Shown in pieces: positions 1 to 64,000 of a stretch of 64,000 bases of DNA; the stretch's first letter is position 1; each line of letters starts with the position of its first letter. The position numbers and the translations under genes are program-made. The stretch comes from Oikopleura dioica (taxonomy: Eukaryota; Animalia; Chordata): assembly GCA_907165135.1 (NCBI GenBank), contig OU015566.1, forward strand, positions 7,440,001 through 7,504,000, given 5' to 3'. Under the pieces are notes generated by a model. The model ran no database searches, had not been told where the DNA came from, and was given only the letters and a program-made list of their open reading frames with translations.

Positions 1-1783
1 TGTCCGAACCCTGATTCTCTCGGTATCATTCGACCTATTTTCGCCGATCGAGTCTGTGACAGTGTTCCCGATTGTGAAGATGGAGCTGATGAGGACGGAA
101 GAATGGGAGAATGCCGAATGCCAGCTGAGTATGTACCTAATTCATCCCTCATCCTTCTTTAGCAAAAATCATCATATTTTCAGACAAACTCCCAACGGCT
201 GCTGCCGAACATTGATTGTCGCCAACGGTGACATCTGCAACTACCGAGGCTTCTTTATGGGCCGAGATGCTTACCAATGTCAGCGAGTCGCAAAAGAAAC
301 CTCTCGAACTGGAACTTTTGTACTCTACTCCCACTTCAGAATTTTCAACATCCAAGATAGAAAATTCAAGCGAGGATGGATTTGGTCGCGAACTGGTTTC
401 GTCTCTGCGGGAACTCAATACTTAGGACTCAAGTTCTCTGACGGCAAATGCCCGATTGAAGGAGCACTGGATGACTGGAGAAACGCACCTTCAGTCTATT
501 GCAAACGACTCGGTCTTACTGAGGCTGGAAAGGCGACTGTTGCGAGATTGATTGAAGAAGCAAAAGTTGAAATTGAGTTTGGTGTGAAAAATGAATTCGA
601 ACTACAAGTTGCAAGCTCTAGCACTTCAACCACCACAACAACAACTACAACAACAACTACTACAACCACGACAACAACCACGACAACAACGACTACCACA
701 ACTACTACTACTACTACTACCACTACTACGACGACGACGACTACAACAACAACCACTACTACTACAACAACAACGACAACAACGACAACAACAACAACAA
801 CAACCACAACCACAACTACGACTACGACTACAACTACAACTACAACTACAACCACAACCACAACAACCACGACAACCACAACGACAACGACAACCACCAC
901 AACTACAACGACAACTACCACAACAACAACTACTACGACAACAACTTCGACAACCACAACCACGACAACGACTACCACTTCAACAACTACTACAACAACA
1001 ACAACTACCACAACTACGACAACCACGACGACAACCTCGACTACTTCTACTACAACTACCTCGACATCGACGTCCACAACTTCAACGACAACCACCACAA
1101 CAACTACGACCACCACAACAACTACCACAACCACGACTACGACGACCACAACCACAACAACCACTACAACCACCTCGACTACCGAAAACATTAGTTGTTT
1201 CGCCGACTTTGCTGCTGCCTACCAGACTGATCTATCAACTTGTCCAGCTCCATCTTGTTCTGGATACCACGTTGAAGTTGTCGACTCCTGGGTTTCTCGC
1301 CTTGGAAAGAAACACCAATCATATGGGCATTCTCTCAAGATTCATGTCAACCAAGCGCAATACGATGCAAATGGCTGGACCATGGTCATGGCAATCAATT
1401 CGACTAGAATGTTCGTCTCGAGTTGGAATGTCTGGTTCAAGGATGTTTTCGAAGAGAGCGACAGGACTTCCATTGTCCTTCACCAAAAGCACTCTGATGA
1501 AGAAGAGCAGAAAGATCTTCATGGACAATACTCATTTAGCATAGTAATTGACTGGCTGCGCACTTCAGATCTTCGTATGATGATTTAATATTGTTTTGAA
1601 CTTTTAACAAAACTTCCTTTAGCTCAAATTTTCTTCTTTGAAAGACGCCTGAACGACCTTTCCTGTGTCTCAACCGATCCAACAGGATATGCAGCTGCGA
1701 TCGCGAAGCGAGGTAAAGTCAAAGACTGGATGGACGTCAACACCGTCGTCCTTACTGAGCGCGGCGGCCTCCGCGTAAAGTAA
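1..1783 (+). CDS. Secreted mucin-like modular protein, 5'-partial: LDLa-like motif, Cys-rich domain, ~187-residue Thr tract, CBM2-like C-terminal domain (oikosin-like candidate)
   Basis: Frame 1 from base 1 reads CPNPDSLGIIRPIFADRVCDSVPDCEDGADE (LDLa-like DC.DGADE). A GT-AG intron from 129 to 162 or 183 joins it in frame to ORF 56..1588. Intron 1575..1622 joins the last exon PQIFFFERRL...GGLRVK* (stop 1781-1783). Confidence 0.8.
623..1183 (+). repeat. Imperfect (ACN)n coding repeat encoding poly-Thr with occasional Ser
   Basis: About 187 consecutive ACA/ACC/ACT/ACG codons with mixed third positions and a few TCN codons. Confidence 0.97.
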
Positions 1784-2150
1784 GTGATTCACCACGGTTT
1801 GGCCGGCCGTACCAATTTATAAAAAGAAAATCAACCAGCGGCGGAATACCCGATTTATATTCTTATATACTGTACATATGCATTTACTAACAAAAAACAA
1901 ACACGCAAAAACGGAAAGTTTTTCACGGGGAAAATAATTCCGTTTTTAATTGACTAACCCTTTTTCAATAAACTAAACCAGAAAAAATCTGTATCAACAA
2001 GTGAAATCATATCCAGGAGCACCTAATCACAGCCAGCATCAGCTAATTTCCTCGTAATCAGCTCATCAGCTCGAGCTCGGATGCAGTACCCCGCTAAGAT
2101 TTCCTAACCTGCAGAGATACGGAATGCTCTCGGGCACTTTCACCAAAGCA

Positions 2151-2158
2151 TATATAAA
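2151..2158 (+). promoter_or_regulatory. Putative TATA box of the homeobox gene
   Basis: TATATAAA lies 46 nt upstream of ATG 2197, suggesting 2197 rather than 2161 is the start. Confidence 0.4.
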
Positions 2159-2160
2159 TC

Positions 2161-2721
2161 ATGACTTCTACAAATTTTCAAAAACAAAAATACAAAATGA
2201 GTCAAACATCAGTCGCATTTCGAACAAAGTTTACACCACTAGAAGTCGAAGCCCTCAATGAGATCTTCGAAAATCACAAGCAGTATCCCAATCGAAAAGT
2301 GATGGAAAACACGGCCGACCTTCTCGATAAACCTCCTCAAGTCATCAAGAATTGGTTCCGAAATAAGCGAAAATCACTTCACTGGCGAAGAACCCGTCGA
2401 CATCACAATCAATCATCGCCATCATCATCCTCTCTCTCGCCGACAACTGAGCAGGAAACTCCTTCACCACCACCACCTGCATCACCGAAATCAAATGACG
2501 TCCCTGATTCTCCCGCTTTCATAAAACAAGAGATCCAGCAGCCGGAAGAACAAGAGGAAATCAAGCAGGTTGAGATCATCCAACCTTCATCCCCCTTCAA
2601 CTCGCAGTTCTACGCCGATTCGCTTCGAATAAACCAGACCTACTACCTCCAGCATTTTTTCTTTAATACCTACTTTCCTATCACATCTGCTTCTCCTGTT
2701 TTCTTTCCTATTTCTCAATAA
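2161..2721 (+). CDS. Intronless divergent homeodomain protein
   Basis: FRTKFTPLEVEALNEIFENHKQYPNRKVMENTADLLDKPPQVIKNWFRNKRK has the helix-3 WFxN motif and the F/L/YP pattern, followed by a Ser/Pro-rich tail. Class not assignable. Confidence 0.85.
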   Translation: MTSTNFQKQKYKMSQTSVAFRTKFTPLEVEALNEIFENHKQYPNRKVMENTADLLDKPPQVIKNWFRNKRKSLHWRRTRRHHNQSSPSSSSLSPTTEQETPSPPPPASPKSNDVPDSPAFIKQEIQQPEEQEEIKQVEIIQPSSPFNSQFYADSLRINQTYYLQHFFFNTYFPITSASPVFFPISQ

Positions 2722-4407
2722 ATATCAAATCCTTATCCATGCTTCCATTATTGCTCAAAACTCTCCAGCATTGAACTTGACCCCGCGCGGCACTCGTGGT
2801 TGATTTAGTACCGCTAACTGTATAAAACTTATCACTCAGTACGAGAACTGCATTGCAACATGTGAAAAGTGTCTCAGCGTTGAGTCGAGGCGTCATCAAG
2901 CTGGCCCTGTGCCATGAATTGACACTTTCTGCATTTTCAGAAAGATCAACTTGTCTATTCTTCTGAGAAGCGAAGAGATGAGCTCTGAGAGACGGGTCGT
3001 TATTTAATGAGAAAATTAATAATGATCAGCTTTTTTTGGAAAAAAATTCTTGCCAAAATAATGAAAATTAAAATTCAACCATTTGAAATTCATCAGTTAC
3101 ATTCTCTCATATGTCAGAAAACTAAAAACTGAAGTTATTTTTACTGAACAAAAAAAACAGTAGCTAACTGAAAGAGCCCTGATCAGATAACAATGGGAGC
3201 AATTTTCATAGACTATGAATCATAGTTCGAAATAAAATATAAGTACCCAACGAAAAGAAACAATCAATCATCAACATCATCAAACATGAAAAAGTACGGA
3301 CAATGTCCTCAGGAACTGGTCGACCTCCTCAGTAAAAAAGTCAAAAAGAACGACAGTAACAACTACAAGTACGAGAATCTAACAAATTAACGCCTTCTGA
3401 AAATAACCCCTGAGGACAACACCATCAAACAGCGAATTACAGTGAGTCAGATTATGAGGATCGATCTCCGAATCCAATAACTCCTGACAACCAAGTGTTC
3501 TATCCAGAGTCGCCGGAAAGTGTCCGTTCCAATGACAACTCGCCAAGGAATCGCTCAACATGACATTTGAATGTAAGCATGGAAAGGGAGTCCGCAATCC
3601 CACAACCGATGGTTAAAATCAATATCACCCATCTGAGTTAGAGCGTTCTGGTTCCAACTAGTTCGGAAACTCAAGAATCAATTCTTACATTTGATTTTGG
3701 TTTAACCACAAGAGGTGTGTATAAAAACTGTATAAAATGAAGCGAAAGAGTTGAGCGGAAATCAGAACGTCTGGAATCAGTCGATTCAGAAGAATAAAAC
3801 TTGCCCAGAAGACAACTCGTGGCCGGTGGAAAAGGGATCATCATCACGATTTTCGCCTCTATTACCTCGTAACCGCTTGAACTTTACTTAAAAAGTGCAA
3901 GCTTGGAGTTCCGCTAATTGTTTACGAGAAAATTCGAATCCCTCATAAAGATGGTGATGGACAGTCTGATCACGCACATCCCAAAGAATCGCGAGCCGCT
4001 CAAAGAGATCAAACGCGTCTCCGACGTTGTGCCCTTGGCCAACTCAAAAGTCCTCCATAAAAACACGGCGAAATCAGTGATGACAGTCATTCCCCTGAAA
4101 TTGAAGATTCCCACAGTGAGCGGAGAGAGTGTTCAGAAAAATCAGCAGCCAGCGATGGTGATGGAGAATCCTGTCATTCGCTTGCCACAAGAGTTTAATC
4201 AAGAGTAAGAAAATCATTTTTTTTGCTACACTCTTTCGAATTTTTATGACCTTTGATTTCTCTTCGAGTCAGAAGCCATTCAAGTTCACGTCAGGTTTCT
4301 ACGAGTACGTGCCGTAGTACTGTAGATCCTCGACAATATTTTTAACAAGGTCGTTTTCGCCACCGTGAACTCGTTTTTTTCCTGCTCATCGTTGTGATAA
4401 TGATAAA

Positions 4408-5262
4408 TTGCGCCGCAAATTATTCGGTAATCGACGAGGCCCACTGGGACTCGAGGATGGCGGAGAACACGCGACTCGGGCAAGTTTGAGCGAGAAAATT
4501 ATTTCAGTGTTAATTTCAGAGAACGACGATTTTCGGAAGAGTCTATTCCTTCTACTGTCGATTCGTCGGTTTACAGGACGCCCAGGGGCGAGAGCCCGCA
4601 ATCAGTAAGTGGACAAGCTTATCAATTATTGAAGCTACAGGAGGATCTGTTTACAGTTATTAATTAATTCTTTATTCTTAGTTTCACGAATCAGCTGAAC
4701 ACCCGTTTCAGTCGTATCTTGGCAGAATGACTTCAGAGTAAGCGCAACAAAAAAATGATAAAAAATGAGCCTCTTTCTGCTAGTTTAGAGGGAGAAGACA
4801 TAGAGGTCAAAATTTCAAAATGTCTGGATATCGTCAAAGAAGCCATCGTTAGTAGCGTTAGAGAAGAAATCGAACGAACAAGACTTGCGTATGAACAGAC
4901 CGCGAATGAACTACAGGTTGATCAATTGATTATAAGAGCAAGCAATCAGTAAGTTCATTCAGTGTCTTCGAGATGAATATCGTCTCTGCAAATCTCTACT
5001 CACCGAATCCCAATTGCACCAATTCCAAAGTCAGCTTCAACTTTTGAATGAAAGAAGAAAAAGACAAATTGATCAGGTATTGCATCCTTTCTCGAAATTA
5101 ATTGCAAAATTATTTGTAAGTCGACGGCAATTACACCAATGGACGATGGCAGAAATCACTTTTACGATAACTGCTGAAAATAAATTATCCGTCATTCGAA
5201 ATTTTTACAATTTTAGGCAATTCAACTTTATTACTGTCTTGTATTTTGAAGGTATTCTCGTA
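4408..5262 (+). CDS. Hypothetical multi-exon coiled-coil protein (boundaries uncertain)
   Basis: Open exons bounded by GT-AG: ERRFSEESIPSTVDSSVYRTPRGESPQS | FHESAEHPFQSYLGRMTS | ..IERTRLAYEQTANELQ | CLRDEYRLCKSLLTESQLHQFQSQLQLLNERRKRQIDQ. Confidence 0.45.
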
Positions 5263-5716
5263 CGTACTGACGAACTTCATTCTCAGTAGATTTAGCTACG
5301 GCTGGTTCATCTTCTGGTGGACTTGGCATCACAGATCTCATCGAGTTATCAGTCGCTGAAAATAGTGTTTCAGATATTGAAATCTTGAGTTTACCTCTTT
5401 CTTGATTTTGGTTATTTTGGAGCGATTCGACTGAAGATCGAATGGGGTCCGCTTGCGAGTTCTTCAAAAAATCGCAGTTTCCAGTTCCAGAGATACAATT
5501 TCTCAACCATTCTGACCCGGGCCTCACCTATAAATAATAATTCGGCGATGATACCACCAAAATTACCTGAATGTACTCTTCGATAAAGGCGCTTATCGGC
5601 TCTCTCAAATGCTCGACGTTAGAAGGGACCTGCTGCCCTTCGCCAAACTGAGTTCTTCGATTTTGAACAGGAGCACAATATAACGCAGCTACTAAAGCTG
5701 CTGAAATTAGCTTCAT
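5231..5716 (-). CDS. Small putative secreted protein, two exons
   Basis: Signal-peptide-like MKLISAALVAALYCAP. A phase-0 GT-AG intron (about 5528-5566) joins ..EEYIQ to VRPGSEWLRNCISGTGNCDF.. Confidence 0.5.
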
Positions 5717-6759
5717 CCTTCCAAAAGTCCTTCTCTCTCGTCAAATCTTGACTACAGAGCAATGAACCTTCAGACAGGATTAAACCTGGCATGTTTATTC
5801 AGGGCGACCAGAATTGAATATATGGAAAGCTATGTTAATTAAGTGATAAATGAGTTCTCCCAGACCAAGTAAACGTTCAAAATTCTATTTAAAATGAAGT
5901 TCGATTTGATAATCTCTTCCTTGATTTCAATAGCAAGTTTGGGTGAAATAATGAAGATTTTTTTTAAGTTTGAAATCGAAGAATTCTAATCTTAGTAATT
6001 TTTGTTTTATTTTTTGATAATTTTTTTGATAAAAAATATTCTTCTGTAAAAATCAAAATCTTTCACCCGATAGTTCAAGTAGAATTGCCGAAAATGCCGA
6101 CCTGCCAGTCGACTGCGCTAGCGGTTGTCATTTCGGACTCCAAAAATGTTCGTCTTTTCAATCTTGATGCAGACAGTCGAGCGTGTACCTTGGCGTTATC
6201 AATCACTCGGCAGCTTCCTGCTGCGTTGCGTCTCTCCGCTGGGCTCAGATGGCGCTCGCGAGTCGTTCTCGACGCAGCGGATCGCCGCGCTCGCCTCAAA
6301 TATTTCCCCTGATAACGATATAAACACATCTAGATATAAAATAAGAAAAACTAAACAAGTCTAAACTTGTTTCGCCTGGCAATAATAAATTCGAAGATTA
6401 CGACGGGAGAGAGAGAGTTACGTTGGCACGTGTCTAGGGCAAGAAAAACGACAGAGAAAGGAGCAAAGATAAAGATAGAGAGAGAGAATCGTAAAACGAC
6501 GACTCGTAATAAAAATAACGAAAAGGCGCAGAATCCCCATCTCAAAATCCCGCGCAAAGAATAAAAAAGACTCAAATCCACGAATCTCCATTCAGAAGAT
6601 CCAAGAAGAATCATCAACGGAAAGAAAAAAACCGTATAGCGAGCTGGTATCAAATTGTTGATAAGAAATAAGGATCCCAGAGGCTGCAAGGGATCAATTA
6701 AGAAACAAGAGAGAGAGACGAGAAAAAACGTAGAGATAGTACAAAGAAGAGAAATCACG

Positions 6760-6789
6760 ATGCCGTCAAATCCTAACGATGTCAAAATG
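6760..6789 (+). CDS. QKI: Candidate first coding micro-exon of QKI isoform A ([10 protein letters not shown])
   Basis: ATG followed by donor ATG|GTATGT, phase 0, compatible with acceptor TTTCAG|TTC at 8446. Confidence 0.5.
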
Positions 6790-9700
6790 GTATGTAAGAA
6801 GCGGACCCCCTTAAAGCCGGTTGTCCTTGCCGGAGATTTTATCTGATCCGCGAAATGATCCGCATAATTTGTGAAAATCGAAGTTCTGAATCAACAAATC
6901 ACGTACCACCCAATTAGCCTGAATGTTTATCAAAGACCTGGCTAGGCAATTCCAGCGCTAGAATGACAATAGCAGACCCCACAAGGGGTAAAATACCTAT
7001 TTAATTAGTAAGAGTCAGTACCCGCGGGGCAGAGTCGCGCAGGAATGTCGACCACGATCCTTCAGATCAGAGTCTCTCAGTCCGAAAACGCCTCAGATAA
7101 AGAAATTTAATTCCTGTCTATATTTTCAAATAATAACATCATTTCCCAAGGCCGTAACTGATACCAGACCGGCCATAAAGGAAATCTTCGACGTCTTAAA
7201 TCGCTTTCATAGCAATTAAAATTAACGTAATTCATTGATTCAAAACTTATGATAAGTTCAAGAATGGCCGGTCTATCAGACCGAACCTTCGGCTAATAAA
7301 TAATTTCATAAAACTCTCCGAAATTTTAACGACCCGTGCTAGAGCAGATTTTTTATGAAAAGGACCTCCGTTGATGACCACGAAAGCGTTTAATTTTCGT
7401 TGCGGGTTGTACTCATCAATTATTTTTTTAAAGTCTATTCGTAAAGTTGCGTTTTCTTGGACCGATTGATGTTTATTGCATTGCCCGGTCATAAATTTTG
7501 AACTCTAGAATTATGACAGGTCTAGCATACGGGCCATTCAGGAACAGCCCCGTGAGAATAAATTGCTTTACGAGTAATTCTCTAATCCAGTGAGCTATTC
7601 AAAATACTTTCCCGCGATTTATGAAGGGATTTTTTAACCCCTCAGCGCATTTCTGCCAGTTCTGCGGGCGCAGGGCATGAACTGTAGATTCCCTTATGCT
7701 TTATGGTTAGGGTTAGGGTTAGGGTTAAAAAGTCCGCTTTGATAACTCTTGGCAATATTTTTCGCAGGTCCGATATTGTTGATGTCACCAGTCGGTTTCA
7801 GCAAATGAGCCTGGATCAGTGCGGACGATTATTTTACATAAGTGCTCACCTTAACAACTGAAACCTGATATGCCAAGGATCAGCCACATTTACGGTCAAA
7901 AATTGACTCGATACTTCAACGCCCTACTTTTTTTGCAAATTAACAAAAAACTCAATTAATTTAATTAACTATCTACCAATTCAAATGAACTCAGAGGGTT
8001 GTTGCGGAGGATCTTGTCCGATGTGACGCGTTTTGTTTGCTCAACCCTTGTTCCACTGTAGCTCTGGGTCGAGGGTTTTGTACTTTTTTGATAAATGAAA
8101 GGCTCGTTTAGCGATAGTACGTGAAAAGACTCGGCCAGGGCCCGGTGTCACTTTCTAACAGCCACCTAAAAATACAATCATCCAACAATTACCGTTAGAA
8201 ATACAACTCTACTAAGAGAAACTGCAAGTCGAATAAGGGAAAGAGAGAGATAATTTTAAAAAGAAGACGAAATTTTAATGGTAAATATAATTTCTGTCGA
8301 ATAGCCATAAAAGGAATTTTTTGTTTTATTTTTTAATTTTATGTTATAAGAAAGTCTAGTAGACAGATTCTAGAGAATGAAAAGGAAGCAGCGAAAAAGA
8401 TATTTTGATAATAAAAAGTTCAATTTTTTGACGACAACGTTTCAGTTCATGAAAGAAGAGCAGTTCATGATGCCGGCAGGATTCGACGAAAACGACAAAA
8501 AGACGCGTGACAAGTGTCTCTATCTGAAGCAGCTCCTGGCAGATAAACGCACGATGGCCCAGATGCCCGGCGCTTTCACTCACCTTGACCGCCTCTTAGA
8601 CGATGGTAAGTACCAAAGAACTTTTTATTGAAAGATTTGATATGAGAAAATGTTTGGACAAAAGAGTAAAAAAGTAAAATTTAAAAATCCCCGTGTCTAA
8701 AAATCAAAACAAGAGGCATCATTTTGAAGTGCTCCCGCGGTGAAGGCAAAGCCAGCCTCCAAGTGCCGCGAAAATATACGAAACAAGGGGCGGATTCAGG
8801 CTCAAGTGCGTGCACCAGCCCGGCTTATCTGAATCCCTTCGTTCTTTTGAACACCTCCGTGGAGGAATTAGATGCGAATAAACACCACAAAAATATTTTC
8901 AACAAAACACTTTCTTTCTTGGAAACTTTTCAAATCTGGTCTTTCTTTTCAAAAAAAGAGTAGAAATCGAGAATTCAAATCTGACAGTAGACTTTACTTA
9001 CAGGCTTTACATAGTGATACCCTTATTTAACTTGACCATAAATGTGCAAAAATAGGGAGATCACTATCATAATTCTTGGAGAAAACGGTCTGTTTTGGCT
9101 CTTAAAATTTCGAAAAAAGAAAAAAAAGAAAAGCTTGGCTCATTAATAAAATAGTAAAAGACAAGGAAATTCTAGCCGCGCGAGCAATGATCGAGCGCCA
9201 CGGGGACGTCAAGATTGATCGTCATGTTTCCTGGGGCGGAGATTCCTTCTAACTTTGAAATTGTAGCTTTCGTCTAATTTTTAGAATCAACTCTTGATAA
9301 TCAAATAATCATAAATTATCATTTGTCATCTTTTTCTTCTTTTTCACCCGTGCTATTTTCTTTCGCAAAACACTTGTCACGTGATTTGAGATTAAAAAAA
9401 GAACACGATAAGACCCGCAAGTTTGACTAAAACAAAAGACTGGTAAGGGTTGAGAAAGTACCCAAAAAGTTCAGCCTGGGTATGAGAGAAACATAAGAGG
9501 TAGGAGCACTTATCATATCACCTCTTGAGTAAAATTATCTGGGACCGGCTTTTTGCCGGAAATAGAGTTATGATTTTTCTTCTCATAAAAATCCTGGGTT
9601 AAGAAGAGACGGGACACAACAGACTTTGCGGACTGTTTTGGTGCTCTATCAAAATTCGGAAGTTTTATGATGATTTTTACAATTGCAATTGCCAAGGGTC

Positions 9701-12700
9701 GATAATTTCCTCGAGTCCGACTCAATCACGTTCGGGCTCGTCAAGCTTAAGGGCCTTGATGTTTAACGAGGCTGATCATTTATAGCGCGCTTCTAAATCA
9801 TTCAAGGTCTAAAAATTTTAAAAGTACGATGAATAATGTTTAGTAAAAATTGCTCCTCAGGAGCCGCTTCATGTTTCTAGCGCTCTTTTTGCAAATCGGA
9901 TTTGATTCACTTGCTGCTGACGATATGCAAGTCAAGCGAAGCCCGGGACAGGGATTTTAAATAGGGCTAGAATGATTAAATTCCAGAAATTATTTTATCA
10001 ATTTTTTTTTGAAAAGTCACCCTTTTTTATCGTTTAAAATCGTTTGAGACAACAAAATTCTATTTTAAAAATCGGGTCTCGTTGTAAAATTGTGTTTCGA
10101 TTGATTGCCAGTTTTTTTCAATCAACTCGGCCCGCTGTAATTTCCCCCGAGGCGCGTGTTCTTCCCTGGCGGCCGCTCGTTCTCTACGTAAAATGGGGCT
10201 TGATTTGTCAACTCTGGCGGCGCTAATGAACTCGGTATCTCTTGCCAGAAAGCGCGTACCGCAAGGAAACCAAAAGGCACGCAATCTCAGCCCACAACCT
10301 TTGGCTTATCGACTTTATTGGGAAATTATTACGCCTCAAACTATTGATACACTTACCGACTTTTTTTACCGGTGGAATTTCGCATCAAATTTTTATGACG
10401 CTGGAAAGAATTTGTACCGCATCAAAGATCTTAACCCTGGGCTCGGCAACCTGTGTAGAAAACCTGAGTAAGGTTCTGAAGAGCTAAAATGAAAAGCCGC
10501 ATAGCGGCTTTTTTATAAAGGAAGCCGCGAAGCGGCTTCCCAATTCATTCACTATAATTATTTTTAAAATACTCGCGAAGCCGCTTTGCGGCTTCGTTAT
10601 TGAGAAAGCCGCTACGCGGCTTTTCATTTTAGCTTTTCAAAACCTTACTCAGGTTTTCTACACAGGTTGCCGAGCCCAGTCTTAGCCCTTCCAGGCACTT
10701 TTACCAATTTAGGGGTAGCGAGAAAGAAACTGTTTATAACCGACTTTTTGTGTTGAATAATAACCGCATCGTGCAAATGCCAGGAAGCTGGGATCGGAAG
10801 GCTGTTTATCGAAAGAATGCTTATCATTTTTTCGAATCTTGAATTCCGAATTTGAAAAAATGTAGAATTCGAACGAGACCGGTTTGTTTGATATTGAAAT
10901 AGAAAAAAAACGCAGTTGGTGTTTTTAGTTTGGAACAGGTGTTTTAATCTTTCATCCACTACTTGAATCGCTCAATGACCAGCTCACTTTTGGTACAAAT
11001 GGACCCTCGAGCACACGCACAGACGGCAAAATATAACTTCGAATAACTAACTCCGTCTTGCTGTTAATTTTTTAATTTCTGAAAGAGTCTCAATTTTAAA
11101 TTTTGCCAACAAGTTCATTTCTTAGCAATCAATTTTAACCCATTACGGCTCTTGGACCATCTTTCTGGTTCAAGAATTGAAATGAAAATGCAAAATGGTT
11201 GACTTTTCTTTCTTCAAAAATCTTTTCAGAAAAGCCGCATGCGGCTTTTTATTTAAAAAAATCAAAGAAACAACCTTGATAGTAAATTTTAACCCATTAC
11301 CTCGTTTGGACCATCATCTTGGCTCAAGAATCAAAAATAGTGAAAATTTCAATTCGCCAAAAACTCTTTTTCAAAAGCCGCATGCGGCTTTCTTTTCTGA
11401 GAAAAGAAATGACCCTAGTTGTAATCAGTTGAAGAAAAAGATAAACTAAAATAACCATACTAAAACTCTCCGTCGAACTTCAATTCTTCTGGCCGTACTT
11501 TTATGCACATAATTCTTCGATTGCCATCGGCGCATATGTATCAGCCTTTTTCTTTTGGTTTATCAGCGGTGGTGTCCCGCGGAGCGCCCTCTTCCGAGGC
11601 GCCTTGGCTTTGAGTTTCTGGGCAAGAGCGGCTTGAGCGCGCTGCTGAGCCGCGCTTGGGTCCATTCACTTTGTGACTCCCTCTGTGTTCTTCTCGCCTC
11701 TGTAACGCGCCAAGAAGAAAAAAAAAAAACGCGAAAAGTGAATTTCCTTTTTTGAAAAAAAATAACAACAAGACAAGAACAAAAGAAAGAAGAGCGCCGA
11801 AATTATAGAGCTCGCAATAAAAGATCAAAGAAACGAACAAAACAAAGAGATTTTGCAAAAAAAGAGAGATAAGAAAAACGCAGAAAAGAAACAGAAAATA
11901 ACATGCAGGGGCCTCTGCATACGATCGGGGCAGCTACAGTAGCGGCACCGTTCAAGGAAAAGGGCCATAGTATCTGACTCCTCAATTTCAGTAATTGAAA
12001 TTAACGCTTGAGTAGTTTTTTCATTACTCAGTAGTGGCGATAAATCACTGATTTCCCTACCACTTGATGCTTTAATTAATATTTAATGGAAGCACTTTTT
12101 ATTGAATTCTTGAGATGCTGGATTTTAGGTTCAGAAAACTCAAGAATTTGACTTTTGTTTTCGACCTTTTTTCGCCATTTTTTGTTCTTAAAATTTTGGA
12201 TATTTTTGTTGTTCCCATCCAAAAATAGGTTCAAAAAGAGCTTTCCGCTCTTGACCACCCAGTACCATGAGTAAGGAGTAACCGGAAACGACCTCTCAAC
12301 ACATGTAGCCAAGGTTGAGGAGCATCGTTGCGAGTCGGGTTACGCGAGCTGACACTTATCCAATTTTATAAACTCGTTCTCACGATAAATACGCCGCATT
12401 ATGACTGATTAAAAACTTGTTAACACTCGACTTTCGCGCTGCTCAGTGCTCGCATCCGGCGGCGAATGTTTCCGACTTAAAAATGCACCATAAACATTAT
12501 TACTCTTAATTACAAGCATTTTCATTGGAAGCCTAAACTTGAGGTACCAAAGTAGCCCTTCCCAAAGCCCGCCGAAAAGCCACTAGAAAGAAACGGAACC
12601 CAAATGAATTCGTCGACGAGATCTTCCAGTCCCCTCGATAGACCTGCGGCAAACGCTAGTCCGCAGGACAAAGATCGAGCTACCTATCTTCAACAACTAA

Positions 12701-15700
12701 TCAAAGACCAGAAAACTTGCCTTAATTACCCTAATGTCTTTCATCACGTGGAAAGATTATTGGCCGATGGTGAGTTTCAAAGTTATTCTCATGTTTTTCG
12801 TTATCGTTTTTACAGATGAAGATGATAGCTCATCAAAGGTGGACATAAATTAGCTAGACTCTATTGTTGGTATAAACTTTCGAGTATCCCCATAAAGAAA
12901 AATTCAAATTTTTCATACGATTTATATTCTTATGGTTTCCATTAATCTTCTTTTGACCCGTGAACGGCCTCTGCTTGCAATTATTTAGAGTTTATCTTTT
13001 GGCCCTTTTCAACTTTCAACGCCCTTTGTCAACTTGAGAGCAAGAACTGATGGGTAGCAACTGGGAAATATCTGCAAAGTGAAGGGTGCTGTTATTTATG
13101 AGAGTTCAATGATGAGAGTTTTTTTCGGGAGTTTAAAAGTTTTTTAAAGTTGATCTCCCGCGGCGGATATCATTGCCGGCACACGCTGGGGCGGACATTT
13201 AGTTCGTATAGACGCCCCTCTGCGCGGCTTTAATCACATCGTGTCCATGAACATCGAGCCAGGCCACAATTCACACCACTTAGCCACGGCTCACTGAGTG
13301 CTAAAACTGACCAAGGCACTCTTCTCCCTGACGTGATAATTGAGCGCTAGAAGAATTCCGAAAAGGAATTTCGAACTGTCCAAAACAGACAAGGCACAAT
13401 TTAAAAACAGGAAACTTGATTTTGGGGGTAATCTTTTATGAACTTTCCAGATTTCCTCACCCATTTAGTCCAGTATAATTGAAAAATAAGGGTGGAAAAG
13501 ATCATCCTTGTCTGGCCGTTTTTATCGCGCCGCTTTTCGCTACTGCCTAACCGAGTTTGCAGATTATAAGCAGCTCAACAAAATGAACTGCTGGGGGTGA
13601 TTTGTGTGTTCAGCCAGGGCAAGCTCGACAAGCTTGTTAAGGTCATCAAAGTGGTAAGTCGCGTGGCTTCCGCCGAGAAAGAGTTAGACAACTGACACCT
13701 TTTATCCCCAAAAAGGATATTTCCCTGTCATAATAAACCGGCCCCCGTGCTAACTCTTGTTACTGCCTATATCCCCCTTTCTTTTCAAAATACAGCAGTG
13801 TATCATTTTCCAAAAGAGCGCTAGAATGATTCGAAAATACGGAAAAATCGTATGCGAAAAAGTTCACCATACTCTTTTTTCAACAATAATAGTAATTTTT
13901 ATCTGAGAAGCGGACGAGTTGAAGGGTAATCTTAGTTGTTTGTTGTTGGCGTTGTCAATTATCCGCTTCAAGAAATGTATACTTTAATAAGCGTAAAAAC
14001 AAAAACGGCTCCGGTGGAGCTACTCGAGTAGCGAAAACAACGTGCCCGCTCGGCCTGATCCGATGCCCATTGTATTTAGTCACCAGAAAGTATATAGTTT
14101 CACACAGCCTTTTTCTACGAACCGCTATTCACCGCCGCCAAGATCATAACTTTTCAAGAAGAAAAAAAAAGCTGCTCATGGGAAAAGAATCCTTCTTGAT
14201 TCATTTCTACAGCCGAGAGCCATTATAAGACCACCCCTAAAATCTAAAAATATTTTCCCGAATTTCGGAAAAAGCGACCTTGAGTTTGACAGTTGTTGTG
14301 TTTTTGACGCGTGCTCAATTCGAGTGTATGTGAGAAACATTCCGGTACGCTTGTTAAGGTTTTTCTATTTGAAATTTGCAAGAAGATTAGCTTCAAACAT
14401 TCTCAAAGACCGCACAGCTGCGGCTTACGTCAGTTTGTTGCATATGAGACATTTTTTCGCAGTATAAAGCGGCAACTTATTAACAAAGATCTTATAAGAA
14501 AAACCTTAAGGGTATCGAGTTTAATCAATCTTGAAGGAGAAAATGAAGCCCTTGGACTAGACAGGGCCCAGATCAAGTCTCAAGTGGGCAGATAAATCCA
14601 CCTCCGAAGGAAGGGCTCTAAATTGCCGCTAATTGGGGGCCGATTTGTGGCCCATTTTCTACTCGAAATTCAAGAAACTTTAAGTTCATCACAGTTTTAT
14701 GATATCCCCAGAAATGATCGTTTTTTACTTTCAGAAACATAAAAACACTGAGGAAGGCCCACTTGCTCCTCCAGCCAGTGCGCGGAGGAAAAGGTCGAGC
14801 AGTTATTAGCGTCAGCCCGGTGAATTATTTTTGAATTATTCATCACACACTGACTTTACATTTTGGCACCTTGGCCGAACATTTGATTTTTCAAAACAAA
14901 AATAGAATTTTCAAAAAATAAAAAAAAATTCAAAAATACCAACTATCAAAAAGTTCAATAAAAAGATTCTTCGAAGAATTCAAAAAATTGAATAAAACCT
15001 CATTTTCGGCTTCAGAAATCGTCAAAGTCCGAAGCGTGCTATTCCAAAACAACACAAAACCTCTCGAACTGCCGACTCCAACTGGGAAGACTGTAACTCT
15101 TTCGAAAAAAGTCTTTGTTCCGGCAAAAGATTATCCAGACGTGAGTCAAAGCTACAATCGCAGAAGTGTCTGAGTGACTATTTTAGTACAACTTTGTGGG
15201 GCGAATACTTGGGCCAAGAGGACTAACCGCCAAACAACTCGAGCAAGAGACGGGTTGTAAGATCATGGTGCGCGGAAAGGGCTCGATGAGGGACAAGAAA
15301 AAGGTGAAATTTCTTCACTGTGCATTTTTTCAAATTCTTCATTTTAGGAGGAGCAAAACAAGGGCAGGCCAAACTGGGAACATTTGAATGAAGAACTCCA
15401 TGTTTTAATCACCGTTGAAGATTCCGAAAACAGAGCTGAAGTCAAATTACAAAGAGCGACGCAAGAAATTGAAAAGCTCCTAGTTCCACAGGTAAAAATG
15501 CTTATTCCAACAAGAGGTACAATCTCTTCCTTTAGTCCGAAGGCGAAGATGACCTGAAAAAGAAACAGCTCATGGAACTGGCGATCATCAACGGAACGTA
15601 TCGAGACAATTCGAATGGAAAAATGGCCGCAGCAAACGGGTTAAATCGGTTAACGATGCCCGGTCTTCTTCAGGCACGGATCAGAACCATAGTTGAACTT

Positions 15701-17599
15701 GTCGCTTCTAAAAGCTTTTTGATGATCCTGTAAAAGTCGACGAACCCAGCATTCCGTCTTCCAAATCTCATGACGCCCATGGCTTGCGCTCCTGGCCTTA
15801 TGAATACCTCAATCCTTCGCCCAGTAAGTCCAAGTTAATTCTGTTTGAGCTCAAAATAAGGCGACGAAGATCAAATTCTAAAAAGAGATTTCAAGTAGAA
15901 TCGCTAAAAAATCGTTCCAAATCAATCCATTAGCGTTGATCGACCAATTAGTTGGAAAAAATCGAAATTGCCAACGAATTGGTAAAACAACGCAAATGGG
16001 TTAATTTGTTAATTTTCTTGAACTTTCCAAATTGATTAAATTTAATCAAATCAGCCAAAAGCGCTTATAAATCACGCCATCGAATTCTTTACAACCGCAA
16101 ATCAATGTTAAATAATCAGAGAGTTAAAAATTTTCGTTCAGCCCATTTCGATCAATAGCAGCATGCAAAACATCGAGCAGCCGACATTATATTATGCACC
16201 TATGGTTACGGGCTGGTCAATCTGCGGCGGCAGCTTTTCCTAATTCAATTAGAAACTTAGAAACAAAGTTAAGCCTAGTCCGTTGTTCATCCTTTTCTTC
16301 GCTGGTAATAAGAATTGGCACATGCAAGGTGTCAACGGAACATTTTTAGGAGCCAGCAGCTGATTCACACGTACTGGCGACAACTGTAATTCAATCCTTT
16401 CTTACAGTTGTTTAAAGCTAAATTTACTCTTAAAATCGAGAAGCCGCTTGCGGCTTCGAGCTTAAAAATCTAAAAGCCGCGCTTTCTCGAAGCCGCAAGC
16501 ATCTCTTTTGTGAATCCATGACCAGCCCTAGAAAAGACGCCAGCCAGTATTCGTACGCGACATTAAACGGCCTAAATGGTCTAATGGGCGCAAATGGCTT
16601 GGACTACGCCTCCCAGAACGTCTCGCCGAACGAAATGATGGGTGAGTCGCCTGGAGGAATGCCACTACCCGCCTCAAGCTCGAACGGGCATGGGCACCTA
16701 CACAGTCAGTCAGGCACGGCGCTGGGCACCATGGGCGACCTGGTGCACAGCCGCGGGCACAGCCACCACGTGGTAGCCAACGGCAACTGAAATCAACAAT
16801 GAGTTCATCCCCCAAAAAACAAAAACACATGGACAAGATGCCATTTTAAATATTTTTGTATTTTTCAATTACTATTATGCATAAAAAACGAAAACTACGG
16901 AGCCGGTTGCTTATTTGTTATTATTTTCTGCCAAAGTCTGAATTGCTCAATTTTTTTTCAGTACGAGTTGGTCCGCTTTTCATTCATAAAAAAATATTTT
17001 TTTGTTTCGAGAATTTTATCTCACACATTCCTCCTCCTGTACTTTATAATTTAAAATTATTATTTCGCGATTTTTAAATGTGCAATTTCAAAAACCCCGA
17101 AACTGGGCGTCAATAAAAAGCCGACTTGAGAACCCTATCCGACGCAAATGAAGAGCTTTTTATTGCCGCCCGGTTATTTTTTAAATTACAGTAAGACTGA
17201 TCTTGCACAAGTGAATATTTCTCGGCCTTGAAGGGGCTGAAAGTGAAACTATCTCATCATGAATCATGACACCACTCTATCTTCAGTCCTTAAAAATCCC
17301 ATGACAATGAATTTAAGGCGAATCCCCTTAAATTAGGGCTCTCCCCACTAGAACAATGAATCCCAGACTCGTCATTTTGGGCTAATAGTGCCATAAGCTT
17401 TATTTTGAAAATATCAATGCTCTCCTCAAATTTCAACCTTGACGCTTTTTAAGGATCAACTGGTGTGTCGCAAGGATCCTCGTCAGCTGGGCCGAGCGGT
17501 TCGGGCGGGCCGGGCCCCATCAAGGGCGCCCGGACTAGCCGGCCGACTCTCCAGCCCGGGCAGCATCCGTACGCGAGACCGAAAGGTACAGTAAGCTAA
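6760..17599 (+). CDS. QKI: Quaking / STAR-family KH RNA-binding protein, multi-isoform locus
   Basis: Core exons 15016-15140, 15187-15303, 15348-15491 and 15536-15673 give [73 protein letters not shown] (KH) and [22 protein letters not shown] (QUA2), nearly identical to vertebrate QKI. Confidence 0.97.
7705..7727 (+). repeat. Interstitial telomere-type repeat (TTAGGG)3
   Basis: GGTTAGGGTTAGGGTTAGGGTTA inside a QKI intron. Confidence 0.85.
8446..8605 (+). CDS. QKI: QKI QUA1 dimerisation exon A
   Basis: [28 protein letters not shown] with phase-1 donor G|GTAAGT. Matches QKI [32 protein letters not shown]. Confidence 0.9.
10437..10679. mobile_element. Non-autonomous MITE (hAT-like), 243 bp, ~65-bp TIRs, 8-bp TSD
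   Basis: Left end CTGGGCTCGGCAACCTGTGTAGAAAACCTGAGTAAGG is inverted at the right end. Flanks are TCTTAACC (10429-10436) and TCTTAGCC (10680-10687). Interior has AAGCCGC-N-GCGGCTT hairpins. Confidence 0.88.
12604..12769 (+). CDS. QKI: QKI QUA1 dimerisation exon B (alternative first coding exon)
   Basis: [55 protein letters not shown] with phase-1 donor G|GTGAGT, the same phase as exon A. Confidence 0.9.
16518..16790 (+). CDS. QKI: QKI Tyr-rich exon with internal donor (16641/16642) and read-through C-terminus
   Basis: [25 protein letters not shown]|GTGAGT, reading through to ..HHVVANGN*. The exact acceptor is uncertain. Confidence 0.7.
   Translation: MTSPRKDASQYSYATLNGLNGLMGANGLDYASQNVSPNEMMGESPGGMPLPASSSNGHGHLHSQSGTALGTMGDLVHSRGHSHHVVANGN
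17101..17175. repeat. Imperfect ~21-bp inverted repeat (hairpin) containing AATAAA
   Basis: AACTGGGCGTCAATAAAAAGC (17101-17121) pairs with GCTTTTTATTGCCGCCCGGTT (17155-17175), 2 mismatches. Confidence 0.7.
17454..17599 (+). CDS. QKI: QKI alternative C-terminal exon with HPYxR NLS-like motif
   Basis: Acceptor TTTTAAG|GA in phase 1 gives [44 protein letters not shown]. Confidence 0.8.
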
Positions 17600-20576
17600 T
17601 TTTGAATTAAGACCCCCGCTAGATCATTTTTTACCGAAACCCCTTAAACCGAACCACATTTGATCCTATCGCTCTTCAACCATTTCCATTTTCCTCACGT
17701 GACCTGAGAGATCACGTGGTGAAATTATCCTGTGTGCCTTTTGAACACTCTGTGCCTTTTCATCCGACCTCTTTTCCTTTTCATCCCTTTTTTAATCTTA
17801 AAAAACGATGAAAATAAAAGTTGGTCAAAATTTTAATTTTGCAAATACTCCATTTTCTTATTTCAACTTTCCTTTCTTATTTTCATGAGACCATGACTCT
17901 TTTCAACCCTTTTCTGTGAAGCAACGAAGCTAATCTAAGCTATGTATGATAAACTTGTTATTTTCCAATTTGTGACAAAGACTCTTTCTCAATTTTGCAA
18001 AGATCGTTATTTCAAAACAACCAAAAAAAGAACAAGAACAAAAAAAAACTCTATCAAAGTGCCAACTTCTCGACCTGCAGGTGGCCCGAACCTATCCTTT
18101 CGAAGAGGGTTGGGGTAGGGTTAAAAACGGTACCAAACCTACCTACACACCAATTTTCTGTCACCAGGCTTTTCACTATTTTTATAGATTCAGAAAAGTT
18201 AATAAATTCGGTTCAAACAAAATAAAACAAAAACTTTGGAAAATCCAAAATATGGCAAAATGTACAGGCTGCTGGACAAAATACAGGGCAGTGAATACAA
18301 CATTTTTATCAACATCTTGGTGTTGATTTACGATCATTCGCGTAAATCAAAACAAATCTAACCCAGTTGGTGTTTAGCGTAATTTTTAGTTGGTGCTCAA
18401 CCCATGCCCGCTTACTGGCCAAAATATTGGTCACTTCGCGCGCAGGGGTTGAACTTTTTAATCAATGATCTGAAACTTGGCTCTCTCTCTCCTTAAAATC
18501 TTGACCCTTTTTTTGGAATTTCGATTTGTCAATTGTACAACCGCTATGCTTTAACATCGTCATGAAAAGATTTCTTTTCGATATTGCTGTTATTTGCATG
18601 AAAAAAAAAACAAATTGATTCATTTTACTCATATTCTTACTTTTTCCACACTTATTTCCACGATTCTCATCAATTTTGCTACTGGCTTTGAATTAAGGGT
18701 ACATCACCATCTAACAGACAACGGAGCAGGAACAAACTTTCGGATGTTCCATGCTCCGTAAGTTGGTAGTGGTGCACGCTTAACAACTTCCAGTAACATC
18801 AACATTCGTTCGTCTGATAGGATCACTACTCACCCTCAATGTTCTAACCCCGATTCCACCAGTTCAACGCGTGTTCAACAAGTTGATACGCGTTTTCCCC
18901 ACTGACAAACACCCCCTTAGGAGCAACACTAGAATATAATTAAAAATATGAGACCAAGTTTTTCATAATTTCGTTTACTAATGTTTATATTCTCAGGTGG
19001 CCATAACCACTAACTCCGGTGATTCATCTCCTCACAACTTACAAATCACACAAAGGGTGGATGCAGATAAATAACAAAAATAGTTACAAGTAGTGAGATT
19101 ATTACAGTAACGAAAATTGTAGTCCAAAATCGAATAGAAATTACATTTGAGCACGCAAATTTAATTAACGCTGATTGTATTGATGCCGCTCAATCGCTCC
19201 AGATTTCATTAGAAACGCTTCGGCCATTCCCTTGAGATAGAAAAAAGGGATGACCTCTCTTTTCCTCGCTTTTCTTCAAGACTTTTGTCCTGAAAAATGA
19301 TCAACATAGAGTTGAATAATAATTAACTAAAACCCTTTTTGGTGTTCATAACTCGGTGTTTTCTTTACTAAGCTGGGTGCATCACAGTAGTAAAAACAAG
19401 TTCTACTGCCTGGTCATATAAGAAGGGTACCTGGGATGACTCATCTCAGAGCCAAGTCTTCTAATTTGACCAGGGAGAAACTCGTGATTACCGACCTGGT
19501 CATTTGACGAGTTCAAAATCTTGAATCAGAGTCCGTAAGTGATCAATTTTGGCAGCCAAATTGAAACCTACCTCTCTGCGGGCTAATCTGACACTATCTA
19601 GACGGGCTCTAGCAAAAAAGAGAGACCCTTATCAGCTTAGCCACTATTCCGATTCAGTGGAAAGCCTACTAAAGTAGTTATGGGCTCGTTTGTAATTAAA
19701 ATTTCTTTCAAACAGAAGAAGATGATCGTAGTCCTTGAGATTATTATTGCGCCTCCTAATTTGATCCAGATGCTTTGTGGCGTCACGTGATCGCGCATTA
19801 GCTAAGTGGGATTTTCTTCTCACTTACTACTCGTTCTCTTCATAAGAAAAACCGAACGAATCATCCGTCAAAATAGAGCGCGGAATGTCTAATTTAGTAA
19901 AAGTAAGAAATTTAAAGTGGCGAAAAACGAAGTTTTCATAAATATCAAAAAATGACTTGATAGCAAGGAAGAGTATAAAAATCTGCATCCCCGGCCAGTG
20001 CCTGAGATTCTAACCGTTTTGGAGCTGACCTGCGCTGAGCTGTCGCCACTAATCTAACAACTCCAACACGCACACTACTACTCTGCTTGCAACAACAAAA
20101 AACAAACATCAACAAAAATCTAACGTCCGCCGCCAAAACACACAAAAGTCTTCAAGAAAAAAACAACACATTGTGCTTGAATTTGTCTACTTTAGATAGC
20201 CTGACTCTGATAACTAATTCCGCGGTGCCTCTTTTCTTCAGATATCTACTGTATATATCAGTACGTAAATGTGGACAGGAATGGAGGCCCGACTACCTAA
20301 CCCATGCACCTGTACAAAGAAACCTGTATTTAGCTGTATCTTTGGACACAGCAGCCAGCAGTCTTGCCTTTTAACCTATTTCCATTGATTTCATTTCACG
20401 TATTTATTCCTACTTGATGCAGTAAGCAGGATTTTTTACTATTATTATATTAAATAATAAACAAAAGAATATAAGAGAGAATCAATTAGACAAATATGAT
20501 TTTATTGGAGAATTGCAAAAATACGTTAGAGCATACAAAAATATAAAGATACAGTCAGAGCAAACAGAAGCGCTTT

Positions 20577-23489
20577 TTAGCGATACCTGAAATTAAACAA
20601 TGAGGATAAATTTAAAAAAATTGCTTACTTGGCAGCCCAATTGGTCCTCCCTAGTCCAGGCATCAACTGCGGAAGAGGATTCCTTCTTTGTTGATTCGCG
20701 CGGAGAGGTAGAACTGACGGAGCAGTGTTTCTGTATCGCCAGCTGCTATCTGAAAAGACCCAGTAATGAAAGATACTCGTAGATATTCAGAAGCGCGAGA
20801 AATCGTTAAAAAGCTATCATTTTAAACCTTCATAAAAATGATATAACGAACAATTGGCCTTTCAAGATCGAGTAAAAAAGTCACAAAAATCGGTTGATAA
20901 GTTTCATCAACAGAGTTCAACAAAAATCAAGCGATCACGAAACGAGCAAGAATTCGACATATCCCCACAACTACTGTTCTTTTGACTTTTACCTGAAGCT
21001 TTCTAACCAATCAGGTAGATTATCTAAATCTGTCAAGAAAACGATCAAAATTAACGGTGAACTTACGATTGTTGGAGTGACTGGAGTTATTGCTATTTTG
21101 GTTTTGACTGTTTTGATGATTGGGAGGCGGCGGGTTTTGGCTACCCGCGCCAGAAGAAGGTAGGTATCGAGCAGTATGGAGGTAGTGGTCGCGCGGCGTC
21201 AGTCGTTTGTTGGGCACCAGTTTCACCGGCTTGTCTCTGAAACATATTCTAGCGCTCTTTCTATAATTTGCGCCTTACATTCTTCCAGCGTTTTCTTTAG
21301 ACAAGGAAGATAAGTCTAGCGAAGGACTGTCCGGAGAGAAATCGAATTGCCAGTTGGTTCTGAAAAGACAAAAATAATCTTTGAATCGTGGAAAATTCAA
21401 AAACTTACCCAGTGTTCCTAGAAGCAAGTTTGTTCTTGTCGGACGGTGCCGGCCTGACGACCTTGCGAGGAGGATTGAGTTTCGTTTTTGAATGCATCAG
21501 ATTTGACTTCGGTTTCGTCGATTTTCCAGCACTAGGGAACAACCTGTCAACTTAAAATTCCCTCTTGAATTCTTTATTTACCCATGCGAAAGAAGATTCT
21601 CAAGATCGTCAAGTTCCGAGTCACCATTTGCGAGCCCCAGGAGCTCGTCCAGATCTGACGAAATCTCTGTTTTCTTAGTTTTCGTCGTTCCCTTTTTCTG
21701 AGAGGTCAAAATGTCGGAGATTAAATCGTCATCAGAATCAACACCGTCGTCGTCGGAAAACATCGCGCCATATGTACTCAAATTCTTCGCTGGTGGCTCT
21801 TTCTTTTTCGGCGCACTCGTTCGTTTCTCCGGCCGAGAGCGAAAGGAAGCAACTGAGCTGTTGTTTCCAATTGAAGACTTTCGACCTGTACCAGAGTAAA
21901 TTGACGTTTTAGTTGGTTCTTTTCGGAGATGAGGGGCAGGAGGAGCATTTCCGAGCAGTTCTTCCATCAAGTCTACAGTGTCGTCGAGCTTGAAATTCGG
22001 CTCTTTGTAGCTAAAGAGAGGGATTACTTGAAGGGAAATACGGGACTTTTCTTACGATGGAACTTCAGAACGAGACTTGACTGACTGTTTCTTGACCATT
22101 GAAGGTTCTTTGGTGATCTTCGGCATAGAATGATTTCCAAAATGCGAGTCGCCATGGAGTTTCTCCATTGCTTCTTTTTGCGTCGTTTGCGAGCCGAGAT
22201 TACTGTAGTTCGTAAAGTAAGGGTATCTAAATCAAGAATATGAGCTGTCGGGAATATTTTTGAAGATAACTTGAGAGATTCAGTAGCAGTTGGACGCTTC
22301 TTGGGATTCCAGAGCATAAGGTCTGCCATGAGTTGAATCGCTTCTCGAGACGCTTGACTGAGGACTTTTGGGAAATCGGTCGCCACGCACTGGGGAAATC
22401 GAAAGTTCATGTTCGCAGCGAGAGTGTGTCCTTCAGGCCATGTAGTTCGATTTGGAGTTCCGAGGATAGAGCAGACTAACATAAAGTTAGAAGATTAATG
22501 AAAGATCAAAACTTACTTTTGAAAATCTGATCAATCTCCGTGCTGCCTGGAAAAAGGGGATGAAGCCTGTACAGCTCTGCCATGATACAGCCAACAGCCC
22601 AAAGATCAATCGGCGCGTTATAATTTGTCGAACGCAGAAGCACTTCTGGAGCTCTGTACCATCTTGTAGAGACGTAATCCGTATATGGCGGCTTTGAGCG
22701 AATTTCCCGCGCTAACCCGAAGTCGGCGATTTTCACCAAATCGGGTCCCATAAGCAGCAGGTTTTCGGGCTTGATGTCGCGGTGGAAATAACCTTGAAGC
22801 AGTTACAGTCAGCTTTCTAGCTGAAGATGTACCTTGTCGATGCATAAACTGAAGACCTTGAATTATCTGGAAGGAAATTGTGCGGATATTGTTTTCGGGA
22901 ATATAACGATCCTGCGACTTCATGAATTGATACAAATTTTCTACAAAGAAAACGTCATTCTTTTGTCCAAATGTATTAAGGTTGTACCTTTCATATATTC
23001 AAAAACGAAGTAAAGGATGTCGTGCTCGCGGACGACTTCGCGCAGCTTGACGATATTCGGGTGGCTCATTTTCTTGAGGGATCGCACTTCGCGTAGATTG
23101 ACTGCTTCCTCCCAGGTGTAGAACTTTTTCTTCATTCTGAAAAGAATTTAGTGTCAACGAGGAGAAAATCAGTAAATTTAAATTGTGAATGCAAGATTTA
23201 AATAATAAGATTAAATTTAAATTTCAATTTTAAATTTAAACCCGACGAAGAATGATATCGAGAGACTCCGAAAATTGTTTTTTAGATATCGGCAGTTTTC
23301 GAGAAGAAATCTTCAAATTTTAAAAAATTTTATGAATGTTATTGTTTTTGAATTTTGGAGAAAATTTGCTTTTTGAGAATTTTCGTACCTTTTGATGGCG
23401 ACCATGGAACCATCCTCGAGGTTCTTGGCGAGATTGACGGAGCCGTAGGTGCCATCTCCTAACGTCTTTAGCTGCTGATACCGATTCAT
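20577..23489 (-). CDS. MAK: MAK/ICK (CILK1)-family CMGC Ser/Thr kinase
   Basis: [89 protein letters not shown] (TDY activation motif). Also has [10 protein letters not shown] and C-terminal GRTNWAAK|YR* like MAK/ICK. Confidence 0.95.
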
Positions 23490-24920
23490 GTCATTCCCAT
23501 CTGAAAAGTAAAAAGGTAGATTTGTTTATTTTCTAGCGCAGTTCTGGAAATCATTGTTTTTCTTCAAAAAGAAATCCAGACTTTTTGAAAAGGCAAAAGA
23601 GCAAAATTTCGGGTCGAGAAAAACGAGATGGATTTTGAGTCAACGAGCCAAAGTGAAGAAAGTGAAAAAGGTAAATCTGAATCGCCAGTTCGAACCAGAA
23701 AAATATAGAAAAAAGAGAGATGGGGCCGTGGAGAGGTGAAAATTCTATCTTTTTGAGAGTTTTGAAATCATAGAAGATTATTTTTTCTTTTCAGAAAACC
23801 GAAACTTCAGCTTCACTGGCGAAAAACGATCGCAAAGCAGCGGCTCTGGAGACAGTCAAAGGAAAAAGGGATGAAATCGGAGAAGTTTTTTTTCTCTAAA
23901 ATTTTTAATTTTTCTCCGGAAAAAAGGCTTGTTTTCGAAGTGGCTTGGAAAAAACGGAATATCAAAAGCTTATCCTGTATAGATCATTCGTTGCTATGTA
24001 AAAAGAAGAAACTAAACAATGCAAAGCCGAATTTCCTTTTTCTTACTTCGCGCCCATCACTGCCAAAGTCAAAAATCTTCCGTGGCTTTAATTTATTGCT
24101 GGAATTTTTCGCGAAATTTAGGCACGAAACTTGAGCATAAAATTTTGACTAAGGTTTCAATTTAGTGAGTTAACGGAATTCTAGTGTTTAAAGAGGTGAA
24201 CCGTTTTTTAAAAGAAAATTAGCTCATAAGAATAAATTTATAAGGGGAAATATATTTTTAGATTTTCTTATTTTCTATGGAAAGAGGATTTTTAGGACAT
24301 CTGCTGGAGTAGATAAAAGGTTGGATAAAGAAGATAAAATCGAGGGTATCAGCTGTTTACGGATATAAATTGAACATTTTCTGAAGCAGGCAGACAAATT
24401 GGAGAGTGATTGAAAAATATAAGATGATTTTTAAGTCAACCAACACCTAAATGCTGTTTCTCAAGAAATTCGCTTTCTCTTAAAATGATGCCTCTTTCAT
24501 GTTAACACGATTTATATTAAACCTTAGAAAATAAGATCAGGAATAAACTCAACATCTCTATCAAATTGTCTTCATCCCTGAAAAAGAGGTCAACTGACTT
24601 CGATGCTGGAATCAACGTCAATGTCTCACTTCACCCCAAAAGTGCCGCGTCAACGTCGCGGCGAACACTTGAGCAGGTAAAAATTCAAAAATCGCTATTT
24701 GCGAAAACAAGGTGCTTGTGTGTTTGTGTTCTTGTCACAAGGGGCCTTCACAAATCGATGGCATTAGCGGAGAAGGGATTTCGAAGCTTCCTTTTGTGAG
24801 ACGGATTAACCATCTTTTATTTTTCTTTTTAGCCACGTGAGCTCCAATAGACTTGAAAATCTACGAGTTGTAGGAAAGGGTACTCTACTCAATCAAAATT
24901 TAGTTTCGAGGAAAGTTGCT

Positions 24921-25010
24921 AAAAAGCCGCGCGCAGCTTGATGAAGAAGGCGAATTTTAGCCTTCGTAGAATTAAGAAACGTATAGCCGCGCGCGGCTTC
25001 TTCGGCCAGA
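24921..25010. repeat. AAGCCGC-N-GCGGCTT hairpin motifs (MITE relic)
   Basis: AAAAGCCGCGCGCAGCTT and TAGCCGCGCGCGGCTTC resemble the interior of the MITE at 10437. Confidence 0.5.
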
Positions 25011-25549
25011 AGCAAATAAAATGCAAAAGAGCTGCGGGAATTCATTTCAAGAAAGTTAAGAGAGCTCGATTTAGTTTCGCTAAATATTTAATCGCTTTGA
25101 ATGCATTTTCAATAAGCCCCTCTCCCGCGAACTGGCATTTTAACACTGGAGCAAATATCAACTCAACAGTACAAAATGTATAAAATTCGCTCAATTCCTA
25201 GTTTCCCGTGGATGATTCTAGCGCTAGAAATCGAGTCTTCGAGGATCTCTCTTTTAGAATCTTAATTTGGACAAGATTGATTTCGCTTGCCAAGGCAAAT
25301 CATCTTGGATCGAAAAGAAACCAAATATTTGGCGCAATGTCACCATAATAATTTCCACCTGTGGGATCACTGAAAAATGGCGCAAAACACAATTTCCTGC
25401 GTCACCATGCCGATTGATAGATAATTCACAGGGAAAACTGATAAGCACTCAGTACAAACATCAAGTACTCTTCTCTTCCTACGATTTTCTTCGAATAATT
25501 TCGATCATAATTTGTCATTCATGCTATATTCTAGGAAAATCAGCAATAG

Positions 25550-25695
25550 AAAAGCCGCGAGCGGCTTTCAGACTTGTTTTTGAGTTCAAAAAGCCGCGCG
25601 GCTTTCTTGATGAAATAGTTTTCTTCGGTTAAAAAGCCGCTAGCGGAAACGATAAGGCATTTATCATGTTCCTAGAAAAACCGGGAGCGGCTACT
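25550..25695. repeat. Cluster of AAGCCGC-N-GCGGCTT hairpins (MITE relic)
   Basis: AAAAGCCGCGAGCGGCTTT, AAAAGCCGCGCGGCTTT and AAAAGCCGCTAGCGG within about 110 bp. Confidence 0.6.
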
Positions 25696-26150
25696 TTTTC
25701 CAAGTCGATTCAGACTGCACTCTTTCTATCAAATCGGATTTCCAAATTTTTTCTTCTTTGATTTCTCTTTTCGAAAATCTTCTTTCCCAAGATGCCCCGC
25801 GGGGTTCCTCTCTCTTTATTGGTCCCTCGATTTTCCCACTTTTCAATTTCTGACCTTCCTCAAAGAAGAGAAATTTCTCTTTTCCTTTCTTTCTTGATTT
25901 GAGAAAGAAGATTTTGCTCAGTTTTCAAAAGTTAAAAAAGTGCGTGTTTTTTTTCGGGGAATGAGATGAGCTCGAGTTTCGTTATTCAAAGAGAAGGGAA
26001 ACAATCGCCGCCGATTAGTCACTCAAAATGGCCGCATCATTTATTCATTGCCAGTTTCGCCCCCAGGCGCGTGCAAGAGAGTCCGTTTCGAAAATATGAA
26101 AATAAAGAACGAAAGAGTATCCAAAATGAAAAGAATCGACTATTTCCGGA

Positions 26151-27704
26151 ATGGCTTTACCGAAAGACGATGCAAACGACGAGCAAGACGAAGAAATAGA
26201 AAATGATCGAGCAGAAAAGGGAGATAAAAAGTACCTCGAGAACATTCGTCAAACGAACTTACCAGACACTTCTTTCGACGACATCACCGGACAAGACGAA
26301 GCTAAAGTAGCTCTTATACAGGTAAACCTGCCTCTTCTACCTCATTCTCATGCTTTTCAGTCAGTGATTTTGCCTATCAAACAGCCTCAACTCTTCCACG
26401 GACTGAAGCAATGGCGAAGAATTCTGCTTTACGGACCTCCTGGAACGGGGAAAACATCGCTTGTCAAATGCACGGCTAGTGCAGCGAATGCACCGTTCTA
26501 TTCAGTCACATGCTCGACTCTACTCTCACCATATCTCGTAAGTCCAAATAAACAACCCTCATTCTTCTATTCTATTCTCAACCCTCTATTCTTCTATTCA
26601 TTCTTCAACTATAATTTTATTCATCAGAAAATATTTTCTATACCAGCAGAATTTCGACCTAGTCAACCAACGGACTCATTTTGTGAAGATTTTGTAGTTG
26701 AGCTATCATAGATAGTCTATCTAAGATAGAATTTATGAGATAAAAACGTTCATTATTTTTTTCATCTTGTCCTGTGAACTTGAGTGTTAGAACGACAGTT
26801 TTTATTGTGAACGATGCTCAAAAGAGGGCGCAACGATAGACTCAGCAGGGGATGCACTGAGGGGTGCTACTATCGGTCTCAATCAGATTACTAACCAATT
26901 TTTCCCTCTTTCCACTTCTATCTGCGGTTCTAGGGCGAGTCCGAAAGCCGTGTTCGTGAAATTTTCGCCGATGCTCGAGCCAATTCCACAAAAAATCGCC
27001 CAGCAATCATCTTCATCGACGAAGTAGACTCTGTAACGCGAACCCGAACCGCTCACGAAGATGAATCCACCCGTCGATTGAAATCCGAGCTTCTTCTTCA
27101 ACTCGAAGGCGACTTTTCCGGCAAGAGCGTGGAGCCATTCGTCATTGCTTGCTCCAACTGCCCATGGGATCTTGATCCAGGTTCGTTTGTTCAGAAGTAT
27201 TGATGAAAAACAGCTTTTTTCTAGCGTTTATAAGGCGATTTTCGCGACGGATTCTGGTTGATTTGCCTTCAATGGACGATTGCTGTAGAATTCTAAAGAA
27301 GAAACTGGACAAAGCAGACGTGGAATTCGCTGAACGGCACTGGATGGCGATTCGAGACAAGTTCTATCTTTATTCTGGATCAGGTACGCTGTTTCTGAGG
27401 GCTCAAAGATTATCCCATGTTTATAGATATCGATAATCTTGCCACAGCAACCCTTATGCGCCGAATAGACGAAGTAATTCTTTGCGAAAACTGGGACATC
27501 CACTCCGACGGTCGAGTAACTCCAAGTTCGAATTTTTCCGCACTCGTCGGGACGCAAAGCTTCATCTCAAAATGGGCAGACATTCCCAACGGATCGATCA
27601 TTCCGCGGAAGGTGAAAATCGACGACTTGCACTACGCGCTGTCTGTAATCAAACCGAGCATTTCTGAAACTGCCTACAAAAAGTTCACTGAATACGAAAA
27701 ATAA
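26151..27704 (+). CDS. VPS4/katanin-family AAA+ ATPase lacking an obvious MIT domain
   Basis: Spliced model has SFDDITGQDEAK, LLYGPPGTGKT (Walker A), IIFIDEVDS (Walker B), TRRLKSELL, SNCPWDLDP|AFIRRF and C-terminal PRKVKIDDLHYAL..YKKFTE. Confidence 0.88.
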
Positions 27705-27763
27705 AACAGAAATTTAACGCGAAAATTCACCTGTTCTATTTAAGAATTTTCTAAAACCTAAAA

Positions 27764-28963
27764 ATGGAAATGGGCGAAGGAATGGCTCCACATCCCGGTC
27801 CACCGGCTCCCGGCCCTGGACCGGGACTTGCACAAGGAGCCGCCGACCAAAAGCCGCCACCTCCAGAATACTCTCCAAATAACACAATTTACATCAATAA
27901 TATCTCAGAGAAGATTAAAATTGCTACTCTTCTCACCGAGCTTTCAGCGATTTTTGAGCAGTTTGGCAAGATCTTGGAAATTCATGTAAGGCTCACTCAA
28001 TGTTTCCTTTATTCACTCGTCTTTTAGGCGAAAAAGAATCTACGAATGCGTGGTCAGGCGTTCATCGTCTTTGAAGAACTTGAAAGTGCCAAGAAAGCGG
28101 TGAACTCCATGCAGGTAATGCTCACTTTCTAAGAAAGTCTTTCTTCCATCCACTCTTCAACTAAAATTTCATTCTAGGGCTTCCCATTTCACGACAAGAA
28201 GATGCGAATCGCCTTTGCCAAAACCGACAGCGATTCTATCGCCAAAATGAAGGGAACCTATGTCGAAAAGGATCGATCAAAGAAAGACAAGAAGAAAAAG
28301 AAGAAGAAGGACAAGAAGGTCAACCCAATGCAGGCGATGATGAACATGATGAATCCACAGATGATGATGCAGGTTTGACTTTTTCTTCTGTAGCTCAGTT
28401 TTGAAATGTCCGTTTTTAGATGCAGAAGATGATGCAACAGGGTGGCATGCAAATGCCGATGAACATGCAAGCCATGGCGAAGATGATGCCGCAGATGCAG
28501 GCGAATATGGTAATTTTTTGCTAAGGAAACGACGTATTCCTCAACCATTTTTTAGCAAAAAATGATGGCTCAAATGCAGGGTGGCGGTGCTGCGGCTCCT
28601 GGAATGGCTGCAACTCCTGCCGCACCGGGCCCGATTGCTGCTGCACCAAACATGGGTCTTCCAGAAGGCAAGTTCGGCTCGAACAACATCATCTTCGTCC
28701 AAGATCTTCCAGAAGAAGTCGATGAGAAGATGCTTACCGCGCTCTTTAATCAATTCGATGGATTCACCGAGGTCCGAATGGCGCCTTCGAAGACTGGCAA
28801 AGTAAGAACCTTCTATTTGATTACAAAACCCTACTAAATTCTATCTTAGGCTGCCTTTATCGAGTACACCACTGAACGATCCGCTGCCAATGCGAAGGAC
28901 ACGCTCCAGGGATTCAAAGTCACTCCCACCACTCAACTCAAGATCACTTTCGCGAAGAAATAA
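27764..28963 (+). CDS. U1A/U2B''/SNF-family snRNP protein with two RRMs (divergent)
   Basis: [24 protein letters not shown]|[34 protein letters not shown], a Met/Gln linker, then RRM2 [23 protein letters not shown]..|[25 protein letters not shown]. Confidence 0.93.
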
Positions 28964-29128
28964 AAGAGTAATCTTTCCGACTCATCTTCGTCCAACTTTA
29001 GTCACATTCGTTGTCAACTGCCCCTGAATCTAAAATTTCTGAATTCCATTTTTGCTAGAACATCTTTCAATCAATGGGACTCTAAAACAAAACTAGAATC
29101 TTGATTTCCCTCAAGTTTAGACTTCGAA

Positions 29129-31316
29129 ATGGATCCCTTAGACTTCGACTCTATGAATAAAGAGCCTACTCCAACTTACGCAGCTCCACCGCCTCAGCAA
29201 CCGACTTTTCAGACGCCAACGAGTCATCGTTTGCCAAACAGAAGGCCTTCCTTCAATTCTCAACCAAATCAACAAGAACAATTTACAAATGACGGTAAAT
29301 AAGCTCTTATCTTCTAAAATCCAGTATCTTTCAAAGAACGCCAAATCTTCTAGAGTAAAATCTTTTTCCATCAAACTGTCTCTAGAGCCAAGAAAGCGCA
29401 GCTTATTTTTGAAGCAAATTGATAAAAATAAAATAGAGAAAGTGAATGGACAAGCCCCTGCCATCATGCATCTTCAGCTTGGAAGAACTAAAATCAAAAG
29501 GAAGCGCCGCCAGAAATGGTTGGCAAAACCGCACAGCTCTCGCTCCCGAAGAACGAAATGAGTACATGGATATGATGCGAAAAGGACGTCCATACTCTCA
29601 AATCCGGGAGCTTTACGAAAGCAGACACAATAAGAAACTCGCGCCGTCAACGATTCACAACTGGCGAGTCAAGATAAGAAACGAGGAGATTAGAGAGCGC
29701 ACTGGACGAAGAAGAGAACTTGAATCAGGAAATATAACAGGCAGTCCCGTTCGAAAACGAATGACAGCGGAAGAATATGAGCCAGAATATATTGTGCCGA
29801 TCGAATTTCCACCTGAAGAACCAGAAGACTCCCCTGGTATCTTAACTCAACAAGAACGTCAAAAAGTGTCCGTCAACCGGCGAAACTCTATTGCTGAAGA
29901 CTACAGATACTCGTCATTACAGCCGTCTGAAGATTTGATACGAAAAAGGTCAGCTTCAACTGTCACTAGGAAGGATCACTTCCAGCGACTGGGAGATATG
30001 AAAACATCTTCTCATCGCACCAGCGGTTTATATTCTGTCGGAAACAAGAAAAATGGACTAGACTCGGGACAATCAGGAGGCCTTCTTTTCACTCCTTCTC
30101 GAAAACCAGCCGCTCCAGTAATCAAAATCGACTTGACTGGAATCCAAATTCAACAAGAACGCCCAAAAGTCGCGGCCAATCGCCGAAACTCAATCGCCGA
30201 GGACTACCGATACTTGTCATTACAGCCGCCTGAAGATCTCATACGAAGAAGATCAGCGTCCACTTCGACGAGGAAGGATCACTTCCCGCGACTGGAAACT
30301 ATCAACGAATCTTTCCATCGGCCTAATAGCTTGAATTCGAAGGAAAATGAGCTCAAATTTGGACAATCAGGAGGCCTCTTATTAGCTCCACCTCGAAGAC
30401 AATCTGCCCCAGAGAACAAATCTCATGAGATCGAAAGTAAGGCAGCTTTTGGTGTTCTTTGGAAGATACTCTTTAATACTTAGTCCTCAATAAGGACTCC
30501 TCTTTCTTACCAATAAACATATTTAGATGTGGGTTACCAAGCAGAAGGGCCATCATCAGAATCAACAAGAGAGGACATTCAGCAATTCAGTAACAATCAA
30601 CAAGCGAACGAAGTTCAATACATCCAAGATGATACGAACCAAGAAGGTAAATACCGTGTTTTCGTGAATAATAATTATACCGCTTCAGCAGATCAGGATA
30701 ACTACAGTGAAGAAGCTGGGCCTTCACGACTCCCCGAAGAAGCACCAGAAGAAGTTCAAGAATCAGGCGATGATCAAGAAGCCGACTCTAGCTGTCGACT
30801 TGACAATACTCTAATGATAAAAGCTGCTGTAATTGGTGACAATGATAAGGACAAGAAAAAGCGAAGAAGAGAGCTGATGGACTACGATGATAGGCAGAGG
30901 ACTATCAAACTGATAAACAACTTTTCTGAGGAGCAGATCAATAGGCAAGTCATAATCCATCGACTTTGAAGTTAAACTTATCAACCGTAGATACGAGATG
31001 TACCGAAGAAGTTGCTTCCAGAAAAACCAGATCAAGCGACTCATGACCATGACAACTCCATGTACGGTGCATCAGCATGTGAGCATAGCTGTCGCAGGAA
31101 TCGCCAAAGTTTTTGTTGGTGAACTCGTCGAAGAAGCACTCAAAGTCGCGGATAACCAAAATCACAAAGGTAGCGATATATTCCACAAATTTCGACGTCT
31201 AACATTTTCTAGGACCGCTTTTGCCAAGCCACATCAGAGAATCTGTTCGCAGATTAGGTCACGTCCCTGGGAGCCATCTGCACGATAAGAAACGCAAAAA
31301 AGCCAGGCTTTTTTGA
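29129..31316 (+). CDS. TAF11: TAF11 histone-fold protein with long N-terminal extension (HTH-like domain, ~100-aa tandem duplication)
   Basis: FSEEQINR|[39 protein letters not shown]..|[15 protein letters not shown] matches TAF11. GC-AG intron 30945-30990. A phase-1 intron near 30438-30526 links ORF 29446. The junction of the first exon (29129) is uncertain. Confidence 0.85.
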
Positions 31317-31509
31317 CGCAATTTTGTCCTTTTCACAGCCATCATTACTGTCAAGTTAACAAATAAATGTAAAAATTCATTCAAAAAAAGCTTCAACACA
31401 AAGAATTTATTTCGACCATTAGTTAGCGGTCTCACAGGGTGGTTTGAGTTAAGGATCCGAATTCGCAGTTGATGTAGTAAAGATAGGTAAGAGAAAGAGA
31501 GTGGTTGGT

Positions 31510-32746
31510 TTACTGGAGGGACATCATGTCGTTGAGGGTCTTGTCAAGCTTCTCAGAGATCTCTCGGAAGTTGAGCTTCTCCTGGTAGAGAGAGTTGATC
31601 AAGTCATCGATGGTGGATTCGAGCTTGTCGACGGATCGTTCGGCGAATTCAGCTCGGGTATCGGCAAGTTTGAACTCTTCCTGGAGATCCTTGACCTTGG
31701 TTTCGTACTCGTCTTCCTTGACGGAGTTGTCGGCGACGATCTGGTCCATGTCTCGCACCTTATCCTGGAGTTGTCGAAGCTCGTCTTCGGTAGATCGGCC
31801 CTTGCCCTCGAATTCCTCAGCTCGCTCGATGATTCGCTCGAGATCGTTGGAGACAATCTTCAACTTTCGCTCGGACTCTTCGTACTTGTGGTTGGAGCTC
31901 GTAGCAATCTGTCGAGCTTCCTCGAGCTGAGCTTCCATCTGCTCAGCGGCTTCTTCGTTCTGGAAGGACTGCTGCTCAGCAAGTCGCTTGCCTTCCTCGT
32001 TTTCGTTGAAAGCCTAGATTGCAAAATTATGTTTGCTGTTTGTGCAAGATTTGAATCTCAAACAGAGACTTTCCCTTGCGCTCTTTCTCTATCTGAGAGC
32101 TCTCATTATATCTTTATCGAAGATACGAGACGTCAATAATTACGCTTATCGAGAGTCTTTCAGCCGAGCACTGAACCTATAAAACCGGCAATGATAGCTA
32201 TCCTCGCATCAGTTCAGAAAGACAGAGAAAGTTTCAATAAAGATCGAGTTTTTGTTGAAAAAGGGTCTCGTTTCAATCCGCTATGAAAAATATCGGCAAA
32301 ATTCGACCCTCGATCAACCTCGACGCATTCGACTTTCTTATTTTACCTTTTCAATGGTGGCAATCTTTTCCAAGTTCTCGTTGAGTCGAGTAGTGGCTCG
32401 GCTGGTTTCTTCCTCCAAGAGGGCGATTCGTCGCTTGAGAGCACCGACCTGCAACTCGGCATCGACGACTTCCTTGTCGATGATTTCAAGCTTGTCCTGG
32501 GTGGTCTTGTGGGTAGAAATAGTCTCATCGAGCTGAAAACCCGATGTTACTCCCTGATGACCCTTTTACTTCTATTACCTGATCCTCGGTCTTGGCGATG
32601 GCTCGCTGAACCTTGTCGACTTCCTTTTCGAATCGAGCGAGCTCAGACTCGAACTGGGCGCAGATGGTCTCAGACTCGTTAGCTCGGCTGACGGCTTCGT
32701 CCTTCTCCTTGAGGAGGCAGTCCATCTTATGCTTGATCGATTCCAT
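31510..32746 (-). CDS. TPM: Tropomyosin / tropomyosin-like, ~285 aa, 3 exons
   Basis: Exons 32746-32579, 32532-32347 and 32013-31510: MESIKHKM..ELQVGALKRRIALLEEE..ADTRAEFAERSVDKLESTIDDL..KTLNDM. Confidence 0.93.
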
Positions 32747-33116
32747 CTTTCAAGGGTTTTTTCTTCTTTTCTTGACAAGAAAAAAAAATAAAAAAGGTAC
32801 TCGCTGTAAATGCGGATCCTCAAACTGAAGCAAAAGGAGCAGGAGTAGGAGAGGGCCAGGCACGCTGATAAGCTCCCAGTAGGTGATTTAGCAGTGCATT
32901 CGTCCACACTTAGATACGCCGCCTGTCAGCAACGGGGAAGGTGACTAAGTCAGCTGGCAAAAAATAACTATGCATCGGGAAGTATCTTTCAACAAGGTGA
33001 TTAAAAATGATCTGGTAAAGAAGAAAACGAGGCACATAGTTTAGTCATTTGAGCACATCTACGGGACTACCGTATATAAATTACGATTGTATTTGAGGAT
33101 CCGAATGGGATAAAGG

Positions 33117-34535
33117 GGGTCTAGCTGCTAGGGTTAATCCTTTTAAAATTCGCAAGAGACGCATGACGCCAATCTTTTGGACAACACTTTTCCATTTCTT
33201 GATTGACTTCTTCAGTCCATCTTTTCCAATACGCCCTTTTCTTCCATACTTTTCCCTGGCGGACGAAATGCTCGTCGTTTTATGATTTTCTATGAACGAG
33301 TGGATAAATACCACAGAGCCGTGTCGTCAGCTCTTCGAAGAGATCGTCTACCCGCAAAGAAACCGTATAATCGCCCTCGGCCTTCTCGACTTCTGACAGG
33401 ATAATGTACCCTAAGGCCGTAATTGCGCGATTTTCTAAATTGACAAGCTAATCGCTCAACAAATTGAAAATCGATTATCTCGGTGAGAAAGTGCTCTAGA
33501 ATTTTGACAAATTGCCCAAGCGTAAAAATATTCAAGAGGCACTACTTTGTGAATACGGTATAAAGTTGCTCGGCACCGGAAAGGTTTCTGAATTACTGTC
33601 ACGCTACTCTTTGGACGCTTTTTATCTCAATCTGCGTTATTTTTCTTTGCTTGCGTACGTATTATTCCAGCTTACAGGAGTCAATCTGTTGTAGTTTTAT
33701 TTTGCTGCTACAGATGTCGTGGAAGAGCGAAAACCCTTGTTTCTGACGTTGCGCTGGAAATTCAACAACGACAAAGATTTCAGCCACGGGTTTTCATCGA
33801 TCATTTCATCAGCAGAGTCATCAGTTTTTCAAGATTTTCATGAAAGCCCGAACTAAGAGCCAGGGACTATCAGAAGGTTTTATCAATAACGCTCTACTGA
33901 ACACTGCTCTCTTCGCCCAACAATTGCACCAGAAAACAGTCAACGATCAATATATTTTCCGTCCATTTCGATCGTTGTTGATTGCAAAAAGTTGCCGCTC
34001 GATGAAGCCCTTTTGGCTAATACGGAGCAATATCTTCGTGGCGGGAACACCCAAATGATGACTCGAAGGGGAACTAGAGCCCTTCCTGTTTCGCACTCTG
34101 GCTCAAGAATTGCGGTCCCTGAACGAACGGCCTTTGATTTATGAATACCCTCATATGCGTTTTGATTTTTGAGGCCGTGGAAAAAGTAGAGGGACGATTA
34201 TCAAAATGCAGCTTGGCATCGACCCGGCTGGACTCTTGCGAAGAGTGACATCAACAACGACTCCTATTTTGCGTTATTTTCTTGAATAAATTGATCAACT
34301 AAATATTGCCCCTGTTTGTGGAAATTCATGAATACTGACATGTTTACAGCCTGAACTCGATGCAGCTGAACTGAGAACTCCTGAGTCCCCAATTTTCTCG
34401 CAGATTATTTGGCATTTTTAGATTTTCCACTTGAGCGCCAATCGCGCCAAGATCTACCACCAGCATGTCGCTTCGGAAATAAGCAAACTCAAAATGGCAT
34501 GACGACTGCTGAAACTGCTCATGCGGCACAAACAC
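33117..34535 (-). CDS. Uncharacterised multi-exon gene (extent uncertain)
   Basis: Protein-like exon frames FEFAYFRSDMLVVDLGAIGAQVENLKMP, YIILSEVEKAEGDYTVSLRVDDLFEELTTRLC and HFVRQGKVWKKRAYWKRWTEEVNQEMEKCCPKDWRHASL. A full model was not assembled. Confidence 0.35.
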
Positions 34536-35793
34536 TTTCGCCCTAGAAAAGGAATTGAAAACGAAGGCTCCCTTTTCATCCTCTACTTTGCATGCTCTTT
34601 GTACTGAAATTTTGCCGATTTAGTGAGCCTTCATCGTATACTTTATTGAAAATTTTCAAGAACAGACTACATTTTTTTCAGCATTATTTATTAATAAATG
34701 AGATTTCTCTGATTAACAAAGAGGTATTTTATTAGAGTTAACACAAGTATTGGTTCATTTTATTATTTTAATAGAATCGGTTGGTTCTCTTGACCTCCGT
34801 GCTCATCGATGCATAAAGTAAATGGAGCTTCCCTTGCAAGTTGTCGGCTAAACTATCGGTGGTGTTTTTGCGCTTCGGTGGTGTTCGAATCGCCTTTGCC
34901 GCTGGGCAGGAAGGGATGGCTCGGCCAACCAGTGGGTAGGTGTCTATCGTGGAGGTGCGGGTGTTCGGTGTCGGCCCGAAGCTCTCCGACATTACCTTGA
35001 CGCTACACAACGAATAACCAAACCAACCCCGAAGGCTACCAACACCCCAAGGCAGCTAGAGGTAAGAGACGACGAGAGAATCTCCTGAAAGCCCCAAATC
35101 GTTTATCCAGGCCTCCAGGGGTTCCCCTCTAAGGCTGGACTTACGTCTATCAAATCAGTCTATCGGTAACTTCCTCAAGGGGCCATATTTTATGGGGCGC
35201 TCGGTAACAGTCGCAAATTTTCTGCTAAAAATGTAATTTTTAAATCTTACAATATTGAAGTTTTCATTGTTTTCTCGAGCTTTTTCTTTAAATTTCATGA
35301 GCAATTTAATGTTCTTACAGGTTATTTTCAATTTGTTTTCAAAATTTTCACCTAAAATAAGAAATAATTGCCTATCTGAGCTCTTTTTCAACGAAGAAAA
35401 GCTTTATTTTGAGCAAAAAATATTAAAGAATGAGCTTCTTTGATTTTGGAAAAGCGAATTTATCGAAAAAAATAGTCGAAAGAACTTCTAAAAGGCACTC
35501 TTCACCTCCACCCCTTGAAATCGGAGAGCCTTCGGTTTTAGAACCTTTGCCATTTCGAGGCCATCCCCTTATCAACCTTCGATGATCGACCTAGATACGG
35601 AAGCTAAGCCCAGTCGCCAGGCATCGGCGTTGGAAAACCGATTGCACCTGCCTTTGAAAACTCGGTCCAGCGCGGAAATAGCACCCGCTAGCGGCGCTGC
35701 TCGCGGCAAATTCTAGCTAAAAATTCGCAATTTTTCCACCCCCAGGCAAACATTCTAGCGATAGCGCAACTTTTTGAGAAGTTCTAGAAAACC

Positions 35794-38700
35794 ATGACAC
35801 TCATGGAATTGAATGAAAATGTTCAGCAACTCAGCAATCAAAACTCGCAAAACATTCCCGGTATGGATCAGCAGCAGCAGCGGATCGGAACAAAACGAGA
35901 GAGAGTCGATGTCGTTATGAAAGAGAACGATGGGCAGGACCAGAATCAACAAGTTGTTCAACAGGAAAAGAGGCAACGGACTGTTGTTACCACTGAAGAA
36001 CAGCAGTTTCAACAAGATGCGGTTAGATATCAAGAGCTACCGGTAAGTTAGGCCCATTTTTCTAAAGAAAAGAACGCTTTTTCACCAAATAGTCATTTTT
36101 AGCTTTCTCATTTCATTTTTTTAAGAATTTTTTTCAAAATCAAGTCGATAAATTTATATTTTTCATGGTTCCAGCGCGTTCTTTTTGTTTTCAAAATAAC
36201 TCGGCGACCTTTTAATATTTTTCGCGAGAATTTCAATCTTGTTTACTTTCAAACTCTAACAAATCTCTCAAAGAGAGACGCTTGAGCCCACCGGTTGTGA
36301 CAATCTGTCATGTTCTCAACTTCGAATTTTCGAATTTCGCTTCAAAGAAAAAGAAAATTTCTCTATTTCGCGGCGCGCCTTCTAATTCCCTCTCTCATTT
36401 GGGTCGAGTGCAATTTAGTAATAAAACACTTGAATTTGATCTTCGGCTCTTTGATCGAATAATTATGATAAAAATTGGCTTCCGGGTGGTATGCGAAAGT
36501 GCAGCTTGAACTGAACGGTCGGTCGGTCTGCTGCTCAAGGCAAAGTCGGTCGCTTGAGCTCACGGCAGAGTCGGTAATTCAGAATATAACAATTCGGCCC
36601 CGGGATAAGCGTTATTCGAATCTAGTGGATCATCATCTGCCTTCCTAATTACTACAACCACAACTAACAACGAATTCAGGAGGGTACTGAAATCAGACAA
36701 GTCAGCGGCGATGGCCAGACCGTGCAGCTTTCAACTGGACAGCAAGGCCGCATCATCCAGGTTGAGCTGACCAACCCAGATGGAAGCTCCAACGGCGTGC
36801 AACAAGTTCTCGTCTACGAACCCACTGGAGAGCAAGGAGAGACCAAGTAAGTTTCATGAACAATTTCTTTACCAAAATATGTTTTACTAACAATATTCAA
36901 ACATTCACTTTCATAATGGTATTAAATTTTTATTATGTACTGTTGGGGCTGACGTATTACTAAAAACTGTAGGAGTACAAAATGTTAGGCGAATACAGTT
37001 AGGCGAATACAGTTTTGGTTGATCAATGTTACCAAAATTTACTTCTGATTCGCGGAGTGCGCAATTTCTAACATTCTTAGGCCTCTGATACACCATCATC
37101 CGGTAGTCGTACAGGGACGAGAAGCCCTTTTTATATGAGCCTACTTTCGTCCCTGTGCGATGACCGGATAGACAAAATCGTCTATTTTTACGTCCGAGGC
37201 CTAAACATTCTTGATCAACAAAAACTGTATTGGCTTAACGGTTTGGAAAATACTTTTTGACTCCTACAAAATGCGTTTGGCTCATACAGTTCTCAGCTAT
37301 ACGGGGACCCCTACTAATTTTTGATTTAATAAAAGTTTAATAAAAAATAATAATAAAAGTTTTACTCGTTTTTGGTAAAAAAGGATTTGACCCCGTACAG
37401 AATGATTTTGAGTGTGATTTGAGTGATTTTGAGCATCAGATTTGCACTGATTCGGTTACCGCACTGTTCTAGAAAAGTGGATTCGCTAAGGCCAGTCTTT
37501 TCCGGGCCTCGGGTCTTGCTCCGGGAAACGAGCAGCGAGTTTTGCTGTTAGCGAGGCCTTTGGGTTATTTTATCGCCGCCCGAGTGCTCGTTTTTACGAT
37601 TCTCGAGCTTCAAAACAATTGGCCCATCGTTACGATTTCCCTACTTCGTTTACAGTTGATTGCCTCGCAGCATATTATCGCCCGAAGAGATTGTTTCCAG
37701 CTTCGACTTTTTTACTATTGAAAAGTTGGGCTCATTTCGAGATTTACGCGCCGCTGGCGATATCTAGAGCGATTCATTCCTTTTCACATTCTCTTTGGGA
37801 ACGAGAAGAGAGACGAACGTATTTTTATCAAATTCAGTTTTTATCGAAAAAAAACGCCGCCCCGAGCGCGAACCCAAAGCGAAACCTCGAGCGAGAGTCG
37901 AGATACCACCCACTCGGCCACAAAAGCAGAAAACAACAACTAACAAATTATCGTTTTTATTCATTTTTTGCGCTTTTTGCAAGGAGAGATAAAGTTGGAA
38001 TAAGAGAGATTTTTCGAAATACCGTAACAGACTAGGGTTCAGGATAATTTCCTATTCCAAGAAGACTCTTAGATCAAAAATTCGAAAATAAGAATTTCAA
38101 AAATAATAATTATTAATTTTTTCAACTGAAATTATCCTCTGAACTCGTCGTTAGAAAATGGAAACCCCTACTTCCGTACCTACAACCACAATTCCCATCA
38201 AAATCGCTCCCCAAGCAGCAATCGTAACAACTTCAGTATCAGCCCAGCCTCTAAACATGGACCTTACCCGTGCGGCGTACATACAGGGCGTCGCTACAGT
38301 GAAAGATGCGCCACAAGCGCTAGTGGCGAGTGTTCTCCCGACCACGAGTCTTCCCCAGCCCGTCCAGCGCGTCATCGTTCCTCTTGAAGAAAATGACGTG
38401 GCCAAGACTGAGGAAGGGGTAGAAACGGTCGCGAGTGAAATTTCTGAAGTGATAAACGCAGTTGAAGAAGGAAAAGTTCGGAACTTTTCGAGCCATTCTT
38501 GATTTTTTTCAATGGTCGAACATTTTTGAAGGGAGATTTTCTGAACTTTTAATATCAGAAGAGGGTAAAAGAGGAGTAAAACGAACGGGGGAGGAAATCG
38601 AAAAGGACTCGCCCAAAATTTACCAAAAACGAGTGAAACTACAGCGCTTTTTTCTTGGGTATTTTCAAGTTTCTCAGTTTTCCTTTCGTAACAAAATATT

Positions 38701-40152
38701 TAGATATGTTGACGAAGAAGGTAACGACTACCAGCCGCCGTATTTTCCGCCCCAAGATGGAAATGGCAATCAGTTTCAGTTCCAGCAGCAGTTTGCTGAC
38801 GGCCAACAGTATCAACATGCTATTATGATCGGAGAAGATGGCCAACAAATCCTTACTGTAAGTTCCCCTCCTCCCGACTTTGTCTAATCCTCTTCCAGGA
38901 AGAAGGAGGCACTAGAATCATCGTCGGAAACAACGACAACTACATCGTCACCCAAGACGGTCTTCTCCAAACTGTCGACGGTCAACAAGTTATCATGATG
39001 AGCGAATCCATGGAAGGCAGCGACGTCGTCAACGGAGAAGAGCAGCAACAGCAAATGCAAAACGGAACCATCCAACAAGTCGATGGCTCTGTCATCAGAC
39101 GCATTCCTTCTGGCGCCATTGTTATCAAAGGCCAACGCGATGGAAAGGTACTTTTGACTTTCAAAAAAACAGCGATAAAACGTGTTCTTTCAGCCTGATT
39201 CTCGAGGATCTTCCGATGTCAACGATCCATCAGGAGTATTTTGCCATGTTCCAGGCCGTCTCTCGCTGCTTTCCTCCACTTCAAAGTACAAAGTCACACT
39301 TGCCGAAATTCAGCGGCGCTTGTCACCTCCAGAGTGCCTCAACGCCTCTCTCCTCGGCGGCGTTCTCCGACGTGCCAAGTCCAAGGATGGCGGAAAACGA
39401 CTTCGAGAGCGACTTGACAAGATCGGTCTTTCGCTCCCAGCTGGCCGAAGAAAAGCTGCAAACGTCACACTTTTGGTGAGCTAAACTTAGACCAAATTGA
39501 ACAAGAGTCTAATCGATCGATTTTAGACTTCCTTGGTGGAAGGAGAAGCTGTTCATCTTGCTAGAGATTTCGGCTACGTCTGCGAGACAGAATTTCCAGC
39601 GAAACAATTGGCAGAATACGTTTGCCGACAACACAACGATCCCGAGATTGTTCACACGAGAAAAAATATGTGCCTCGCTACCAAGTAAGTTCTGCAAACA
39701 ACGAGGAGTATCACCTCCTTCTTCCATCCTCTCAAACACTTCTCTAACCCACTCCTCTAGAAATATCGTAAAAGAGCTGCAAGATCTGCTGACACAAGAC
39801 CGCTCACCAATCGGCAACACAAAACCAACCCCTGTACTGGACCAGTGCATCCAAAAACCGCTTTCGCAATTCAGGTAAAAATCAACTCCTTTTCGACCTT
39901 GACTTACTTCGAATTGTAGCGCGATCACTCACGGATTCGGAACACCTGGAATCTGCGCCGCGCTGACCGCACTTCAGCATTATTTGACAGAAATGCTGCG
40001 GCAACACGACAAGCCCATGTCCCTTTCGTACAGCCACGATAAGCCCCAGTCTCTTTCTTATAATAAGGTTAGTTTCTCAACCCCACAACATCACTCTAAC
40101 CCTTTTTTAGCAAAAAGACATGTCCAGCATCGTCAAGCACGACAAAATGTGA
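35794..40152 (+). CDS. TFAP2: AP-2 family transcription factor
   Basis: [63 protein letters not shown]|[28 protein letters not shown] motif DYQPPYFPP in exon 38704. The 5' exons 35794-36041 and about 36680-36846 splice in frame to 38704. Confidence 0.95.
37098..37169. repeat. Imperfect ~27-bp inverted repeat in a TFAP2 intron
   Basis: ATCCGGTAGTCGTACAGGGACGAGAAG versus CTACTTTCGTCCCTGTGCGATGACCGGAT. Confidence 0.55.
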
Positions 40153-40673
40153 AGCGACCATCTTCCGAAAAAGTTCAGTCCAAAAATCCGAAATAACAAA
40201 AAAAACAAACACTTTTACTTAGATAAAAATTCACCATAAATAACTGAAAATTTCTTTCATTCACGACTTCTGCCTTATTTTCACTGTGACAAGGCTTCGA
40301 TGAAAATCGTCGACCTTCAAAAAATAACCTGCCGATATAAAAAAAAAAGAATTATTTGATAATAATTGTAAATAAAACACCTAACAAAATTCTACGTTGT
40401 TATATTTTGACTCGACGAAACGTGTTTGTTTGCTGATATTTTCACGGCAAATATCATAGAGTACTCCACGAGGAGATTCTCTTGAAGAATTTCAAGAAGA
40501 AAAATGGGAATGCAACAAAAAAGGAAAGGCTATTCAGAATAGGAGATCGTAACATCCTACGATTGATCAACGTTTCTTTTTATGTACAAAGATGGATAGA
40601 GACAGAATAGAATATTATTTTTATACTCTGTTCAAGCGTTCTCTAAAATTATCATTATGCGGAAAACGAAAAT

Positions 40674-41603
40674 ATGAATTTTTTTGCACTTTTACTAGCG
40701 ACTCTTTCTTCGGCGCAAACCGACTCCAACAACTATCACCACGAGACTAACGGCCTTGATGGGTATTTCTGCGACCCGTATGGTGATTGTCTACTCTGCG
40801 CTTTTGACAGTGATGGCAAGTTCTACGTTGATACTATCATCGATAACAAACGACCCTGGGTTGATGGACCTGACGACGACGATGAAAAACGAAAGATGAC
40901 CCTCATCTCCAAAACCAAACACGATCAGCACGTTCCAGAAACTGCCTTCAAGCAATTCCATAAGAGCACATGCGTCGGCGAAGTGATCGGAAATGGGAGT
41001 AAGGTCCGATTCCGCAAGAATGTCAACGATCAAAATTGCAATGACGAGTTCGACTTCAGTCACATCGTCGACTTTGACATCGGTAAATTAAATCATATTC
41101 TTTCGAAAAATATTATTTCATATTATAGGATTCGATGATTCCTGGCTTGTTAACGAATTCGGCGATGAGCGCATCCTACGGGGCGGCGTTTCCAACCAAT
41201 TTCAATGCCGATTGAAAGCATCTGACCACGGCTCGGTCGATGCCAATCACTTTATCGAAGCTAAGCTCGAGGCTAGCGATGGTCTCCTTTTTATTTTCAG
41301 AGAATTCACTCGCCATAATCACCGCAAAATTGGCGAGCCACTTACACCTACTCGCAAGAATCTTCCAGGACAGAATGGACATCAAATGTCAATTCCGACT
41401 TCGAGGTGGCATACCAATCTTTGCCAACATCGTGGCTGTCGATTTCTAGGTCTTTGGAATGACCCACGATTTTTTCTCCTGACAATTTTGCACTGTATTT
41501 TACTCGGAGAAAAAAATTCGGGTAATTCCAAGGTCTCGAAATCGACAGCGATGGTCAAGACATTGACTGGAAAGACCATTACCCTCGAAGTCGAAGCTTT
41601 TGA
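40674..41603 (+). CDS. Uncharacterised secreted Cys-containing protein whose 3' end runs into a ubiquitin fragment
   Basis: Signal peptide [15 protein letters not shown] phase-1 intron (about 41083-41128) joins to [12 protein letters not shown].., and this frame stays open into the ubiquitin sequence at 41554. Confidence 0.65.
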
Positions 41604-41823
41604 CACTATTGAAAATGTCAAAGCTAAGATCCAGGTAAGCCAGAAATCAACAATAATAATCATATTCTTTTAGGACAAGGAGGGAATTCCCTCAGACCAG
41701 CAGCGACTCATCTTTGCTGGTAAGCAGCTTGAAGATGGCCGAACCCTCTCCGACTACAACATCCAGAAGGAGTCTATCATCCGGACGACTTTAATACCAC
41801 CATTCGTGTGTTGTCCGCAATAG
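41551..41823 (+). pseudogene. Truncated ubiquitin (residues 5-65) with retained 39-nt intron and novel C-terminus ..PPFVCCPQ*
   Basis: [27 protein letters not shown]|[34 protein letters not shown] is 58/61 identical to ubiquitin. It lacks MQIF and TLHLVLRLRGG. Intron 41635-41673. Confidence 0.85.
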
Positions 41824-42132
41824 ATTCCTTAATAAAAATCGCTCCTACGTAATTGTAAATCGCTCCTATTGTAATTGAAAATGAAACCGCTTCGTCAAAG
41901 TTGAAATAATAAGTTTCGTAGTCAATCGATCTCAGTAGAATTCAGTTTATTCGGTTCCAATCTTCCAATCTTTACCAGATTTTTTGTCGAATTTATTTAC
42001 AAAGAAAGATTTATACGATTCCTAAGGTTAAAGGAGTACTTGAAGTAAATGATGAATATACATTCGAAATCAAAGGTTAAGAGATCGAGGGAATCAGCGA
42101 AGGAACGTAAATAGTAGATGTCAGCGATTGAG

Positions 42133-42777
42133 TTAGACAGATCGTGCAGGAAGAAAACGGCCCTTTTTATCTCTTCTTTTTCCGTTCAGTAGATTCTCAG
42201 CACGCTCCTTTTCGTATTCTTTGATCTCTTTCTCGCAGTCAGTCAAATTCTTGAGAGGCTCCCAAGTTGCCGCGTCAATGTTCCAATTCTTCCAAAGGAC
42301 TCTGTATTGAATCTTTCCCCAGACGTAACGTTTTCCGATAATTTTCTCGACGGTGTAGATCTCGTCTTCGTGAGATTCTTCATAAAACAGGAAGCCCTCT
42401 GGAATCTTTGCACTGCGTCTTCTTTTTACTTTCTCAGAGATTGTCTCGTGGACTTTCTTTTCCTCCGCCTTCTTCGGTGACTCCTGTTTGCTCGATTTTC
42501 GTTGCTTCCGTGGAGGTTCGACTGTATCTTCTTCGTCTGATGAAAGGACGATTACTTCCTCCGGGGCTGTCCGTTTTGTTTCGCTGACAAAACTTTGGAG
42601 GGGTAAGGTACGAGTAAGGGCTTCCTCGGGCTGTGTCTTCTTTCTTGGCATCATTTGAGGTTCCCGCGGTTCGGAAAGTGGGAACTTTTCTCGCAATTCT
42701 TCGCAGATCATCTGGTTCAACTCGTCAAATTGGGAGAAGATGGAATCCCTTCTTCGTCGTTTTTGAATGGGCTTCAT
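42133..42777 (-). CDS. Intronless chromodomain protein (C-terminal chromodomain, no chromoshadow)
   Basis: IYTVEKIIGKRYVWGKIQYRVLWKNWNIDAATWEPLKNLTDCEKEIKEY is a chromodomain signature. Confidence 0.9.
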   Translation of the reverse strand: MKPIQKRRRRDSIFSQFDELNQMICEELREKFPLSEPREPQMMPRKKTQPEEALTRTLPLQSFVSETKRTAPEEVIVLSSDEEDTVEPPRKQRKSSKQESPKKAEEKKVHETISEKVKRRRSAKIPEGFLFYEESHEDEIYTVEKIIGKRYVWGKIQYRVLWKNWNIDAATWEPLKNLTDCEKEIKEYEKERAENLLNGKRRDKKGRFLPARSV

Positions 42778-43198
42778 CTTTATCTCGGCTGGTTTGTGAA
42801 AGTCCTTGTTGGTTTTTATCGTAAAATTTGTTGTTTCTGAGCATTATTAACGACATCCTCATTTTATAGTCATAAAGTTGATCTCTAGCGCCGTGATGAT
42901 GAGACGCAGGTGCGTGCCCTGACCGAATTTCGCCGGCTGTAATAAAAATAAATAATTTTGCTTGTTATTATTTCATCAAATAAAAGGCAGCGGCAAGCAA
43001 TTTGGCAAATTTTGAAATGCCGATTCTAAGAACCCAAATTTACTGACATTTCAAATCTCACATTTGTCTTCCTGGGTGTTGATAAGTGGCGATCAATATT
43101 CAAAAAATATTTAATAATAAGTCAGGTTATATTCACGAAGTATTAGATTTATTAAAAAGGTTTCAGAACAAGCAATTATTTTCTAACACACTTTGACT

Positions 43199-44216
43199 TC
43201 ATTCTTTCTTCATCTGCTTATCCAGACTCAAACCGCCAGGTCCATACAAAATCCACTGCAGACAGACTCCAATAAGTGTTAAATTTGCAAAAAATTCGTA
43301 GGCCACATGCTCATAAGCAAATGGTTGGTCCCAGTAATCCCAGAAACGGTGATAGTAGAAATTGTCGAATAGAAGTGTTGCGACATATCCGCATGCAAAG
43401 AATCGTGTCTGATTTTTGATGAGATGGATTCACTAGTTTCTTCCTTTACCTTGAAGCCCAAAACGATCATAATAACGCAGGGCAAATTGACGACCCAGTC
43501 GAGGAGGAATCGCCAGTGAGAGAAGATGAAGTGAATCTTCGAAAAGAATAGAAATCCAAAAAGAAGACGCCCTAGAAGGATATTTCGTCTGAGAAAGTCT
43601 GGCTTTCCTACCAATCAAAGACATGTAGGATTGCTTCGTAAACTTCTGTCCTAACTGTGGTAGACCAGCGAAGAGGTTTTTCGATTCTTCACAAGCTTCA
43701 GCATAAACAAGGATGATTGCAGTAAGAAGCTTGGACATTTGCTGGCATTGCCACAAATTGAAGTTTACTCCTCCTGGGTAGCCCTTATTTTTTGAAATAA
43801 TTGTGGTCTCTGACGAGTTTTACCTTGAGAGCAAGAACGTTATAAAAGCTCATGAAGACCATGTACAAACAAAATCGCTGCTGGACTTTTTTGTCTAACA
43901 AATTCGTGACCATCAACAATCCAGGAAGCAATTTCTAATTTACAGCGTTAAATTTATCACTGATCAATCTACTCACGAAGCAGAGTGGCCAGATGAACAG
44001 ATTTGCCATGAGCCAGTCTTGCTCAAGTTCCTCGGTCATCCAAAGATTGGAGAAATAAGTCTTGTAAGTGGTAAACTCTCGAATATATCTCCACGAGTCT
44101 TCTAGCGTCGAAGCCATCAAACAAGCTCTTGCAGCGATGGGGAGGTACTTCCTCGATTTCGTCAAAAATCCTCCAGCTGCTTCATCAGCCTGGTCCAGAA
44201 AAGACTCGGCACTCAT
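43199..44216 (-). CDS. SURF4: Surfeit-4 / Erv29 ER cargo receptor homolog
   Basis: KYLPIAARACLMASTLEDSWR, YAEACEESKNLFAGLPQLG..KQSYMSLIG|RLLFG, MIVLGFK|TR, YEFFANLTLIG..GPGGLSLDKQMKKE*. Confidence 0.9.
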
Positions 44217-44353
44217 CTTTCACAATCTCTTTTTCCGGAAAAAGGGAAGAAAATAAGCTTAGTTATCAAACATAAAAACGGAGCACCGATGCCGGGAATT
44301 TATGCTCGCGGCAAAGTGCTCTGAAAATCTTTGACTTTCAGAAAATATCGAAT

Positions 44354-47300
44354 TTATTTGTTGGACAGTTGAGGATAGTGGGTTTTTGCTTGTGATGAGT
44401 AAATGCGATCCGGCTGTGGAGCTTGTCGCGGAAGGAATGGGAGCAGAATTGCTTGATCCGTTCGTGGGATTTGTGCCATCGCTCTAGCTTGAAAAGTGTT
44501 GATCATTAATTCTGAAGCGTTTTTCTGTACCTGTTTGACTTGAATATCGCGCAAGATATCATGATGCATTCCTGGATTAGAAGCATGAAAGAGGCAAGTT
44601 TGATTTGCTTCCATTTCCGGGAGCAGTTGATAGTATTGAATGTTGTTTATAAAAGTTTTATGCTCGAAGCATGATTCTTGAATTTCGACTTGTCTTTGAA
44701 CCAATTGCCGGACAATATCGTCGATTTTTTCATTCCCGATTTCGTTTATTTCATCTATTAGTCGCTCAACAAAATATCTGTATTTCAAGTTTAGAGAATA
44801 TTCAAGCATATAGCCACCTGTATATTTGATGATCAAGTTCAGTCATTTCCAAGATTTTTGCTTTCGAAACCGAAGAAATCGTTGCCCTAGTCAACTTATC
44901 ATCCGAACGAAACTGGTTTTGTTTTAGGCTAGTGATGTCCTCGAGGGTTAAATCAAATTTGACCATCATCACAGCAAGAGATTCCTCCAGCTTTTCCGTA
45001 ATTAGAATAAGGTCGAATTCGTGCGAAATAAAATGAATTAGGTCGGCCACATTCTCGAGCAAGATAAAATCATCGGTAAACATCCTCGCCTGGGGATTTT
45101 CGAAGGCAAATGATAGGTGATCATTCTCAGCGGCCATAAGTAGATCGAAGTTGTTGACAAAGTGGTTAAATGCCTCCTCGTTTGTTGAATCTCCGAAGCG
45201 ATCTTCTATTGTGGAGATGATTTTGTGCAGTTTGTTTTGGTGCCGATAGAAGTCCCAAGTTGACATTATCAGCTCATCTGGTGATCGAAGAATGCCGATT
45301 TTCTTCGTGTTTTTTCCAAGAATGGTATCTACGAAAAATCACAGTGAAAGTTATGGCTAGGCTTACCGCGGTGTTTTCTATTTTTCAGGCTCTTTTGAAA
45401 AATCTCCCCATACTTTCAGAACATATGCATCAAGACAAGCCTTGAAAAACTGCACTTGCAGAATTTTCGATATGAGTCATCTTACCCCCTTTTTTGGGGG
45501 ATTTTTAGCAAGAAAAAAGCACTAGTTTGATTAGAAGCGGCTTTTGAGTGCGTGCTAGATCGATTTTGATAATTTGATGCCTACCATGTGAAAGATAAGC
45601 GCAAGATGCATCGATACATATGAAATTTATTATTGCGGAGTACTTCCTTCATATGATTCTAGAGCTCCAAAGTTGACGCAAGCAGCCAGATACGAAAATC
45701 CAATATTATCAACTTCTGATATAAGCATGCTATGATGATGTTTTATAGCTCAAATTGAAGCTTATAAATTACTGAACAAAATGGAGTGGTATTTTTTGAC
45801 CAGCCGGTTGTGCTTCCGGTTCGTCGCGGTTCATACCCGGAAAAAGGTCAAAATGTAGAAATATGTATATCAAATGAATTAATTTTCAACAGCGAATCTT
45901 TTGAACATATTCAGAAGTTCAACCGCCCGGTTATTATTGCGGTTCATGGTGGTTCATGGTGGTTCAAGCGCAGAAATGAACAAAATAGCAGCAATATGTA
46001 TATCAAATTGAAACATAAATTAAGAACATTCATAAAATCATTTAATAAGCCCGAACCAACCGGTTGTTCTCCCGGTAAATGGCGGTTCCAAACGGTTCAA
46101 GCCGGTTCAAGCTAAAAACATGCTCAAAGTGGTTCAATATGGTTATCAAATGTATTCATTTACAATAGCAAAGCTTTCTAGCATATAATGAAATTCAACC
46201 GCCCGGTTATTCTTGCGGTTCATGGTGGTTAATCGTGGTTCAAGCCCAGACATGAACAAAATAGCATCAATGATCCTTCGGGTCGGCTTGGCCCCGTCTC
46301 AGACTGAATTGTATAAACGGGCCTGGCCTCCCCTTATTCTTGCCCGTTTAAAGAGACAAAATCGATTAAAACCGGGCGGTTTGCGCATATTCAGTGTTTT
46401 ACCACGCGTCCGGATCTCGTTAAAGTTTCAAAAGACGTGCTTTTTAAAAAACATTCATTTGATATACATATTGAACCACTTTGAGCATATATTCGGCTTT
46501 AACCGGCTTGAACCGTCAGAAACCTTCTTTTTCCACGAGAGTTACCGGTTGGTTTTGGCTAATTCAATGATTCGACGAATGTACTTAATACAAGATTCAA
46601 TTTGATATGCATATTGATGCTATTTTGTTCATGTCTGGGCTTGAACCACGATTAACCACCATGAACCGCAAGAATAACCGGGCGGTTGAATTTCATTATA
46701 TGCTAGAAAGCTTTGCTATTGTAAATGAATACATTTGATAACCATATTGAACCACTTTGAGCATGTTTTTAGCTTGAACCGGCTTGAACCGTTTGGAACC
46801 GCCATTTACCGGGAGAACAACCGGTTGGTTCGGGCTTATTAAATGATTTTATGAATGTTCTTAATTTATGTTTCAATTTGATATACATATTGCTGCTATT
46901 TTGTTCATTTCTGCGCTTGAACCACCATGAACCACCATGAACCGCAATAATAACCGGGCGGTTGAACTTCTGAATATGTTCAAAAGATTCGCTGTTGAAA
47001 ATTAATTCATTTGATATACATATTTCTACATTTTGACCTTTTTCCGGGTATGAACCGCGACGAACCGGAAGCACAACCGGCTGGTCAAAAATACCACTCC
47101 ATTTTGTTCAGTAATTTATAAGCTTCAATTTGAGCTATAAAACATCATCATAGCATGCTTATATCAGAAGTTGATAATATTGGATTTTCGTATCTGGCTG
47201 CTTGCGTCAACTTTGGAGCTCTAGAATCATATGAAGGAAGTACTCCGCAATAATAAATTTCATATGTATCGATGCATCTTGCGCTTATCTTTCACATGGT

Positions 47301-47880
47301 AGGCATCAAATTATCAAAATCGATCTAGCACGCACTCAAAAGCCGCTTCTAATCAAACTAGTGCTTTTTTTCTTGCTAAAAATCCCCCAAAAAAGGGGGT
47401 AAGATGACTCATATCGAAAATTCTGCAAGTGCAGTTTTTCAAGGCTTGTCTTGATGCATGTGTTCTGAAAGTATGGGGAGATTTTTCAAAAGAACCTTGA
47501 AAATCGAAAAACACCGCGGTAAGCCATAACTTATGGCTACTCAGCTGCTTACCTACAACAGTTTTGTTATAAACTCCCTTTTCAAACATCAGTTGAAAGT
47601 GATTTCTTCCCGTTTCTGATCCAAAATAGCAGCTTTCCAAGATAACATTTTCCCCCAAAGAGACTTCATCTTCGGCAAAAAACGCGTCCATCGAATACCT
47701 CAGCGCCATTTTTTGAAAGATCGGAATGACAGTCGATGTTCCAGCTCTTGAAATCGGCAAGAAGAAGAAATTCGATTTAGGCACTTTTATCGCGTCTCGG
47801 GGATTTATAAACAGTACGAAAATTATGTGAGTTGCCATGAATGCAAGAGCAGTGTAAAAAACATAACGAAATTTTCTCAT
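44354..47880 (-). CDS. Galactose-3-O-sulfotransferase-like type II membrane protein; intron 1 (47552-45329) contains the foldback element
   Basis: N-terminal TM segment, FFFLPISRAGTSTV (5'-PSB-like), NKTVV|DTILGKNTKKIGILRSPDELIMSTWDFY (3'-PB-like), FDLILITEKLEESL, LDHQIYR|YF. The phase-1 junction fits. Confidence 0.85.
45360..47530. mobile_element. Foldback / MULE-like non-autonomous element, 2.17 kb, ~880-bp inverted arms, 9-bp TSD
   Basis: 45391-46271 is the reverse complement of 46613-47493; in spot checks I found only 1 substitution and 2 homopolymer indels. Terminal GGCTTACCGCGGTGTTTT is inverted. Direct repeat TTATGGCTA at 45351-45359 and 47531-47539. Confidence 0.85.
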
Positions 47881-48167
47881 TTTCAGGGTTTATTTTGATT
47901 GCCACGGAGAAACAATTTTTGATGCGCTGAGGTGGCTCCCGGCCCTTTTCTGCAAAAACTTTAACATTGAGCTTCCTTATTTACTTTCTTATTGTTTATG
48001 TTTAATAAAAAATGTATCTAAATTTTACGATGCTGCCCTTTGGAAAACTGTAAGCAAAATGATGTAACCCGCCCCTGAGCAAACGTCGACAAAAACATAA
48101 TCTGTGAAAAACAAATTCCGTTTCTTTTTTCAAATCTTTCTCATTTTCCCGCTCACTCGAGAAAAAA

Positions 48168-49153
48168 ATGAAGATCTTCGCCTTTTTAGCTGGACTAGCG
48201 CTTGGTCAGGCGCCGATTCCAAATCGACCGGTTGGTTTCGTCTACAACCCGACTGGCAATCAGTTCGTAGAGAATCCAGTTGAAGTCCAAGTGTTCATCG
48301 ATCTTCAATGCCCAAGTAGGAAATTTGTCTTGATTAAAATGCTGAGTGTTGTTTTCAGATTGTCTCTCCGCCTGGCCTGGGTTGAAAGCAATGGGCGATC
48401 ATTACGGTCCTAATGTCAAGGAAGGTTTTGAAGACCCGCTTAAAGTATTTGCTTATTTTTCTTATGGCTTAGCTACTAATTCGAAAGTAAACTATCTTGT
48501 TTTTGTTATTTCAAGACACCTTGGCGATCTCTTCAAAGAATCACGGTTTTTGAACTTTCTTTGATCAAACAATTAATTTCAGCTTCGAAAATGAGGCTTT
48601 TTAAATTTGACATTCAAATCCCTCAAAGCTTTCAGTTGTTGCCTTTCCGCTTCCGTATCATCGGGCTGCTTTCAAGATGGCCTGGGGTCTTCAGAGTGTA
48701 AATAAGATGAATCCTCAGCTTGCTTACGATTACATGGACAACATTTTCGCAAACGTGAGAAGACAAAATGATTTATGATTTATTTTGATTTGATTTTTAG
48801 CAAGAAGACATTGCAAACTACGCATCAGGCACAAATGACAAGGATCTTGTCCAATACATCGCCAACAAGACTGTCGAAAAGCTCGACATTGATAAGAACG
48901 CCTTCCTTGCTAACATGGCTGACCCTGATCTGGACTTGGCGACCCGAGTCGACTGGAAATTTGCTTGCTCACTTGGTGTTTCTGGTTTGACTAATTTTCC
49001 TTCACAAGTACTCATTCTATTCCAGGAACTCCAATGCCATACATCAACCGAGTTTTCCTCGACCAAGGCGTTGCCGAATTCACTCTTGACGACTGGAAAA
49101 AAGTCCTCGATCCAATTGTCGGACAAAAATACTTTGAAAACGACACTCTTTAA
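48168..49153 (+). CDS. Secreted DsbA-like thioredoxin-fold protein (CPNC site)
   Basis: Signal peptide, then VEVQVFIDLQCP|NCLSAWP, FPLPYHRAAF, RVDWKFACSLGVS|GTPMPYINRV. Confidence 0.82.
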
Positions 49154-49235
49154 AAAATATTGAAGTTTATGAAAGCTCATGATTCGCTGTTAATAAAAAA
49201 TGAAGATTATTCAGTCATAAGGTCAGTGGGATATT

Positions 49236-49996
49236 TTATACAGCTTCTTCATCAGAGGTTTTCACAGCTTGCCACATTTCAATTTGATTGCCCTCGAGGA
49301 TCGCGCCCATTTGAGCCTGAGAACAGAGCGGGAGAAAGACGGTGAGCAAACAGCTCAGGCATGCTTTGTCAGCAGAGTCATGACCTCGCAGACGGTCAAA
49401 CTTGCGTCGGATCGTATACTTCAACGCTTGATGAGGGCGATAAAATGTTGGATTTACTTACTAGAGCGACGGTCCAAATTAGGGCAAGGACGATGAGAGT
49501 CAAGCCGAAAATAGCGAGGACGTAAACCATCGTGGGCAATTTTTTCCAGTCAACGTCCTTGAATATTTATGAAAACTTTGATTTTCCGGATTTCTAAGGT
49601 ACCTCTTCTCCAAAGGTCAAGATAGCTTTGATGGCTGGATCATCCATCCAGCCTGATTGGGAGGCTAACTTCCCAGCTTCATCCGGGTCTTCCGTGTAGA
49701 ATAAGGACAAAGCTTTAAAAATGAAGAAGACGACGACCAAAATGACGCCCATGATCAAATACTTGATCGGTGCTCCGAAGGCAAGTCGTTTTCCGATGAA
49801 GTATGTTGCAAGTGGTGAAGGAAACTATTTTCAAAGCTGTTATTTTGGCAATAATTCCTGAAAAAATTACAAAGAACCATTTGCACCACGCTTCCGATCG
49901 GCAAGCACACAGTTTTTCGGGATATCTACTGTCGTCGTTTACGAGATACTCTCTCTGAACGGAAGTATGCCGAGTTTTTTCAGGAGTTTCCGACAT
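49236..49996 (-). CDS. PLAC8-like Cys-rich membrane protein with hydrophobic insert
   Basis: YPEKLCACRSEAWCKWFF|FPSPLATYFIGKRL, two hydrophobic helices, then IRRKFDRLRGHDSADKACLSCLLTVFLPLCSQAQM. Confidence 0.55.
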
Positions 49997-50516
49997 TTTC
50001 TCTGCAACTAAAGAATTTATAGCAAGTCTCAAGTCAAATATAAAATGGTACGCATGGCTAAAGGCTTCGCATATTTTTAACGACGGGATCTAACAGGCGG
50101 AAAAAACGACTCAGACGAAAATGCCTGTTTTACGATGAAAGAATATTTATTATTCTGATCTGATTTATACGAAAAAGAATAGTTTCGTATTCAAGGACTT
50201 TTCAGCTTTTTCATGAAAATGGAATAGACCCGTTAAAAGTCTAGGTCATTTTTGGTCCCGTAAAAAAATTAAAGACGAGATAAAAATCTGGGGCACTTGC
50301 AAACAATAAATTGATTGATTTTGATGGAGGCGTAAAATTCTGATTACAGCGAGGTCTAATGATAAGAATCAGCAAAGTGATCGAGCCACCTGATAATATC
50401 ACGACCACCTGCCAATTGCTTGTTTTTTTACTCTTTAGCGCCAACTTTCAAGCCCCATATAACCGAGGTTACGAGTTGAGAAACATAAAAAACAATAAAG
50501 AGAAAAAAAATCCACA

Positions 50517-51251
50517 ATGACAATCAAGCAGGAGCCAGTTTTCAAACAAGAATGCATCATCAAGGAAGAAATCAAGGAAGAAGCACCACTCATCTTCCCC
50601 AGCAACTCCGAAGCAGCTCAAAACGAAGCTCTTGAATCAGCGATCTACGAAGTATTCTTCGAAGAAAAAGCTCAACAATTCAAAGAACTCACAAAATCTA
50701 TGGAAGTTCTGCAGAAAAAGATTCATCTCAGAACAGAAAACATCGAAAAGGTCCTTTTGGAACTGACAACGATCAAGTTGTTCGATACGAACGCTGAGGA
50801 ATCAGCAGAAGCTTGGAAACTGCAGCTTCGTCTTGGATTGTTGAGCTTGGATCGGATCAATTTAGAGCAAGAAAGAGATGAGATCGAGGACAAGCTGTAT
50901 GAGCTTCTTCAAGCTCCGGATAAAAATCCAGGAGATATCGAAAAGGAAGAAACGCAGGAGGATGAGCCAGTTATAAACAAAAGTCTGGTGCCGAACAGAA
51001 TAAGAAAGAAATCGACAACTAAACAACAATCTGGCCACAACGAACTATCCGCCAAAAAAGTTAACATCGAAAAAATCAAAAAATCGAAATCGCTTCAATA
51101 CAACAAAGGTTCAGCTAAAATATCTGCCCCAAAAAGAACGGCAAAGAAGAGAAAGTCTTCTGAAGCTGATGAATTTATCATCACAGATGATATTTCTTCG
51201 GAAAACAAAGCAAACCTTATGCCAAAACGACGACGAAAAAACAATTTATGA
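50517..51251 (+). CDS. Intronless hypothetical coiled-coil protein with basic C-terminus
   Basis: 244-aa ORF with heptad-like E/K/L region and NLS-like KRRRK. Confidence 0.65.
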   Translation: MTIKQEPVFKQECIIKEEIKEEAPLIFPSNSEAAQNEALESAIYEVFFEEKAQQFKELTKSMEVLQKKIHLRTENIEKVLLELTTIKLFDTNAEESAEAWKLQLRLGLLSLDRINLEQERDEIEDKLYELLQAPDKNPGDIEKEETQEDEPVINKSLVPNRIRKKSTTKQQSGHNELSAKKVNIEKIKKSKSLQYNKGSAKISAPKRTAKKRKSSEADEFIITDDISSENKANLMPKRRRKNNL

Positions 51252-51278
51252 ACACGTAATTTCACTGTTTCATTTTGT

Positions 51279-51870
51279 TTATTTTGTATTTATGCAAATA
51301 AAAAGCGGATATGTTGTCTCTGAAGTTTTTCTTTTCAAATACAGCTTGTTGTCGTACTTTTTCTTGGGCGTCTCATTAGGGCGATTCTTCGGAGTTCTCG
51401 TTGCTCTTCGGTTTCTATAAGACTTGATCTTTTGGACGAAGAGGATGATTTTGTGCTTTTTAATTTTTAGGCAGGCCATATTAGAACTGAGGTCATCCCC
51501 TTTTCTTGGTTTCTTTCTTGGGTTCCATGAAGTCGTATCGATTTCATCGGGTTCCTTGTGTTCGATTTCTTCTGTGCTAGAATCAATGAAAACCACAATG
51601 AAAATCCGAAAGTGCTACTTTTCTGGAGCAATATCGACCATCATCGGTGTCCAAGACGCCTCAGCCAGTGCCCTGATCTCGGAAGCTCCTGACAACTGCG
51701 ACTGTCGGCCAGAATCATCAGATTCGTCTGCTGACATCTCATTTTTCCGCGCTTTTGCTTGTTTTTCTCATTCAAAATTAAACTCTGATTCTAAAACCTG
51801 TTTACCTAGTCGCCGCTTTTCAGCCCTGAGCAACTGATCTCTAGGTTCCACTTTGCCCGTCCTGCAGCAC
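51279..51870 (-). CDS. Hypothetical multi-exon low-complexity protein (extent uncertain)
   Basis: Exon-like frames KARKNEMSADESDDSGRQSQLSGASEIRAL, STEEIEHKEPDEIDTTSWNPRKKPRKGDD and RNRRATRTPKNRPNETPKKK. Confidence 0.35.
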
Positions 51871-52407
51871 GAAAAGAACATGATCTATTGATTAAAGAAG
51901 TTTCTATTTAGAACTGGATTAAGAATTTCAGCAGAGCCTTCAGTTGAGTTTACCTTCACCTCTCCGCGGTGCCACCAGCTCTCGTATTTAGCGTATTTTA
52001 CGTCCCAGAATGTAAACGAGATAGAAGGGTCTATCTTCGATAGCGCAAGGCTGCTCTGGTCAGATTTTGGATGAAAATGGAAGTTTACGAGCGATTTCGA
52101 ATATTTCTAATTTCACGTGAAATTAATTGACCGAAATTACGGCAGTTATCTGGGTCAAGCCATTTCCGCATAATTCCTATTCATATTTTCCATCTTTATT
52201 TTTTATTGAAAAATAAACAGATTAGAACGATCGAGCAAGACACTGACAAAAATATCTCTTCACATGTATAAAATTGTTTGAGGAATTCGTAAACAATCGG
52301 CAGTTCGATGCATTGGGCCAACTCAGACTTAGCTCTTGTTTCGGAAGTAATTATCAACATTCGCATAAGAGGATAATTTTCATAAATAGATTTTTACGAG
52401 AGCAAAA

Positions 52408-53459
52408 ATGAAATTTGCTGCATTGCTTGTGGCGAACTCAGTGAATGGAGAATGGACACCACCCGTAGCTATTGGAAGACCAAATCCTCTTCCCGAAGGT
52501 ATGTTTTGGACAAATTTGAATAAAGAATCATTCAATTTTACAGGAATTCAACTTCCACCTCCGGGAAGACCTTTTGGCGGTGCACCACCACCCAGAAATA
52601 CAGGATGGCAGGGACCAGTTGCCATCGGGGCAGCCCCAGAATTGCCGCCCGGAATAAACATTGTTCACGGACAATCAATGAGCTCAATGCTCGGGCCTCC
52701 TCGTCGTCCTCAAGCTCCACCACCAGCTGATGGCTGGACACCGCCTGTGGCCATTGGAGCCCCAAATCCGATTCCGCCAGGCATTGATTTAGTACATGGA
52801 AGATCGATGCGTCCAAGGGTTAGTTCAGAAGCTCCCGCTGAAGAGTCAGAATGGCAGGCGCCGGAAGCAACTGGACAAGAGACGCCACTACCTTCTGGAA
52901 TTGAATTACAGCACGGGGAGTCAATGCAAACTACCCCAAGTCCAAGTCAAATAACACCGCAGCAGAATTTGAATCCAACTGAGTGGACACCACCAGCCGC
53001 TTTTGGTGCCTTACCTGTCGAAACTGGTAAATATAATCTTACAGTAGTTAATTATCGTTAAGAATTACTTTTTAACATATTTCTGGGTTATTGATATTAT
53101 TCAAAACATATTTTTGGTAATTGATGCGGTCAACCAAGGAAAAGATTTATGGTAATGTTCTTATTTCAGATGGAGTAGAAATCGTCCATGGGGAAAGTAT
53201 GCTTCCTGCTAAAAACGTGGATCACATCGAAGATGCAGAACACGAAGGCAACGAGCCTCAAAGCAACCACAACTCTGAGGATGCTTCTGAGGAGGCGAAT
53301 GAAGTCACGGTCAAGGAGGACCCTTCTCCGTCCCCCGAGCCCGAGCCGACGCCAGATGGAACAACAAAAACACCATCAGAAACAACAGAGTCACCAGAAT
53401 CATCTTCTTCTACACTTCCCCTTTCTATTTTGACTCTGTTAATATTACTCGCTCTATGA
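52408..53459 (+). CDS. Secreted, probably GPI-anchored Pro-rich protein with five WxPPxAxG..PxGIxLxHGxSM repeats
   Basis: Signal peptide MKFAALLVANSVNG. Introns about 52500-52544 and 53028-53171. Hydrophobic tail LPLSILTLLILLAL*. Confidence 0.8.
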
Positions 53460-53599
53460 AATAATATTCCAAATAAATACCCAACCTCAACGCGCATGGA
53501 AAAGCTCATTAAAGTTTCAGTGATAAAATGAGCGTGTCAGTATAAAAAGCTATTTCGCTAGGGGCGGCTATCATCAGTAATCACCTGTTAAAAGAAAGG

Positions 53600-53855
53600 A
53601 TGAAATCAATTTTTGCCCTGATTATTGCACTTTTTTCGGGACCAAAATGCGAAGCGATGGACTCTCTTGGTAAGTCCCAAAAGTTTTTAAATTATTTTGA
53701 GTTTCGGTGAAGGAATCTTAAAAAAAGGCACATTTGATCATGATCAAATTTTAGGTCGGCTAAAACTCTGCCAGGCAGTGGTCAAACAATCATACATCTC
53801 CCCATACATGAAAAGTATCTGCGGAATCTCAAAACGACGAAACCCATTCTCCTGA
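53600..53855 (+). CDS. 56-aa putative secreted peptide precursor (two exons)
   Basis: MKSIFALIIALFSGPKCEAMDSL|GRLKLCQAVVKQSYISPYMKSICGISKRRNPFS*. GT-AG intron 53670-53754, TATAAAA at 53541, AATAAA at 53897. Confidence 0.7.
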
Positions 53856-54003
53856 AGTCCCTGCAGGAATTTTTATACACTTTCATAAAATTTTTAAATA
53901 AAATTTCATAAAAGAAATTTCTCAAAAAGTTCTCGATAAAAATTTATTATTAGCTGTTAAAATGGAATAGATAAGTGAGGCAGTTGTATTCGTTTTCGAC
54001 GGA

Positions 54004-55583
54004 TTATTTTTTCTTTGCTTTTTCTGCCTTGTCGTTTTCCTCGACGAGCGCGTCGAAATCGAAATCATCGTCGTCGTCGAATCCGTCTTCTCCTGTATCA
54101 GCCGGTGGAGGTACTATTGGTGCTATTTTTGGCGCCTTCGTGGCGGCATTTTGGGGTTCCAGTTTGACTATTGTGGCTTTCTTCGCAGCTGGCTTGGCTA
54201 TTGGAGGTTTTGGTCTGGAATTAGAGGTTTCTTGATGATAAGGAGATATTTTTGAGGTGGATGGCTTGTCATTTTTAGCGGTGCTCTCCGACTTGGTTCT
54301 TTTTCTTGAGTCTATTTCGGTATCGGACCGCTTTCGTTTTTCAGCAGTCTGTTTCAATTTTGGAGAGGAGTAAGTGGGATTTCTTACGACTGTTATTTGG
54401 GTCGCTTCTTGCTGTTGGCAGAAAGTACTAATGAAGTCATCGAGTCCATCGTCTTCCCACTCGTCATCGTCGTCGTTGTGAGTAAGCTTATAAAAAAGGC
54501 TAGCAATGATTCTAGAGCGGACTTTCTCACCTCAGATTGAGTTATGTCAGTTTGATGGGAGACAGCGGATATTGCGGAATTGTCCATCTCTTTTGAATCA
54601 TTAGATTCGTTGACTAGGTCTTCGAAGCCGTCCATATCATCCCACGTCTGTGAGGTATCAAGTGCCGGTGATCGTTGAGATGTCAAGGGAGTTGTTTGAA
54701 TGAAACTACCGCTTATTTCATCAGCTGATGGATCGGGCGTGACGGAAAGAGTGCTCGGAGGAGTGTAGATCGTGCGTTCTCCATTTCGGGAACTCCGACG
54801 TTGGCGATGGAGAGAAGTTTGGTGAAAAATGGAATCCGGTGGTGGAGCTTCATCTCGCTCTTCGTCAGATGAAATGTACTCAGCTTCGTCGTCTGAAAAT
54901 AACATCATAATTTACAATCGTTCTGAAGACAACTTACTGTCAAACTTAGGCAAGCCGAGCGTTGGTTTTGGCATTAACTCCGTCGAATTGCCGCGATTTG
55001 GACTACCAATACTCGATTTTGTGTCATTGTACCCTAGCTTGGAAACTTGTGCATGTGTCGGATAGACGATTGAGCTCATCGTGCTCGAATTTTCGGAATC
55101 AGTTGATCGACGGTCACTCGGTTTTGGTGCTTGCGTTGAGGTCCCCGACGGGCCAGGCGTATCTAAGTCGGAAGAGTCAGATTCTTTGAAGAGTCCAATG
55201 CAAGGAACTTTCGTTTCAACGAATTCTTGCTGTCCGTTCTTTTCAGTTTTTATATATTGGGTAACCATGTCAAGGTTTCTCCTTTTCGCTTGTTCCATCA
55301 ATACTCTGTTCATTGTCGCGTACCCGTGTGCTGCCGCTTCCTTGCGGGCGTTTCGCTGTCTTACCACGGGGCTACTATTCACGTATCCCAAAGCTTTCTG
55401 ATACATGGCTTCTGTTGTAGGCGTCCAGTTTGCCGGTATATAAGATGCACTTTGCACCTTTGGTTTCGGAGGGGTCTTTTTTGGCTGTGACTGTGGCCTT
55501 GGTCTTCGAGATTTTCTCGGTCTTTTTTCGATAACTGGGGAGACACATTCAAAAATGTCATCCACGTCGTAACCCTCGGACAT
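54004..55583 (-). CDS. Uncharacterised acidic/Ser-rich disordered protein, about 3 exons
   Basis: ORFs 54912-55583, 54393-54908 and 54004-54357 are separated by short intron-like GT..AG segments and share composition. Confidence 0.6.
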
Positions 55584-56158
55584 GTCCTACCGATCATCTG
55601 TTCTGAACAAAATCATATGTGAAATGGGTCGTTTTTTCGAAAAGCCGTAGCATTCGCACAAGTGAACTACTACTGAATGAACTTGTTTTTTTATTACTGT
55701 TGTCGTTTTGTTTTAAATAAGAACATGAATAGGTATGAATCAAGGACAGGAATTTAAGAACTTATTCTGTTTTTTGAGTATTCTAGGGAAACAAGTGCTC
55801 GCACATAAAAAAGTAAAACGCGCAATTTTAAATAGTAAGGATGAATCATAACAACGATCCAAGATGCTTATTAAATACAGTAAGAAATTCAGGTTTTCAG
55901 TACTACTGGTACTGAAAGTATGCTGTTTCGAGACTTTCAGTTTCTGGCTTGTGGTTTTCTGTACACTTCTTTTTTGAATTGATTCAATAAATAAAAATTA
56001 ATTGCATTCTTGATAGTCTATGAAGGAAGGAAGAAAATGAATGAAATCGGGAAAAAATACATGCCGCTGACCAAAGAAGCTCGCGGCACAAGAAAGAGCT
56101 TTTCAAAATAGGCAAATTAGTGAAACTTTCTTGTCATTTATAAGGTGGTTTTCTCATG

Positions 56159-59100
56159 TTATTTGCTTCTGTAGTCAAACTTAATTTTCAGATATTCCCA
56201 AACGCCGAACGTAATCGAGGTAGCAGCAACGGCTTTGGTAAGATTGGCGCCTATTCCGTGGTAGAACCCTCTGAAGCCATAGTCCGTGTGGATTTCCTTG
56301 ACGATTTGGCCGATATACGGGGCGCGGTGCTCAAGCGGCGAGCCCAGCTCCACGTAATCTTTTGGCCGCATGGCTTGCATCTGATAAAAAGAAATTAATT
56401 GCGCCACCCTTGTCCGCTGAATTACCTTTGTTCGTATTAAATTGACAGGATAAACGAGCGTTCCAGCGACAAATGAGCTTGATCCGCCGATGAGAGGAGG
56501 GAGGAACCAGTAAAGATGCCCATCAGAATTATTTGCCCATTTATGATTGCTCATCAGGTAGCCCTTGGCAGTCTCGGCAAAGAGAAGTTCAAGACCAGCG
56601 TAGGGGAATATGCCGAAAACGGTGGGAAGATATCCTCGCCCAAATGCTCTTCAGACCGGTTTTCAATCAGTTCATCATTTTGGTCCTTCGAAAATGGACG
56701 TATTGGACGCTGAAAACCGCTTCCTGAATCCTTCTTCCCTAACTATCGTCCTGGCACAATTGAAGACTCCGTTAAACTGCCCCGTCGATCTCAACACCAT
56801 TCTCGTTTTTAACACCTCGATCGGATATATACAAGTTTGCGCCATTGCACCAGCAGTAGCGCCAGCAAAGAATCGTTGTGTTTTCGATGGCTCTGCGCCG
56901 CAGAAGTTGTTTTTAATCGTTTCGAAAATGCCGAACTTGAGGCCTGTCTCAGGGAAGATCTTCATGACGTTTACGAAGTTTCCTCGCCACAGTGATTTTA
57001 GGCCGCCTTCGGAGTACATGAATCTGAGTGTACTCAGGTAGCCCTTTCTCGTTGATCGCTCATGGACTTGGAAGAAGACCTAAAAGAACGCAATAAAAAT
57101 TGGAAGTCCCAATTTGGAACTCATTTCCGAAGTTGAGAAAAACAACCGAGGGGAAAAGGGAGGACCCAATCGCAATAAAAGGAAGGGCCTTTGTGGGGTA
57201 GAGAAAATATTTGCTCGCTCGAGCGATTTACATTCACCCCAAACATCCCCCGGTGGGAACAATTGTTCCAAATATAGCTGGTATCAGCGAGTTGTCACCT
57301 GTCGAAAATAGGCAAAAATAACTCTCCAGTCTTCCCGTCAAAGAGAAAAATGCTCGCTGTCTACAGAATAAAGGAGGTGAACTCGACAGGCTCTGCAAGC
57401 TCTAACGAATGGACCAAGAAAAAAGCAGAACTATCAGAAGAAGAATTACAGAAAATTGTTCAAACTGAGGCTGAGCTGGATCATTTACGAGAGCGGCAAA
57501 AGGTCCGCAAAGAAGAAATCTCTCAAACAGCTCAAAAATTGAAGTTCATGAAAATTCATACGAAAGAGATAAAGAAAGCAAAAGACATCAACTGGGGAGA
57601 CAAATTTGAAATTTTGCAGAAACGAACTATGAAAGAAAATGAACTGAAATCGTCGTTGAAAGATAAAAAGAATGTTGAGGAAAAATTGGAGAAGAAAATA
57701 ATCAAAATTGAGAGTAAATTATTTGTTCAACTGTCGATTCTACTCGACTGAAAATAAAGAAAACAAAAAAAAGGTTTTTTCTTCACAATTTGGAAAGTTT
57801 GGCCCAATTCACGAGCTTTCTCACGCGAAAATTGTTTATCTTGACGAAAAAAATGTTGTTCTTTCTCCAGGAAATAGGCCAGATTGGAAACGATTAGACA
57901 CCCCCCACTGAGAACAGGCGCAGTTATTTACAACCCTCTAGTGTGGCACAGCGCTGGTGCGAGGAAAATTGAGTATTTATAGAGGCATGACTGTAGGAAC
58001 CCCGAAATTAATTCTTTCAAAAAATCAAATGTTTTCGGTTTACAAAATCGAAGAAAAGAAAAGAGACGGAAATAGATGCCCACAATTTCAAGCAGAAAAA
58101 ATTCAAATAAAGGATGAAAAAATAAGGTTCGTATTCTTTAAACTTTTATCTAACTAAGACATACTCAAGTGAGCTAGAAAAGAGTTTCGCTACTTTGAAA
58201 AATCTTCAATCCCAGCTTCATTCAGCGAAAAAATTTATCGACGAAGGAATAGAGCGAATAAAAATCATGGACAACAAAGATCGAGAAATCGCGCGAGACA
58301 AAGTAGGGCGATTTTCTGACAGAAACGCTAGAAACTTGTTCTTGAAAAAACGATACGAAAAGAAGAATAATATGAAACGAGTTCTAGCGCAGGAGAAAAA
58401 AAAGAAAGAGGAAAGAGAGAGGCAAATTAGAGAAATTGAGAGCAAAATTTATCGCCAATTGAATCAAGATTAAACTGTGCATTAAATTATTAACAGTTAA
58501 TGTAACTGTAAACTTACTTTGAGTCGATCCAAAGGAGCCGTGGTGGTGCGCGAAATCGCTCCGGCTATTCCGCCAAAGAGGAAAGTCTCGACCGGAATGC
58601 GATCCAAAATTGACAGCTCGCTATTGTCATCTGTTGTGCTTCGTTGCTGACTGATGTACGCCGTGAATTCGATATTCGCAGTTGAGAGTTTGTGCGAAAT
58701 GTCGTAGAACATTTCTGCAAGACCCGCCTGAAAAAAAAAGAATAATATTTGAAAAGAAAATTGGCTGGCCATGTGAGCACTGGTTTCTCAGAATTTCAGA
58801 TTATCGATTATCGGACATACTATTGGACTCAAATAATCACACCCAAAGGAGCTTAGCTCGGCAACCTGTGTTGGAAACCTAGGTTATGTTCTGAAGAGCT
58901 CAAATAAAAAGCCGCGTAGACTCGACTCAGGTTTTCTACGTAGTACGCAGGTTGTCGAGCCCAGCAAAGAAGGAGAAGCTTCATGGCCAAAATATCTTTT
59001 TTAATTGCTCACTTTGAGGATTTCATTCGTTCTTCTCGTGTTGAAAAGTTCTGATATGTGCCAGTCTCGAAACTCGTCTCTTGTGATTTCTGAAAAATAA

Positions 59101-60083
59101 AATGATTCAAAGCCCGGCAAGCCCAAATTGCCGGGAAAGATCACGTGATGTCTGTACTTGTATCGTAGAATGTTTGTATTTACCTAACTGGCCATCTTTC
59201 CAGTGCGATTGAATGAGATCTTCGTCCAGTAACTCGATCAGAAATGCCGTTGCTTGTGCCTCGCTTTACTAGCGCTCAAGATTCGAATTCGACTTATCAC
59301 CAAGTTTATCAATTTTACTGACCACTCTTGCTTGTACCTTGCTCGAAGGAAGCAACGTGACACGTTATTGCAAACAAAGAAGAATGTTACAACTTGTAAG
59401 AATCACGAGTGTTTCCAAGGCGATAAGCTCACCTTAGGGTTCAATCAAGAACTGAGGAGTCAAGTCTACGAAGGGGTTTTCTTGATGGCACTGAAGAAGA
59501 ATAACTTATATTTGTTGAGCGCATTCCTGAGATCCAGGTCTTTCAAATCCTCGTGGTTGATGATGTCCGTGATCGTCAAAACACCATCATTATCACTGTC
59601 GAGTTCGTTGAAGATAATCCTCGCTCGTTTGTCATTTTCGTGCATGTAACCAATAAACTCCTGCTTCGTCAAACTCCCATCGCCGCTTATGTCCGCTTCT
59701 TCTATGATTTCAGACGCTTTTTCTTCCAAAATTTGTCTAGCAATGAAAATAATAAAAAACAAATTGGGGAGTTTTTGAGTATTTACAATTGAATAGGGCA
59801 TATGCGCGGCGTTGAGTCCAGATTCTTGTCTGACTGATTTTGCTGATCCGAAAGTTGGTTTTCTACCAAAACCTCAACGATGCATTCTTTTTCGATCTTC
59901 CCGTCGTTGTCTTGGTCTAATTCGTTCCATTTTTCGACATATTTCTAAACGATAGAAACGCTACTTCTGTGTGCGAAATCAATAGTTTCTTACCTGATGA
60001 TTTTCAGCAGAAAGAGATTTGAAGCGTTGCCTTTTTCTCCTAAAATTTCCTGAATCTGCGGACGGCGTCGGAACTTCAGGCAT
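56159..60083 (-). CDS. SLC25A24: Ca2+-binding mitochondrial ATP-Mg/Pi carrier (SCaMC, SLC25A23/24/25 family)
   Basis: EF-hands [22 protein letters not shown] and [12 protein letters not shown]. Carrier motifs [68 protein letters not shown]. Confidence 0.93.
57200..58473 (+). CDS. Nested antisense coiled-coil gene inside an SLC25 intron (boundaries uncertain)
   Basis: ORFs 57350-57751, 57957-58157 and 58195-58473 are K/E-rich and lie wholly within the minus-strand intron about 57081-58519. Confidence 0.6.
58852..58964. mobile_element. Internally deleted copy of the MITE at 10437, with its own 8-bp TSD
   Basis: CTTAGCTCGGCAACCTGTGTTGGAAACC...GCAGGTTGTCGAGCCCAG. Flanks are CAAAGGAG (58844-58851) and CAAAGAAG (58965-58972). 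Confidence 0.8.
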
Positions 60084-61152
60084 TTTCGGACTAAAAGATC
60101 AAATTTTATGTCTGATTCGAAACGCTTCAGTAGATTTTCACGATTCAAAGCAATAAAAAATCAAGACAAAAGGCGGCATTTTAATTGACAAAACGAAAAA
60201 GTTCGCATTTTTTAACGATGATGAAGACTTCATTACGAGAATAAACCGCCTTTGGTTTTAAGAAAATGAGAGAAATGTGTGACCTTATAAAATGAAATTC
60301 AATTATCATTGCAATTGCTACTTCGATTTCTCTAAATCTTCGTCTGTATCTTTGTCATCTTGCCTGTAATAAAGAGTAATTACCTCAAACATTCTCGCTG
60401 AACAGCTTCCGATATTGGAAATTTATCCGAATCGATATTTGGCGTCATTTCGCCGATTCTGGTTTTTTCTCTCTTTCGAGAAAAGTTTTTACTTTCGTAT
60501 CATTTCCATTTTCTTCGTATTCAATTCTTTAAATTCTCTGATTTAAAAAGTTCAGACTTCCAAGTTCAAAAAGTTTTAGGTGTTAAATCTAGCGATAAAG
60601 GGAAAAGGAGGATTCTTCTTTCTCTTTTTTGTTCTTTCCACCTTGACAGTGAAATTCGATTGGCCGGAGCGAATAACTGGACTTTGCGCCTACGCATTTT
60701 TGTTCTACTCGCGGGGCTGAGCCGCCATCTCCGCCAAATTTGCTAAAATGAATCAAAAGTCCATTGAGGAACGTCTTGCTCTAGGTATAAAGCTAGTGAG
60801 CGGATGATCGATTGACTGAGAAATGAAATTCTAGAAGAAAATGAAAAACGAAATAAAGTCAGAAAAAAATTGAAAATAAAAAAAAATAATGAAGAAAATG
60901 AGGGAAGAAGTACGACTGCCATTTACTGAATTCTGAATATATATTTTGTGAATTTTAAAATGATAAAAGCTAACGTTAGAGCAACATGTATAGTTATTCC
61001 AACGGCAGAACAATTAATCTATCCCGTAGTCAAAGAAAATCGTGATTACTTTCTGTTAATGAACTTTGAAAACAATTAAAATTATTCCTAATGAAGCTTT
61101 CGCAACTAGTAGGGAGTATTTGTTCCTCATCTTGACCTTAAGATTTTCAGAA

Positions 61153-64000
61153 ATGCCGCTTTTCGCCGCTGGGGCGGGATCATCCCCTCCCGATTCTAGC
61201 AGCGAGCAAAAGCATGCGACTTATGTTGGCCAGATCGATCCTTCGACGATGCTCTCGATCATGCGAGTCAAGAGCGACAATCAACAGAACCAAAAACCCT
61301 TCTTTCCAGAACCAGTCCATGTCGACGACGAAGAAAATCAAGCGAAACAGAAGTCGGATAAGAAGAAGAAATCGAAAAAGTCGAAAAAGAAAAGCAAAAC
61401 CGACGAAAAAAGCGAGAAAACACGACTTCGACCAGGAGAAATCGAAACGAAAAAAGGCGTTTATTATTTGGATCAAGCTCCTGTTGGATCGCTGTTTTGT
61501 CTCGACAAGAAAGGGGACACTGAAAATCGCATTTTCCAGGTAACTAGATGAAATTTAATCGCCTTAGAAAATGATGGAAACTCGACAAGTAAAAAATTTC
61601 AATTATGAATTTTTAGAGAATCTACAACGGAGAGCTTCCAGTCTACAAACGCATCAATCGAGATATCGTCGGTCTTGAAAAATACTTATTCGAAGATAAG
61701 AAGAAATCAAAGAAGAAAAAGAAAAACGAAGTCGGCCGGTACTTCGACAAAAAGAACAGAAAACTGATCAAAGCAGCTCCAGCGGCAACGGCTCGTTCGA
61801 TGAAGAACAAAAACAGGGCGATGGAAGACGTCGACAGCCAGAAACCAAAACTGACGATGTACAGTACGGAATTGATTGAAGACTTCCACGAAGACAATGA
61901 AATTGAAATTTTGCAACTGCGGACTCGCGATTTCAACAGAAAGCTTCAAGAGTTTCCTGAAGACGTTTCGCTCTGGCTTGAATTCGTCGAATTTCAAGAC
62001 GAGCTATTTGAGGATCAAATAGAAAAGGCTCAAAATGGCAAGAACATCTCGCGAAAAGTGCTAAATGAGAAGAAAATCGCGATTCTGGATCGAGCACTGG
62101 ATGTTAATCAGAAATCGGTGCGACTCAGGAATGGGCTCGTCAAATTTTTCTGTGTGAAAACCTGAGTCAGGGTCAGTCAAATGTCTATTGATATGCTGCC
62201 CTGTTATCATTAATGAAATTCGATTTCACGCATTCAATTTTCTGAAAAAAATCTATTATTTCTGATTCAGGACCTGTTTCCAGGGCTTATTCTTGACAAA
62301 TTGTTAACAGGTTGTTGAGCCTAAAATCAGGGTAGCTTTGCTCCATTTCGGCAAAAAGATCTGGCCTCAAGAAGAGCTGCAAAAGCGATGGGAAGGACTA
62401 GTCTTTTCAAATCCGCATTTACCAGAACTATGGCGGGCGTTTTTGGACTCTCAATTCAACACGCCGCTGAAGGCGAAAATGAAATACTACCAGAAGCAAT
62501 TCGAGACACTTGGAGCAATCTCCGAAGGTTCGTACGCAACCACCCCTCCGGAAAACTTGGAGGATGAAATGATTATTAATTTGAATCACTTGACAGCTCA
62601 GTTGAGCCACTTGGGCCAGACAGAAAAAGGAAAAGGGTAAACAAGAGCTTAGTTTTTTCATTCACCCACAGCGCTTATCGTAATCAGCTTATTATTTACT
62701 AAACAAAAGGGCGTATGATAATAAGGGTCCACTGAAGAAAACCTTATTTTTTTGCCTGAAGCCCTTTCTCGTTACTTTTTCATCCCTTTTAAAAGCGACT
62801 GCGATTTATCAAGCCATGATTGAGTTGAATTACTTCTGCCCACCTGCTCTGCGAATGCGCAACCGCGAGAACAAGCTCAAGGAAAAGTTCTATCTATTTT
62901 TAAACGCTTCTCTAATTATGAAAAGTTGTCTTTGACAACTCTAGTGCATGTCTGTTCGTTGATCTTTGTTGATATAGAACTTGTTAAATTAGGCGGCGGA
63001 GCATTACTGGGAGTCGAATCTTCCACGCTGCGGCGAGGGTAGCCATGTCAGCTGGGCTGAATATTTTATCACTGCCGGCGCAAAGGCGAGGGTTGTCTCA
63101 CTAGTCGATCGATTGCACTCCAATTTCGGATGAATATTACTTTCATATTACCACTGGACATGCATTTGAGCATCGAATCCATGCCTAGTATATTTAATCA
63201 GCAGCAGAAATGTTCTATTTGTCAACCCGGCTCGGTAGAGATTCACAGAAGAAAACACGGACGAGCTGGACGAGAACGAGTTGAAGATGATCAATCAAGA
63301 CGAGGCGGCGGGCCTCAGCTGGGCACGGGTTGAGGTGGGCAAGGCACAAAGGTTAAATAGAATATTCCCACATCGCTTATTGGCTTTTATTGATGCTACG
63401 ACAAATTAGCGTGTGGAATTCTCGATTCAGCCTTTGTTTAGTAAACAAGGCGCTTTGAATGAAATTCAAGAGAGATCCTCTTCCTTGATTCCAATTATTT
63501 TTAAGGTGTACAGAGACAGAAGACATTGGCTACCACTCAGGAGTTTGGAAGACGATGACGATCTGGATGACCACGAGCGGCGCATTAAGTTCTCAGACAT
63601 CCGTAATGCTTTGTTCTGCCTCCCTGATGATCAATTATGCATTCGACTATTATTCAGCTTCCTGAGGTATTTTTTTGCTCTTTACTCACACTCACCGGCA
63701 GTTAAACATACTTGAGAATGTTTCTTTGTCCTTTTCATAGAAAGAGAGAAAGTCCTAATCCAAGATTTTAATCAAAAAATCGTAAATATTAATTAACAAA
63801 ATGCTCTTTCAGATACCTCGGCGCTCCAACGCTGTCAGACTCTGTCCCAGGCGACATCGTTTCCGACGAGTTCTTCCAACGTCAAATAGTTTCTCACGGG
63901 CAACTGTTCTATTCTTCAACCACAAGTACCGCCGCGCCCAAAAACATTGCCGATGCACTCAACTCGCTCACGAGCTGCCGCTTCTATCAACCACTGCCAC
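61153..64000 (+). CDS. NRDE2: NRDE2 homolog (nuclear RNAi/splicing factor), 3'-partial
   Basis: RTRDFNRKLQEFPEDVSLWLEFVEFQDEL, KKIAILDRAL, RWEGLVFSNP..LWRAFLD, TEK|ATAIYQAMIELNYFCP, HYWESNLPRCGE, HWLPLR..DDHERRIKFSDI. Confidence 0.9.

What the first reader, a model, noticed from the sequence alone, without database searches (positions are those of the whole stretch)
6760..15140. Quaking with two interchangeable QUA1 dimerisation domains from alternative first exons
Seen: exon A (8446-8605, [28 protein letters not shown]) and exon B (12604-12769, [28 protein letters not shown]) share only 13 of 28 core residues. Both end in a phase-1 G|GT donor that joins acceptor 15016 to rebuild the conserved Glu of LL(D/A)D-E-I. 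Each has its own upstream promoter-like region. Established: QUA1 drives STAR homodimerisation, and vertebrate QKI has one QUA1 and varies mainly at the C-terminus. Inference: one locus makes proteins with the same RNA-binding unit but different dimer interfaces, allowing separate A/A and B/B pools or A/B heterodimers. With the alternative tails this would be a combinatorial STAR code. I know of no prior description.
Basis: partly seen in the sequence, partly recalled or inferred. Interest (0 to 1): 0.8.

Follow-up and report, generated by a model that had tools for sequence, protein, structure and literature searches.

The report
Tunicate Quaking gene swaps dimerisation exons
The single Quaking-type RNA-binding gene of the tunicate Oikopleura dioica has two alternative 5' exon sets, each coding a different version of most of the protein's dimerisation domain and both feeding into the same RNA-binding exons; sea squirts have the same layout and both isoforms are already in public gene models, but I found no paper on it and its function is untested.

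Summary
Exon A (8446-8605) and exon B (12604-12769 as given; 12568-12769 as annotated) both score as STAR_dimer/QUA1. Both end in a phase-1 GT donor. The window holds only one KH core, entered at acceptor 15016.

RNA reads from a diverged O. dioica lineage join 8605 to exon 3 in 117 reads. They also show that exon A is not a first exon: a small coding exon (6760-6789) is spliced onto it. Exon B likewise follows its own first exon (ATG 11903-11956, conserved GA donor), but has only about 1-3% of A's read depth.

The window matches GenBank gene OKI2018_I69.chr1.g1976 exactly. Its transcripts t1 (A-type) and t2 (B-type) are these two isoforms, so the isoforms are already annotated. I did not see the B-to-exon-3 junction in O. 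dioica reads. It rests on t2, on Bergen model CBY30806, on 15 synonymous versus 0 non-synonymous changes in B's core, and on B-type mRNAs of other larvaceans.

Both types with the same core occur in Ciona, Phallusia and Clavelina. In Clavelina the genome order is A, B, shared core, and a tree separates A from B. This is an old, tunicate-wide duplication of the 5' module. Whether A and B differ in dimer partner choice is untested. No paper on it was found.

The parts
6760..6789 (+). Exon 1A, coding part ([10 protein letters not shown]). Phase-0 donor gtatgt at 6790. The 5' UTR lies upstream; its start is not mapped.
   Evidence: Sequence. The 24 nt before the junction in RNA loose ends at 8452 are identical to 6766-6789 (33, 52 and 21 reads). 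Residues 1-10 of GenBank t1, P0152.
8446..8605 (+). Exon 2A: A-type QUA1, helix 1, loop and the first part of helix 2. Phase-1 donor G|gtaagt.
   Evidence: Pfam STAR_dimer 39.9 bits. RNA depth about 27-75 over the exon. Loose end behind 8605 is a synonymous variant of exon 3 in 117 reads. 8 synonymous and 0 non-synonymous changes against Bergen.
11903..11956 (+). Exon 1B, coding part ([18 protein letters not shown]). Non-canonical GA donor at 11957. RNA coverage suggests the 5' UTR reaches back to about 11.5-11.7 kb.
   Evidence: RNA reads join 11956 to exon 2B (1 read in X4, 5 in X5). Reads cover 11500-12099 while the intron on either side is empty. Changes at 11944 and 11950 are synonymous. 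The GA donor is conserved in Bergen.
12568..12769 (+). Exon 2B: B-type QUA1. Acceptor aaag|CCC at 12567/12568. Phase-1 donor G|gtgagt.
   Evidence: Pfam STAR_dimer 47.3 bits. Residues 19-85 of GenBank t2, P0151. QUA1 core has 15 synonymous and 0 non-synonymous codon changes against Bergen. Low RNA depth, about 0.2-1.7.
15016..15140 (+). Shared exon 3: end of QUA1 helix 2 ([11 protein letters not shown]) and the linker. It is the common phase-1 acceptor for 2A and 2B.
   Evidence: The loose-end consensus behind 8605 translates to [10 protein letters not shown] with 4 synonymous differences.
15187..15823 (+). Shared exons 4-7 coding KH and QUA2: 15187-15303, 15348-15491, 15536-15673 (GC donor), 15737-15823.
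   Evidence: Exact mapping of P0152 and P0151. Pfam KH-I_KHDC4-BBP 69.9 bits. It is the only KH/QUA2 motif set in the window.
16142..16243 (+). Exon 8 with the short tail (..[17 protein letters not shown], stop at 16241-16243). The long-tail form leaves this exon at about 16204.
   Evidence: P0163 diverges after ..YYAPM.
16536..17596 (+). Alternative long-tail coding blocks, about 16536-16641 and about 17441-17596. They end in ..[19 protein letters not shown]. Exact splice boundaries are not resolved.
   Evidence: ORFs. tblastn of the metatranscriptome protein P0163.

Best explanation
This is the single Quaking/HOW-type STAR gene of O. dioica (GenBank OKI2018_I69.chr1.g1976). It carries a tandem duplicate of its 5' module.

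Module A is exon 1A (to 6789) plus exon 2A (8446-8605). Module B is exon 1B (11903-11956) plus exon 2B (12568-12769). Each module supplies a start codon, a short N-terminus and about 35 residues of QUA1: helix 1, the loop and the first part of helix 2. Either module's phase-1 donor joins the one acceptor at 15016, which supplies the rest of helix 2 and then KH, QUA2 and the tails.

Shown: A-type mRNA is made and is the dominant form in three bulk RNA runs. B-type 1B-2B spliced RNA exists at about 1-3% of A's depth. Both exons are under strong purifying selection. Both isoforms are annotated. The same A-then-B-then-core layout exists in the sea squirt Clavelina. A-types and B-types each group together across larvaceans and ascidians.

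Inferred: module choice is made by two promoters, one upstream of 6760 and one at about 11.5-11.9 kb, probably with different tissue or stage use. A-type transcripts skip 2B; a 2A-to-2B join would in any case be out of frame, because a phase-1 donor would meet a phase-0 acceptor. The duplication dates to the tunicate stem. The long-kept type-specific residues point to different properties of the two QUA1 versions, in partner choice or dimer stability. That last step is untested.
For: - Anatomy and reading frames.
- QUA1 identity of both exons.
- One KH core only.
- RNA: 29, 64 and 24 reads carry AAATTGTCAAAGTACGCAGCGTGCTCTTCC behind 8605, which is exon 3 with 4 synonymous differences. 33, 52 and 21 reads carry exon 1A before 8452. 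There are 6 reads at the 11956-to-2B joint. Intron bins between the exons are empty.
- Public models: t1 = P0152 and t2 = P0151 map exactly to the window; Bergen CBY30806.1 = P0002 is B-type. The Okinawa annotation was RNA-seq-hinted AUGUSTUS with only 18,794 isoforms for 17,260 genes (PMC8008620). Two transcripts for one gene therefore imply hint support (my inference).
- Selection, Okinawa against Bergen: 2A 8 synonymous to 0 non-synonymous; 2B core 15 to 0; exon 3 16 to 0; GA donor of 1B conserved.
- Other species: spliced mRNAs with A (L002, L005) and B (L001, L004). L004 (B) and L005 (A) share 95.8% identical downstream mRNA while their 5' ends do not align.
- Ciona, Phallusia and Clavelina each have an A-type and a B-type protein with the same 140-residue core. 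These plus two larvacean groups are the only 5 of 91 core groups with more than one QUA1.
- Clavelina genome: A exon at 6770-7177, B exon at 10001-10384, shared exon at 11839.
- Tree: A and B lie on either side of one branch, support 93/89, in 99% of bootstrap trees.
Against: - The B-to-15016 junction was not observed directly in O. dioica reads. No loose end at 12769 was listed, though 8 loose ends were not shown.
- A word search for protein fragments bridging that junction found only genomic ORF fragments.
- B depth is very low in the three runs, which come from a different lineage than the window.
- No transcription start sites were mapped. A second promoter is inferred only from reads covering the 1B 5' UTR.
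- The tree rests on 38 columns and lacks vertebrate sequences.
- Nothing here tests dimerisation. The hydrophobic positions, the Tyr and the junction Glu are the same in A and B.
Confidence: 0.88

Rival explanations
1. Same gene structure, but the two QUA1 versions are functionally equivalent. The duplicated 5' modules would exist only to give two differently regulated promoters. A and B would homodimerise and heterodimerise freely.
For: The core hydrophobic positions (Y, L, L, L/I, F, H, L/V, R, L, L) and the Tyr and junction Glu are the same in both types. C. elegans asd-2 uses alternative first exons for tissue-specific expression (PMC3469465). A and B differ about 30-100-fold in read depth in bulk RNA, which fits differential regulation.
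Against: Type-specific residues have been kept since larvaceans and ascidians split. These include KCLYLKQLL with G before F in A, and YLQQL..K.C..YP in B. A-to-A identity is 18-19 of 31 and B-to-B is 19-21, against 11-14 for A-to-B. The tree gives 93/89 support. No non-synonymous change is seen in either core between O. dioica lineages. Constraint that differs by type is not expected if the two versions were interchangeable.
Confidence: 0.35
2. B-type mRNAs do not come from their own promoter. They would arise from the long A-promoter pre-mRNA by spliced-leader trans-splicing onto an acceptor upstream of exon 1B.
For: From my own knowledge, not tested here: O. dioica and Ciona trans-splice many mRNAs. 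No start site was mapped, and B is rare relative to A.
Against: Reads covering 1B carry at least about 170 nt of upstream sequence homologous to the window's 11.7-11.9 kb region rather than a leader (loose end before 11930). In Clavelina both A and B are long ATG-bearing first coding exons 3 kb apart. That layout is typical of alternative promoters.
Confidence: 0.12
3. Exon A belongs to a separate small gene or is a pseudogene fragment. The Bergen annotation calls it as a 70-residue gene and the Clavelina annotation as a 154-residue gene.
For: Separate small STAR_dimer 'genes' are called at L008 6684-6953 and L003 6307-7207.
Against: 117 RNA reads join 8605 to exon 3, with 0.96-0.99 agreement. 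Full-length A-type mRNAs exist: P0163, P0009, P0164. There are 8 synonymous and 0 non-synonymous changes. GenBank t1 is A-type.
Confidence: 0.02
4. Exon B is a conserved relic that is transcribed but no longer joined to the KH exons in O. dioica.
For: The direct 12769-to-15016 junction was not seen here, and read depth is very low.
Against: The QUA1 core shows 15 synonymous and 0 non-synonymous codon changes across lineages. The phase-1 donor and the odd GA donor of 1B are both conserved. Spliced 1B-2B reads exist. Hint-based model t2 and Bergen CBY30806 include the junction. B-to-exon-3 mRNAs exist in at least two other larvaceans.
Confidence: 0.03

Closest known systems
Vertebrate QKI (QKI-5, -6, -7)
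   Same: Same STAR layout of QUA1, KH and QUA2. A's QUA1 aligns best to Quaking-A 2YMJ at 24.5 bits. Both have alternative C-terminal tails, and the long tail here ends in an HPYARP motif. My recollection that QKI-5 carries a nuclear signal RVHPYQR is from memory and was not tested.
   Different: As described in the reviews found (PMC9786888), vertebrate isoforms share one QUA1 and differ at the C-terminus. Here the N-terminal three quarters of QUA1 is also swapped through alternative 5' modules.
C. elegans asd-2 (a QKI-type STAR gene with alternative first exons)
   Same: A STAR gene whose alternative first exons give isoforms with tissue-specific use. The asd-2b first exon is used in body-wall and pharyngeal muscle (PMC3469465).
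   Different: I could not check whether the asd-2 alternative exons include QUA1. The original paper, PMC2216695, is not held. Here each module demonstrably codes QUA1, and the pair is conserved across a subphylum.
Sam68, SLM-1 and T-STAR paralogues
   Same: STAR proteins with related but different QUA1 regions. T-STAR and Sam68 can heterodimerise (PMC4735526). This shows that diverged QUA1 versions can still pair.
   Different: Those are separate genes with separate KH domains. Here a single gene and a single KH core carry two QUA1 versions.
Ascidian Quaking isoforms in RefSeq and UniProt (Ciona 'quaking-A X4' and 'quaking-B X2', Clavelina, Phallusia)
   Same: These are orthologous A-type and B-type N-termini on the same 140-residue core. 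In Clavelina the genome order is A, B, shared exon.
   Different: In ascidians each type is one long first coding exon of 128-136 residues. In O. dioica each module is split into two short exons, and module B has a GA-AG intron.

Membership tests
STAR/GSG family, Quaking/HOW/GLD-1 subfamily | QUA1 homodimerisation region (Pfam PF16544 STAR_dimer) N-terminal to KH | tested here: met
   Exon peptides: A 39.9 bits, B 47.3 bits, cut-off 26.3. Full isoforms: 64.7 and 71.0 bits.
STAR/GSG family, Quaking/HOW/GLD-1 subfamily | Single maxi-KH domain | tested here: met
   PF22675 69.9 bits and PF00013 26.4 bits in P0152 and P0151. One copy in the window.
STAR/GSG family, Quaking/HOW/GLD-1 subfamily | QUA2 helix after KH (..[13 protein letters not shown]..) | tested here: met
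   Motif at 15587 on the + strand. It is present in P0151 and P0152. No separate Pfam model was scanned.
STAR/GSG family, Quaking/HOW/GLD-1 subfamily | Conserved Tyr at the start of helix 1 and Glu of LLDE-E-I. The role of these residues in QKI dimerisation is recalled from memory. | tested here: met
   Both A and B keep YL..L and rebuild the Glu across the splice junction. That the residues are present is shown by sequence; their role here was not tested.
STAR/GSG family, Quaking/HOW/GLD-1 subfamily | Actual homodimerisation and binding of the ACUAAY-type element | not testable with these tools
Gene with alternative 5' modules (alternative promoters or first exons) | Two upstream exon sets joined mutually exclusively to one common acceptor | tested here: met
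   A to 15016 is seen in 117 reads. B to 15016 is in GenBank t2 and CBY30806 and in orthologous mRNAs. It was not seen directly in O. dioica reads.
Gene with alternative 5' modules (alternative promoters or first exons) | Separate transcription start for each module | tested here: inconclusive
   Reads cover the 1B 5' UTR (11500-12099) while the flanking intron is empty. No cap or start-site data were available.

The most novel reading that the evidence does not exclude
The A and B QUA1 versions are orthogonal: A pairs with A and B pairs with B, with little cross-pairing. Tunicates would then have kept two insulated dimer pools of one RNA-binding core from a single gene since their common ancestor, each combinable with nuclear or cytoplasmic tails. 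That would be a dimerisation code written by choice of 5' exon.
Probability: 0.25. Interest if true: 0.75.

Novelty: new variant of a known kind. Interest (0 to 1): 0.55.

Why it matters
STAR proteins bind bipartite RNA sites as dimers. In vertebrates, isoforms that share one QUA1 can pair with each other (from memory, not tested here). A gene that swaps most of QUA1 while keeping the RNA-binding core could control who pairs with whom without gene duplication. It could also simply tie a different dimer stability to a different promoter.

The arrangement is present in both larvaceans and ascidians, and both versions are under strict purifying selection. This argues that it does something. Tunicates, with Ciona electroporation and Oikopleura knock-down, offer a tractable test. 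Od-quaking and Ci-quaking are expressed in notochord and muscle (PMC3034685).

It also corrects annotations. The Bergen and Clavelina gene sets call the A module as a separate small gene, and one Bergen model chains both QUA1 copies together.

Tried and rejected
- **Read stretch.** The single read-laying run was limited to 6,000 letters. The 8605-to-15016 junction spans 6,411, so I laid 8300-14299 and read the junctions from loose-end consensus. This worked for A. For B no loose end at 12769 was listed.
- **Read source.** The runs offered belong to a lineage 5-10% diverged from the window. Indels in exon 1B and the 5' part of 2B produced apparent odd joints (11707 to 11930; 11956 to 12607, 'between: not known'). 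I read these as alignment gaps over diverged sequence, not as splice sites. The annotated acceptor is at 12568.
- **Junction fragments.** A word search with a piece of database protein P0151 (residues 19-127), looking for O. dioica fragments that bridge B to exon 3, found only genomic ORF fragments.
- **Locus look-ups.** Ciona P0242 and Clavelina P0185 loci were not on record. Clavelina P0167 worked.
- **Tara scaffold.** A Tara scaffold of another larvacean (L006) has the B exon and the core but no A exon within 10 kb upstream. This is uninformative because introns there are longer.
- **DNA repeats.** No DNA-level repeat links modules A and B, so the duplication is old.
- **RNA genes.** No Rfam family or tRNA lies in 6000-19000. 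Folding the conserved or covered intronic blocks gave z-scores near 0.
- **Literature.** Searches on Oikopleura + quaking; QUA1 + alternative first exon; Ciona + quaking + isoform; and Qua1 + heterodimer + STAR found no description of alternative QUA1 exons. The first asd-2 paper is not held.
- **Pseudo-heterodimer fold.** I considered folding the Bergen mis-model P0160, which chains A and B, as a stand-in heterodimer. I dropped it because its A helix 2 is truncated by a spurious exon.
- **Joined models.** The full-length queries were database proteins. The only joining was a short in-script translation check.

Full report
**What is in the sequence**

- Each codes a YL.QL..D...P..F.H..RLL.D stretch and ends in a phase-1 G|GT donor.
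- The acceptor at 15016 completes a Glu codon with either donor and continues [11 protein letters not shown].. into the KH exons.
- The two cores share 13 of 28 residues.
- Both peptides pass Pfam's curated threshold for STAR_dimer/QUA1: 39.9 and 47.3 bits against 26.3. Both align to the solved QUA1 chains of QKI and GLD-1.
- A six-frame motif scan finds a single KH/QUA2 core in the 64 kb and no third QUA1-like exon.
- No DNA repeat links the two exon regions.

**RNA evidence**

The only RNA runs offered carry the same species label, but their reads are 90-95% like the window, so they come from a diverged lineage.

I could lay at most 6,000 letters once, and the 8605-to-15016 junction spans 6,411. 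I therefore laid 8300-14299 and used the loose ends.

Exon A is well covered.
- Behind 8605, 29, 64 and 24 reads in three runs continue with AAATTGTCAAAGTACGCAGCGTGCTCTTCC. This differs from window 15016-15045 at 4 synonymous sites and translates to [10 protein letters not shown]. So A is spliced to exon 3.
- Before 8452, 33, 52 and 21 reads continue with ..TCAAATCCTAACGATGTCAAAATG followed by TTTACA. The first 24 nt are identical to window 6766-6789.
- Exon A is therefore preceded by a small coding exon 1A (ATG 6760, [10 protein letters not shown], donor gtatgt). It is not a first exon.

Exon B has only about 1-3% of A's depth.
- Six reads join 11956 to exon 2B.
- Their upstream loose end (..ATGCAAGGACCGTTAATGGGA) is the homologue of window 11903-11929 with an in-frame 6-nt indel.
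- This reveals exon 1B (ATG 11903-11956).
- Reads cover 11500-12099, while the neighbouring intron bins are empty.

**Public models**

A profile of the two exon peptides searched against 1.84 billion representative proteins, followed by a cluster look-up, returned three O. dioica GenBank proteins.

| Accession | Model | Type | N-terminal reading |
|---|---|---|---|
| CAG5105267.1 | OKI2018_I69.chr1.g1976.t1, 300 aa | A | [10 protein letters not shown] / FMKEEQ..DRLLDD / EIVK.. |
| CAG5105268.1 | g1976.t2, 322 aa | B | [18 protein letters not shown] / [24 protein letters not shown] / EIVK.. |
| CBY30806.1 | Bergen | B | B-type |

Both Okinawa proteins map to the window without a mismatch. This gives the full exon table, including exon 2B starting at 12568, a GA donor after exon 1B and a GC donor after exon 6.

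The window is therefore Okinawa chromosome 1, and both isoforms are already annotated. That annotation used AUGUSTUS with RNA-seq intron and exon hints. It gave only 18,794 isoforms for 17,260 genes (PMC8008620). Two transcripts for one gene therefore imply hint support for both; this is my inference.

A search for protein fragments bridging B to exon 3 in O. dioica found only genomic ORFs. The direct B junction in this species thus rests on the gene models, not on reads I saw.

**Selection**

I compared the window with the Bergen locus L008.

| Region | Codons | Synonymous | Non-synonymous |
|---|---|---|---|
| Exon 2A | 51 | 8 | 0 |
| Exon 2B QUA1 core | 37 | 15 | 0 |
| Exon 3 | 41 | 16 | 0 |

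The GA donor of exon 1B and both phase-1 donors are conserved. Neither exon is a relic. The Bergen annotation calls the A module as a separate 70-residue gene, and another Bergen model (P0160) chains A and B in one protein. The reads show that both are artefacts.

**Beyond O. dioica**

- Intron-free, full-length A-type mRNAs (L002, L005) and B-type mRNAs (L001, L004) come from marine metatranscriptomes and one Logan run. They carry the larvacean-like core and their species is not identified.
- L004 (B) and L005 (A) share 95.8% identical downstream sequence, including 3' UTR, while their 5' ends do not align.
- I grouped full-length hits by identical 140-residue core. Only 5 of 91 groups carry more than one QUA1, and all five are tunicates: O. 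dioica, another larvacean group, Ciona, Phallusia and Clavelina.
- In the Clavelina genome the A exon (6770-7177), the B exon (10001-10384) and the shared exon (11839) lie in that order.
- A-to-A and B-to-B identities across larvaceans and ascidians (18-21 of 31) exceed A-to-B identities (11-14).
- A maximum-likelihood tree of 38 columns puts A and B on either side of one branch (93/89; 99% of bootstrap trees). Amphioxus, barnacle and oyster fall outside.

I read this as a duplication of the 5' module on the tunicate stem. The caveats are the short alignment and the absence of vertebrate sequences.

**How it most likely works**

Two 5' modules, most likely with their own promoters, each supply a start codon, an N-terminus and 35 of the 48 matched QUA1 positions. 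The remaining 13 positions and the whole RNA-binding unit are shared.

A 2A-to-2B join would be out of frame, and the reads show 2A going to exon 3 with 0.96-0.99 agreement.

What the difference does is unknown. Hydrophobic core positions, the Tyr and the junction Glu are common to both, so heterodimers are not excluded. Several type-specific residues have nevertheless been kept across the subphylum.

**Literature**

Od-quaking is known as a notochord and muscle gene (PMC3034685). C. elegans asd-2 has alternative first exons with tissue-specific use (PMC3469465). T-STAR and Sam68 heterodimerise (PMC4735526). I found no paper describing alternative QUA1 exons.

**Verdict**

The structural interpretation is essentially right, but the QUA1 exons are not first exons. 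The dimer-code idea remains untested.

Noticed in passing
window 8446-8605 compared with 12658-12768 and 15018-15140: Between the Okinawa and Bergen lineages, exon 2A has far fewer synonymous changes (8 of 51 codons) than the exon 2B core (15 of 37) or exon 3 (16 of 41). This hints at an extra constraint on the exon 2A RNA or DNA.
   Followed up: partly
window 8013-8177, 9664-9795, 10084-10349, 10762-11003, 13168-13343, 13932-14112, 14280-14456, 14591-14871: These are single-copy non-coding blocks inside the Quaking introns that stay 70-89% identical to Bergen, while the rest of the introns does not align. The last three lie in reversed order in Bergen. They are candidate enhancers or promoter elements.
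   Followed up: partly
window 13208-13292 and 13953-14077, - strand: These are short stretches covered by high-depth contigs of run X7 (871x and 235x) and by a few RNA reads. They have no Rfam match and no fold signal. They may be small RNAs or parts of an antisense transcript, and remain unexplained.
   Followed up: partly
window 11957 and 15674: Two non-canonical donors sit in this gene. One is a GA-AG intron after exon 1B, conserved in Bergen and supported by spliced reads. The other is a GC donor after exon 6.
   Followed up: partly
window 16204-17596: There are alternative C-terminal tails. The short tail ends at 16240. A long tail is coded at about 16536-16641 and about 17441-17596, ends in an HPYARP motif, and is used in metatranscriptome protein P0163. 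The 16204-to-16536 boundary is not canonical in the window, so the exact splice sites are unresolved.
   Followed up: partly
L008 6684-6953; L003 6307-7207; protein P0160: There are annotation artefacts. The A module is called as a separate small STAR_dimer gene in Bergen O. dioica and in Clavelina. One Bergen model chains the A and B QUA1 copies in tandem.
   Followed up: yes
window 10432-10684: A 108-nt inverted repeat, 90% complementary with a 37-nt spacer, lies inside the A-to-B intron. It looks like a foldback or MITE-type insertion.
   Followed up: no
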